64,000 bases of DNA, from positions 436,001 through 500,000 of the forward strand of contig MU057781.1 in assembly GCA_013265495.1 (NCBI GenBank), in the 5' to 3' direction. Position numbers and translations under genes: made by a program. Within the stretch, counting starts at the first letter, position 1. Each line of letters starts with the position of its first letter. The notes below the pieces were generated by a model, which saw nothing but the letters and a program-made list of their open reading frames with translations, searched no databases and had not been told where the DNA came from. The stretch is from Vicugna vicugna (Eukaryota). Of the stretch, positions 1 through 64,000 are shown in pieces.

Positions 1-1300
1 GGTACATTCTGTGAGTAATGACACATACCCATCGTTACAGATCCCCGCAGAGCATTACCACTGCCAGGAGAGCCCCCTGAGCTCTGTCCGTCTCCTCCTG
101 CACCCTGGCAGCCTCTGATGGCCTTCCTGCCTCCAGAGCTTCGCCTTTTCCAGGATGTCATATAGATGGAATTGTACCTAAGCAGTCTTTTCCGATTGGT
201 CTCTTTCCCTTAGCAATATGAATTTAGATTTCTCCATATCTTTTCGTGGCTTGGCAGCCACTTATTTGTAACATTGAATATATTCCATTGAATATTATTA
301 GTATTATTAATCCATTTATCACTGTACCTAAGGTCATTTAGGTTTTCTCTTATGCTGTCTTCTAGGAGTTTCAGAGTTTTGCATTTTGCATTTGTGCCTA
401 TGATCCATTTTGAGTCAATTTTTGTGACAGGTATACAGTCTGGGTCTACCGTATGCTGAAAAGGCTGTCTTTGCACTATTGTCTTGCCCTTTCTCCTTTG
501 TCAAAGATCCATCCACTCTATTTATGGGGGCCTATTTCTGGACTCTCTCTTCTGTTCCGCTGATTCATTTGTCCATCCTTTTGCCAACACCACACTGTCT
601 TGATTACTTTAGCTGTGGCTGTATAGTAAGTCTTGAAGAGTTGAGTAGTTTCGGTCCTGCCGCTTTGTTCATCTGCAGGGTTGTGGTGGCTATTCTAATT
701 GTTGTGCTTCTGCACATAAACTTCAGAATCAGTTTGTTGATATCTACAAAATGACTTGCTGGAATTGTCAATGGGGTTGCACTCATTCTACAGATCACTT
801 TGGGAAGAACTGACATCATATCAATATTAAGTCTTCCTATTCATGAACATGGGATATCTCTCCATTTATTTAGTTCTTCCATGACACCTTTCATCTCAGT
901 TTTGTAGTTTCCCTCATGTACATCTTGTGCATATTTGGTTAAATTTATACCAAAGTATTTCATTTGAGAGGATGCTAATGTAAATGATTATGTATTTTTA
1001 ATTTCAAATTCCATTTGGTCATTGACGGTAGACAGAAAAGTGACTGATTTTTGCACGTTAACTTTGTATCCTGAAACCTTGCTACAACTGCTTATTAGTT
1101 TTGAGAGTTGTGCTTTTTTTTGTTTTCAGCTTTTTCAGATTTTCTATGCAGACAATCATCTCATCTACAGACAAAGACAGTTTCATTTCTTCCTTCCCAA
1201 TCTGTATACGTTTATTTCCTTTTCTTGTCTTATTGCATTAGCCAGGACTTCCAATACAATATTGAAAAGCAGTGGCCAGAGGGAACATCTTTGCCTTAGT
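1..1300 (-). mobile_element. Old LINE-1 (L1M-type) fragment: 3' UTR plus ORF2 C-terminal/RT-adjacent region, decayed
   Basis: Minus ORF 604..819 (MSVLPKVICRMSATPLTIPASHFVDINKLILKFMCR...NKAAG) resembles L1 ORF2 (MAILPKAIYRFNAIPIKIP..FF....KTILKFIW..KNKAGG). T-rich antisense L1 texture; 1-330 resembles an L1MC-like 3' UTR. Confidence 0.9.
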
Positions 1301-2134
1301 TCTGATCAGCGTACTTTTGAGCAAGAATTTTCTCTGAATATGTTTCCCTTTTCAAAATTAACTTGTTTAAAGTGGTTCTGTTGAGTGATGGTATAATTTC
1401 ATAAATGCCTCTACGTGTAACCTGTGCATCACATGGTGAACATCCAAAGCTGGTTTTGTTCTGGAAGAAATGAGCAAATTTTGTTTTAAAGAGTTTGGAG
1501 CCTCCCATAGGTCCCCCACCAGGACTTGCACTGGGAAACTGGAGCCAGGATTTCAGCTTCACCACAAAGGATCACACCAGCTCTGGAGCCTGAGTGTCCC
1601 CAGTCCAGGTCTCAGCCCTCCCCGTGTCCTCACCCCATGTGGAGTCTCAGGGCTGCAGGACAAGGCCATACAGCTCCTCAGGGGGTGCTGACTCCAGTCG
1701 GACACATCCCTCCTAGCTGAGGGCACTGTCCCGCCCACACGCCCTCAGCTCAGGCCCCTGTTGGCTGCAGCAGAGTAACGAGAACGCCTCTCCGAGGGGC
1801 CGGCCTCCCTGCGCTGGACCCGGAAGCTCTGTGTGCCCAGCAGCTCTTCAGGCAAACAGCATGAGTGCTTCCGGCCTCACCCACATCCTCACTGGTCTCG
1901 AAACACCCAAAGACAGGGTCATCAGGTCCCCATTTCACAGAGGCACTTCAGAGTCTTGAAATAAGAAGTAAACATGTGCTTAAAGAGCAGCTTCTGCTGA
2001 ACAAAAACATCCAGGAGCTAGAAAGGGAGAGACCGGGCCCTCCTCCCCCATCACTTCTTTCTTCACCCAGAGACTCCCGAACACAAAAGTACCAGTTGGA
2101 TCGTGTGCTGCGTACCACGTACCTACCTCAGGTG

Positions 2135-2872
2135 GGTGGAGATGCTCAGCACTGTTTGCCATGAGGGAAACGCAAACTAAAACCACAGTGAGATACTCCA
2201 CACCCACTAGAATGGCGCCAACATAAAAGCTGGAGGACACGAAATGCTGGCGAGAACGGGGGGCCACTGGCGCTCTCCCATGTGGCCAGGGAAGTGCAGA
2301 ATGATGTGGCGACTGTGGAAAATCGCTCGCCAGGTGCAATGTTAAACACACACTCACCCTGCAGCCCAGCAACCCCATTCCTGCTATTTACCTAAAAGAA
2401 GTGAAACGTGTATCTCCACGCAGACACACTCGTGGGTCTTCATAAAAGCTTTCTTCGTGATGATTCAAAACCAGAATCAACCTGAATTCTCATCAGCTGA
2501 TGAATGGCCAAATAAACTGCGGTATATCCACACAGGGGAACAGTTCTCAACAATGGGAAAGAATGAGCTCCTGATACAGGAAACAACATGGATTTATCGC
2601 AAAAACATTAAGCTAAGGAGGAGAAGCCAGACACAAAAGACCACATACTGTGTGAGTCCGTTTACAAGAAAGTCTAAAAAAGGCAACATTCCAAGAGCTG
2701 GAGGGGTTGGCTGCAGAGGAGCACGAGGACCTCTGTGGGCGATGGAGCTGGTCGACGGCGTGCCTGTGGTCGTGGCTACATGACTGTACGGTCATCAGAA
2801 CCCACTGAAGTGTACACTGTAATTCAGTGAGTCTTATTCATGTGAATTTTACCATAATAAGGATGATTTAAA
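2135..2872 (+). mobile_element. Old L1 (L1M) ORF2 end and 3' UTR fragment
   Basis: Characteristic L1 motifs: gggaaacgcaaactaaaaccacagtgagatac, cccagcaaccccattcctg, gatgaatggccaaataaactgcggtatatccacac, gaagccagacacaaaagaccacatactgtgtga. Confidence 0.85.
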
Positions 2873-2877
2873 GACAC

Positions 2878-3180
2878 TGGTCACACCACTCCCAGCTGAA
2901 AACCCCATGGCAGTCCCCCATCGCCCAGGACACAAAGTCAAGGTCCTGCGTGACCTGGTCTCTGACTGTCTCCCCAACCTCATCTCAAGATGCTACCTCC
3001 CCTTCCTCATCCCCACATCCCAAACCCTCTACTGTAGCTGTCGTAAACCCTCTCAAGTCCTCACAGCCATGCCGTGTCCCACTTCGGGGTCCCCGTCTAC
3101 CATCGCCCTTGCCTGGATTCCCACCTCTCGTCTTCCATCCGCCAGTAAAGTGTCCTGTTCTCCAAGACCCAGGCAGAAGC
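2878..3180 (+). mobile_element. L2 fragment (3' region)
   Basis: tcacaccactcccagctgaaaaccccatggcagtccccc...gtgacctggtctctgactgtctccccaacctcatctc resembles the L2 3' consensus. Confidence 0.6.
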
Positions 3181-3374
3181 ACTTTCAAAGACCACTAAGT
3201 CGGGTTTATGCAGGGAATGAGACTTGGGTGCCTGGTCACTCCCATGCCGGTCAGCACTGTCCTGGAGATCCTGCCAAGGCAGTTATGTTCATTTTTTAAA
3301 ATTAGGTACACAGAGTGCAAAAAGTAAGATCATTATTAGCAGATCTTTATAACTGCTTACAAAAAAGATAAAAG

Positions 3375-4510
3375 AAAATGTATAATTAGAACTAATAAGA
3401 AGGTTCAACGAGGCCACTGCTTACAAGCTCAGCACGCAAAGAGGGAAGCAGCGTTGTGCATCAGTGACAGCTAATTAGGAAATGCGATTTATAAAAGATC
3501 CATTCACAGGAGCAAAAAGTGGGGCGGGGGGAAGTAACTGTAACTGCACTTCCCTAAAACCAAATCTAACATAAGATGCCGCAGGTATTTGTGGAGAAAG
3601 TGATAACAAACTGTTACTCCCGGACAGGTTTTCAAAAACATGAATGAGTAGCGAGACATACAACGTTGATGAATGGTGATGAGTGGAAACTAAACTTCAT
3701 AAATATGTCGGTTCTCTCCAAATTAGTCTGTGAACTCAAAGCAATTCCAATCAAAATCCCCAAGGACTTTTTTTTGGTGGAACTAAAATTTATACAAAAG
3801 CATAAAGTTCCAAGAATAGACAAGACAATTCTAGGCGGGAGAGCACTGAGGAAGGGCGGTCGTTACGAGACGATCAAGGCCTGTCACGGAGCGGCAGCAA
3901 TTCCGGCGCGTGTGGCAGAGGCGCGGCGCGGGCCGCGCGGTCAGCAGAGCAGCGGAGACGCTCAGAAAGGGCCCCCAGGCCTGCGCACGCACAGCGCGCG
4001 TCCGAGCGCGAGCGCGGAGGGAGCGCTTCAGGTCCAGACGGAAGGAGGACCCCTCGGCGCGCAGCCGGCAGCTCCGGAAGGCTGGACTCTCCGTTCTGGA
4101 AGGATCGTAAGCGCCTCCCTCTCGACCAGGACGCGTGCGAATCCCAAACGTCCCGGAGGCCTGACAGCGAAAAGCAAGTCAGGAAAAAGGCACAAGGCTG
4201 TTCTAACGAATCGCAGACAAAGAAAGGAGGAACGCCCGAACCAGGAAGGAAAAGACCCCTTAAAGTGAACAAAAGAAAACGAAAAACTTCGTCCAGCAGG
4301 AGACGCCCTCGCGGAGCAGCGCAACGGGGCGCAGACGAGGCGGAAAGCACCTGCGGGTCGCACGCCGCGCGCGCACCCGGTGTCCAGGACGCGCGATGCT
4401 TTCCTCCGAAGCAACGAGCAAAAGGAAGAAGAGCCCACGGGGCCGAAAGCGCAGAGGCGCTGATGCCTCCGTTCGTGCGGACGCGACTGAACATAACGGG
4501 AAACGCCGAC
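3375..4510 (+). mobile_element. Old L1 ORF2 fragment; distal part (3830-4510) strongly GC-converted
   Basis: ORF 3666..4268 begins MSVLSKLVCELKAIPIKIPKDFFLVELKFIQKHKVPRIDKTIL (L1 ORF2-like). Colinear L1 anchors continue through the GC-rich part at 3873, 3940, 4276 and 4383. Confidence 0.8.
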
Positions 4511-4960
4511 CAAGCCCGCGTCCCCCCGCCCCGGGCTGCCGTCCCAGGAGCTCTGACCCCCGGCCACGGAGGCCACCTGCCGAGGCTGCCGAGCCGGGCT
4601 TCGCGCCTGTGTCTGGCCACGCTCGCGGGGCCCGCGGCCCGCAGGGCAGGGGCAGAGACGTGGGACGGGCCTGGGGGGCAGGAGACTCCGGCGCTGGCGC
4701 GGCCGGCCCCGCGCTCTGTCTGGGCGGGTCCCCGGGGGACTTCCAGGGACCGGGGTCGCCGCCGCCGGGCGGGGCAGGTGCGGCAGCAGCTGGCGGGCAG
4801 AGCCCGGGGCCGGCCCCCCACGGGGAAGCCCCCGGCCCTCCGCGCCCCGGGGCCGGCGCATGGGCTGGGAAGCTCCGAGCCGGCCCGCACACGCAGACGG
4901 GCTCCGAGCAGCGGCAGCGGCAGCGTCGCCCCGAAGAGAAGTGGATGCTTGGAGGGAACA
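3830..4960. promoter_or_regulatory. CpG island (candidate promoter/enhancer), left half L1-derived
   Basis: Very high GC with dense CpG (cgcgcg runs) and a GC box (gggcgggg near 4767). Sharp transition to AT-rich sequence on both sides. Confidence 0.8.
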
Positions 4961-5507
4961 GGGGGGCCGATCTACCGTCTAATTTCTCTTATTAGGGAGA
5001 AATCAGTTACTTCAATTACACGTTTTAATCACTTTTATCTTCCTCCTGAAAAGAGCAATAATGGGAAAGAGTTGAAGAACACGGCCACTCGTGCGGACTT
5101 CAAAACAGACCCAAACTGCTCTCCAGCGGTTAAGCGCCTGTGCCAGGTAAGGAGGCTCCACTCACGGCTGCGTGTGCAGCAGTGTCGGGGCGGGGGCCAC
5201 GTCTCGGGGGAGGGGGCGATGTTTTCACAGAGGGCTTCGATTTTATCTAAAATGCCCTATTGCTTGGGGAAAAGTCACAGTCTGAAAGAGCACGCAATGT
5301 CAACCTTTGGAGCTAAAGGTACATTGACATTTCCTGTTTCATCTGTAATTTTCCGTAAGTTTTCTTATTTTAAAAATGAAAAAAAAGGTACTGAATTATT
5401 GACAGATGAAATGATGTGACATCTCAAATTTGCTTTAAAATACTGCAGGGAAAAAATGGAGCAGAAACAGATGAAACGCCGTGGGCAAAACGCGAGTTCT
5501 CTGTTTC

Positions 5508-5770
5508 GACAAAACAAACCTCCCGAGAACCTAGTGGCCGAGAGGCCAGCATTTACTGTCCGGGGGTGTCTGCGAGTCAGGAATTCAGGAGCGGCTCAGT
5601 GGGTGTTTCTGGCTCAGGTCCTCCTGGCCGGGCTGCGTCCTCTGCAGGCTGGCGACCTCAGCTCCTGCCTCGGGGGCCTCCGCACAGGCCAGCAGCCGGG
5701 CCCCCGAGTGCCCGGGGACCCGAGAGAGAGGGCGAGGGGGAAGCTGCAGAGGTTCCCTTCCCTCGACCCC
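5508..5770 (-). mobile_element. MLT1-type (ERVL-MaLR) LTR fragment
   Basis: aacaaacctcccgagaacctagtggc...gtcaggaattcaggagcggctcagtgggtgtttctggctcagg resembles an older MLT1 LTR in antisense. Confidence 0.55.
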
Positions 5771-6184
5771 AAAAGGAGGAAGACATAGAGGCCTGGAAAG
5801 GAGGCTCCAATTCCAGCCAGACCCCGAGATTCCAGCCCCAGGGGCTGAGACCCCACTGTTTCTAGCAGACACCTGGCTTCCCGGGCCCTTCGTGAGCCAG
5901 GACTTGAACTCTGAACGATCTCTTTATCCTGGAGGGACTTCACTGGTTTATTCTAATCAGCTAGTTTGAGAGAGGAAAAAAAAAAAACACGATGCAAAAT
6001 CACTATTCTTGCAAAATGGGAGCAGGAACAAGCTCTACAAAGTTAGAAATTAAATGACTGTTCTCTTTCTGAGACATATGTTAAGCTAGCAGCTCGTTAA
6101 TCTTCTTTCTGCTCTAAGCCTGTAACAACCTGGCTACTAAATCTTTAAGTCTCTGAATCATGACTCTTTCATAATCCCCAGCGC

Positions 6185-6816
6185 CAGGGCCGGGAGAGAT
6201 GCTCATCTTTCTTCCAAGAGAAGCAGGTGCAGATGAGGCAGAACGGAGCATGGCTGGACATGGCGGCTTTGACGGGGGTCCAGGGACAGGTGTGCCACAG
6301 GGGCCGTGGCCTGAGGCCAGAGTGGGACCTCGGGCCAGCACCAGCACCTGACCTGGTGAACAGAAACGGTAAAAGAGAAAAAGGCACAGAGGAGGGTTTA
6401 ATACAATACTGACTCTCTCATTTGAGGGCTACCAGGTGGTAAAAGCCCATTGGAGGAAGCCCTGCGGACTCGGGAACGCCCGCAGAAGAAAACAGAAGCC
6501 CTCCCCGCCAGAGCTGCCAGAGGAGGCGGGTGGCGGCGCACTGGCCTGTGCACCGGGTTGAACTCTGGACCGCAGGCTGAAGCCGGGCCCACCTGGTACT
6601 GTCTGATCTTCCTTGACGTATCAGAGCGCACTGCCACGGCGGAACCCTGCCTCGCCGCTCTCAGCGCCGCCTCTGACACTGAGGAGCCACACGCCTGTCC
6701 CCCTCCCCCGGGGACATCCTGACAGGGGCCTTCTGCTGTTTCTGCTTCCTGTTCCCTGCAGCACCCGCTCCGTGCCTTTTCCCGTTATCCCACAGCTGAT
6801 GAATAAATGCTGAAAA
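6185..6816 (+). pseudogene. Possible decayed processed pseudogene, parent not identified
   Basis: Non-repeat stretch with protein-like frames broken by stops and frameshifts (FFQEKQVQMRQNGAWLDM...EWDLGP..PDLVNRNGKREKGTEEGLIQY*LSH / FEGYQVVK / PLEEALR). It ends in AATAAA (6802) and a short A-run. No TSD found. Confidence 0.3.
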
Positions 6817-6829
6817 GTAGGACTGCTGC

Positions 6830-7265
6830 TCCAGGCGTGATCCACGCCTCCACCTGGTCTCTGCACCCAGCTGTCCCGCGTGGAGTCTCAGCCTGGCTTT
6901 CCCACCCCCAGACCGAGGCAGCTGGTCTACCAATAACCACAACACCGCTTACCAGCTCCAGTATTCAGCATTTAAATGGCTTCCACTTTTCAACGCTATC
7001 AATAGTCTGTAAATTATCATCCTATGCAAAAATTACGGCTAACGGTTTCTGTGGGGCCCCCTCTGGAGGCGAACCTGCTGGCCTGGAGGGCCTGCCCTTT
7101 TCGAAGCTCTCGATGCTGAGAGAGGACCCCTGGAGGCTGCGCTGCGCCTGGGCCCGTCCCGCCCACCCTGGGCTCCAGTCTTTGTCATTGTCACCCTTGC
7201 AGGTGAACCTTGCTGTTGCTTTTTGTTCATTTATTTGCCTGGTTGCTAATGAAGTCGGCGTTTGA
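6830..7265 (-). mobile_element. Highly decayed L1 (L1ME-like) fragment
   Basis: cttgctgttgctttttgttcatttatttgcctggttgctaatgaagtc and catttaaatggcttccacttttc resemble antisense L1 3' sequence. Confidence 0.4.
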
Positions 7266-8182
7266 GGATTTGGGTTTCTTTGCTCCGGGCAGTTAGTGGC
7301 TGGGGGAATGGAACCCACCACCACAGTCAGATTCGCAGTTTCCCCTCCGTCACCCACTCCCTTCCCCGTTATCTCAGCCCCATCACCTCTGACAATCAAG
7401 GAACAGCCATTCCCAAGGCTACCATTTCCCAAACTGTCCACCTCCCAGCCACGTGCCGACGCCCAAGTGAAGCTTGGCGAAGGGAGGGCGCGGCCCAGCC
7501 ACGCAGCCCCGGGGGGGGGTGACGACCCAGCCACCGCGCTGCTCCCCGTCGCCCTGCATGGCTCAGATTTACCATTATTGTTGCTGTTGTTGTGAATAAA
7601 GGGCAAGCTCCTGGAAAATTGGCTGTCTTATCCACTCAGCAGTCAGTCAGGCGAGGACACCAGGTGCCTGCGAGAAGCAGCCAGAATTCCCAGGATGCTG
7701 CTTCCCTAAGTGGCGAGTCCTGAGGGTCTGACTTACCGCCCCCCAAGCCGTCAGAAAGCCCGGGGAGGAGGGCTGTTGACAGAGGCTCGAGTGTTTCAGA
7801 GAGAAACGAAAGTCGATACAATTGCCCTGTGATCTTTATTTATATTCTCGGAACCAGCTTCAAATGGAAATGCAGATAATGAGAAGACGCTGATGAAATT
7901 GCCCATGTGAATATTCATCAAATCACCTGGACTTCCACATAATTTTGTTCTTTCTCCGGCGCTGTCTCTGAATAACAAAGCGTCCTACCTTCTCCAAAGA
8001 GGGGAGCTCAGCGCTGATTAGAAGACACAGAGGAAAACTGACTTTGAATTTCTGGTAGAAAAAAACAGTCGTTGGTAAACAGTGCCATCCGTCTCAGGAT
8101 GTGATCCTTGCGTTTGGGTCCACCTTCAACATCTAACCTGGTGTCATGGCTGCACTCGGTACAAGTGAGAAACCAGAGCCAC

Positions 8183-8518
8183 CTCAGCCCTCCTCATCCG
8201 AGGCGTCTGCACCCTCGGGGGTCAATCGCCGAGGACCAAATGCGTTGGGAAGAAAGTTCCGGGCACTTTCCAAAAGGCGAAATTTGAATCTGCCGCTCAG
8301 GCCGGCTAGTCACGTAGCAGCTGCATTGTATTTACAGCCATTTACATAGAACTTACACGCATTAGGTATTAGAGTGATGCAGAGAGGGTGTGAGGGGACG
8401 CAAGGATGTGTGTAGGTTACATGCAAACACTTCATTTCCTGTAGGGGCTTGAGCACCCCGGGGTTCTGGTGTCTCTGGGCCTGGAACCAGTCCCCCCAGG
8501 TTCCGAGGGGATCGTTGT
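8183..8518. mobile_element. MER2-like (TcMar-Tigger) non-autonomous DNA transposon, near full length
   Basis: Degenerate terminal inverted repeats (cagccctcctcatcc ... ttccgaggggatcgttg). Internal ttgtatttacagccatttacatag, taggtattagagtgat and ggatgtgtgtaggttacatgcaaacac are typical of MER2/MER2B. Confidence 0.75.
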
Positions 8519-11445
8519 GTTTCACATTTAACGAGTGTTGTGAGAATGTTACATTTTGAAGGATTATCATGTTAAACTACAGTGCTGGGGCTTCCTTGGA
8601 TGAATGTCAAACCAGTGCCCCCGTTGGACCAAACATCTAATGGGGAAACTCCCGAAGTTTTTTTAAGCTGAATATTTGAATGCATCTGGATTTTGATGGA
8701 ATTTCCACGTCCAAGCAAATGTCTGCTCTAACCCAGACCTCTGCTGTGGGGGTTTCTCATCAGTCACCGGGGAGAGTGGGGCTCTGACCACGTACAGCCC
8801 CGGCAACCGGCCCGGGCCTCCCTGCCCAGCTCAGCCCGCGCCCTCGGCTCTGGAGTGGCCCCACGAGCGGTGCCCACAGCTGCACCCCCACGGGCACAGA
8901 CGCCTGAGTCAGGGCGCTCTGCCCCAGAGTCCAGGGCCTGCAGGCGTGTGGTCCACGTTTGTGGCAGCACCGCCCTCAACCAGACTCGAGTCCGCCGACC
9001 CTGAGCCCCCCTCTCGGCCAGGCCAGAAAGACGTGAACAAAAGCTCCCATGGTTTCTAACAGTCAAGTTCACCGGCCTGGAGACCTTGGCAGCCAAAACT
9101 GACGCCAAGACAGAGAAATTTGTTATGGAATCCACCATCTCCTGGCCTCCGGGGGACAGGGGAACCCAGCTCTGCTAAGTGCCAGGCAGCAAACCCAGAC
9201 ACTGTCCCAGGGACCCACCCTTCACGCTCAGACCCAGGCACTCTGACGCCCGACATAGTTCACTGTCACTGCCACACCTCTACATTTCTTTGTTTTTATA
9301 TTGCTATGTCCTTTCCACACAGTAGTAATTATCGCTCTTAATTATGAATAGTTACAGCCAACTTAATCAAGACCCATAGAAGCAATACATTTAATTTATT
9401 AAATTTCTGGATGAAAGGATTGCCTTGAGTTAAATTTTCAAACAGTTAGAACAGGCAACCGACCGTCTTCGACGCTATGAGGCTGAAGCCCTGCAGCGGG
9501 CATTGTGCTTGCCCCCCACCCCTGTCTCCCGCCCGCTGACCTCTGCCCCCGCTGCCCGGTGAGTCCCCCTCCGTGCACGCACGTGGGGCACGTGTCAGGG
9601 CCGACACCCCCACAACTGTCAGCCCACAGCCATGGCTCCCACTCCTCAGGGAGGAGCTCTGAGATGCACAGTCCACATCATCTCAGACCCCCCTTCCCCA
9701 CTGGCCCTGGGGTCCACACCGGTCACCTGGGTCACACACCCTTACCCACGATCCTCCCTGCTCACCCCCCACACCCGGCTCCCGTTTCCTGGCATCAGCA
9801 CCCCCAGAATGCACTTGCCCCCTGCGACAGAGCTCCCACTTTTCCTTCCACGCAGATGCTGTGAGCTGTGCTGGGTGCACGTGCGCTCAGCCTGTGTGAA
9901 AGCAGAAGAGCCCTTCCGTGGGGCAGCAAGATTGTGACTTTTTTCAAAGTGACCTTGAAACAGAAAATGATGACGAAATCACAAACCACTCTAAGCATTT
10001 CCCCCTCCAGAGGGTCCCACGTCCACCCCGCGGGTGAGGTCACCCAGCACGTCAGCCGCCCCCAGAGAGCGGGACACGGGACCGTGGTCAGAACAGGGGC
10101 ACAAGGGGTCCTGGTGTCCTGCCTCTGGAATCGGTTCACGGAGAGATCCGGGAGTCCTGGTGGCAGACATGCTGGGGGCACCTCCGTGGGGGCGTCCTCT
10201 GAGGCCCTGGGTGTGGGCAGGTCCCCAGGGAGAAGGGACGGGGGTGAGGAGGGCGGCGTGCCAGTTGGGCAGACTCGGGGGCGCTCTAGGCAGGAGCGGA
10301 GAGGAGGCCCCGGAAGGCGGGAGAGCCACTGACTGGTGTCAAAAGCAGGGTCCTTGGAGTCAGGAGCCTCCTCTCTGCTCCCCCGGCCCGCTGTGCGGCC
10401 CGGGCCTGCCCTGAACCCCCACTTCCCATCAAAGCACAGAGACAGTAGTCTTTCCTCCAGCCGCCATGATTCACGGGATGACAGGGTCCCAGCGCGGCGA
10501 CCAGGGTGTGGCTGTAACGGGACGGTTACCATCTGCTGTGGGTCAGGATCACCCCAGCAGACTGAGACGGTGTCCGGCGGGCAGGACGGCGTTGGGGGCC
10601 CCTGGGAAGGGAAGGAAGAACGGGGTTAACAGAGGGAGCTGGAGCCGAGACGCAGCAAACCTCGGGGACCCCTGGAGCCGCAGTGGCTGTCACACTGGCT
10701 GTGCCCCACACCCGTGCGCACCTGGGAAGGACGTGACCTCGGAGGTCCCTGCAGGCAGGCCCCTGCGAACCCCCGCCCCTGTTGTCTGTGGGGACCCCCA
10801 GGCTCCATGCAGCAGGGGTTGGGGGAGGGAGGCTCAAAATGCGCAGAGGAAGGAACAGTCCCCCCACACCCTCCACCCCGAAGGGGGCAGAAAAGCTGGA
10901 GCACCTCGGAGCCCAGGGAGGGAGACACACGTGTGCTGGGGGGACGCGCTGCAAACACAGCAAAGTGCGGGGGGGGTGGAGGCAGAGATGTGAGGACGAT
11001 CAGATGGATCGATGGTGCAACGACCGGAAGGCGCGGAGACAAAAGGCAGACGCAAGCCTGGCGCCCCGCCCTGCCGCCCCAGGCGCCCGACGCCCCGGGG
11101 ACTGCGGCCCCCGGAGGTTGCTTGTGGGTCCCGCCCGAGTGCCTGGAAGTGGCCTGGGTCTCCCTCTCTCTCCCCTCTCTCTCGTCAAGGCATCTTCACT
11201 GAGACTGGTCCCGGCAGGACGCACCAGCGAGGGCCACAACTCATCTGAAGCTTGGCGCCCCTCCCCACCAGCTGGAGCCCCTCCTCTCCTCCCTGTGTCC
11301 TGGCTGTGCTAGACGGGCTGCCAGCAGTCTGGTCGGGGTGCAGGGGGGCAGGCGGGGTTCCTCCGGTGAGACCTGGTGGGCCTCAGTAAACATGGCTCCC
11401 AAAGCCCAGCGGCTTGTTAAAAGGGAAGCGTAGAGAGTGCTTGTG

Positions 11446-11495
11446 AGTGTGGGGGTGTGCATGTGTGTGCACGCGTGTGTGTGCATGTGTGTGTG
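11446..11495. repeat. Imperfect (TG)n/(TGCA)n microsatellite
   Basis: gtgtgggggtgtgcatgtgtgtgcacgcgtgtgtgtgcatgtgtgtgtga. Confidence 0.75.
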
Positions 11496-11719
11496 ACCGA
11501 GGGGGCGGGCAGGGGCAGGAGGCCAGGAGGCCCAGCTCAGGCGAGAGCAAGCTCCCCCTCCTCTGTCCACCTCATCCTCAGCTGGCCCCCACCCAAGACG
11601 GCGACGTCCTCCACTCGTCTGCTGGACCGATGCAGGTTCCCCCGGAAACACCGTCACGAACGGATGCCCCAGAAGTGGCTGACCAACTGTCTGGCCGACA
11701 CCTAAAACGAGCCATCTCA

Positions 11720-12002
11720 GTGAGTGTTGTAAGGGCGGGGGTCCTTGCAGGGGTCGCAGGAGGATCAGAGCAGGTGGAAACGAGCCTGGAAGATGCCAGG
11801 CTGCCAGCTTGGAAGAGGAAGGGCCAGGAGCCAAGGAAGGCAGGGTCCTCCCCAGTGCCTCCAGAAGGAACCGGCCCTGCCCACACCTTTCCTTGGCCCA
11901 CGGAGACTCAGCGCAGACTTCTGACCCTCCGGGCCTCTAAGGTAGTAAATTTCTGCTGTTTTAAGCCACTGAGTTCATGATAGTTTGTTACAGAGTAAAA
12001 GG
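11720..12002 (+). mobile_element. MLT1 (MLT1C/D-like) LTR fragment
   Basis: ggagccaaggaaggcagg...cctccagaaggaaccggccctgcccacacc...gacttctgacc...gtaaatttctgctgttttaagccactgagttcatgatagtttgttacag. Confidence 0.8.
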
Positions 12003-13667
12003 CAGTCGCTGCCTCTCCAGCGTCATTTCAAAGCCCCCCTTGCCCGACAGTCATGAGCGGTGCTCGTCCGCTGCCGGGGCGGCGGGACTCACCACGGCGG
12101 GGCATCCTGGTGTGATTTATCAGAGGACATTTTGCTGGCAGTTCACTGGATTTTTTTTCTATCCAAAATTACGTCCCTGCTTAGTCTAAAGGAGCATTCT
12201 CCCATGCTGACCTAAATTCTACAGAGGTGGATTCATCCCAGTAAACCTCACGGTAACAGGCAGGTCTCAGGGATGAAAGTCATTTAAATTAAATTATTTA
12301 TGCAGATACATGAAACCAAACGGAATTTCACGACCACGGCATTAGACCCTGGAGAAGTGCTCAGCGTCCCCCGTGCAGGTCCAGCGCTGCTGCCCGAGGG
12401 AAGGCAGGTCCCCCAGGGGGTCACACAGGCGCCCCAAACCCTCATCGCACACCGCCGGCCAGGCTAACGGGGCCCCCACCTGCAGTGAGAACAGCGACCT
12501 CAGGTGCTTCCAAAGTCAAACAAGAATCAGTATTTCTGACCTCTCTTCACTTGGTTAAACACGACAGGTTTAGGGTAGTTACTTAGATAATCCAAAAACG
12601 GACAAAGTCTGAGACAGACCTGTCCTGGTCTCATCTCTAAATGTTTATTTCTCAGTTGAAAGTGGTGATACACAAGCCAGACCTCCCAAAACATCCTCCA
12701 AGTCATCCTTGTCACCAGATTTAATGGCCCAGTGGGACCTCAGGGCAGCCTGAGACACTCCGCACACTGTGGTGGGGACCAGTAGAGGGTGACAGTGACA
12801 TCGCAGGACTGTGGACGTCCAGCCACGTCCACGTCCAGGCTACAGTGAGCACCTCCTCTCTGCCAGAGATTTGGGGTGAAGGCACCACAGTCCTTGAGGC
12901 CTCCCCCAGAGGGGGAGCCTAGAGTCCTGGACTGTGCAAACAGGAGACACACAGCCCCTCTCATCTCTCCCCCCTTCGCCCCAGAGGACAAGGTCACACA
13001 CAAAGCAAGTGACGTCCGGGCTCATATATGAAGGACCAGCAGGCCTCAGTCTGGAGAATGTGGAGGCGGAGGGTCAAGAAGGTCCCTTGGGCCAGGTCTC
13101 CAGCACGTGCTGGCTCGGAGGCAATAGGGAAGGGCCGGGCATCCGGGGCAGAGGCACACAGCTGGGTCTGGGGATCAGGGGCCGGGCTGCAGGGCTCCCA
13201 TCAGGGCCCAACCACGTCTCCCCGAAACGAAGTTGGCTCAACGTGAGACAGAGAGTTCAGAGCCACGCGGATTCAGATCTTCTCCACCTCTGTGTCCAGC
13301 TGCACTCAGAGTGTAAACATCTGTTTCCCTTGAGGAGAGGAGGGAGCTCAGACTTCCTCCAAACCCAGCCAAGAGGGAAGTGCAGGTCTCGGACTGACTC
13401 AGAGTGAACACAGGCGACAGGCAGTTATCACTGTGCAGGGGCTGGGAAGAGGGGGGCAGGGGTGGGGCCCAGCAGGACAAGCCCTGCCCCAGGCTGGTGA
13501 CCCCAGAGGAGAGCCCTAGGAGAGGGTCTGCTGGGAGCTCTGCCCCCCAGATCCATGTGCAGGGAGGGAGCTGGAGAGGGTGGACCCCTCCTCTGACTCC
13601 TGCTGAATGCAGCTGGCAGCCAAAGGCCAGGTGCCCGCGCCTGCAGCCCAGACCCCTCCCCCTCCCA

Positions 13668-13938
13668 TGCTGAATGTTTGCGTCCCCCCAGAATTCACAT
13701 GTTGAGACTCCAGTGTGATGGTATCAGGAGCTGGGGCCTGTAGGAGTGACGAGGTCCTGGGGGGGGGCCATGATGGATTAGTGCCCTTAGGAGAGGGCTC
13801 CCTGCCCCCTCCACCACGTGAGGACCCAGCCAGAAGACAGCGTCTGTGGACCAGAGAGCGGGCTCTCACCAGACACAGAACCTGCCGGCGCCTTGACCGT
13901 GGACCTCCAGCCCCCAGCACGACACGAAGTAAATGGTC
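13668..13938 (+). mobile_element. MLT1A-like LTR
   Basis: ctgaatgtttgcgtccccccagaattcacatgttgag...gatggattagtgcccttag...ctcaccagacacagaacctgccggcgccttgacc. Confidence 0.8.
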
Positions 13939-16900
13939 TCACAGGAGGATGTGATGGGCTTGTGCGAACAGCCCCCAGGCTGGCAGGGACCTCAGACCCA
14001 CGCATCGGGGGAAGCAGCCTGGCCTCGATAGCAGGGCTGTTTGGGGCCTTATCTGCAGGTGCAGAGCAGAGAGGGGACACGTAGGGAGGCCACGAGGTTT
14101 CCTGAATGTGCCCAAACACTGAGTCCTAATTTCACGGCTCACTCCTCCTTCCCTAGACCACCTCCCCGGGCAGACCCCACGCAGAGACCAAGTGCAAGTG
14201 TCCGTCCCGGCTGGCCCAGCCTCAGGGACAGCCGACCCGCCCTATTTGGCTGACTCAGAGCAAGTCTGGTGTGTAAGCCTTCCCTTGATGGTATAAACCC
14301 TTTCTGCACACCTTCTGAGAGGAAGATGATCATGGAACATTAACGAGAACCAGAAATCAAAAGCAGACACTGGGTGTCGTGATTACTTTAGTTCAATTTT
14401 TTGTCAAATACTAGAAGGTATGTACTTCTTAATCCTGCACTGGACATGGCTTCAAAGGTCAGTTAACGATGTGCACAGGACCGGGTAGATCGCGTCCATG
14501 AAAGCTCCCACTGCCCCTTTTGGGCAAAGCAGCCCCTCTGGCCCAACCACGATGACCCCCGAGTGTGCAGGGGCTCGCGCCGTGTGGCTCTGCACCAGCT
14601 GCGTGGCAGGGGCATTTCCGTGAGACTCAGGAGGCAGGGACCCTGTGTCCCAGGACCTGGGGGTAATTTTCAGCAAATCCATTGAGCTGTGACTCTCCTG
14701 GGATTTTTGACCGTTAGAAGCTCACATCTTTTCAAATGTCCAAAAGTATAAATGTGTTTCCGTAAGAAGTTCTGTTCTCCAAATGGGAGAGGATGGCCAC
14801 AAGAGCCTTCCCTAACGAAGCCACGGGCTCCGGTGGCTCCCCCGCTTCCACCTAAAAAGCCATCGGGGTATTTTCCAAAATCAGCAGAGGCACATGAGTC
14901 GCACAGTAGAGACTGCCGGCTCTCTGGGCAGCTCCTTAAGCCACAGCAGCTCAGCAGTCCGATCCTCTCCCCACGTGACTGGCCCCTTAAAGAAGTAAAA
15001 ACGGGCCTGATCCTGAAGCACACAGAAACTCTCGAGCTCCGGGAGCCAGGGCAGCAGCGTGTTCTTAGAGACCTTTCTCTGCTCATCCCTGAAGGGCCGG
15101 GTCGTGAGCCCAGCCGCTCCAAATAAAAATGTCCACTGACTCACAGAGACCCTGGCGTCGAAGCTGGATGGCTCGGGGCTCGGGGCTCCCCCGACGTCTC
15201 TGCAAATGGGTCTCTGGGACCCGGAGCCCCGGCTCGGTGCCGTCCTGCTCCCCCCACCACCGGCACCGACCCCCTCGCCCTCCCAGGGCTCCAAGGAGCC
15301 CTCGCTCGCGCTGGGCCCGTCCCTGCTCCTGCTCGCTGAGCCCGCTGGGCGGGAAGCCCATCTCCAGGGAGCAAGGCGAAGGTGCGCTCCCCGCCGGCTC
15401 GTCCCTGTGAGGGAAGGGCACCCCTGCTGCACTGGCCTGAGACACAAGAGCTCTCGGCCTCGGCTTCTGAGTGTGGGCTTCTCCCCAGGTCCAGTTTCCC
15501 TTCCGCAGACACACATTGTTCTTCTGACAAGTAAAATTTCCTGTGGGTTCTTATTTGCACAACGTAAAGGATCTCCCACAGCTGTACCTGAATCCTGCCG
15601 GCTGTAGGAACGTGTTTTGGGTTTAAGCCATAACCAGGGCCAGAGAGGGGAGACGCACTTGGAGGTGCAATGATGGAGAAGCCAGGGCTGCCTTCGGCCT
15701 GGATTTACCTCCAGCACCTACTGCCCCTTGTGAATGTCCTGTGTGGGAACATCACGGGTTGGTGACGTCCAGTCCCCTCCCACAGTGTGCGGGCAGCAGC
15801 TGGGAACTCAGGTGTGCCCCAAATATCACGTGACTGTATTTTCCCCACTTCAAATTTGATCTGACTCGGGACACCCCGCTAGGCTGGTGGGGTAGTGGGC
15901 CTCGGTCTTTATCGGGGACACCCACCTGTACCCCAAAGGTGCCACAGTCAGAGTGTGAATGGCCAGGAAGTGGTGGCACTGGCCATGCTAGGCCAGCCTG
16001 ACCCAGGGCCAGAACCCCCTCCTCGCACTCTCCAGGGGCTGAAGTTTCCAGGTGTCTGGGGAACAGGTGAGCAGCTTCAGGCCAGGTGAGACAGATCCAA
16101 ACGTAGGGTAACCATGGTGCGTGCGCTCTCTCTGGAGAACAGTTGAGTGGTTTCACTTAAAGTTAAGCAGGGACACACCCACCCCACAGCAATCCCACGC
16201 CAGGGTGTCCGCCCTGGAGGTGGAGACCAGCGCTCACACTCCTCCACGTGACTGAGCACAGCAGCTTTATCCCTAAAGCCCAAGCCAGAAACAACCTAAG
16301 TCCTTCAGCAGGTGCGTGGGTAACAGTTCCATCGTTCTGGAACATGGCTCAGGACAGAAGGAGCGAACCCCCGCCACACATCCCCTCCAGACAGTCAGCG
16401 ACGACGCGGCTGCGTGAGGATGCAAGCCTCCATCCCCCACCCTACCCAGCAGGGCTCCCTGCAGACGGCCTCGGAAAGACACCGCAGCCCTGGAAACAGC
16501 CGTGGATGCCCCAGGTCAGGCTCGGGGACAGTGTGACCATGAAGGGACAGTCACCGTTCTGTACCCTGAGTCCCTACCTGTGCCAAGATGCACAGACCTG
16601 TCGCCCAAGGAAGAAATGTCAACTTGATCGTGTGCTCATTTTAACTATAAAGCATTTCTTAGGAAGAACAACTCAACACAGAGGGTTAGTGGAAAGGATG
16701 GGAAACGCCCAAGACCCGAGGCTCCGAGGAACACGAGGACTATTATGGGATACGATTCTGTTCCCATGGCCTGTGACACCCGCAGACCCCTCACATCTCA
16801 CCACCTCCCGCAGCCGCACCTGCCGGCCTCCTCTGTGCTGGTACTGTCCCTCCGACCGCGTCCCCCAGTCCCGAGAGTCCCTCGGCCGGTCCCCCGAGGC

Positions 16901-17329
16901 CCCCTCAGTCTGACAGCCCCACCTCTGGGGGGCAGGCTTTTCTGACAGTGGTGGTGACCCCCAGGACACGCCACCCACACCGGACACACTCCCGGGAACC
17001 TGCTTCCCCGCCAGCACCTCTCCACCACCGCCTGCGCTTGACGCGGCATCTCGTCCCGCGGGGCGAAGGCCCTACCGACCCCCACAACGCCAGAGGCCCG
17101 CGCTGGTGTCACGGTAAGCTGTGGCCTCACGGTGCCGAGGCGGGGAGGCCTCTGCCGAGACCAGGCCTCTAAGAGAAGCCGCCGCCTCCGGCAGCGCTAG
17201 AACTGTTCTTGGAAGTGGGAGCCACGAGACTCCTGAGACCCCGGCGGCCGAGTCTGCAGAGCCAGCGCAGGCGCGCGGAGCGGCGAGGAGCGGGCGGTGC
17301 ACCCCCTGCGGCCTCTGCGCAGCCCTTCC

Positions 17330-17915
17330 AGCGACGGGCAGAGGTGCGGACCCCAGGCCCGAGCCTCAGAGGGAGAAAGCACGCACAGGCGAAAAGAGCA
17401 GGCTGCAGGGTGATGGGGGTGACAGGCGTCCCTGGTGGGGAAGCCCCAGAAGTCCACACACTGAGCATGACCACACGCGCTGTTAAGGGTGAGCCCTAAC
17501 ATCAGAGTCAGAGCCTGGGCTCCCCCTGCAGGGAGAGGGCGGGCAGGGGTCCAAGGGAGCATCCGGGGCCTGTCACCTTTTCTTTCCTAAGCTGAGTGGT
17601 GGGTCGTGGCGTTTGGGGTATTCGCCGCAATTTTTTATGTGCTTTAATATTTCATCAGGAAACAGAGCAGAGCACAGAACAATGAATAACACTACCATCT
17701 AACCATGGATGCGCTTGTATCTGCGTGCGTCCAGACGATTCCAGGAAGGCCGTGGGAAGAGCAGGACACGGCACCCGGGGCTGGGCCGGGGCGGGAGCGA
17801 GGCTGGACCAGAGCACAGGGCTCGTCTCCTGCTGTTTGAACCTGTGCAGATCCAGGCTACCATGTGCACATACTGTATTTTCAATTTACAGAAGATTAAA
17901 CTATTTTAAAAGAAC
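17330..17915 (+). mobile_element. Decayed L1ME-like 3' end fragments
   Basis: gcgaaaagagcaggctgcagggtgat, ttttctttcctaagctgagtggtgggt and accatgtgcacatactgtattttcaat resemble ancient L1 3' ends. Confidence 0.4.
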
Positions 17916-18204
17916 ATTTTGAGAGAGAGAATGCCCTCATTCTCCCACCTGGCTCCTTCTCTCCGCAGTTCAGCCTCACCGGCCCCGCCACGCCCCGCCC
18001 CGCCCCTCAGACTCCAGCTGGGGGTCCAGCCCCGCCGTCCCTCCCCAGGTCACCACCTGGTCACCTGGGCCTGCTTGTTGCTCAGGCCAGTGGACACGTG
18101 TCCCACTCTTCTAACCAGACCCCCGAAGCATCGCCACCCCCCAGGGAGCCCTCGTGCCCGGCCCTGCCGCTGTCCCGGCGTGTCTCCACCCCCGTGCTGG
18201 TGTC

Positions 18205-18465
18205 TCTTCCTTGGTTTTGTCCTGGGCACTCTGCATTAGAGGTTTATCCTCTCACAGCTCCGGAGGCTGTAGACGGTCATCTTCTCCGTGTCCTCACGAG
18301 TCTGTCCTCGCCTTATAAGGACACGAGTCTTACTAGCTCAGGGCCACTCTAGTGCCCCCGTGTAACCAGAGCCGCCTCTGTAAGACCTCCTCTCCAGTCA
18401 CTCCCTGAGGTCCTGGTCAGGGGTTCAACATATGAATTGCAGGGGGAAGAGTTCAGCCATAAAAC
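18205..18465 (-). mobile_element. MLT1 LTR fragment
   Basis: tttatcctctcacagctccggaggct...ccttataaggacacgagtc...tgaggtcctggtcaggggttcaacatatgaatt. Confidence 0.75.
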
Positions 18466-21400
18466 CATGAAAAGTTCATCCACAGCCTTTTCTTTTCTTC
18501 CCCAAAGTGCAGCCCGCGTAATCCCCCCACCTCCAGTTCCCCCCAAGGGCAAGCAGCCCCAGACCCAGCCTCCCCAGGACCTCCGCCTGGACGCCCAGCG
18601 GCGCCCAGCCGCCCTCTCCCCGCGTGTGCGGCGTCTCCCCTGTGACCTGCCTGACCAGCGGTCCCAGCAACCTGGGGTGACCCCCAACTCTGCACCCCCC
18701 CAGTGGCCCCCACTGGCCACTTCTCTCCTGTCACCCTGCAGCGTTATTACCCTCAGACCACGTGGCTTCCACAGGGAGCAGCCGGGAGGGCAGAAGCCAC
18801 ACGAGTTCCTCTAACAGAGAGAATTTAACTCAGAGGAACGGCGTGGGGGTCTCCCGAGGGCTGAGGGCAGAGACGGCATCTCTGTCTCAGGAAGCAGCTT
18901 CCATCCCCTCGGCAGGGTGGGGGCTGTTAGGACCCAGAGGCTCTGAGGTGGGTCCTGAGGAGCTGGCACCCAGGTAACTGAGGAAGGTCCCAGCAGGACT
19001 GCACTGCTGGGCTGAGGGGCTCCCGGGGCTGTTTCTGAAGGACCCACTGCTCTGCCAGGGAGGAGCTGCCTTCTGGAGCGATGCTGATGAGACAAGAAGC
19101 AGAGGGAAGGATGCAGCGTCTCCCTCCCTCCCCCCGCGCCAGCCTCCCCCCGCACCCCCAAGGACAGCGCCCGTGTCCCAGCCCCAGCTCCACAGGCAGC
19201 GGCAGGTGACTCCACATCCACGGGCACCCTTGTGATCACAGCGGGCTCGTAATAAACACCCGCTGAGCCGAAGGGCCAGGAGGGAACGAGGGCGTGGCCC
19301 CTCCCCTTCCAGGCCCGAGCCGACCCCTGCACTCACAGAGCACGGGCTCCCTGGGCCCCGCGCGCCGGCTGGAGCAGACCCTGTGGGGTGGGTCCCAGAC
19401 ACACAGCCACAAGTGCAGCCAAGGACCCCGTATGAGCCGCCCTCGGCCCCCTTCACCCGCCCACCTGCAGCCACTGAGGCCCCAGAGGGCGTGGTCGGGC
19501 CGACGACCCCCCACCACCTGCACCCCGGCCACTAAGCCCAAGAATTTTAGCCAAGGAGGACGGGGGACTTGTTTCCATCTTTCCCTTTGGAAAAGTCTGA
19601 GTCATGTACGGCTTGGGAATAACCATATTTCCTACATAAAATATTGATTTGGTTCTTTTAAAACAAATAAGATGCAGGCCAGCTGTGGTGCGGACAGCAG
19701 CCCCCGGGACACAGCGCCACCCCGGCCAGAATGCCCAGCGACTATCGACAAGTGGCAGACGATTCATTTACAAACACCGCGTTTCATTTACTCACATAAG
19801 CTTCGTGCCCTGGAAAGCAGCAAAGCCAGCCCCTTTCTCCATCCTGAGATGTTCCTGCAGGATAAACACCAGCCGCCAAAGACGCAGTCAGGACGGCAGG
19901 GAGACGGTCCCTCCCTGAGGGCCCAGCCACCTGCCCCGCGCCCCCTGCGCCCCTAATGCTGCTCACTGCTCCTCTCATACACCAGGCACGGCCCCCGCTT
20001 TGCGCCTGCAGGTCCCACTGCCTGGAGCCCCTCCCCCCGCATCCACAGGCCCCTCCCTCACTTCCTTTGGACCCTCCTTATGTTGCCAGTTGTTAGGTCT
20101 TGTCCCAACCCAGGAAGACTTCAGAGACGGGAGCGGAGGGCAAGAGAGGGGAGTGGGGACTTACTCGGGGCGGACAGCGCACCCCCAAGGGCAGTGCGCA
20201 GGCGCAGGGCGGCGCCGCCCCGGCTCCTCCGGCAAGCTGGTCACACGGGCTGTAAAAACGAGTGGCGGGGTGTTCAGGGGAGGGAAGGGGCTGGGGTCAT
20301 GTCCCCTGATCTCCGTCCCAGCTCCACCTGCCTGAGGGGAGGAGGGATCTCCGTCCTTACTTGGTCTGGACGGGACGTCACAGTATGGGTGCGTGGCGGG
20401 GCCTTCTAGGCTGCAAGGTTGATTCCATTGAAATGAGGGCAGAATGAGCAAAAGTTACACGTGGACACTGCAGAGTCCTGCCTCTTCCCACCTTTCTTTG
20501 TCGGCCTCCAGGCCACTTTTCACCCTAAAATGTGTGACCACTTATCAGCCCAGAGCTTCCTGCTTTTCTTTCTCTTCCCAGGGACCCCGGTCCTCACGTG
20601 ATGTAGGGTTTCCTGTATTTGGCCCCTGCCCCTCCTTTCTGCCCAGTTCCTGCCGTTTGGCCTGCTCCCCCTTCTCTGCTCATACCCAGCTGTCTGCCTG
20701 CTCTCACACCCACACCCCCGTCACTCCTTGTCACCTTCACGTCTGTCACAGGCCTCTCCAGCGGGTCCCTCGGTTTCTGCTGGATGTCAGTCGTCCCCAC
20801 CTGTCGGTCAGTCCTCTGCACAGGAATCAACCAGGGCACCAAGCAGGAGCCTTTCAGGGACAGGCCTGTCGGGAAACGGAGACCTGGCCTACATGGGAGG
20901 CCTGACTGGTGAGGGGTCTCAGGAGGACGCGGGCTGGGGGAGGGGAGAGGCCTGAGTCCCCTGCAGCCTCGCGGGGGGGCCCCTGCCTGCCGCACCCCAG
21001 CGCCTAGAACCGTGCAGGGGCTGTGCCTCCCACAGAGCACCCACCGCGAGCTGGTCCCCCTGCTGCGAGGGGGACGTCCCCTGGGCAGCCTGGGGCACAC
21101 AGGTGGCAGGTCCCTGGTGAAGGCAGGATGACCAGGCCTCAGCCTTTGTGTGCCCCAAGCGCTCTCGTCTCCACGCTTCTTTCTCCAATGCCCACGTGGT
21201 CTGGAAGCACCTGCTCGGAAGACACTCCCTCCCTCCTGGTTCTGGGGCCCTGAGGGCCCAGCAAAGTGTGTGTCAGAGGGGCCGTCCATTTCCCATGCGG
21301 TTAGGGAGCAAGTGACTTGAACCCCGTTTGCCTGGGAGGCCTTTGCGGGGGGCGGGAGCTAATTGCCCAGCCCAGCACAAGGGGGTCTGGTGAGGGCCAC

Positions 21401-21914
21401 GGAGACTCAAGTCACTCTCTCCACCCCAGGTACAGGCAGAGCCCGAGTGGCCTAGAGTCGGGCAATGTGTGCCGGGGCCACAGCAGGGCTGGCCCGTGCG
21501 CTGCCCCCGTCCTCTGAGAGTGCCCTTCTCTGCTGGGGGGACGTCACGGCTTGGGCAGGGATGCCACGGGACGCCCACGGTCGGAGGCTGCCCCTGGCTG
21601 AGGGGCTGACACACGGGTCACGGGGTCCCGTTTTGGGCGCCAGCTTTGTGGACGGTCAAGATGGGAAGACACTGTCCGTCCGGGGGGCCCACGGCCCGCA
21701 GGAGAGGTTAGCGCGGGAGGCCGGCAGGCTTGCTCTGGGACCCGGGTTTCTCCTGCGGCTCTGAGAGCACGTCTGCTCCCCTCACTCAGGCTGCTTCACC
21801 CCAGGACAGAAGGAAGACCCCAGCGCTCAGTGGGCAGAGCTCCGAGAATCAGGGCCTGGTGGGCCACGGAGCTACAAGGGCTGAAGCAAGTCCGATCTGG
21901 TGACCCTTTTGGTT

Positions 21915-23148
21915 ATTTGTTATTGTTTAAGTTCAGTAAAATGCACTCCATTTGGGGTACGCTTCTGTAGGTTTCGACAAAGGCACAATATCGTGTAACC
22001 AGCAGCACGGCACTCAGAACTGTTCCATCACCCCTCCTCCGCCAGAATCACCCTACCCTGCCTTTTCCATCCCAGCCGCCGGCAAGCGCTCACCCATTCT
22101 TGTCCCTACATTTCACCTTTTCTGAACAGGATGTGAGGGAATCATGCACCGCGCAGCCTCGTGGGGCCTGGCTTCCCGCACTTAGAGTGACGCCTCGGAG
22201 AGCCCCTCCTGGCGCGTCCCCGCGGCCCACACCGTCCTCCACGGAGGGGCCTCCGCTGTCCCGGGGCTCCGCCCTTGCCTGTCCCTCACCCGCTGGTGGA
22301 GGCCTGTGCTGTGCCCAGTTTGGAGCGGTTACTGTTCAAGTGACTTTCCACATTCGCAGAGAGGCACGTGCATTAACAAAGTTGTGTTTCCGTTGGGTAA
22401 ACAGCTGGTCGCGAGACAGATGGATTGTGTGGGAAGCGTGTTTAACTGCAGAGGGAACCTCCACGCTGCTTTCCAAGGGCGTCCTCCTTACCGTCTCGCG
22501 TCCCACCGCAGCTGCCGAGAGTTCCCGGTGCTCCGCGTGCTCGCCAGCCCTTGGTGTCGTCTGTTGCGGCGTGTCTGCCTGCTGGCCTCGCCGGCAGGCG
22601 TGGATAAACACTCCAGTGTGGCTTTGATTGGCATTTCCCTAATGGCTGATGACGCCGATCGTTTTTCCGCGTCCCCTTTTGGCCGTCTGTGTGTCGCTTT
22701 GCTGTGGTATCTGTTCAATGTCTCGCCCGTTTTTTAAGCTGGGTTTTTGTTTTCCTATTGTTGGATTTAGTGCTCCTTGTGTGTTCTGAATACCTCCCCT
22801 TTCACAACTATGTGGTTTGCACTTTTCTTTTCATTCTCTGGGCAATCTATTTTGAAGAGCAAAATTCTTAATTTTGATGAAATTCAATTTCTTAATTTGC
22901 TTTTAGCATCATATCTAAAACCCTTTCCTGACCTAAGTTTACAAATTCTCCCTTTCTTCCTGGGGAAGCCCTGCGCCTTAAACTTCACATTTAGGGTCTA
23001 GGATGCATTTGAGTTAATTTTTGTTTGTGGTGCAAAAACGGAGTTGGGATTCTGGTTTGTTTTTTTTTTCTTTTTTACAACTGAATAACCAGTCATTCAG
23101 CACCATTGACAGAAATACTCTCCTTTCTGTATTCATACCTTTTGCACT
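21915..23148 (-). mobile_element. Old L1M 3' UTR/ORF2-end fragment with a GC-converted centre
   Basis: ttcagtaaaatgcactc...tttcgacaaa; gtggctttgattggcatttccctaatggctgatgac; tttgaagagcaaaattcttaattttgatgaa; catttgagttaatttttgt. Confidence 0.85.
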
Positions 23149-23149
23149 T

Positions 23150-23237
23150 AGAGGGGCTGTTAGGACCGAATGAGACGATGTGTGTGAATGTCCAGCACAT
23201 GGCACACTTGAAGTAAGTGCTGATTGACAATAGCTTA
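23150..23237 (+). mobile_element. MIR 3' fragment
   Basis: ggggctgttaggaccgaatgagacgatgtgtgtgaatgtccagcacatggcacacttgaagtaagtgct. Confidence 0.6.
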
Positions 23238-24439
23238 GAAGCCCCTCATTCTGTGGGTCCCAGAAGTTTGCGTGACCAGCGGAAGACATCTCATCCCGGA
23301 AAAGCTCCAGAAGCATCGCGTGTGGGGAGGAGCGAGGAGTCTGAGACGTGGGGCACGGTCCCTGGTGGGAACTTGGACACAGACAGCAATTCTGAAAACC
23401 TTCCCGTGGGGCGGTTAAGGGGAGTTACGTGTAGTGCTTGACCCCCAAAATATACATATACATGCATAGTGCTTTGCAAGCCTGCGATCTTACTGTTAGT
23501 ACACAGGTGGCCATATTTAGAGGCACTTTCCTTAGAAAATGCTTATCAACAATTGAGGGGGTGATTACTTTTCACTTTGCCCACTGAGGACATTATTTGC
23601 TTTGTGTACAGCACAACTGATTTTGTAAGCAGAGCGTATTTAAACACAACTTGACAACTGTGATGACTTATTGGATGTTATCCTTTGAAATTGTATTTAT
23701 CAAGCCGTGTACCTTTGGCATTGGTAATAGCTTCCGCCGAACAAAACCACCGTGAGTCAGGCCCGCCTCCCGATGGGCATTTAATCTTGTCTCCTCCTGG
23801 GGGAGGAAGAATTAATTCAGAGGATCCCTCGACCACGGCGGCCCCTCCCCACGTGGCGGCCCCGGATCTCACCTGCGGCCGGGGCTCTTGGCGCCCCTGC
23901 ACGCGCTGCTGAGCATCACGCCCCTCTGGGTCTCCCTCCCGGGGCCGCTGAGGAGCAGGAGTTAAATGGTGCGTCCAAGAGGACAACCAGCCTTTCTGAG
24001 GTCCAGGGAACTTAGACCTCAAACCACGTTCGGCTCCCCGTCCTCACTGGTGACTTCCCGGAAAGAGCCAAGCCCGCAGGACAGCAGCTCTCAGCACAGG
24101 CTCCACTCAGCGTCGCCCCGGGAGACTCTGCCCCAGCGGGGGCCCAGGCCTCCAGTGCTGCCCGAGCCGGGCCAGTCTGATGCACTGTGGGGCTGAGAAC
24201 CCCCCACTCTCAAAGGGGCATTCCTACAAAGTCCTGCAGGAAGTTACCTTCCTCAAGCCCGGATCCAAGAAAGCCCGTCTTTGATAGACACACGAGACGC
24301 TGGCCCAGGAGAGGGCTTTGTGTAGGGGCACGGGCCCCCTGCAAGGCTCCGGTCCCGGGACGCGTGAGCCCAGGGGTGCCCGTGTCCTGGGGGCCAGGTC
24401 CTCAGTCTTTCCTACTTTCCCTTGGAGGCAGTCACTGCC

Positions 24440-25662
24440 CGCTGTGCCAGGAACGCCAGTGTCCCTGCGGTGTCCCCGAGGTTCCTGGCTGGGGGGACCC
24501 AGGGCCCTCTCTTTCCGATGCCTCCCTCCCTGGCTGGCGTAGGACACCGCTCTCACTGCCCCCATCCCCGTGTGTCTCCTGGGCTCACCCCATCCCCAGT
24601 GAGGGACTCACCCCTTTCCCTGCATCCGGTCTGCGGAGGGTCTGGGGGGCCCTGCAGGAGCTGCCCCCAGATGCTGGCTCCCCTGGTGGGACTCTCAGTG
24701 AAGCTGAATTCCTTTTTCCTCCCAACCCTCGTGGCGCCCTCTCGCCCCTCCCTCCACGCTCCCTCACGGGCCCGGGGCTGACTGCAGACGCTCAGTTCCC
24801 CTCACTCATCGCGCGGACTAACTTAGCTGCGCTGACTCGGCACCTCCCCACTTTGCAAACGCAACGGTTCACCAGGCTCCAGGCTCAACCAGAGCCCTCC
24901 CGCTGCGGGTCTCACCTGCAGGCAGCTCGACGACCATCGGAGACTTGGAACCTCTCGTCGTCCTCTCCCTGGAGAGCTGCCCCACCTGCCTCCACGTGTC
25001 CTGTGATGGTGCAGAGAAATAATCGTCTACGGTCATTGCTGGAATCTATGCCATTGGCCCTTCTCACCAAACTGCCCCCAACGCCCTCAATGCCCCACGT
25101 TCCCCGACCCCCACAGAGATGTGGCTCTCCCTGCCCCCTCTGCCCCAGCCACCTCCAAACTCCACCCAGAACCCACTCACTTCCTCCAGCTCCACGGGCC
25201 CGCTGCAGCCCAGACCATCGGCACCACCCACAGCCTCTCCCCAGCCACAGTCTGCTCTCAGCCCGGCAGCCAGAGCATTTTCCAAAACGCAGTTCCTATT
25301 GGGTCTCCAAAAAGCTTCTCCTGCAACCCCCGCCTGAACCCCAGCTGCATGGTTTCTCTAGGTTCTTGGAGAGCACAACCTCTCCGCTGCCTCAGGGCCT
25401 TTGCACAAGCGGTCCTGCTGCCTGGCAGACCTTCCTCCGTCGTCATGTCTCCTGACCTGCCAGCGGTCTCTCGTCCTTCAAGTCCCAGCTTAAGCATCTC
25501 CTTCTCTGAAAGGTCTTCCCTCCTCACGACCAGAATCGCCTGACGTTTTGTCTGCTTGTAGACTGTCAGCCCTGTGAGGGCAGGAGCCAGGTGGCAGCAG
25601 GCTCCACGCTCATCACCCAGTAGCTCCCTGAAAACAGACATTAGGTGAGCGCATGGATGGAC
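24440..25662 (+). mobile_element. L2 fragments
   Basis: ctgcctcagggcctttgcacaagcggtcctgctgcctgg; ccttcaagtcccagcttaagcatctccttctctgaaaggtcttccc; tagactgtcagccctgtgagggcagg. Confidence 0.7.
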
Positions 25663-26987
25663 ACCACCACCCCTGTGAGTCAGAGCAGTTACATCGGATT
25701 TGTCTGTTTGCTTTTAGCTGAGAAAGTAATTTTCCCTTCCTCTGACTGACTGGTGTCTGTTGCCAGATAACTTATCTGGGTGAGGCTCATTGCAGCAGGA
25801 GAGATGTCCTGGGCTCACGGGGCCTTTGCACGGCCGCCCTGTCCCCGGGACACCTTCCCAGGTGGCATCGGGGCCCGCGGCTCGGGGATGCAGCGGGGGC
25901 AGCAGCATCTCCGTCAACCGCGCTGCATGCTCGGCAGGACCAGGAAGTGGCAGGTTAGGATCGTGACTGCGGGGCCTTCACTAAACCCTGCGACCTCCTC
26001 CCAGAGGGAGCGGCCCGGTTCCTTGCTGTTCGTGAAATGCACGTTAACGCTGAGCCCAGCACCCGGGGCGAACAGCGCGTCAGTAACTCAGCGAGGCCGA
26101 GATGCCTGCAGCTTGGATGTGGCTTAAGCCGCACCATCACAGTGAGAAGCAGCGTGACGGCGCTTTGGAATCAAGTCAGGGCTCGGCACGGCCTCGCCGG
26201 GAAAACCGAGGCTCTGAGACCCCTGCAGCTTCCATCAAGCCCCTTCAAAGCACCCACCCCCAGTACCGGCGCAGGGCCCGCGTCCGCGTGCGGGCTGTGG
26301 GCTCCGGGGGCCGCGGGGAGACGGCGCTCGGGGTACACAGAGGCCACCCAGCTGCCGGCAGACGAGCACATCACGTGCACGTGTGTCCACCAGCAAAAGC
26401 CAAAGCGCCGAAGCCGGCCAGTGACTGTTACGGGAAATCAGTTTTAACATGAGCCCAAGCAATCCGTCTAGTAGTGGCTGTTTTGAAGAACTTGCAGGAA
26501 GAGCTTCCTTATTATTAAGTGGGGTCAAGAAATAATAACAGGCCTCTGCTTTCAGAGGTTCTAATCCAGGCTGAGAAAATAGACGTATTTCTCCTTTCCT
26601 CCAAGGCCTGGTTGCTACTGGCCCTTCCTGGCTCATGCGGACATCAGGCAAACTTCGGGCTTTCGCAGAAGCTGCACGCAGCAGTTGCTCGCAAACATAA
26701 AACCTGGAGCCCCGCGCAGAGTCTGCTTCGGGGAGACAGCTGCCTACTGTGCGGAGGGGCCCGCCCGGGGAGGGGGGACAGGCTGTGCTCAGGAGGGGGA
26801 CCACGGGTCCGCGCTGGTGCGCTGGCTCTGGGCCTGCTTCCACACTCTGCTCCAGCGGCGGCTAAGTCTGCGGTCAACACCCACCAGGCACGGGAGCGTA
26901 GGCCTCAGTTTCCCTCGCCTTCTTCCCCTCTGCTCTGCCAGGAGCCAGGGTCACACCAGTCCTGCAGGGGCCTCCCCTCTGGCTACG

Positions 26988-28280
26988 TAGCAGGTCTCAA
27001 ACGCACACCCTCAAAAACGATGGGGGACCCCAGAGAGCTCCTGTGTGTGTAGCTTAGCTCCAGCCACGAACACCATCGTACAAACTGGAGCTGAAAGGAT
27101 TTCAAACATTTATCGATGGGCTCATCTAAACATAACAATTATAAACCCCCTGTATGTTAACATGAATAACATATTTTTATGGAAAAAAATACTAGATTTT
27201 CCAGATCAAAATATGTAGTGAGAAGGGCAACATATGTCGGTTTATCTCTTGACTGTCTGGCTGATGGAAGACAGCCTCTCACGCCTGCTTCCCAGCCTGG
27301 CTTTCATGCTGTGCTATTTTGTTTGTAGGTTTTGAAGAAAATGCAACCTCGCACAAGGAAGGGGGGGGGGGTGTGTAAAAGCCTTTCCCAGCGTTTGCAG
27401 TATTCTCCTCTGACACTGCAGCAAACCGGACAGGCAGGCTTGCTAGAGCTCAGCCGCGGCGTCCGAGCCCGAGTCAGCAGCTCGCGCTCCGTGCACCGGC
27501 TCCGCTGGTGCGCCCTGCAGCCCGCCCGGGTCCTCCACGCTCTTGCTCTTGACACCTCACGTCACACACTGCCATTCAGAAGTGCTGGTTCGGTGAGTTG
27601 TGCAGACCTTCCGAGTGTGGACACATCCCATTGTGCAACACCCGAAGCCACGTTGGCTCAGATCACCTCTGATCCCGCTGGAAGAGTTGTTAAGTACTGG
27701 GAAGCCGTCAGACTCACTGTGTCAGCCACCAGGTTCCCAACATTCTACTTTCTGCCTAAAAACCCGAATTTTATCATTAGCAACAAATACTGTCCATTGT
27801 TTTTTTCAAAGTGGCAAGTTTACTGTGCTCGTTTGGGGAAAACACTTGCCAAATATCGTCGGTCCTTCCTTCAAGTGTAAGTGATGTTTCATTAAAAAAT
27901 AAAAAAAAAAGGCCGCTAGTTTAGCGCGCTCCTCGGACCTCAGCATGGCAGCAGACGCCCTGCTCGGGCCAGCAACAAGGTGTGTCCTCGAAGGCTGAGA
28001 CTGCAAAAGGTGGCCTTCCTTCTGCTCCGTCGAGGGCGTTCTGAGAAGTCAGCTCTGTGTCGCTGTGCATGTGACACCGAAGAACACGACCTCCGCCGGT
28101 GCCCAGGGCCCCGCCCTGACCCCGCCAGGGCTCCGCGTGTCCCCATCCGGGCAGCACCAGGACCGTGAGGATGGGAAACTGCATCTCAGTGTGATTGTGA
28201 ATGTAGTTTTACCTCCCAGGTCCCCAGAGGGGTCTTGGGGCCTCCAGCATCTGTGTCCACACGCACCCTGAAAAGAGCTG
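26988..28280. mobile_element. Charlie1a-like hAT DNA transposon, both ends present
   Basis: Left end: agcaggtctcaaa...gggaccccagagagctcctgtg...ataacaattataaacccc..tgttaacatgaataacatattttta. Right end: catctcagtgtgattgtgaatgtagtttt...ggggtcttggggcctccag...caccctgaaaagagctg. Confidence 0.8.
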
Positions 28281-31219
28281 GTCTGGGGACACCCCCCTCC
28301 AGGCTGCCCCAGAGCTGGCCAGTGAGGAGGGCTTCTCGCTGCCACGGGCAGGAGGCCTAAGAGAGGCTGTCTGTTCCAGTGATGCAAACCATCAGCTTTA
28401 TAACTGCAAGTGAGGGTGCCCGGCACTGCCAAGCGCCACGTATCCCACCAGGGACAGTGGCACCTGCAGAGAGCAGAGGCTGTGGCCCTCGATGGCGGCC
28501 AGCACAGCTCTGTCTGGAGGCACTGGCATCAGCTGCTCCGCTCCCAGCATCCAGCTCCCCTCCGGCCCAAAGCTCTGGGTCTTTTTTAGATGGCACTTGA
28601 CGCCACACAGTCCAACCTGATGGATTTTCTGTCTTCGTATTTCTTTGCCACAGACTTTTTACCTTGCTCCAAAACTTTACCCTCTGGTCACCTCATAATG
28701 CTCCTCCTGTCCTCCCGCTGACACCCAGGAGCCGCTGGGCCGCCTGCAGAGGTTTCCTGATGGTCCACAATGACCGCCTGCACTCACGCTGCATCTGAGA
28801 GCACCTGAGACCTTCCACGGCCCCCAGCCCCCATGCAGGTAAGGAAGCAGAGGTGCAGACTAGAAAGCGCCAGCCCGCCCTCGCCGGGCTCGGGGGGCGA
28901 GGACCGGGGACCACAACCCACACGTGCAGAAAGAACAGCGCTTCCTTTCAGCCACAAGCAGCCTGGAGGGAGGAAAAGCTCTTCAACACGGACAAAACAC
29001 TGCCCGACGTTACTCACACCGACCTTGGCTGCTCGACAGCGACAGAGTGTCAGTGACGAGAGAGGCAGAAGGACCTGGGGGAGAGACTCCTTCTGTTTAA
29101 AGACGCCCCGCGACCAGCGAGGGGTTTCAGATCCCTGGGTCCGCCCCCTACTCACCCCCAGGACTGGCTTCAGCCTTTGCCCGGCCCAGAGCGGCACTCA
29201 GAGCCGGTCTCCGGTCCCTGGTCCCCTTTCTCTCACCCAGCCGCTCCCCAAACCTCGTGCATCTGAAGAAGGCCCTGTAAAAGCGCAGCCTGGAGCTGAA
29301 GTCGGATGAAAAACGGGAGAGGTGGGGGAGGTGCGATCGCTAATCGGCTCTCACACTGTTATCTTGATAAAGGAGCCTCACTCCACAGCAGGGACCCCTA
29401 GGGGTGCTCAGCCTCGGGCAGCAACCGCTCTTCACTCTTCTGGGCTGGAAGGGCATTTGAATGATCGTTAAGACCCATTTTCCAACAGGATTCGCAAGCA
29501 CCGGTTAGATCGCTGCCAGCCAGCCCTCCCTACCTTCCCCGGGAATCCGCACCGGTGTCCCCTCCTCCAGGGTCCGCTGTGGTGAGCAGTGCGCCCCTTC
29601 AGAAAGCAGAGCCGCTCAGCCCCAGTTAAGTGAGTTTATTGACAGTGGCCAGAAACGCCCACAGGTGTGTGAGGCCAGCGGGCCTCACTGCCCGAGGTGC
29701 CCCAGGGGCAGGCAGGACCCGGCACATCCCCAGGGCGGGAGCAGGCATCTGCCTGCAACACTACCCATGGCGACATGGTTCTGACACAACACGCGGTCCA
29801 AGCCGCGGGACCTAATGATCAGGACGTCCCTACGGCTCCCTGGTGGGGTCCCTTCAGCCCCTCGATGGGAGCAGTGCTTCAGTCAGGACAGACTGATGAT
29901 GGACAGATCTGGGGTGATGGGAGTGCAGGCTCCTCATCAGCATCGCAGAACTGCATGACACTAACCACCCCCAGACCAGCCCGCAGGGCACACAGCTGCT
30001 GTGGGAACCTCACAGCTGGCCCCGAGCTGCATCCTCCAAGTCAGAGGGAAGAGAGGAAAGGGGCAGAGCCAGCCTGGGGCTGGGCCACTGAGCCACATCC
30101 CACCTCAGCAGCCACGAGAGGCCCACAGTCCTGGTATCAGCTGGCCCGGGACCAAACTGTGGGCCCCACCCTGTGTCAGCCGGCAGCTGGGGGAGCCCCC
30201 ATCCACAGCTCGGCCTGCAGGGCTCCCAGGCAGCCCACCTGGTGACTCAGGTCCCCCAGTGAGGGGCTCGCCCTCTGCAGGCAGACAGCACCGCTAAGAG
30301 AGAATTTACAATGACGCTGGGTGACTGGACCTCCTGGGGCTGATTCCACCCCGGTTAGAAGTCAGGAAGCCGCCTCTGTCCTTAACAAGGCCAGGGACCA
30401 GCATCTCGAGCCCACCCGTCATGCATAAGAGCCCATTAGCACGACACTCCAAGTCATTCGGCAGCATTAGAAAAAGGATGTGAACAGGAATGGTGGCCGG
30501 GGGCTGAACAAGCCAGAAGCCACGGCGCAGCAAGAAGTCAGGCCACAGGCATGGGCTGAGCGTCAAACCTGTCTCAGCCCGCCACAGCACCCCCAGGGCA
30601 GGGATCAGCCTGGGCAGGCCCTGCTGACCCCAGGTGGGGCTGGGTGGGGCTGCTCCAGGAAGGAGCCCCCTGCTTCTGGCCACAAGTTCAGGGAAAGCTG
30701 GAGGCAAAGAACCCAGGCGATGACACTAGGCAGAGGTACACGCACTTTGCCCACAGCGTTTGGTTGGAAGCAATTTTTTAAAAGAAATTTGGTCAAGTAA
30801 GGTTGGTAAATAAGCGAATTTTAAGAAGTGATGAAAAATGAGAAGCTTCCAACTGGTTAGGATGAAGCTAGCACACCACACCCATCTCTCCCACTGATTG
30901 CAAGTGATAACACCAGGCAGAAAACAGAAGGCAACTCTCTGAGAACCCTAAAAAGTGAACAACAGCAGAAAGCTGGAGCAGGAGATCAGAAGTCAAAGGG
31001 TGATGGCCCAGCAGCCAATTTCCTGGTTCACTTCCTCTCACCCTCCCCGGGGAGACTCGGGGCAGCTGGGGTCCCAGAAGCCCAGCAGGTGCTGCCAAGA
31101 GAACCCCGCTGTCTGTGGCCAGAGAACCAGGCCAGTCTTTCTCTACTGGCCATCCCCCAGAGGCAAGCCCCTGCCATAAGGTGGCCCTCCTCCCACAGTG
31201 CAGCCTTGGACACCATATC

Positions 31220-32602
31220 CTAGCCAAAGCAAAAAGAAAAGAAAAACAAATAAAAAGGCATAGAATAGAAAGGAAGCAAAGAGCTGTCCCTATGCACAGG
31301 TAACATGATTGTCTATGTAGAATATGTGAAGGAATCTATGAAAGTTCTGGAACCAATGCATGAGTTATGAAGCTCCTCACAGAATATAAGGTCAACCTAC
31401 AAAAATCAACTCTTTTTCTATATACTAGCAATGAATAATTAGAACATCAAAATTTTTAAGTAGTGTCATTTACCATGGCTCTAAAAAATGGAATATGTAA
31501 GTATAAATCTAACAAAATAGGTTAAAGATCTACAGGCTAAAAACTATCAAATGCTGATGTAAGAAGTCAAAGACGTCATAAAGAAATGGGAAGACATACC
31601 ATGTTCATGGATTGGAACACTCAATTTACTTAAGATGTTATTTCTCCCCAAAATCATTTATAACTTTAACACAATCCCAAACAAATTCACAGCAGGAATT
31701 TTTATAGACACACAGATGCTTATTTTAATGTTTATGTAGAGAGACAAAGGAAGCATGATGGACAATATATTTTTGAAAAGAACAAAGCTGACAGACAGGT
31801 TGCTAGATTTTTACATACTCTAAACTGCAGTGATTAAGACAGTGTAATACTGGTGACGTGACAGACACACAGATCAATGAAACAGAACAGGGAGACCAGA
31901 AATAGACTCACACAGATATAGTCGATTGCGCTTTGCCAAAGGTGCAAAGACACCTCAGTAGAGAAACTGATATCTTTTCAAGAAATGTTTCTGGAACAAT
32001 TGGGCATCATATACAAAAAAAAAAAGGACCTCAAGCCTATACCTTACACATTCTACAAAAATTAATTCATAATAGACCATCAGCTTGAATGTAATATGAA
32101 AAACTATAAGACTCTAAAAAGAAAACATAGGAGAAAATCTAACCCTTCGGGCCAGGTGAAAAAGTCTTAAAAGGGACAGTAAAAGCATGATCCACAGGAA
32201 AACCTTGATACATTAGACTCCATCAAAATTAAGAATATCCACTCTTTGAAAGACACCATGAGGGGAACAAAAAGGCAAGTCACAGACTGATAGGAAATGT
32301 TTAAAATCCTGTACCTATTCACCTATAATGAAAAAGACTATGAAAAGGAATGTATGTGTGTGCGTGTATGGCTGAAACATGATGCTGTGCACCAGAAATG
32401 GACACAACGTTGTCAGCTGACTAGACTTCGATAAAAAAGAGAGACAGCAAAATCGATCAATCGATCACATATCTGATAAAGGGCTTGCAGCCAGAATATA
32501 TAAATGACTGTCTAAACCATATGAAATCTAACAACCCAGCTTTTGCTAATGACAAAATTTGAACATACACTTTGCCTAAAAAGAAGTATGGGTGGAAACA
32601 AG
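31220..32602 (+). mobile_element. Old L1M ORF2 fragment (AT-rich, many stops), interrupted by a younger L1 tail
   Basis: aaatgggaagacataccatgttcatggattggaa (KWEDIPCSWIG); attaagacagtgtaatactgg; gaaaacataggagaaaatct; ccagaatatataaa. Confidence 0.92.
32309..32450 (+). mobile_element. Young lineage-specific L1 3' tail nested in the old L1
   Basis: tataatgaaaaagactatgaaaaggaa...gctgtgcaccagaaatggacacaacgttgtcagctgactagacttcgataaaaaa. It is flanked by aaaatc on both sides, and the host L1 resumes at acatatctgataaagg. Confidence 0.75.
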
Positions 32603-35600
32603 CACACGGAATATGATGGTTTTTCTTGCTCTTTTGTTGGAAACTGCTCTCCCGCGGCCTTGTGGGCAGCCACCTGGTCCGCAGGTGCCTGTCCCGGTGC
32701 AATGTCCCCGTCACCTGAGTCCCCCAGGTGTGTCCCTGAACAGTGGCCCTGGGCAGAGAGCTCCTGGCAGCAGTCGTAAAGTGGAAGATTTACAGCAAGT
32801 CAAGCATGTGGTGCGCGAGCCGAGCCGACAAATGACTGGAATGGCCTTTTCCTCCTTGGCCTTTTCTCTGATGAGCTGGATTTATGAGCTTGGGTAACAT
32901 GCATCAGCGAGAAGGCCAAGTTTGTAAAACACAGCTCTTTTGTCCAAGGACAGCAGCTGCCTGAACTCCTAACTCTCCAGACGTCACACTTGTGCATCCT
33001 GCCCAGAGCCCATGGTAGTCAGAGGCCCCCCGGTGACAGCCAACATAGATCCCCACATTCTGTCCTGGTGCAGCTCTCACAGCTGCGTGGGTCTCCATCC
33101 TGCTGTGGCCTGATGGCACAGGACGGCTTGCAGCAGACCTGGGGACCTAAATCATATTTAGCTTTGGCTGCCGGATCCCTGTGAAGCCAGTGGGCACTGG
33201 GATGCCCACAGGTGTGCGGGGCTGTCGCAGGCAGGGGAGGGGACTCGACCTCCACAGTGGGGGCAGTCGAGCCATTAACCAGACCCAGACACCATCTCGG
33301 GCTTGCGGGCGTCAGCACTTCTCAGCCTGGCCAACCCCAAGGGCAGAACCATCCTTTGTGACACCACAGGTCCCAGCCAGCCAGCGGACAGGATGGGCTG
33401 CTCGGGGGTGGGGTGGGGGCAGGTGGGGAGGCGGAGCCCCCGGCGGGGCCAACACACACTCAGCCCCAGCTCCTCCTCGGGACTCTGGTGTTTAATCGTG
33501 GTCGCAGCAGTTTTCCTGGGCACCACCTCCCTGGCTGTTCGCGGAGCTGACGTGCAGCCGGTACTCAGCCCCTGCATTTGCTCTGACGTCTGGGCAGCCT
33601 GGCTGGGTCAGCACCCAGTCACTTCGACTCACCTCCAGCTCTGCCATGTGGCTCCCCAGTCTCTCCTCCTGTTCTCCAGGCCAAGCTCCCTCCATCAGGG
33701 GACCCAGGTGAAAAGAACCCTGCGGGCTGTTGGGGACCAGCCGGCACGTATTGGCCTTGTTTCCTGTGGTCCATGCTGTGGACGTTCTCATCCTCATACA
33801 GGACTCTTGGCCTGCACACCCCGATACCTGGTGTCTGACACCGGGGTCCACAGCTTCTATAAACCCCTCAACACTGTATCACCTGCATAAAACCTCTAGG
33901 CTCCAGAGGAGAAAATGTTGACGTTGGCAAGAGAGAACTTGAGAACAGGCCCCCCAATGGGTGGCACCATCTGCAGGGATGGAGCCCCGTTTCCCAGGAG
34001 CCCCTCCCTGCGCGCTTCCAGAGTGGAGGTAGCACAGGAAAAGTGTGTGAAGTCATGAAAGGCAGAAGTGAAGCAGGTGGCCTGCAAGGCTGGGTCACGA
34101 GAGACGCTGCTTCTGCTGGCTCACGGAGCACTCGTGCCTGGCCTTGCACTGCACCAGGCTGCCCTGCTGCACGGAAGCCAGGCCACCTGGACAGGCCATT
34201 TGTAGACACCCCATTCGCTGTCCCAGGTTTCTGGTCATTGAGACACATGAGTGACCAAGCCTCCAGAAGGCCCCAGCGCCCAGCTCTGCAATCACCCCCA
34301 GCCTCCCAGTCTTCTCAGCTGAAGTCCAGACATTGAAGGTAGAGTCAAACCAGCACGCGCTCCCCACCCCCCCGTCGCTGTCCAAAGTCCTGAACTTCTG
34401 AATCCATAAGCACAATAAAATGACTGCTAACTTCCAGGGTAACTTGTTCCACAGCAGCAGCACCAAAGCACTGCCTGTCTCAGCCACAGTTGATTCTTCA
34501 TTTGTCTCCAGGAAATTCAAAGCTTTAAGCAAGAGGGAGGCGTCCTAGAGACATAATCCCGAAAAACACCTTTTGTTTTCTTGTGCTAATGAGAAAATGC
34601 TTTCCTGGTCCAAGCCAGCCATTCCATGGCCCTCTTTTTCCCTGTTCCAAAAGAGGAGCATTGACAGCACTTACCAGGCTCTGGAACTTACCCTCTGCCC
34701 AGCCTGGCTAAGGCCAGCAGGTGCGTGGCCTGGACCACCTTCTCAGGTGAAGGCCATTAGGACTCTGACCAGTCACAGGCTGCTGGGTGACAGCAAAGCC
34801 CCGTTGGTGGTTTCTCTCGGGTTTCTGCTACTTTGCACCCTCTTGCCCTGTGGGCACCTGGGCTGGCTCCGCGCTGACACACCCAGCCTGTCCCAGAGGT
34901 GACACCTGACCCAGCTCCGGGGCGGGGTGTGGTGTGCAGCACTTAGCAGAGCAGCCTCAGCTGGCATTCAATTCTGAGACCATGTGCTGCGATAAACACA
35001 CCCAGATATGATTCTCCAAGGGTGTTTGGCAGAATCTGGAGGCCACGCATCACTTTTCTAGCAAAAACATGGCCTTTATGTCTTCATTCTGGAAGGAGGA
35101 GACTGGCTTCCTTAGTAATGGGAGTCCTGACATCAGCGGTGCGTCGCGCTGGCGTGAATGTTCGCCTTGGCTGTACCGTTCCCTTGTGAGGGGTTTAACT
35201 GACAACTTGAGACTGAGCACAGCGAAGCCGTGAAGCATCTGGGAAACACGAGAAACGCATGTTTTTATAGCCTTAAGGCTACCAGCAATTTGACAAACAT
35301 AAGATGTGGATAATTTAAATGTTTAAGCATCTAATTACTAGTAAATGGGGATGTTTTGTTTTATGTCGTGTAGCTTATTATTTCATAAGTTTTCATTTAA
35401 GCATCCGGGGACAGGAGCCAACTTTCTGTCTCCATGTCTCTCTCTTCCTCCCCGTTCTCCTGAGAGCAGCGCCTGGCGCGCCCCGGGGAAGCCTGGACGG
35501 GGTCCAGCACGGGATTCCGCTCCATGCTGCCTCCCGCGTCTGGAGGAAGGCTGGCACACTCAGCGCAGCTCCCTCTCTCCAAGCTCACAGAGCCGCACAC

Positions 35601-37438
35601 CACGACCCGATGGGACTCCTTCACTGCTGCCGACAGCCCAGAGATGCAGCTCGGAGACTCAGAGGGAGAGATGGGGCCAGTCTGTCCTCAGAGGCCCCGA
35701 CCTCACCCCAAGTCGATCCAGACATAAAGTCTAACGGCCACGTGAGGTTTTGCGTGTCCTTATACAGGTATCCACAGGCGCAGGCTTTAACAACGCCGCC
35801 TGTGTGCGCAGGCACCATACGAACTCTCCTTCAAAGCCCAGTGTCTTCCTTCCCGCCCTGCCCCATCTCGCTCCCTCCCTGCTGACCGCATCATGCACGC
35901 CCCGCCCCGGCAGCTCCCTGCCTGCCCCCAGGTCACTGTGTGGAAGGCGTCATGCAGGCGTGTCTGTGCTTCCTCTTCAATCACAGACATAAACGCGCAG
36001 CTGACAGCTACTTAGGCAAACGCTCACTTGGAAGGGGGTTGCCTTGTTTGCTCTGCAAAAATAAGAACACGACGTGCACCTTTCTCTGAGGCTTGCTTTT
36101 CTCTCCCAAGGTCTCCAAGACGCCCAGCTCAGCCTCGCTTAGTATTTGGTACTAGTTGGCTGATCCTCTGGTCTGTGCCCCCTCTGCCCAGGCCCTCGAG
36201 GTGCTCCTGGGGCTTTGACTCTGTGAACAGGCACCAGTCGGAATCCTGGAGCAGGAGCCCTTCTGGATTCACGTGTTTCTGTTGTATGAGGTAGACACTC
36301 GGTGACATTACTGAGCCAGAGGATACGTGTATTTTCAATGTTAATAGTAGATGCGAGATGAAGAATATGAGCAAGTGTGATGGGAGGGGCCACGTGCACA
36401 CGGCCACCATGGTGGTGGGAGGGGCCATATGCAAACAGTCACTGTGGCGAGGATGGCAGCCAAGGGCTGAGGGGAAGGCAGAGCCACCCCCATGCACTCG
36501 ATTGCAGCTCCCCCCCACCTCTCCTTCTCTGGCTGTTGACCCTAAATTCTCACGTGCAAAGAGGACTGAGAGCTGAGGTTCTAAACTCAAGGAAATGTTA
36601 GTTTCCTGCACACACACACCACCCCGGGTGATTCCAGAGTCTGAATGGGTTTACGAGCCTTGGCCAAACTACCCGACAGCTCCCAGCTCTGACTCTGGGA
36701 ACCTGTCATGGCTTCGCCACACTGCACACAGGAAGTCAGCCAGGGGGCTTCTCCTGCTGTGTCCGCACTAGACCAGCATTCCCAGGCCTCGCTGGCCCAA
36801 GACCCCCTGCTGGGCTGGCTTCCAAGGCCTCTTTGCCCTGGACCTCACCCACGATGTCAGCCTGAAGTCTTCAGAGTGGCGCCCAGAGCCGACCAGCTGC
36901 ACCTCCCCCAGAGCAGACACCCCACTCCACCACCACCTGTTTACTGGGTGATGGATACCCTGGGCCATACACTGGGCACAGACAGACCCATCCTACGTCA
37001 GGATCTGGGAAGGGACAATGATGAACACCCTGTGAGGGGGCGGAGGGATGGGCTGCCCAGGCAGGGGCAGGCCTCCCCAGGGAGGGGACAGACCATTTCA
37101 GCCAGCACGTGGGTCCACCGAACAGGAGAAGCCCTAGGTGGCTGGAGCTCAGAGGGGTGAGTGAGGCCGGGGTCGTGCGTGCAGGGCGGGCCTCGGTGGG
37201 AGGTGAGTGTAAGCTGGAAGTGGCAGCCTCCCCAGCCTGCCAGGGACCCCAGGCCTTGAGCAGGTGGGAAAGCCCCGCACAACTTACCTTCTGTCACCAA
37301 GCACTGGGCAGCGGGGAGGCTGCCTGCAGCTCCTCCCAGGGCAGCGGGCACCAGGCCGTGACCACAGCGCCACCGCCCCCCAGACTCTCCCCAGTTCAGA
37401 CCTGACGTGCATCACCCCAAACACGGGCTGACTGTTCC

Positions 37439-37576
37439 TTTAGTTTCTTTTTTATTGAAGTTCAGTCAGTGTACACTGTGTGTCAGCGTCTGGTGTGCGG
37501 CACGACGCTTCAGTCATACACGAACATGCATGCACGCCTTCTCCTATTCCGTGTCATCATGCGTTACTACACGATA
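37439..37576 (-). mobile_element. Young lineage-specific L1 3' tail
   Basis: ttttttattgaagttcagtcagtgtacactgtgtgtcagcgtctggtgtgcggcacgacgcttcagtcatac is the reverse complement of the tail type seen at 32309 and 59290. Confidence 0.75.
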
Positions 37577-40500
37577 GCTGGTTGCTTGCCGGAAGTGGCA
37601 GTAAACAGGGCAAGAGCGCAGAGGTTGGGAACAAGGTCACGGTGCTGGTGGGAGGGGCCGCCCTCTTCTCTCGCCCAGGACCACCTACGACTTCACACTG
37701 AAGAGCAGGTTCTGGTTATTTACAGCAGCACGGCTCCTCCAAAGTCCCCGAGGAGCAGCGACAACAGCGCCCGAGCCCCAGGAAGGGGTCCCCAGGGCCG
37801 GGGTGGGGCGGGAGCGGGGCGGGTGGCTGGTGCAGACACTGTGTGGCGCCAGTTCCCAGCACCATGAGCACGGCTGCTGGAGACGCTCATCAGGGGCCTG
37901 AACAGAAAACAGAAAACCTCAAACACTCTGCAGTTCTGGGGGCGCCCCAGTCTGCACCCCCAGCCTGCACCCCCAGCGTGTCTAGGGCCTCGGGCCTCAC
38001 CCTTGTCTGTCCCAAGGAAACAACCCAGGAGCCAAAGGGAGCAGACAGGGTCTGAGCCCCTGCGCCTTCTCCGACAGACCACAGCACTCGGGAGCTTTCC
38101 TGGGGTGCACACTCCCCCCTCCCCACAACCACCCCTAGGGGCTTCCCACCGCCCACAGTCACCTAAAACAAGTCATTGTAATCCATTCTCAGTCTAGGTT
38201 AAACACATACACTGTCTGGTTTTTAAGGATTTGGCGTCCGCCAAGTGCGAACCGTTACCTAATCCCCTCAGATGTGCCTTCTGTGCTTCTGCAAATATTT
38301 GGCAGCATCCTGAGAACAGAGCAACTCCAAACTGAAACCAGCAGTGTGAAGGCAGAGAAATCGACGTGCGGTATTGACTCCACGCGGGTAACTGTTTCCC
38401 CCAAAGCGGACACCAAAGGCGGTCCTTAGTTTGAGTTTTAGGCATCAGACGAAACCAACGGCTTTTCTGCGTTGTATAACTCACTTAGTTCCCACTGTAA
38501 CAGACCCCACGTGAGGTAAAGCAGTGATGCTAAATAATTAACGCCCGCGCTCCATGCAAAGCCACCAGTGAAGATGTTGCCTCTTTAGCTGGACTAGAAC
38601 TCACAAGATCTGAGGACGTCGGGGCAACAGGGCCGCCGGACACGCCCACACCCACCAGTCCAGCAGGAGGGGCAGGGATGGGCCTGTGAGCCCCTGGGTC
38701 CAGACAACCCTTCCACTGCAGCACCAGCCCCTCCCCCCAGAGATGCACGCTGCCCCCTTGCAGGGAAGCTGGGTGGAGACAGAGAGCGGGAGGGGCAGGA
38801 GTGTGCTGGGGTGACCCCTCCCCAGACCAGCCACACGGCTGCAGCAGGAGCAGGACCTGGGCAGCTCCAAAAAGCCAGAGGCAAGAGGCAGAGCCCCCAA
38901 GCCTGCCTGACTGCATCAGGCCCCTCCCTCCTCCCTAAAACACCCCTAAAACCAGGGGCCCTAAGATTGACGGTGTGCCTGCACCAGGCCCCTTACCTAC
39001 CTGCTCCTTGAGATTTTAGAGGCCAGGGCCTCTCCGTCTTCCGGGAACAAAAGGATGCAGTGTCAGCAGCACATTCTCCACTCCCGGGGGGCTAGCAGGT
39101 GGTTTCGGCTGCCCCTCGCCCTCTGTCGGAGTGGGGTGTGCACTGAAAACCAGGCTGTGGAGCTGACCCCCAGCACCTGAGGCCAAGGGACAACCGTCTC
39201 GTGACACGAGGGCTGAGCCAGGCTGAGGCGCGGGGGAGACAGAGCCACCCCCCTCAGCCCCGGGGGGGCACCGGACGCGTCTCCACGGGTCCTGGCAGGA
39301 GCACATGGACCCCTTGCGCTGAGCCCCCGCGCCTTCCTTCCCCATCTGTCCCCCAGGGACTCGGCAGTTTCCCAGGACCACTTTGGGAGGCAGGCCTATT
39401 TAAAGCACCAAACGCCAGCGCCAGCTTGAGGAAGCACATGCCACACAAATGCACAAAACGGCAGGGGAGGTGCAACTAGGAGTGCGTCTTCTGTACCAGA
39501 GAAGACAGCGTGGGGGGTGGGTAGGCAGCCGCCCCTCCCGTTTTGCAGCGAGTGGGGAGAGCAGACCTCGGCAGCGCCCTCTGTCTGCGGTCCCAGGGAG
39601 CAGCAGCAGAGGTGAGCCGGGCAGCCATCCTTACTCCCGGGGCTCAGTGTGCCCCGGCTCACCCCGGGTCCGGCTGCACTGGAGGCCAGCACGACTCGCC
39701 CAGACAGAGCGTCTACTGTCCCACCGCTGCCCCACGCTGGCCCCTGTGAGGCTGCGGCCCCGGCAGCACTCGGGCCCCAGAGCATCTTCGGAGCTCACAA
39801 GGATGGACTGAGTTCCCAGGGAGGCCCAGAACCGGGGCTGGGGGTGTAGGTGGCCAGGCGGAGCTGACCCCTCTTTAACCTGACTCGGCTGGCTGTGATG
39901 GGGTCCACTCAAATGAAGTCAGGTCGAGCCCTGCTGGAGGGGACCCCCAGATGCCAGACCCTGAACTGGGTGGTTCCAGCCACGGCGCCTCCCAGGCCCC
40001 CCACACCAGGGCCCGGCCACCCCTCACTGACACTCCCCTTCAGAGCAGCCCGTGGTCCCTCCAAGGTTCTGCCTCCCCTGCTATGGGCCCCCAGCCTCAT
40101 TTCTGCCCCAGGGTCACTGCCCTGAGCAACTAGGACTTACTGTTTCCTTCAGATCAAGGCCCTGAGCTCCAGACAACCTGATCAGCTAGAGTTTCACACT
40201 GAGCCAGAAGCCAGAGGTCGCTGACCAGCCCGGTGCCCTTGACCCACACCTGTGCCCAGAGCCCCGGCCCGGCCGCCGTGCCCAGCAGAGGCTGTGGGAA
40301 GGACGTTTTCTCCAGGAGCGGGAGCTCGGCCTGCTCTGCATTTTGGCGTGATCGTCCTGCGAGTTCACCACTGAAACTGAGAGGGCCTCCTGTCAATGAG
40401 TCTCGGCCGTATCGGGCACTGGCTGTGTCTGGCGGGGCCTTGGCCCCCATGTGCCGCCCTGGGGAGTCACCTGCCCAGGGAGGCAGCCTGGAGCCACCGC

Positions 40501-42339
40501 CCACCCCTCCCCTATTCCTCTGCAGCCCTCTCCCCCAGAGAGCTGCCCACCGGAGACCCCCAAGGAGCCCAGCCAGCTCCCGAGAGCCGCACTGCCATCT
40601 CCAGGTGCCCTGAGGCCACCTGGGGGGACGGGAAAGAATTTCAGACCCTCCGGGCAGCTCAAAAGCGGCTCCCCGATAAGTGGTCCAAGAGGCTTGTGCG
40701 TCTGAGATGGTTCAGAAAGGCCAGACCACAGAGGAAAACAAATGCTTGACTTTAAACACTCAGTTTCTAGGAAAGAGCAGCCATTTTTCTTGGAAGCATT
40801 AGTACTGCCTGACCCCTTGAAACAGAAGCAGAGAGAACTCGGTTCAGGAAGAGGCAGCTGCAGGCCACACGCCCGGCCCACAAGGGCGCTGCTAAAGGAA
40901 AACCACGGATTTCATCCCAGTGAAGCGCCCTTGCCCGCAGGGCGCCTGCCACAGCACAGCCCCTCAAGCGGGGAGGGGCTGCCCTCTGCAGATCGCCCCT
41001 TGTCCCCTGGCCTGCGGGCTGCTGGCCTGGTCCCGAGGCCCAGGAGGCCTGGAGGCAGGGGCCGAGCATCCAGGCCGGGCCCAGCTGGAGCCGCCCTCCT
41101 GGCCCAAGAGCCTCTCCATCAGGGGGCTCCCCACCCAGGACAGCTCGGACTCACGCCCACCCACTGCCCCAGTGAGAAGAGCTGCTCAGCCCAGCTCCAC
41201 TGGGTCCCACCGGGGGCCCTGACATGTCCTGCTGTGACCCCCCTTTCTGCCCTGGGTGCAGCGGCCCTGCCCTCGACCACAGCTAAACAGCCTGTTCCCC
41301 GAGCAGCTGCAAAGACAAGGAGTGGCACCTCCAGTGCTGGGACCGAGGGAGGAAGACGGCGGGGAAGGGGGGACGTATCAAAAGTCTGGAAAATGTTCCT
41401 GATCTTACCCAGAGCAACCCCACTCCCGAGACTTTGCCCTGAAGCGCTGATCGGGTGGGGGCTCGGATTCCTCTTCAGACAAGGGCAGGACGGCCACTCT
41501 ATCCAATAACCCTGCTGAAACGACAGAAGAATTTTTTAATCTACACGCACAAGCTCAAAGCCAGCCGACAAGATCTCCAAAGGGAGACGGCGGAGTTCTG
41601 TGGGGGCCACGGGTGGCTGGGCGAAGCGGCAGAGCCTTGCCCCTGCTTAAGGTCAGGGGGCTGTCAGGGGGCTGTCAGGGGCCAAGATGGGGCGATCACA
41701 GACCTAGGAACTGGAGCCCAACCCCTTGAAAGTGGAGGTTTGCTCTGTCCAACCGCAGACCCTGCACTGGCCCATGCAGCAGGGGACGGGGTGCCTTTCC
41801 AGGGTGCACCGGCCACGGAGGGTCTGGCCTCCGGGTCCCTGAATGCGGGCAAGGGGGTGACACGCTGGCCTGACGTGGGCGTCCGGCAGGGTTCTTGCCC
41901 TGAGCTGTGAGGCGCACAGACCCTGCCCCCAGAGCACTGTGTGAGGCTTGCACCCCGAGGCAGGAGGCTGAGGGAGCTGACGGCCCGTGAGAAAGGCCCC
42001 AGACCCTGGTACGTGGGGGTCCCGCCACAAGCCAGCCCATCACCCCTGCTGTCCAGGGAGCCTGTCCCTCAGCAAGGCCTCCTCAGGGACCCCCCTGGTC
42101 CCTTGCTACTTGCCTCACCCTGTAATATGGATGGACCTCCAAAGACCAGCACGTACCTGAGAAAATGTCTCTTAAATTAAAAGAAGTGGGGGGTGGGGGC
42201 AGAGAAAATACAGGGCGCTGAAGGAGACTTCCCACAAATAGGACTAACCCTGATGCTGATGACAAACAGAAGCCCGCCTGCGAGAAGCACGAAGGGCCCT
42301 CTGGGGAGAGGCGGGGCGCGAGGGGTGGGCGTCTGCTGC

Positions 42340-43462
42340 CCTGCAGAGTCACCACAACCAGAACACCTGCACCTCGGCGCCCAGAAGGCCCCTCCCGCCG
42401 GCGTTCCCCACGGCCTCCCCCCAAACCCAGGCCGCGGCACCGCTGGTCTGTCTCGGCTCCTCTGGGTTACCTTCTCCTGAGCGTCATGTGAACAGAATCA
42501 CAGCGCCTTTCACCCGGCGCCCCTCACTCGGGCGACTGCCTGGGCTCCATCCACGGCGTTGCTGGCTCTAGCCTGCCCCCTCCCGCCGACTCACAGTCCA
42601 CCCTCCGGACGGCCCAGGCGGCTCGTCCGCTGGCCAGCTGGAGGGCATCTGGGCTGACCCTTGCTTCGGACAGCGATGAGTAAGACACTCCAAGAAGGAA
42701 TACACGTGTGTGCATGTGTGACATGGTGCTGAGATGAGAACTTGACACGTTGTGACTGTACTTCAGTAAAAATTTTTTTAGTTTTAAAAGCTAAGAAAAA
42801 AAGACCACTCTAGCTGATCACGGACCGGTTAAGTGAGCTTGACTCCTTGCTTCTCTTGAGTGTTTCTCTAGGAGCAGGATGACTGTGTTTTGTTGTAAAT
42901 GCGTGTTTAACATCTTACAAGGCAACGCCACACAAGTCTTCAGAAGGGGCTGTGCTGTCGCAATCCCCGCCAGCGGTGAAGGAGGGTTCCCGCGGCCCCA
43001 CGCTCCCGCCCGCACCTGGTGTCGTGGGCGTCTTCTGTGTGCTTGCTTTCAGCTGTTCTGATAGCAGTGTGTCCTTGTGGCTGTAATTTGCATTTCCCTA
43101 ATTTTGCTCATGAAGTTGAGCATCTTTTCATGTACTTACTTGCCATCTATGTTCATTCTTTAGCAAAGCACCTTCTGCCCATTTTTCAATCACATGGTTT
43201 GCTTTCTTGTTATTGAGTTTGGGGACTTAGTTATGTATTCTGAACACAAGCCTTCTTCAATTACATGATTTGCAAGGATTTTTCCCCCAGTTTGTGGCTT
43301 GCTTTTTCCTTTTCTTAACAGCATCTTTCACAGAGAAGTTTTTTTTTATTGGTTTTTCCTTCTGTGGTTTGTAATTTTGACATCCCACCTAAGAAATTTT
43401 TACCAAACCCAAGGTTATAAAGATTTTCTCCTGTGTTTTCAGCTGGAAAGTTCTTGGTTATT
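42340..43462 (-). mobile_element. Old L1M 3' UTR/ORF2-end fragment
   Basis: ttgtggctgtaatttgcatttccctaa...gaagttgagcatcttttcatgtacttacttgccatctatg; ccaaacccaaggttataaagattttctcctgtgttttc. Confidence 0.85.
42691..42800 (+). mobile_element. Short young L1 3' tail nested in the old L1
   Basis: aagaaggaatacacgtgtgtgcatgtgtgac...cttgacacgttgtgactgtacttcagtaaaaa plus an A-rich tail. Imperfect TSD aagacactc (42682) / aagaccactc (42801). Confidence 0.65.
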
Positions 43463-46400
43463 CCTGTAGGTATTTAAAGTTAAATCTGAGAGCTTGCTGG
43501 GATGAAGGGAGCAATGAAGGCAGTAAAATGGGAAGGGGTAGATCAGCCGTTATCAAGTGGGGAAGAACTGGACAACCCTGTAAACTTCCTAGATGGTTTA
43601 GCTCGTGAATGTACTTGCAGGAGCATTAGGGAAAGGCAATTGAAGCCGAACACATGCAATCACTCCTGTGAGGCAAATACAGCCAGAAAATCAGAAAGCA
43701 AATGAATAAAGTTACTAAGTTTCTTTAAGCCGCGGAAAGCCAGGGGGAGATACTGCAGTGTACTAACAAAGCAGCCCCGCCCGGACACCTGCTGTGAAGT
43801 GTTGGACACATTCTCGGTCTGCGCACTTCACAGGAAAGGAGCCTGGCGGGGTTTCTAACACAGGGACAGAGCAGAGGTGGCAAGCCTCCTCTTCGGACCA
43901 CAGGAAGCTTTCTCTCACGGCGTGTCGGCCACAACTGATCCACACTTGGGTGAGCAGCGACTTCACTGGTGCTCGTGAAACAAGTTCTGAGTCACAGGCC
44001 AAAAAGTAAGTAAATAAGTTTCTTTGAAGTTTAAATCTAAGAGGGAAAAGGATCTCATTTGAGAACCGCTGCCTAGAGAAAAGAAACCAGTCTCGCGCGG
44101 TAATGAACACAGGGATGTGAGCGTGAGGCAGAGGCGCACCAGGGCAACTGACGACACTTCAGTTTAAAAAAAGAAAAGAAACGGAATTATTTTAAAAAAA
44201 ATAGGAAAAAAAAAAAGCGGGGCAGAGGGAAGAGAGAGGAATGGGAAGGAGAAAAACCCGGGGCAGAGAGGACGTGGAGGGAGGGTGAGTCAGGGCAGGA
44301 AGAGCGGCAGGAGCCTCGTGGGAACGAGGATGAGGACACGAGGGCCGGAGCTCGCTGCTCCTGCCAGACTTTGGGGAAACGGGTCCCTTCAACAGACTGA
44401 AAAGGTCACCATTTTCCCGGCAATTTATTATGAATTATCTATGTGTAAAATATTCATTTTCCATGATGTTAACATTTGGGATACACATAAGGGGATGATT
44501 TCAGTTTTAGAAATTTATTTTGCAATTGGAACGCTCCCTGCCTTTCTGTACTAGGAGGCCGGGGCGGACTTCCCGGGGAAGCAGCATGCACCCCACGGCT
44601 GATGTGATTTCGGGATCCTTGGTCCATAATGCCTGAAGGTTAGGCAGGAAACCACGCCAGTGTCAGATATGAAACGATTTTCCACGGCACCTCCAGCTCT
44701 GACTTAGGTAAGGGAAGTTCAGGGAACCCATGTCACCAGCACCTCTCTGCTCCAGCTTTGATCCAGAGCAGTTAACACCCAGAACGGAGCCCTGCCTGGT
44801 CTGCGGGAACCCAGCCGTCCACGTTGGGACACCGCCCCCTGCTGCCCACGGGGTGAACTGCAGGCCATCCCCACGGCCCAGAAGGGGCTGGACCCCCGCC
44901 CCTTTCCACCAGGATGTACCACAGACCCTCAGGGCCCCAAACGTACCTCGACGGCACCCTGTCCACCTGGGGTCCCACAGGAGCCCACTCCCACGGCCCA
45001 GGACCCCTGCCACCCGCACACAGGACAGTGCGAGGCCAGGCCCTGGCTTCACCCTTGCCTCCTGGTCCCCCTCCTGCTCTGGTCTCCCCAAAAGCAGGAT
45101 CCAATGACGGTTCCCTGTAAGGCGGCTGTGAGTGAATGAATGAATAAATGAGCGAGTCAGCAGAATCAAACGTGAAGCAAAGGCCCCACTGAAGGAGAGA
45201 GGAGCTTTAAATTCAAGCGAGATTTAAGAAACTGGTAACCACATCCATTGACCCATTTCTTGCACTTCTGAGAACGAAACCTAAAGAACCGAAGCTAAAT
45301 GTTCCCAACGTTTCTGCATGAAAACGACCTTGATTGAAGTGTGAGGGCCCGGCGACCGCTGAGGGCAGCTCAGTGCACCCCAGGGGAGGGGCAGTGTTAG
45401 GCTGTCGTTAAAAAGGATGATCAAAAAGATTTCTTACTTATGGGGAAAGTGTAATTCAAAGTTGTGTCTGTAATCTAATGAAAATATATTAAAATTACGT
45501 ATGAAAATAAACTACGTGGACGGTTTAGGAAGGCAGAGGGTCGAGTTTTTCCTCCTCTCCCCTGACTGCCCAGCTGCTGCACTAGCCCATCTGCACGGAC
45601 GTGTGCTTGGGGGGCTGACAAATACATGTCTTTAATATGCGTGGCCCCCAAGGAAGTCCCAGCCTCGACCGAGCCCTTGGCTACCAGGCCGGGGGGACCT
45701 CACCCATTCAGGGAGGGGCAGACGGACAGTCCTAGTGTCCCCGAGAGGCACTGAAGGTGGCTGTCGCTGATACACACAGGACACCGCTGCGACCCTCGTG
45801 TCCAGAGGCTGAGAGGACCAGAGGCCGCATCCTGGCTCTGTGGGTGCAGCTCAGGAAGGCACGTGCTGTCAGGTCTGGGCCCCTGGGAGGACGCGTCACC
45901 AGAGGGCCCGAAGCCCAGGGCAGCCGTCCACCCACCCGGCTCGGGCGCCCTGCCTGGAACCGGGGTCACTACCTTAGTGACCCGGGACACTGCCATTCTG
46001 GCTCCTTTGCTCCTCCGCCCACCTGCCAGATGCAGGGCCCCCAGGGGCGGGTCCTCCGGCTGCAGAAGGAGCCCGGCCTTCCATCTCGAGTCTGTAAATG
46101 GGGCCAATACGGGGAGAGGAGTCACGCTCTGAACTGGCTTCTCTCTGAATCCATCGAAAAGCACCCACAGGTTTCCATCCCCATGCAAGTGTTAGCAGAA
46201 AACACCAATCAGATTCAGTCTTTTCAAAAGTAACTTCCCAACGGAAGTCCCACTGCTCGAAAGGCATTTGTGAAGCCGGGGCTCCTGCCATCCCTTCCTC
46301 CAGAGCCACGCGGGCCACCTGGCCACTGGCTGACCAAGACCCTGAGAGAGAGGGCCTCCACCCTTTCCTTCTGGGGGAAAGGCTCCTGGGAGGCGGGGGG

Positions 46401-47139
46401 GGGGGCTGGGGTGTGGCTTCTGGGCTGTGTCTTCCGTGGCGACTGTGTCCAGGGTGTTTGCAACATGGAAGGGGCCCAGGTGGAACCGCAGGGGATGGAT
46501 GACCTGGGCGGGCCAGCAGGATGACAAAGAGGGGTCAACTTCGAGGCCTCCTGGGCCACCCAACCTGAAGGAGGGGCCGGGCTGCCTCTGTCTCCCTGGA
46601 CCTGGAAGGCCCTTCAAGGCCCCAGAGTCGCCGCCGAAGGCCAGGAGAGAGGGTCTCCTGGCGGAAACCTGCAGCCCAGCAGCTCCTCCGCAGCAGGAAG
46701 ACCAGCTGGGGACAGAAAGGGAAACCGTGCCGGTGGGGGCTGCAGGGACACCTCAGGGCCTGCCTACTGGGCAGGGGCCCCGCCAGGGCACCCGCGCTAC
46801 CAGCCTACCTCCCACACCCCAGAGCGCACACAGCGCCCCCGAATCTACAGAGGTGGTTGTGAGGGTAAAACAAAGGAGAGGATGTGGAGCTTCTGCAGAG
46901 AGAAAGGACGTCCAGTGGTGCTGGGGGCCTGCGGGCCGGGCCCCGGGCTGAGCCTGCAGGAGCAGCAGGGCCCCAGACGCCACATCCTTCCCCCCAGGGT
47001 GGGGGGGCGAGGAAGGAAACGAGGTGAGTAAGGGGACACAGAGGATGACAGAAGTGCTGGGAGCTTCGCAGAAAACCTCATCAAGGGAAAGGGACAGGTG
47101 GTGGGGAGGGAACTGGACGTCGCAACCCGACCGAGGTGG

Positions 47140-47800
47140 ACAGGACGGCCTCATCAGGAAAATGAGATCTGAGCAAAGACTCTAAGGGGCTGAGGGAACC
47201 ACCAGCCAGGAGCCTGGAGAACATTCCAGGCAGAGGGGAAAGCGGGTGCAAAGGCCCCGGGGCCCTGGGGCCCTGCGCCGTGTGAGTTTAGGAACAGCTG
47301 GGAAGTCAGTACGACGAGGGGAGGCGAGCAGAGGGGGAGGGGCGGGCTGGGCAGGGCCGCGGTGGCCATGGGAGGACTTCGGTTTTAGGCCGAATTTGAG
47401 ATGGAAGACTTGGGTGGGTCTTGAACGGAGGAGTGACCCAAACTGCCTGTCGTGACCAGGTGAGACGGCCCCAGGCGTGGGGTGCACTTGCACACTGGTC
47501 ACTTACTGAGCCCTGAAGTTTCCACCGGCCCAGCTGTGGGGCCAGAGCACGAACACAGCAAAAGGGACAGCTCAGGTCCCGGAGCAAAGCTGAGCAGACG
47601 GTGGGGAGGCGCCAGAGACCAGAGATGGTCAGAGCTCAGAGACGATGGAGCCTGGCGCAGGCCCGGAGGAGAGGCTGGGGTCCAGATACGGTTTGGGGCC
47701 GAGTGAGCTCAGGACCAGGCCTCAGGGGCCAGAGGGAGGGAGAAGCCAGCAAGACGGCTGGAGGAAAGCAGGACGGTGCTCCAGGCCCGGCAGAGGGGAG
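47140..47800 (-). mobile_element. L2 fragments
   Basis: gagatctgagcaaagactctaagg...aacattccaggcagaggggaaagcgggtgcaaaggcccc...ggccatgggaggacttcggtttta. Confidence 0.7.
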
Positions 47801-47847
47801 ACCGCGGCTCTCGGGGGCCCTCGGGGGCCAGGCAAGGCCCTGGGGCT

Positions 47848-48292
47848 CGTCTGACTTTCCCGGGGCCACACTGCCGAGCCACCTCCCGCTCAGTGACTCA
47901 CCGCAGCACAGACTTACTATCTCACAGCTCTGGGGAGCAGACATGGGTCTTGAGGGGCCAAAATCGAGGTCTCAACAGGCCTGGTTCCTGCCGGAGGCTC
48001 CAGGGGGAATCTGTTCCCTCCCTTTCCCAGCTTCTAGGGGGGCCTGCATCCCGTGGCTCAAGGCCCCTCCTCCATCTTCACAGCCAGCGACGTCCAGTCC
48101 AGTCCCCCTCACCCGCCCTCTGTCTTCCTCCCCTTCCCGCTTTGGGCCCCTGCAATGATGTGGGGCCCACCTGGGTCAACGAGGAAACACTGGCTGATCA
48201 CCGGCCTCAGTGCCCCTGCAGTGGAGCCCACATCGTCACAGGTTTGGGGGGTCGGGGCGGCTGTCTCGAAGGCCCTCATTCTACCAGCCCCA
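47848..48292 (-). mobile_element. MLT1D-like LTR
   Basis: ttactatctcacagctctgggg...ggaggctccagggggaatctgttccct..tttcccagcttctagggg..cctgcatcccgtggctc..ggcccctcctccatcttcacagccagc. Confidence 0.8.
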
Positions 48293-49287
48293 GGGCCACT
48301 CTCTGGCCGGGGCTGGGGCTGGGGGACAGATGAGGGCCCCTCCGGGTGCATCCGTGGGGCGGGGCGCAGACCCAGCACAGCTGGGAGCCGCACACCACAC
48401 GGGAGGGTGTGCAGAGGAGGCGCAGCGGGGCTTCCGGAGCAGTCGGTGCAGGGGGGTGAACCAGACCCCCAGCAGGGTGGGCCAGTGGCATGGAGCACGG
48501 GTGTCGAGAACAGCGCAGGGGGCAACTACCACGGAGGCAGCAGGTGGCACTAACCCACCCAGAGTCCCTGCAAGGACAGGCAGCCAGGTGAGGGGCTATG
48601 GATGTCGCAGTCCCCATCAGGTTCTCAGGCAGAGATCCTGGCCCTGCTGCTCGGTCTCCCCCCTCCCCCTGGCCATTGCCCACTCCCGGAACAGGTGCCA
48701 CAATCTCCAGTGCAGCACAGAAAGGGTGTCGGTCTGGCCGCCACCTTGCCACCTGCAACAGGAGTGAGGACAAACATTCCCGGCCTTCGATCCCCCGACA
48801 AAGGACGCGCTGTTTACATGGGCAGAACAAGCGGACGGTGGAGAAAGTCGTCTCGGCTACAAAACCCATCACTGTGCTCGGAGCCAGTTACAGGGTCTAA
48901 GTAGGTGCTGGGCCCAGCCCTGCCCCCAGGACTGAACCAAACACTGGCTGCAGCCGGCGGGGAGCTACCGTACTCAGGGGGCTTTGTGATGGCCATTCAA
49001 GTCTGAGGAATAATGGCCAATAGCCGCACATGGCAGATTTAAAAGGGAGCTTCAGAAATGTGTCACCTTCGCGCAGCCACCACCAAGGGACAGCAGGAGG
49101 GATGCCAGAAGCGGTGGCCTCAGCAGGGCAGCAAGGCTGCTCCCGGCGGCGTGGACAGAGGGAGGGGGCTGAGTGAGAACTCCAGGCTGCAGACAGAAGA
49201 CACGGGGTGTCGCTGACTCCAGGGCAGGACGGCGGCCCTGCGGGTGCTGCAAAATCAGCAAGTTCCAGCATTAAGAGCATGGGGCTG

Positions 49288-49460
49288 GGGTAGGGCTCTC
49301 CAGAGAAGCAGGGCCAGCAGCAGAGCCAGCAGGATGCAGACGTATGTATGTAGAGATAAACGAGATGGATGCATGGATAGATGGACAGATGGATGGATAG
49401 ATAGATAGATAGGTAGAGAAACTGCAAGGGACTAGCTCACGTAGTGATGGAGGCCTCCGT
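49288..49460 (-). mobile_element. MLT2-like (ERVL) LTR end containing a (GATG/GATA)n tract
   Basis: tagggctctccagagaagcag...gatggatggatagatagatagatagg...aagggactagctcacgtagtgatggagg. Confidence 0.6.
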
Positions 49461-50259
49461 GGTCCTGCTCTGGCCCCACCCCTGGGCTGGGCCGCAGCCC
49501 TGAGCCCTCCGCACCCCGGCCGGGCCCCCAGAGCGGGCAGGGCAGCCGCGGGAGGCTGGCCACCGGCTCACGTGCATCGTCACAGACCTGAGCAAAGACG
49601 AGACTGTGAAAGAAGACGCATGTTCAACCGGGGCTTGTTTACCTCTGGTCACCTGTGAGGTGACTTTTTATTAACAAACTTGCTCTTTAAACTTTGCCAA
49701 AGTGAGACAAGCGTGAGCTAGAGCCCAACCTGAGGGGCACCCATCTAAGCTGTGTTCCTGAAGGCGCAGCCCGGGCTGCAGGCACCACGTCGGGCGTCGT
49801 GAGCACGGACGTCCAGGACCGGACCGCCACCTCCGTCGCCTGTATCCTACGGCCGTCAGGCCGCCACATCCTCTGCCCCCACCCAGCAGTGACAGGGGAA
49901 CCTCCCGCCTCTCGGTGCCTCTGCAGGGAAGCCAGGGTCTTCCAGCTCCAGCTTCCCCAGACCAACCGCTCACCCCATCTGGTAGAAGGGCCAGTGGAAG
50001 GGCCAAAGTTGGTCACAAAATACAGCCCGAGAAACATTCTTATACGCACGAGCTCAAGCACAGCACAAAACGAAGATCCCTTAGACACTTTAAGAAAAAA
50101 GAGCAGATGCTTTGGTGGAAAAAATAAGGCTCCTTGTGGCCAGGGACAATGACATAACAAACAGCCCCAAGGTTAAGTGTGCTCTCACTGGTTCCAGGCA
50201 CTATTCTGGGCAAGGCGCAGGGATGAACGCAGCAGACTCTCCTCCCCGGGGTGTGGGCT

Positions 50260-51253
50260 GACCTGTGACCATGATGTGATGGCTACATATGGAAACACTT
50301 GTGGATATGTGTACACGTGTGGGTTAGTATTCACGTATATAGCTCCTCGATCTGCCAACTGAGGACCAGAAGCAACGACACCCCAGCAGCAGTGAGCACA
50401 TCCAGCACCCAGACCTTGGTTTCCAATGTCATCCTCCACTAAGCCAAGGCTGCTTGGAGAAATGGCTGATTCTCGGCTGTGTATTTCTGGACGGAGAGAT
50501 ACAAGGTGAGCCTGGAGCACTTTGTAATTCCAGGAAGTAAGAAAGCGCGCAAAATTAAAATTAAACAAATAAATAATACAAAAAAGAAAGAAAGGAAAGA
50601 AAGAAGGAAGGAAAGAAAGAAGAAAGAAAGAGAGAGAGAGAGAGAGGGAGGGAGGGAGGGAGAAGTGATGTAGGTCTGTCAAGGAACACAAGAGGCAACT
50701 GGAGAGCCCCCAGTGGCCAAAGCTGGAACAACATAAGCAACAAAATGAACAAACAAACAAAAAAAAAAGTAGCATTGGATTACAACCCAAAATTCAAAGT
50801 AAATATCCAGAGTGCATATATAATCAGATAAATAAATAAACAGAAAATATATAATCTCCCATGCAGAAAAATTCCAAATAATTCGTGTAGCTGGTCTCCC
50901 TCAGGAAAATGGGACGTGACTCCCAAAACTTGTTCTGCAAAGCCCCTGACTAGAACTCCCTAAAACCATCGAGGTCATCGGAAGCAAGGGGGTCCGAGAG
51001 CCGTGCGCGCTGCAGCCAGCCAGTGCTGCCTGATTGTACACAGCGTCCTGAGTAAGGTCCTGGAACAGGAGCAAGACATTACGGGAAAACTGCATCGAAA
51101 TAAAGTCCTAATGTGCTGATGTCGGGTCATGAAGTGTGACGAAACTCCTTGTTAGTAACAGAGCAAACGTGGTGTGCAGCGTAGGAGCCTCTGAGCTGTT
51201 AGCAGTGTTTCTCTAAACCTGAGCTATTCTCCAATAAAAACCTTACTTAGAAA
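50260..51253 (+). mobile_element. L1MC/MD-like 3' UTR fragment
   Basis: agcaacgacaccccagcagcagtgagcacatccagcacccagaccttggtttc; tacaaggtgagcctggagcac; gtcctggaacaggagcaagacattacgggaaaact; ends ctaaacctgagctattctccaataaaaa. Confidence 0.8.
50580..50662. repeat. Compound purine microsatellite (GAAA)n-(GA)n-(GGGA)n
   Basis: An uninterrupted purine tract of ~80 nt is directly visible. Confidence 0.9.
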
Positions 51254-51282
51254 TGACTTTAAAATGTTTTCTACATGGAAGG

Positions 51283-51772
51283 TGATAAAAGAAATGTTCA
51301 CATATTGAGATACAGGGAAGTCATTCTGGCTTGAATTTGATGCTAACACAGCCCGTCTGCGGACTGTCAAACACACACTGTCCATCTGCTTTAATTATTA
51401 AAGAAAGGGCGCACTGACCAGAAGTAAAAACACCCGTGGTAAAAATTAAGATTAAACGCCCCTCTCCCGGGACGCCGGCGCTGGGCCTCCCTTGATGATA
51501 AGACTCCCTTCCCGGGTGCCCAGGCCAAGGCCACGCTGACTCGCCGTGGGCGTGCTGGTTTGGGCCCTTTTTTTTTTCTGAAACCCTGAAGAAATGTACC
51601 CCTGATTTGTTTAACGTTCGTTGCTCTGACAAGACATAAAACTGAGAAACTGCTTCTCCAGAGCAGCTCCTCAGAGTAATTTAGGAAGCTGGCTTCCAGG
51701 CTCAGCCTCAGTTTGGCTCAGATAAAACTCTCTTCTGTTCTTATTACTGATTGTTGATTATTTTCGTCCACA
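51283..51772 (+). mobile_element. Solo ERV1-type LTR (490 bp)
   Basis: Begins TG (tgataaaag) and ends CA (ttttcgtccaca), flanked by the 4-bp direct repeat AAGG (51279-51282 / 51773-51776). TATA-like cataaaa at 51635; polyA-signal-like gataaa at 51721 after cagtttggctca. Confidence 0.75.
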
Positions 51773-52389
51773 AAGGCCGCTGAAAATTCATGAAACATTA
51801 GCGCTGGAGTGGCCAGAGAGCCAACCAAGTTGGAAGAAATCTGATTATCAAATCCTACTTTGTATACTTTTTAAAGTTGTGCATACACTAAGATAACTTT
51901 ATTTGCATACATCACCAAAATTATGCATTATTAAATTGTGCATATATGTATGCATATGTAATAAAAGTATTTCGAGACAAAAAATCTCTTGCGACTCTAA
52001 GATTATATTAAATGCCTATTTTAAAGTGGGAAGCTGTCTGCTGTTTCATCTCGTGTCACTTACTCCCGCTCCGTCTTTCTCTCCTCCACCGCCACCCCTC
52101 CCCACCTCGGCTCCCGCCACACCCCAGGTAACCAGTGCCATCTCCGGGGCGAGGGGCGTAGGCAAGGGGTGACAATCTTTATTTTTAAATAATAGAATTG
52201 TATATTGGATTCCTGATTTTTCGAACCATCATACCAAAAAGTCCATCGGACTCATTTCCCCAGTTGACTGACGTGTATTTTAAGTGAAATTGACCACAGA
52301 GGTGGCATCTTGCAGGCCCAGCCAACTCAGCCCTGATCACCAGCCTGGGCTGCTCTGTGTGGCCAGCAGCCACTGTTCCACAGAGCCCG

Positions 52390-52618
52390 GTGTGTAAACC
52401 CAGCATCAGGAATCAGATTACTGGAAACTGCTTTCCCCTCTGCCAGGCACTGTGTGACATCAAGCAAGTTAATTAACCTCTCTGAGCTTCAGTTTCCTCG
52501 TCTGTAAAATAAGAGAGAACATAGGACTTAACTCGTAGGAGAGTCCCAAGGATTAAACAGCATCCCTCTTGAGCACAGTCTCCAACACCAGCACTCCTCC
52601 ATAAATGCTAGTTGCTGT
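52390..52618 (+). mobile_element. MIR
   Basis: Core ctgtgtgacatcaagcaagttaattaacctctctgagcttcagtttcctcgtctgtaaaat; ends ataaatgctagttgctgt. Confidence 0.85.
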
Positions 52619-52777
52619 GGGGGAGGGTGGAGCTCAGGGGTGGAGCGTGCGATCAGCGTGCTTCAGGTCCTGGGTCAATCCTCTGCCCCTCCATCCAGAA
52701 GAAAAATTTTTTAGTGAATAAATAAATAAACCTAATCACCTCCCCCACCCCTGCAAAAGGAGACTAAATAAACAAGA
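52619..52777 (+). mobile_element. tRNA-Ala-derived SINE (camelid vic-1-like), diverged copy
   Basis: ggggagggtggagctcaggggtggagcgtgcgatcagcgtgcttcaggtcctgggtcaatcc plus the tail aataaataaataaacctaatcacctcccc. TSD gctagttgctgtgg / gctagtcgctgtgg (52778). Confidence 0.8.
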
Positions 52778-54636
52778 GCTAGTCGCTGTGGCGGTTGGAT
52801 TCTCTTATCTTCACCTGTGCAGATAGAGAGCCCCTTTGATGATTCATGGAGAAAATTAATTGTTCCAAAAAGGTTTTCTAAATTGTTTGTTGGTAGACAT
52901 ATTGTTTCCTACTGCAGTGGCGGGTGTTTTCAACTTAGAACAAGGAACACAAACTAGTTAATTAATACGTGAAATAACTGTGCACACGTCTCTTCTTTCT
53001 GGAGATTAAGACACTAAGTCACGAGACGGAATAAAGAACAGAAGAGGACACTGAGAAGGCAGAGGCACCTGTGTGACAGAGGCCACCGCCAGGCGCCAAA
53101 CTCCCAACACCCTGTCCAGCGGGGGGTGTTCTAGGCGAGAGGCGGGAACCCGCAGCCCAGAGAAGAGTTGGAGCCCAGGCAGCCGGACCAAGGCTGCTCC
53201 AACAGGGGTCACAGCCATCCGCCCAGTCTCCTGGCTGCCCTGCTTGCTGGCCAGAGACCTTCTGGGGCCGGTGTCTGCCCACAAGCAGGCGGCCTTGACC
53301 TTGTTTATGAAAAGCTCCTGTTAGCAGACACTCCCTGGCTGGAGTGTCCACTGGTGCTCAGGACAGGACTCGAGGCCTAATAGCTAGATGGTCATCACAG
53401 GCTGAAGGCTCTGAAGGAGAGGCACCACTGCTGTCCCCAGACCCCGAGTGGACGGAGCCCACGGGCCGGGCAGCCTGCAGCCAGTCTCCGAATCCTGCCC
53501 ACACCTGCGAGGGGCCTGGAAACGCTGCCGCTTGATCCAATGTCACTCACGAGCCCCCGAGGAGCGCAGGCGACCGGAGCCTGAGAAGAGGCCCCAGCTC
53601 TGACTCCCTCCGGGGGTGGCCTGGAGCAAAAGCTGCTCATCACACTGGGCCAGGGCGGGGCCAGGGGGCCTGGTGGGGGCTGCTCTCAGGGGCTGATGAG
53701 AGGCCCTCGGGCTCCAGGTCCTGGGCAGGCGTCTCGGCCATGTCCCCCTCCCCTGGGCATCGGAAGGCTCACACAGAGTGAAGTCAATGCCAAGAGCTAA
53801 GTAAACGTTGGGGTTGTAATTATAACGGTTCCTTATCAAATTAAACACCCGTGTCCACAGTAGCAAAGCTCTGCGGGGCAGAGCAGGTCGGGGCGTCCGT
53901 GCTCATTAAAAATTCCAAGTGGCTTTGCATCATTTTGCTGAACGTTGCATTAATTCTTGCCTTTTCTCTCCTCATTAAATTCTATTCCTGGAGCTCTTAT
54001 TAGCTCCCCGGTCTCTCCCTGATTAAATAATGACCCAGGATCACTTGTTCTAGCGTCTCCCGTTTTCACCACACACCCAGCCCAAGGCTCCCCAACTCGG
54101 GACGCCTCCATGTTTGCCGTTGGTGCCGCTGGGTCGGCAGCATCTCGCCATCAGCCCCATTTGTGTGTGTGGACTACACCTCTCACGGCACTTATTAAAA
54201 CTTGTGACTTTTGGTGGGGGAGAAAATTCGTTTTTACAAATAACTAGGTTGGAATTTGATCTTCCTGCAGTAAGAGGACACTAATGACACCCATTCCATC
54301 AGCCCAGGTCTCATCTTGAAGTTGGGGACATGACAGGGAGCTACTCTCTCTGACAGCAGCGAGGAAGCCCGTCCCCTGGCTTCTTCCTTTGAACTGGGCT
54401 GAAGCCACCTCATTACCTGTGGGTGAGCAGCCACACGACCTGTAACAGGGTGTCTGTCTTCCCACAGCCCCTAGCCATGATCCTGGGATTCTCTCACCAT
54501 GCACAGGGTGGCCTGACTCCCCCATCATCCTGGGGTTCTCCCAGCGCGCACAGCAGTGGCTGGACCCTCACTGGAGGTGGAAATGCAGAGGCTCCCTGGC
54601 CTTCTGTAAAGAGAGGGATGAACTCTGTCTCCTCCT

Positions 54637-54830
54637 AGAGTATATCACCCAATACAGTAACCATCAGCCACATAAGCCATTACACTTAAATTTAAATTAA
54701 TTAAAATTAAATAACATTTAAAACTCAGTTTTTCAGCCACACTAGCCACATTTCAATAGCACCATGTGGCCAGTGGCCACTTTATTGGACAGTGCAGACC
54801 TAGAGCATTTCCTCTTCACACGAAATTCTC
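54637..54830. mobile_element. MER3-like hAT-Charlie MITE
   Basis: ttaaatttaaattaattaaaattaaataacatttaaaactcagtt...cacactagccacatttcaa...catgtggccagtggccactttattggacagtgcaga. Confidence 0.85.
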
Positions 54831-57525
54831 TTCATCCTAGGGGTAAAACTCTGATTCTGACCTCCGGGCCGCACCCTCCCAGTCTGCGTATGAAGGCCAT
54901 CTCAAGGATCAATTACTTCACATCTGCTCAGAGGCCCCCAAGCACTGAGCAATTCCAGAAGCAAGAGGAGAAACTCCAGAGGGCTCCCGCTTCCTGCCTG
55001 CATGCTCAGTGGACATTTCCCAAACATCCCCGTGTGTAAGCAGCAAATGAAGCCACAGCCGTGATGGCGTCCCGGGAAAACAGAGGGCAGCTTGAGAAGG
55101 GAGTGACACTGCCGGTCCCACTGCTGGGGCGTAATCTCAGATGACATAAACCCATATTTACTAATTAAAGTTTCAGCATTGTCCATTTAAGTCACGGAGT
55201 TGACTTTTCACCTCCTAAAGCCTTCATAATTGCTTCAATAACTATGCTAGAACTTTATCTCCGTTGAAATTGTCTTTTTTTGCATCCTATTAAAAATGTT
55301 AAGAAGCTATATTGAAGACCTTACCTTGCAATTAAGTTGAACCAACTACATAAATCAACACTGGCTCTTAGTCCATTCAAGGGAAAAATCTGAATTACTG
55401 CTAATTTAATAAATATTTTAAAAGTCTGAGCAGATGAGCATTTGATTGCTGTCCGAAATAAGCATATTTGATCTATGGCGATAAACAAGTGAGACATTAC
55501 CCGAAAAGCCCTGTGCTGGGGTGGGGAGGTGGGGAGGTGGGGAGGGAAGGAGGGTGGGCTGGGGCCTGGGCTAGGCCCAGGGGAAGAGGGGGTCGCGGGA
55601 TGGGAAAGGCAACAGGAGTGCACCTGACAGGACCAGGCTTCAGGAGTGTGCATCCCAGGTGTCTATTTTTTCTTTCTTATTTACGAGCACAGGAGCTCAT
55701 CTGAGCGGCATTTTTAAAGAGCTGCCCTCCTGCCCTTTATCAGCAACGTCCCTGAGAGGTCTGTGTGGGTCAGCTCCGCATTCTCAGCAGTGGGGCTTCT
55801 CCCTTCCCCAGACAGGACGTGGAGATGGTCCGTAAGAGGTAAACGTGAGCCTTAAGGCCAAAGTCCAGGTCAGTTCCCAAACAAAACTTTCAATGCTCTC
55901 AGATTGTCACATCTCAAAATAACACTGCCAGTTGGTTTAGATTGGAGAAACAGGGGACTTCCTCCAGGCTGGAGGGACGGGGACCGGCATGAGCAGGCCT
56001 GCCCAGCTCGGGGCCCACATCCATCACCTGCAGGAGGAAGGCTCTCAGACACTGAACCACTCACCTAAGGTCGCCCAGGGAGAAGCGGCAGGACCCGATG
56101 CCCACTCCAGGTCGGGCGACACCTCTCAGGCTCCTTGAACTTTCTCCAAATTCAGAAGCAAGTGAACAGCACACCATGGTTCTGGGGTGTGACCTGCCTG
56201 CCACAAGCAGAAAATACTGTACAAGTTTTACTCACTATTTTTTAACTTCAGTATTTCACCCTACCTGTGATACACTCATTCATCTCGACAAAGAAGCACT
56301 GCTAAGTGAGGTGCCATGGAGTAAGATGGCGCTCCAGGAAGACACGTGGTTTTCACCCAGTGTGCTGCGTGCTCTGGGACCCGGCGATGGAGGGAGCCGC
56401 CCAGCCTGAGAAGCTGAGACTGGAACTCTGCCACGCAGTGGAGAACTGGCCAAGGACAGCTTTTCTTCCCTGAACACTTGCCCTATTAAGGATGAGGCGG
56501 GGGCAACTCCCACATCAGAGCGTCTGTCCTCACCCACACGGCCCACTGCTCACGGGCAAACTCCACTGCTGTCACATGTGCTGCTGGCGGGACAGCCCGG
56601 GACTCAGCCTCCACCACCGTCGACACTCGTGATGCAGTGTCCAGCCAATGGCAGCGATGAGCACCACTCCCAGCCGGCGTCCAGCCCTCAGTACCTTGCA
56701 AATGAACCCAAACTCCTCGCATATTGTTATTCATATTATTTATGAAGCCTCATTTTTCCAAATCAAGTGTTTTTTCCTCAACCCTGACATATTGATCTAA
56801 AATGACAAGCGCTGAAATGGGGACTCAAACTGAGATCCCGAGAACAGAGACGTGAGTCCTCGGGTCCAGCAGTAGAAGTTGCTGGAGCCTTTTTGAAAAC
56901 TGTGTGTTTAGAATACCAGATAACTGAGAGAAGTTAAGGAAAGGTAGTAACATGTAATGAGCTACCACTGGTGCTTCTTAAAATCATCTTCATCATAGGA
57001 ACTCGGGTGAGACTGCAGAGCGCTGGTGGGTGTCACGTGTTCACAAGGTGGGACATCCCTCGCTGGTTCTGCTGCCGGTGTTAAAGCCCCTCCCAAGCCA
57101 AGTCTAACACAGGGGAGAGCAGGTAGGCTGGTGGGGGCAGTTCCCCGCTCAAGCCCCTGGGCCAGGTCCATGCAGGGCCTGCTCCCGTCCCCAGTGTAAT
57201 ATGACCCCCTCCCGCACGCCAAGTCCTGGGGAGACTTCGAGGCTCCAGGCCCACAGGTAGGGCCTTACTGAGGGGTCCTCTGTCCCCACCAGGCAGAATT
57301 GGAGACGCAAAGGCCCACCTGGCCCTGTAGATGCTCACGGCCTGGAGGAAACCACCAGTCTCTGTGCTTGGACTCAGGGTATAATGGCCATCGCCTCACC
57401 TCTAGTTGTCCAAATAACGTCTTCTCGGAACCCCAGCAGCTCCGCCTGGTGATGCTGGTGCCCTGCCCTCAAATCCAACCTGGGAGAGAGAACCCAGGAG
57501 GCGGGGTTTCTAAATCCACCTGCTG

Positions 57526-57853
57526 TACATGAACATACATATATTCACATCTTTTTCGCTGTGAGCTACCACAAGATCTTGTATCTATTTCCCTGTGCTG
57601 TACAGTATAACCTTGTTTATCTGTTCTACATTTTGAATTCCCAGTCTGTCCCTTCCCACCCCCCGCCCCCTTGGCAACCACAAGTTTGTATTCTATGCCT
57701 GAGTCTGTTTCTGTTTTGTATTTATGGTTTTTTTAGACCCCACATATGAGTGATCTCATATGGTATTTTCCTTTCTCTTTCTTTTTGTGCTCTACACTGA
57801 AATTTGACACAAAATCGTAGAATGACTATTCCTCAATTAAAAAAAGTTTAAAA
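57526..57853 (+). mobile_element. Young L1 3' end with a 5' inversion
   Basis: 57526-~57785 is antisense L1 3' UTR; ~57786-57853 is the sense extreme 3' end plus A-tail. TSD aaatccacctgctg (57512) / aaatcacctgctg (57854). Confidence 0.8.
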
Positions 57854-58853
57854 AAATCACCTGCTGCTGCCCCATGCTGCCACCAGGTGTCACTGTGGCA
57901 ACAAGGCCTCACGGTCCACTGCGGCCGGGAGCCCTCTGGGGCCCCTGGATGCCAGGTAGCCCAGGCCCTAGGGTTCCCAGTCCTCTCTGACCATCAGCCA
58001 CTTTCCCACGGCACGCCGTGTCATCACACTGCCCAGGCCAGCCTCTTCCTCTGCTGGCTGGGGCCCTCCCGCCTGGGGATCTAAGTGGGGGCCTCCCATC
58101 CACAGAGAAGGCAGCAGGCTGAGCCTCGTGACCTGAGCCCTGTCCTGCCAGAGCCCCACCTGCACATAGTGGTGGCCCTACACCCAGGTCCAGGGCAGGG
58201 GGCTTGGTCAGCCTCGGGGATCCCCGGACCCCCCAGTTGTGTGATCAGGAGGGCAGCTCGTGGGCGTGACCTGGTCCAGAAAGGGTGGTGCCTCATTTCA
58301 CCCGCTGCAGGTGGGGTGCTCGTCTGAGGCCTCCCAGCTCCGGCAGGTGGCGGTGGTCGGCTCCGCACAGGACGGTCCAGTGGCTGCTGGGAGCTCCGTC
58401 CTGAGCCGGGCGAGGTGGGGCCCAGGCCCGGGACACGCGGAGGCTCCGAGCCCCTCGCCAGGTGAGAGTGAGGGGCTGGCTCAGGACCTGGGACTCCTAC
58501 CCAGGGCCCCCCCCAAGGACACGCCTCCCCCGGCTGCTCCTCCCCGGCTCCTCCCAGGCTCCCTCCCTGTCCTAGGAAACGCGATCTGAACGAAAAGGGA
58601 GCCTAGAACATGGCAGAGAGGGAGACCCAGCCGGCGGTGCGGCCCAGGGCCAGGGGACAGGCAAGGGCCTCAGTGCCTCATCCCTGAGAAGGGACGGTTC
58701 ACGATGATGAAGACGGACAAGGGGGTGATCCTGGAAAATACAGCCGGGAAGTCCTGGCAACGCCAACAGCACACTGTCCCGTTTTCCACGAATTGGCAAA
58801 AGCCCAGCAAACCAGACGCGGCCAGCTCCCCAGCCTTTAAACGAGGAGCAAGG

Positions 58854-58867
58854 GCGCCACCCTGTGG
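58854..58867 (-). promoter_or_regulatory. CTCF-like motif
   Basis: Reverse complement CCACAGGGTGGCGC versus core consensus CCASYAGRKGGCRS. Confidence 0.4.
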
Positions 58868-58934
58868 CGGTCCTCTCCCCAGGGGTCCGCGGTCACTTCT
58901 CGGGGCGGGCTCAACGTCAGGGTTTCTGCCTCTT

Positions 58935-59365
58935 CCCTCTAACTGCATGCATCTGGTGGAGCTTGTGGTGCTAAGCGAGGGAAGCTGGGAAGAGGAGGAA
59001 AAATGCCACATGGTCTCACTTGCATGTAGAATCTAAAAAAATAAGACAGATGGACTTATTTACAAAACAGAAACAGACACACCAACGTAGAGAACAGACT
59101 TACGGTGACCAGGGGGGAAGAGGGCGGCAAGGGGTAAACTGGGAGTTCAGGATTTTAAGATAAGCACTGCTGCATGTAAAGCAGATGAACAGCCGAGTCC
59201 TACTGTGCAGCGCAGGGAACTACGCTCAATACCTTGTGACGGCCTGCAGTGCAAAGAGTATGAAAGGGAGCCTGAACACGTGCAAAGCCGAAGCACTGTG
59301 CTGTGCACCAGACAGTAACACACAATGTAAACTGACTCTACCGCGGCTAAGAAACAAGTAAAATC
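58935..59365 (+). mobile_element. Lineage-specific L1 3' UTR
   Basis: atgtagaatctaaaaaaa...ttatttacaaaacagaaacagac...gtcctactgtgcagcgcagggaactacgctcaataccttgtga...gctgtgcaccaga..aacacacaatgtaaactgactctac. Confidence 0.85.
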
Positions 59366-61074
59366 ACTATTTATTTGGGAGGCCGGGACGTCCACACCCC
59401 CCACCCAGCACGCACACCCCCACGTCCTGCCGGAAGGGCCGGGGGAGCCGGGCGGTCAGCGGACAGCCTCCCAGCCGCCCCTGCCCTTCCTGCTGCTCCG
59501 GGGCCTGGACCTGCCCCGCCCTGGCCGAGGGCTGTCGTCTGAGGGAGACTGCGGGTCTCCTCCCCAGTGTTGTGCACAGCACTCCCAGCACAGGTCCTGG
59601 AGGCCAGACGGTGAAAGGGGCTGGGCAGCGGGAGGGGCTGTCTTCTCCTGCGGAGGCGGGTGCCAAGACCCCCAGTCAGGCAGAGTGTCCCGAATCCAAA
59701 TGACTTAGAGCTGGTCACATGCCCCGCCCAAAAAGGATGTTTTGTTTCTTTGGGGGACAGGCGATGCCAGGCTTTATCCCCTGTCCCTGCTGTTGGCATG
59801 ACTCCTGTCCTCTGAACCCCCAGTCACCTTCCCCCCGGCAGTGGTGGGCATCAGCAGGGAGCCTTCAGCAGAGGCTCCACCTGGGACCTTAATTAAGGAC
59901 GTTGTCCCCTTCCCGCCCAGGCCCAGGGTCAGTGATGGGGACCCTCTCCCAGGGTGGCCGTGAGGACCCAGGAAATGAGGCGGCAGAGCCTGCAGGGAGG
60001 GGCTGGCTGGGGAGCACGTTCCCCTCCTGGCCCCCAGGAGCAGGGGTGCTGGGCCCCAGGCCCGAGGGTGGCACCCGAGGGGGTTGAATTGGATCCCCTT
60101 CCTGTGGTCAGAGGAGATGGCATTCGCTGCTGCCCTGTGGCTGGGAGAGGGAGGGCACTGCAGACCCCCCCCGGGAGGGGGTTCAGCTGGGAGGGGAGAC
60201 GAAGGAGCACCTTCACCTGCTCCGACTCAAGGTCCCTCGGCCCTGAGACCCGGGGCAAGTTCTTCCCCTCTAGCTGTGCCTCAGTTTCCTCACCTACAAA
60301 AGGGGTCAGAGGAGCCCAAATTAAGAAAACTTTGAAAGGAAATCAGACACATTTGTGGTCCCTGGTGTTTGTCTGACTCTAGAATGGACTAGACTGTGCT
60401 CAAATTAACTTTCTATCGAATGTGCTTTGACATCCCCCGTGGCCCTTGTCGCTCACAGCAGGTTTGACGGCTGAACTTGTACGTGTGTTTGCCTCCTTGG
60501 TACACAGCCTGACCGTATATGAGTTCATTCTCAACCCACGCCGGGGGCAGGGGTGGTTGGGAGCCTGGGTCAGGACCCCAAGCCACCGGGCTGGCGTCAC
60601 AGGCCTCTGGCACTGCGCTCCATTTCTGCCGAGGCCCTCTGTCAGTTTCTTTATTACAGCGTGCCTCTCCGGATGTCCCTGGAGTGGATACGTGTGTCCA
60701 TTCCCCGCCAGATCGGGCCCAGCTCCTTGAGGGTGGAGACCCCTCCCCACCCGTGGGCTCCAGTGCAGAGCTCGGGCTCAGGTCATGGCAGGGCTGAGCT
60801 GCTGTTTGAAAATTCCCGCCACCGCCACAGAGTCACCCAGGGAAGGACCCGCCTCTGTCCTGCACGGCGGGCTGCTCGGGGGAGAGGAGGAGTCTGGGCT
60901 GGGGGGAAGAGCAGAGCTGGCACAGAAGCTGAGTGGCTCTGCAAGAAGGGCCTGGGAGAGGCGGGGTGGGGTGTACGCAGCCCCAGGCGAGGCTGGCACT
61001 TTGCAGGGAGAGCAGACCAGCCGGGAAGCCCGTGGTCCTCAGCAATCTGCTGCCTCCGAGGGAGGTGACACCCC

Positions 61075-61110
61075 ACCACAGACACACACATACATATACA
61101 CACACACACT
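61075..61110. repeat. Imperfect (CA)n/(TACA)n microsatellite
   Basis: accacagacacacacatacatatacacacacacact. Confidence 0.7.
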
Positions 61111-61709
61111 CCCACTGTCACCCCAGCCCACCCTCTGAGGCTGGGAGGACACCACACAGGGGTGCCACCCCATCCACCCAGGAGCCCGGTTACCACCCTG
61201 GACCCAACCGTCCCTGCCTTGTGAGCTTTGGCCACATGAGGCCATCAGCTCCTCCCTCCCTGGCCCCAGCTGGCCCAGGGGTGTTGGTCCCCGAGGGTCC
61301 TGGTCAGGTCACCCGTGTCCCAACCCTCCCTGCAGCCCTGTCTCGTGATAGGAGCTCACCTGCACCCTCCTTAGTTTTTATGACTTCTCAAATGGTTTTT
61401 CAAATACATCCTCATCTTCAAGGTGTCCAAGTTCCACACTGCATGTAATAGAAATGCAGCAAAGAAAAGGGGCTGACATACAAAAGGAATTTTTTTTAAC
61501 TTAAAATCTTCACTGAAGATGCTCAGAAAGCATCATGGAGGCCCATGCCGCATGGGAATCCTCTCTGCCTGCCTCCCCACTGCCCAGGGCGCCTCTTTCC
61601 AAGCTTCACCCAGATTCACACACTCTGCCGGGGTAGCTGCGGTCCACCGGCTTCCTCCTCTGTGTCCAGATCCACCCGTTTCTCTGGATGTTGATCCTTC
61701 CCACAGCTG

Positions 61710-62152
61710 ACTCTGGTCAGTTCACAACAGGTCCCAGAGATACAGGACCAGGTCCTAATCCCTGGAACCTGTGACGTGAGCTTATTTGGAAAAAGGGATT
61801 TTGCAGGTGTGTTTAAGCTAAGGCTCTTGAGATGAGTCCATCCTGGGTTACTGGGTGGGTCTTAAATGCCATCGCAAGTGTCCATGTTGGGGAGAAGCCG
61901 AGGGAGACAGACGCACAGGGGAGGCTGTGGGGGACAGAGGCAGAGATGGAGGTGGGCAGCCCCTGGAGCTGGGAAAAGAGCAGATTTTCCCCTCCAGCCT
62001 CCAGAGGGAGCAGGGCCCTAGCGGCACGTGATTTTGTCCCAGTGGCACTGATTTTGGACTTCTGGCCTCCAGAGGCATGGCAGAACAAACCCCTCCCGCT
62101 GTAAGCCCCCAGGCTTGTGGCGGTTTGTTCTGGGGCCACAGGACACTCACAC
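61710..62152 (+). mobile_element. MLT1C-like LTR, near full length
   Basis: gtcctaatccctggaacctgtga...ttatttggaaaaagggattttgcaggtgtg...ttttggacttctggcctccaga...ttgtggcggtttgtt...acaggacactcacaca. Confidence 0.88.
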
Positions 62153-62169
62153 ACCAACCTGCCTAATGT

Positions 62170-63475
62170 CTCCGGGCTCCTTCGTGTATTTTGGATACAA
62201 GTCCTTGCAGACATGTTCTCCCAGTCTGCAACTCGCCTTTTCTGTTCTCCGAACAGCGTTTTTTCACAGAGTAGAATTTTTTTTTTATTCCAGTGAAGCC
62301 TGACTTACACACTTTGCTTTCATGGATTGTGTCTCTGGTGCAGAATCTAGAGACTTGTCAGCAAACCAAGGTCTCCTGCCTCCTCTTCTACGTTATTTTC
62401 TGGGAGTTTTGCAGTTTCGTGTTTTGCATTAAGGTCTGTGATCCACATCGAGTTCATTTTGTGAGAGTGTCAGGTCTGTGTTGAGATTCATCCTTTCGCA
62501 TGTGGATGTGCAGGTGTCTGAGCAACATCAGGCGAACACCGTCTCTGCTCCATGGGTTGACTGCTTTTGCTCCTCCGTCAAAGATCAGTCAGCTATGGCT
62601 GCGAGTCTAGTTCTGGGCTCTCGGGTCGTTTCCACGGACACATTTGTCTTTTCTCTCACCAGTGCTGCACAGTCCCGACTACTCCAGCTTTATTTTCAGT
62701 CTTGAAGTCGAGCAGAATCAGTCCTCCAACTTTGTTCTCCTTCAGTGTCGTTCTGGCTGCTCTGGGTCCTTTTCCTCTACATATAAACTTTAGAGTCAGT
62801 TTGTCGATGTCCACACAACAACTCAACAGGACTTTGAATGAGCTTACGTTGAATCTATAGATTAAGTTGGGAAGAACTGACATCTTGACAATACTGACTC
62901 TCCCTATCCATGAACATGGACTATCTCTCCATTTATTTAGGGCTTCTGGGACTCCAGTCATCAGAGTTTTGTCATTTTCCTCATGTAGCTCTTGGATATA
63001 TTTTTTAGATTTATACCTAAGTAGTTCCCCTCCCCCCTCTGGTGCTAATGTAAACAGTGTTTGCTTGTCATCTCAAATCCCACTTGTCATTAATGGTTTA
63101 CAAGAAAGCAACTGACTTTTGTATGTTAACTTTGTATCCTGCAGCCTGGCTGTAATCGCTTAATATTTTATTTGCTTAATAATACCAAGAGTTTTTTGGT
63201 GAATCCTTTCAAGTTCTCTACATAGACAATCGTGCCGTCTAGGAACAAGAAGAGTTTTGTTTCTTCCTTCCCAATCTGTATCCCTTTATCTCCTTTTCTT
63301 GGCTTTCTGTGCTAGCTAGGACTTTCACAACGATGTTGAAAGGAGTGATGAGCAGGGCATTCTTGCTTGTTCCTAATCTCAGGGGGATATTTTCTTGTTT
63401 CTCACTATTGAATGTGACATTGTCTGTAAGGTCTTTGTAGATGGCCTTTATCAAGTTGGGGAAGTTCCACTGTAT
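62170..63475 (-). mobile_element. Old L1M ORF2 fragment
   Basis: Minus ORFs 62656..62961 (NKWRDSPCSWIGRVSIVKMSVLPNLIYRFN...NKVGGLILLDFK) and 63239..63454 (IKAIYKDLTDNVTFNSEK...QEKEIKG) resemble L1 ORF2. Confidence 0.93.
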
Positions 63476-63515
63476 TGAATATACACTAAGTTATGATTAG
63501 AAGTTCCCATTTTTA

Positions 63516-63624
63516 GGGGGGAGGGTGTAGCTCAGTGGTAGAGCATGTGCTTAGCATGCATGAGGTCCTGGATCCAAGCCCCAGTACCTCCATTTAAAAA
63601 AACAAAAATAATAAATTTTTAAAA
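63516..63624 (+). mobile_element. tRNA-Ala-derived SINE (camelid vic-1-like), younger copy
   Basis: ggggggagggtgtagctcagtggtagagcatgtgcttagcatgcatgaggtcctggatccaagccccagtacctcca plus an A-rich tail. TSD core agaagttcccat at 63499 and 63625. Confidence 0.9.
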
Positions 63625-64000
63625 AGAAGTTCCCATCCTTTAAATTGATTTTTAAAGTTATTTTCCAGAATTCCTGGTGGAGGCAAGTTTTAGGAAGCAC
63701 GTCTCCCCACGTTCCCTTACCTCTGCAGATGCTTAGGGACCTGTCCTCACTCCAGGCAGACCCCAGCTCCCGCCCACGAGCCCCCTCCCATTCCCCACAG
63801 CCCGCCCTCCACCGCTGGTGCCTTTTCTCTCAGGGCGCCTCTCCAGTACCGCCTGCCACTTGAGCATTTTCTTCAGTCTGGAAAAGCTGTCAGGCCCCTG
63901 GAGAAGCACAGGTGGATTTAATCAAACCATCTTTTTTTAAAAGGAAAAGAAAACATTTCCTTTCTAAAGTGGATTTTAAAAATTACGCAGCGTGCTGGGC

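What the first reader, a model, noticed from the sequence alone, without database searches (positions are those of the whole stretch)
3830..4510. A LINE-1 ORF2 fossil rewritten into a CpG island by directional A/T->G/C change
Seen: the AT-rich L1 ORF2 fragment starting near 3375 does not stop at the CpG island edge; it continues colinearly inside it. Anchor 1: 3873 atcaaggcctgtcacggagcggcagcaattccggcgcgtgtggcagaggc versus the antisense L1 at ~580-640 (ttcaagacttactatacagccacagc..taatcaagacagtgtggtgttggc). Anchor 2: 3939 ggtcagcagagcagcggagacgctcagaaa versus 31872 gatcaatgaaacagaacagggagaccagaaa. Anchor 3: 4276 aaaacgaaaaacttcgtccagcaggagacgcc versus 32224 caaaattaagaatatccactctttgaaagacacc. 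Anchor 4: 4384 ccaggacgcgcga versus 32491 ccagaatatataa (TATATA -> CGCGCG). Most differences are weak->strong and create CpGs, the opposite of normal methylated-repeat decay. Established: gBGC at recombination hotspots fixes weak->strong alleles, and unmethylated DNA escapes CpG decay. Inference: a long-lived hotspot tied to the adjoining island has spread the island into the transposon, building new regulatory DNA from an L1 coding region.
Basis: partly seen in the sequence, partly recalled or inferred. Interest (0 to 1): 0.8.

Follow-up and report, generated by a model that had tools for sequence, protein, structure and literature searches.

The report
L1 fossil overwritten into CpG island
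An ancient, AT-rich LINE-1 fragment runs on for about 600 bases inside a CpG island, where over half of its A/T bases have become G/C; this is a clear single-locus example of a process already described genome-wide, so it is not a new kind of thing.

Summary
An L1 ORF2 fragment starts near 3226. Standard nhmmer follows it to 3901, which is 70 nt inside the island (E 1e-27). Beyond that, blastn, nhmmer and protein searches find nothing. A test on the pre-specified colinear diagonal of an L1 profile built from the same genome does find it. The diagonal ranks first of 626 offsets. 120-nt slices rank 1/97 for 3901-4020 and 4101-4420. Purine/pyrimidine match is 0.74-0.78 against 0.52 on about 2000 other diagonals. 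Signal is absent at 4001-4100 and beyond about 4425, so the GC 0.8 island core is of unknown origin.

At the island edge the substitution pattern switches within 70 nt. W->S rises from 11/76 to 21/42 and S->W falls from 14/38 to 1/18. Overall W->S is 0.55 per site against 0.20 in six control L1 fragments. The change is strand-symmetric, with transitions and transversions raised equally.

This fits GC-biased gene conversion in a hypomethylated patch, but recombination, methylation and lineage polarity could not be tested. A regulatory role is not shown. The window holds 24 CpG-island-like stretches, and other GC-rich patches also lie in L1. I file it as a new member of a known kind, of moderate interest.

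The parts
3226..3830 (+). AT-rich, conventionally recognisable part of an ancient L1 ORF2 fragment (C-terminal half of ORF2, after the RT domain)
   Evidence: nhmmer with own L1 profile: window 3253-3901 = profile columns 2-618, E 1.4e-27. The 5' profile hits 3226-3440, E 5e-10. phmmer to human ORF2p residues 809-865 at 3687-3845. 30 other genomic L1 copies match window 3673-3860.
3831..4425 (+). L1 ORF2-derived part of the CpG island, heavily W->S substituted (profile columns about 548-1147). Strongest pieces are 3831-3975, 4097-4186 and 4276-4425. There is no signal at about 4001-4100.
   Evidence: Diagonal scan: rank 1 of 626 offsets. Slices rank 1/97 and 1/83-86 with a second profile. 31.0-bit local alignment against 0/200 shuffles. 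Ungapped R/Y match 0.74-0.78 against 0.52; 0 of about 2000 other diagonals reach it. W->S 129/234, S->W 10/94.
4426..4950 (.). Island core, GC 0.70-0.83, with no detectable L1 ancestry; origin unknown
   Evidence: Composition. No colinear or other L1 signal above shuffles or reverse-complement controls.
3761..5320 (.). Whole CpG-island call by a relaxed 200-nt scan (GC >= 0.55, o/e >= 0.65): 1560 nt, GC 0.64, o/e 1.0. It is the largest and most CpG-rich of 24 such stretches in the window.
4089..4642 (.). Stretch covered by two contigs from an RNA library of a close relative (93-95% alike)
   Evidence: records 4 and 5 of run X2, depth 3.4-3.6. Transcription is not proven, because DNA can be present in such libraries.
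4946..5129 (.). Non-L1 stretch covered by RNA-library contigs of two runs (96-97% alike), followed by CAG|GT at 5144-5148; possible non-coding first exon
   Evidence: records 1 and 6; sequence. No joints were seen, so the exon status is inference.
2141..2851 (+). Separate L1 fragment (profile columns 1231-1967), not colinear with the target. Its GC-rich upstream flank served as a negative control.
   Evidence: E 3e-82; flank slices 1301-2120 rank 7-77 of 97-98

Best explanation
An ancient L1, 5'-truncated within ORF2, inserted with its sense strand on +, starting near 3226. Its first 600 nt decayed like an ordinary methylated repeat. From about 3831 to at least 4425 the same element lies inside a germline-hypomethylated CpG island.

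In that stretch two things happened. CpG and other S->W loss was suppressed. W->S changes were fixed about 2.7 times as often as in other L1 fragments, by GC-biased gene conversion at a promoter-type (PRDM9-independent) recombination hotspot confined to the unmethylated patch. Together these turned AT-rich coding sequence into CpG-island sequence.

Shown: the homology, the colinearity, the direction, size and symmetry of the substitution shift, and its step-like edge. Inferred: hypomethylation (from CpG o/e of about 1 or more), recombination and gBGC as the fixing force, and any promoter activity.
For: Homology and colinearity.

Step at the island edge on one element, the same under three scoring models: 3701-3830 has W->S 11/76 and S->W 14/38; 3831-3900 has 21/42 and 1/18 (Fisher p 7e-5 and 0.02).

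Whole spans on the global path with the s=0 model: W->S 191/344 against 69/318 (p 2e-19), and S->W 25/149 against 46/125 (p 2e-4).

Against six control L1 fragments of the same window: W->S 129/234 against 581/2881, p 4e-29.

Signs of a fixation bias rather than a new mutational signature:
- Transitions make up 90/129 of W->S changes in the island and 406/581 in controls, OR 0.99.
- Both W->S transversions are raised (A>C 0.20 per A, T>G 0.29 per T).
- There is no strand asymmetry: A>G 0.40 per A against T>C 0.37 per T.

Regional setting: window GC is 0.56 with 24 CpG-island-like stretches. Control L1s have u/(u+v) of 0.38-0.60, and other GC-rich patches lie in L1.

Literature:
- PRDM9-independent hotspots at CpG islands show gBGC signatures in most of 52 boreoeutherians and track hypomethylation (PMC11161765, abstract).
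- gBGC and non-methylation jointly shape detected CGIs in dog (PMC4350167, abstract and introduction passages).
Against: There is no direct evidence of recombination, methylation state or allele-frequency skew at this locus, and no orthologues to polarise changes.

W->S just outside the edge (3701-3830) is the lowest of any bin (0.14). There is no flank gradient of the kind conversion tracts spreading from a hotspot might leave.

S->W in the island is not significantly below the six controls (10/94 against 237/1289, p 0.07). It is lower only against the same element's flank.

The ancestral states come from a majority consensus of decayed copies of possibly another subfamily. That consensus lacks CpGs, so up to 13 of 51 island CpGs (consensus CA or TG) may be retained rather than new.

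The island counts come from a path found with a W->S-tolerant model that has a built-in transition weight of 0.7. Ungapped counts give a transition share of 0.63.

Slice 4001-4120 shows no L1 signal. The L1's last roughly 1000 nt and poly(A) were not found.
Confidence: 0.6

Rival explanations
1. Hypomethylation plus selection or local mutation bias, without gBGC. The L1 part fell inside a protected promoter domain. CpGs stopped decaying, and GC/CpG-raising changes were favoured because they strengthen the island (CpG-binding factors, GC-rich motifs), or arose from TSS-linked hypermutation.
For: The switch at about 3830 is step-like, within 70 nt, as expected of a chromatin or methylation boundary, with no raised W->S just outside it. 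CpG o/e reaches 1.35-1.39 at 4201-4500, above typical island values. RNA-library contigs of a relative cover 4089-4642. TSS-linked mutation biases are reported to shape composition together with gBGC (PMC13712754, abstract).
Against: Loss of CpG decay alone cannot raise W->S 2.7-fold. The W->S spectrum keeps the control ratio of transitions to transversions and is strand-symmetric, which does not suggest a transcription-linked or novel mutational process. Similar GC-rich patches sit in other L1 fragments of the window with no sign of a promoter.
Confidence: 0.2
2. Purely regional gBGC. The whole region is a high-recombination, GC-rising isochore, and this is only its most extreme patch. There is no hotspot tied to an adjoining older island.
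For: Window GC is 0.56 with 24 CpG-island-like stretches in 64 kb. Control L1 fragments already have u/(u+v) up to 0.60. A 780-nt CpG-rich stretch (21961-22740) lies inside another L1, and 42626-42507 (GC 0.72) is colinear with a third.
Against: The same element has u/(u+v) 0.38 on one side of position 3830 and 0.84 on the other. W->S triples within 70 nt. A regional force does not make such an edge.
Confidence: 0.1
3. The L1 ends at about 3901. The similarity further in is chance between two purine- and A-rich sequences.
For: blastn, nhmmer (E <= 100) and phmmer find nothing beyond 3901 or 3845. Single-copy comparisons do not beat reverse-complement controls. Slice 4001-4120 has no signal. 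Shuffle nulls alone can mislead here: at 4941-5420 the forward strand scores 32.0 and the reverse-complement control 30.0.
Against: The diagonal was fixed in advance by the nhmmer alignment. It ranks first of 626 offsets under both models. Four separate slices rank 1/97, and a second profile reproduces this. Model-free R/Y match is 0.74-0.78, with 0 of about 2000 other diagonals reaching it. The GC-rich flank of another L1 gives no such signal.
Confidence: 0.05

Closest known systems
gBGC-generated or gBGC-enlarged CpG islands at PRDM9-independent (promoter-type) hotspots. Sources: dog, PMC4350167; orphan CGIs overlapping phastBias tracts, PMC11170920; 52 boreoeutherians, PMC11161765. The 'BGC islands' of Cohen et al. 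2011, Cell 145:773, are recalled; only the reference entry was seen.
   Same: A CpG-rich, presumably unmethylated patch with W->S excess and lowered S->W. It sits in a GC-rich region dense in CGI-like stretches.
   Different: Here the ancestral state is known site by site, because the substrate is a transposon ORF. The edge can be placed to within 70 nt on a single element. Recombination itself was not measured here.
Compositional drift of ancestral repeats toward the local GC equilibrium (use of old L1/Alu copies as neutral substrates; recalled from Duret & Arndt 2008 and Webster et al. 2005, not read here)
   Same: An L1 fossil is used as a neutral ruler, and W->S exceeds S->W in a GC-rich setting.
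   Different: The magnitude differs: 55% of W sites changed, GC reaches 0.78 and CpG o/e 1.4, so that standard repeat detection fails. There is a step within one copy rather than a regional trend.
Transposon-derived CpG islands and promoters (retrotransposon-borne germline DMR islands, PMC3217256, search listing and abstract start only; TE-derived young TSSs, PMC5932608, passages)
   Same: Island sequence that descends from a mobile element.
   Different: In those cases the element brings CpG-rich or promoter sequence with it. Here an AT-rich coding part with no promoter became CpG-rich by point substitution after insertion.

Membership tests
LINE-1 (ORF2-derived sequence) | Significant similarity to L1 ORF2 protein or DNA models | tested here: met
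   3687-3845 matches human ORF2p residues 809-865, E 0.002. 3253-3901 matches the L1 profile, E 1.4e-27. Pfam RVT_1 is not expected, because the fragment lies after the RT domain (0 families in the six frames).
LINE-1 (ORF2-derived sequence) | Colinear continuation of the same element through 3902-4425 | tested here: met
   Rank 1 of 626 diagonals. Slices rank 1/97, except 4001-4120. A second profile agrees. R/Y match 0.74-0.78. Not met by standard nhmmer or blastn.
LINE-1 (ORF2-derived sequence) | 3' end with poly(A) and target-site duplication | tested here: not met
   No L1 signal at 4426-5420 above controls. The 3' roughly 1000 nt is deleted or erased. Target-site duplications were not sought.
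CpG island | Length >= 200 nt, GC >= 0.5, CpG o/e >= 0.6 (sequence criteria, recalled from Gardiner-Garden and Frommer) | tested here: met
   3801-5000: GC 0.52-0.83, o/e 0.78-1.39. One merged call of 1560 nt, GC 0.64, o/e 1.0.
CpG island | Unmethylated in the germline | not testable with these tools
   Inferred only, from CpG o/e of about 1 or more over about 1.1 kb.
gBGC tract or hotspot | W->S excess over S->W relative to neutral flanks | tested here: met
   u/(u+v) is 0.84 in the island, 0.38 in the same L1 outside it, and 0.38-0.60 in six controls. Fisher tests.
gBGC tract or hotspot | Strand symmetry, with all W->S classes raised alike (a fixation bias, not a mutational signature) | tested here: met
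   A>G 0.40 against T>C 0.37. Transition share 90/129 against 406/581. Caveat: the scoring model had a transition weight of 0.7; ungapped counts give 0.63.
gBGC tract or hotspot | Coincides with a recombination hotspot; derived W->S alleles at raised frequency; substitutions polarised by outgroups | not testable with these tools
   No orthologous genomes are held.
Promoter or regulatory element | Transcription initiates at or near the island | tested here: inconclusive
   Contigs of two RNA-library runs from a close relative cover 4089-4642, 4946-5129 and 5372-6500, and none cover 3000-4088. Depth is 3-7, there are no joints, and strand is not given. Two raw-read runs laid 0 reads.

The most novel reading that the evidence does not exclude
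The whole island, core included, was born on the L1 after insertion. A feed-forward loop would drive this: unmethylated CpGs lead to H3K4me3 and default double-strand breaks, these lead to gBGC, and gBGC makes more CpGs. On this reading the island now acts as the promoter of the transcript seen at 4946-5129, making it a promoter made from transposon coding sequence by a non-adaptive force. More generally, a sizeable share of 'repeat-free' CpG islands would hide transposon ancestry that RepeatMasker-type searches cannot see.
Probability: 0.12. Interest if true: 0.6.

Novelty: new member of a known kind. Interest (0 to 1): 0.35.

Why it matters
The locus works as a natural experiment. One element of known ancestral sequence crosses a CpG-island edge, so the island's substitution regime can be read site by site against a built-in control. 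The regime shows W->S up about 2.7-fold, S->W down, strand symmetry and an unchanged transition share.

It shows that at least 600 nt of a 1.1-kb island is younger than an L1 insertion. It also shows that ordinary repeat annotation stops at the island edge, because the W->S change defeats standard scoring.

If the same W->S-tolerant, diagonal-anchored test were run genome-wide, it could measure how much CpG-island DNA is overwritten transposon. That bears on whether islands are built mainly by non-adaptive forces.

Tried and rejected
- blastn (word size 7) of 3300-4600 against the rest of the window gave 14 weak hits, best E 0.006, none to L1.
- BLAST of 3830-4510 against the own genome found 1 match, itself.
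- Standard nhmmer with two profiles found nothing beyond 3861 or 3901 at E <= 10-100, and nothing in 4900-5600 at E <= 1000.
- Pfam on six read-through frames of 3300-4600 gave 0 families. phmmer to solved ORF2p stops at 3845.
- The frame of copy B that I tried found no ORF2p, only 3 chance hits.
- Pairwise W->S-tolerant alignment to three single L1 copies of the window scored 16.7-21.3, against 17.3-23.1 for reverse-complement controls. It has no power.
- Search for the L1 3' remainder at 4426-5420 found none. The high s=0.4 score at 4941-5420 (32.0) is matched by the reverse-complement control (30.0), so I rejected it as a G-run artefact.
- The A-run at 5372-5386 lies where an undeleted L1 would end, but it has no profile support and I dropped it.
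- Gene context: 0 Pfam families in 27 + 34 long open frames, no Rfam family in 2500-7000, and only three tiny tandem repeats.
- Raw-read RNA runs X12 and X13 laid 0 reads, so they are no test.
- Earlier-findings look-ups returned nothing.
- Literature searches found the general process. In those listings and the passages I read, I found no report of an L1 ORF2 fragment followed through a CpG island. Supplements were not opened.

Full report
**What is there.**
The window is G000:C818:436001-500000, from a 2.03-Gb genome. Positions 3801-5000 form a strong CpG island. In 200-nt windows GC is 0.52-0.83 and CpG o/e is 0.78-1.39. The preceding 600 nt have GC 0.35-0.46 and o/e 0.28-0.65. A relaxed scan merges 3761-5320 into one call (GC 0.64, o/e 1.0). 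This is the largest of 24 CpG-island-like stretches in a window whose overall GC is 0.56.

**The L1.**
- Read through with X at stops, 3687-3845 aligns to human L1 ORF2p residues 809-865, E 0.0018-0.0039 over five solved sequences.
- BLAST of 3300-3860 against the own genome finds 30 other places, all matching window 3673-3860.
- I collected 48 L1-bearing loci from the own genome and added two L1 copies of the window. The loci that contain the target were left out. From these I built profile HMMs.
- The 2174-column profile (69 aligned pieces) hits window 3253-3901 at columns 2-618, E 1.4e-27.
- A profile of the region 5' of that puts the start of the fragment at about 3226.
- A second L1 piece at 2141-2851 (columns 1231-1967) is a different, non-colinear fragment.

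**Does the L1 go on inside the island?**
Standard tools say no:
- blastn, BLAST against the genome (only itself), nhmmer with either profile and phmmer all stop at 3845-3901.

The hypothesis, however, fixes in advance where the homology must lie: on the diagonal profile column = window position - 3283. I tested that diagonal directly.
1. A banded global alignment of 3902-4510 was scored at 626 offsets on both strands of the profile. The predicted offset is the best. With a W->S-tolerant profile it scores 3.4, against a null mean of -81.0, sd 23.9 and maximum -33.9. With the plain profile it scores -112.3, against -206.1, 31.1 and -149.3.
2. In 120-nt slices, the predicted diagonal (+-20) ranks 1/97 against other diagonals and the reverse complement for every slice from 3501 to 4020 under the plain model. 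It ranks 1/97 for 3901-4020, 4101-4220, 4201-4320 and 4301-4420 under the tolerant model. Slice 4001-4120 shows nothing (ranks 81 and 44 of 98), and no slice beyond 4401 does. The profile seeded on another copy reproduces this, with ranks of 1/83-86.
3. The best local alignment of 3902-4600 anywhere on the 2174 columns is 4276-4425 against columns 998-1147. It scores 31.0 bits and lies 5 nt off the predicted diagonal. None of 200 shuffles reach it (null 17.6 +- 2.1, maximum 27.9). Two further top segments, 4097-4186 and 3902-3975, lie within 10 nt of the diagonal. Two others, 4595-4738 and 4439-4561, do not.
4. Without any model, the ungapped purine/pyrimidine match is 0.74 (4097-4186) and 0.78 (4276-4425), against 0.51-0.52 (sd 0.04-0.05, maximum 0.66-0.68) on about 2000 other diagonals. 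Exact identity is 0.47 and 0.43, against 0.24-0.25. Zero other diagonals reach these values. For 3831-3975, which has indels, 7-8 of 1968 diagonals do. The two segment diagonals were picked by the alignment within +-10 of the predicted one, which costs a modest correction.

Controls:
- The GC-rich flank of the other L1 fragment (1301-2120) gives ranks of 7-77 of 97-98.
- The 32 testable flank slices of five further fragments are mostly unremarkable.

**Limits.**
The signal ends at about 4425 (column 1147). The island core at 4426-4950 (GC 0.70-0.83) and the AT-richer 4941-5420 show no L1 signal. A high tolerant-model score at 4941-5420 is matched by the reverse-complement control and is an artefact. 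An intact L1 would have run on about 1000 nt further, to roughly 5400. Because 4950-5400 is not GC-rich and would still be recognisable, at least that part of the L1 has been deleted or replaced. Whether the core is erased L1 or older DNA cannot be told.

**Substitution pattern.**
Ancestral states were taken from profile columns with a majority letter at 0.5 or more.
- The three island segments (328 sites) show W->S 129/234 (0.55) and S->W 10/94 (0.11), giving u/(u+v) 0.84.
- The AT-rich part of the same element shows 35/154 (0.23) and 25/68 (0.37), giving 0.38.
- Six other L1 fragments of the window show W->S 0.14-0.28, S->W 0.14-0.23, and u/(u+v) 0.38-0.60.
- A single global path over 3253-4425 gives the same picture under three scoring models and places the switch within 70 nt. 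At 3701-3830, W->S is 11/76 and S->W 14/38. At 3831-3900 they are 21/42 and 1/18 (Fisher p 7e-5 and 0.02).
- Transitions are 90/129 of island W->S changes and 406/581 of control ones, OR 0.99.
- A>G per A is 0.40 and T>C per T is 0.37. A>C is 0.20 and T>G is 0.29.
- Of 51 CpGs in the segments, the consensus dinucleotide is CA in 11, AA in 9, TA in 7 and TG in 2.

Caveats:
- The consensus comes from decayed copies and so lacks CpGs. Up to 13 of the CpGs may be retained rather than made.
- Any alignment of a GC-rich sequence to an AT-rich one shows W->S. The counts therefore matter only because homology was shown independently.
- The tolerant model carries a transition weight of 0.7. Ungapped counts give a transition share of 0.63.
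- S->W in the island is not significantly below the six controls (p 0.07).

**Mechanism.**
Given the homology, a net directional W->S rewriting of L1 coding sequence is a direct consequence.

Loss of CpG decay in unmethylated DNA explains the low S->W and the survival of new CpGs. It does not explain a 2.7-fold rise in W->S. A rise that is equal for transitions and transversions, and symmetric between strands, points to a fixation bias rather than a new mutational process, and that is what gBGC predicts. As a rough inference, a 2.7- to 3.6-fold rise corresponds to a population-scaled B of about 2.5-3.5.

The literature makes this the default reading:
- PRDM9-independent hotspots at CpG islands leave gBGC signatures in most of 52 boreoeutherian mammals and evolve with hypomethylation (PMC11161765, abstract).
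- In dog, non-methylation attracts recombination, and gBGC then shapes the detected islands (PMC4350167, abstract and introduction passages).
- Composition near human TSSs is attributed to mutation bias plus gBGC (PMC13712754, abstract).

Two observations argue against a simple hotspot picture. The edge is step-like, and W->S just outside it is the lowest of all bins. This requires breaks and short conversion tracts confined to the unmethylated patch, or else favours a chromatin-bounded mutational or selective process. I put gBGC in a hypomethylated patch at 0.6. The rivals are hypomethylation with selection or mutation bias at 0.2, a purely regional process at 0.1, and chance at 0.05.

**Function.**
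- No Pfam domain was found in 61 long open frames of the window.
- No Rfam family was found.
- Contigs from two RNA-library runs of a close relative cover 4089-4642, 4946-5129 and 5372-6500, but not 3000-4088. Depth is 3-7, and there are no joints.
- The L1-derived piece differs by 28 letters and 7 gaps in 402 nt. The other seven pieces are 3-5% different.
- This hints at transcription and at faster evolution of the converted part. One low-depth contig proves neither.

**Novelty.**
The process is in print. The particular case was not seen in searches or the passages read: an AT-rich ORF2 fragment traced through an island, with a 70-nt edge and an internal control. Supplements were not opened. 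I file it as a new member of a known kind, with interest 0.35. Its main use is as a worked example, and as a method hint that island DNA can hide transposon ancestry from standard annotation.

Noticed in passing
window 21937-23147 (-), especially 22165-22284 and 21961-22740: A second L1 fragment (profile columns 726-1597 and 1704-1955) carries a CpG-island-like stretch (780 nt, GC 0.59, o/e 0.82). The 120-nt slice between its two recognisable pieces has GC 0.75 and still ranks 1/66 on the L1 diagonal (z 3.9 and 7.0).
   Followed up: partly
window 42507-42626: A GC 0.72, o/e 0.83 patch lies 240 nt downstream of the L1 fragment 43475-42867 (-). It ranks 1/66 on that fragment's diagonal under both models (z 4.4 and 4.7). 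It may be a third overwritten L1 piece, inside the CGI-like stretch 42261-42720.
   Followed up: partly
whole window: GC is 0.56, with 24 CpG-island-like stretches of 300 nt or more in 64 kb. None of 61 long open frames has a Pfam domain. It looks like a gene-poor but very GC- and CpG-rich region.
   Followed up: partly
window 4946-5148: An AT-richer stretch just after the island is covered by RNA-library contigs of two runs from a close relative (3% different) and is followed by CAG|GTAAGG at 5144-5152. It may be a first exon of a non-coding transcript.
   Followed up: partly
window 4089-4491: The relative's contig differs from the window by 28 letters and 7 gaps in 402 nt. That is about twice the divergence of six of the seven other pieces (2.9-4.1%); 4475-4642 is at 4.8%. 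The converted L1 part may still be evolving fast.
   Followed up: no
window 32306-32463: L1 copy B is interrupted by a roughly 158-nt insertion. This insertion has 86-90% identical copies elsewhere in the genome (query 1022-1153), so it is probably a younger SINE.
   Followed up: no
window 2901-3200: There is strong C over G skew (GC skew -0.44) in the 300 nt just upstream of the L1 start. It is unexplained.
   Followed up: no
window 5372-5386: An A-run sits almost exactly where an undeleted copy of this L1 would end (about 5400), but no profile signal supports it as the L1 tail.
   Followed up: partly
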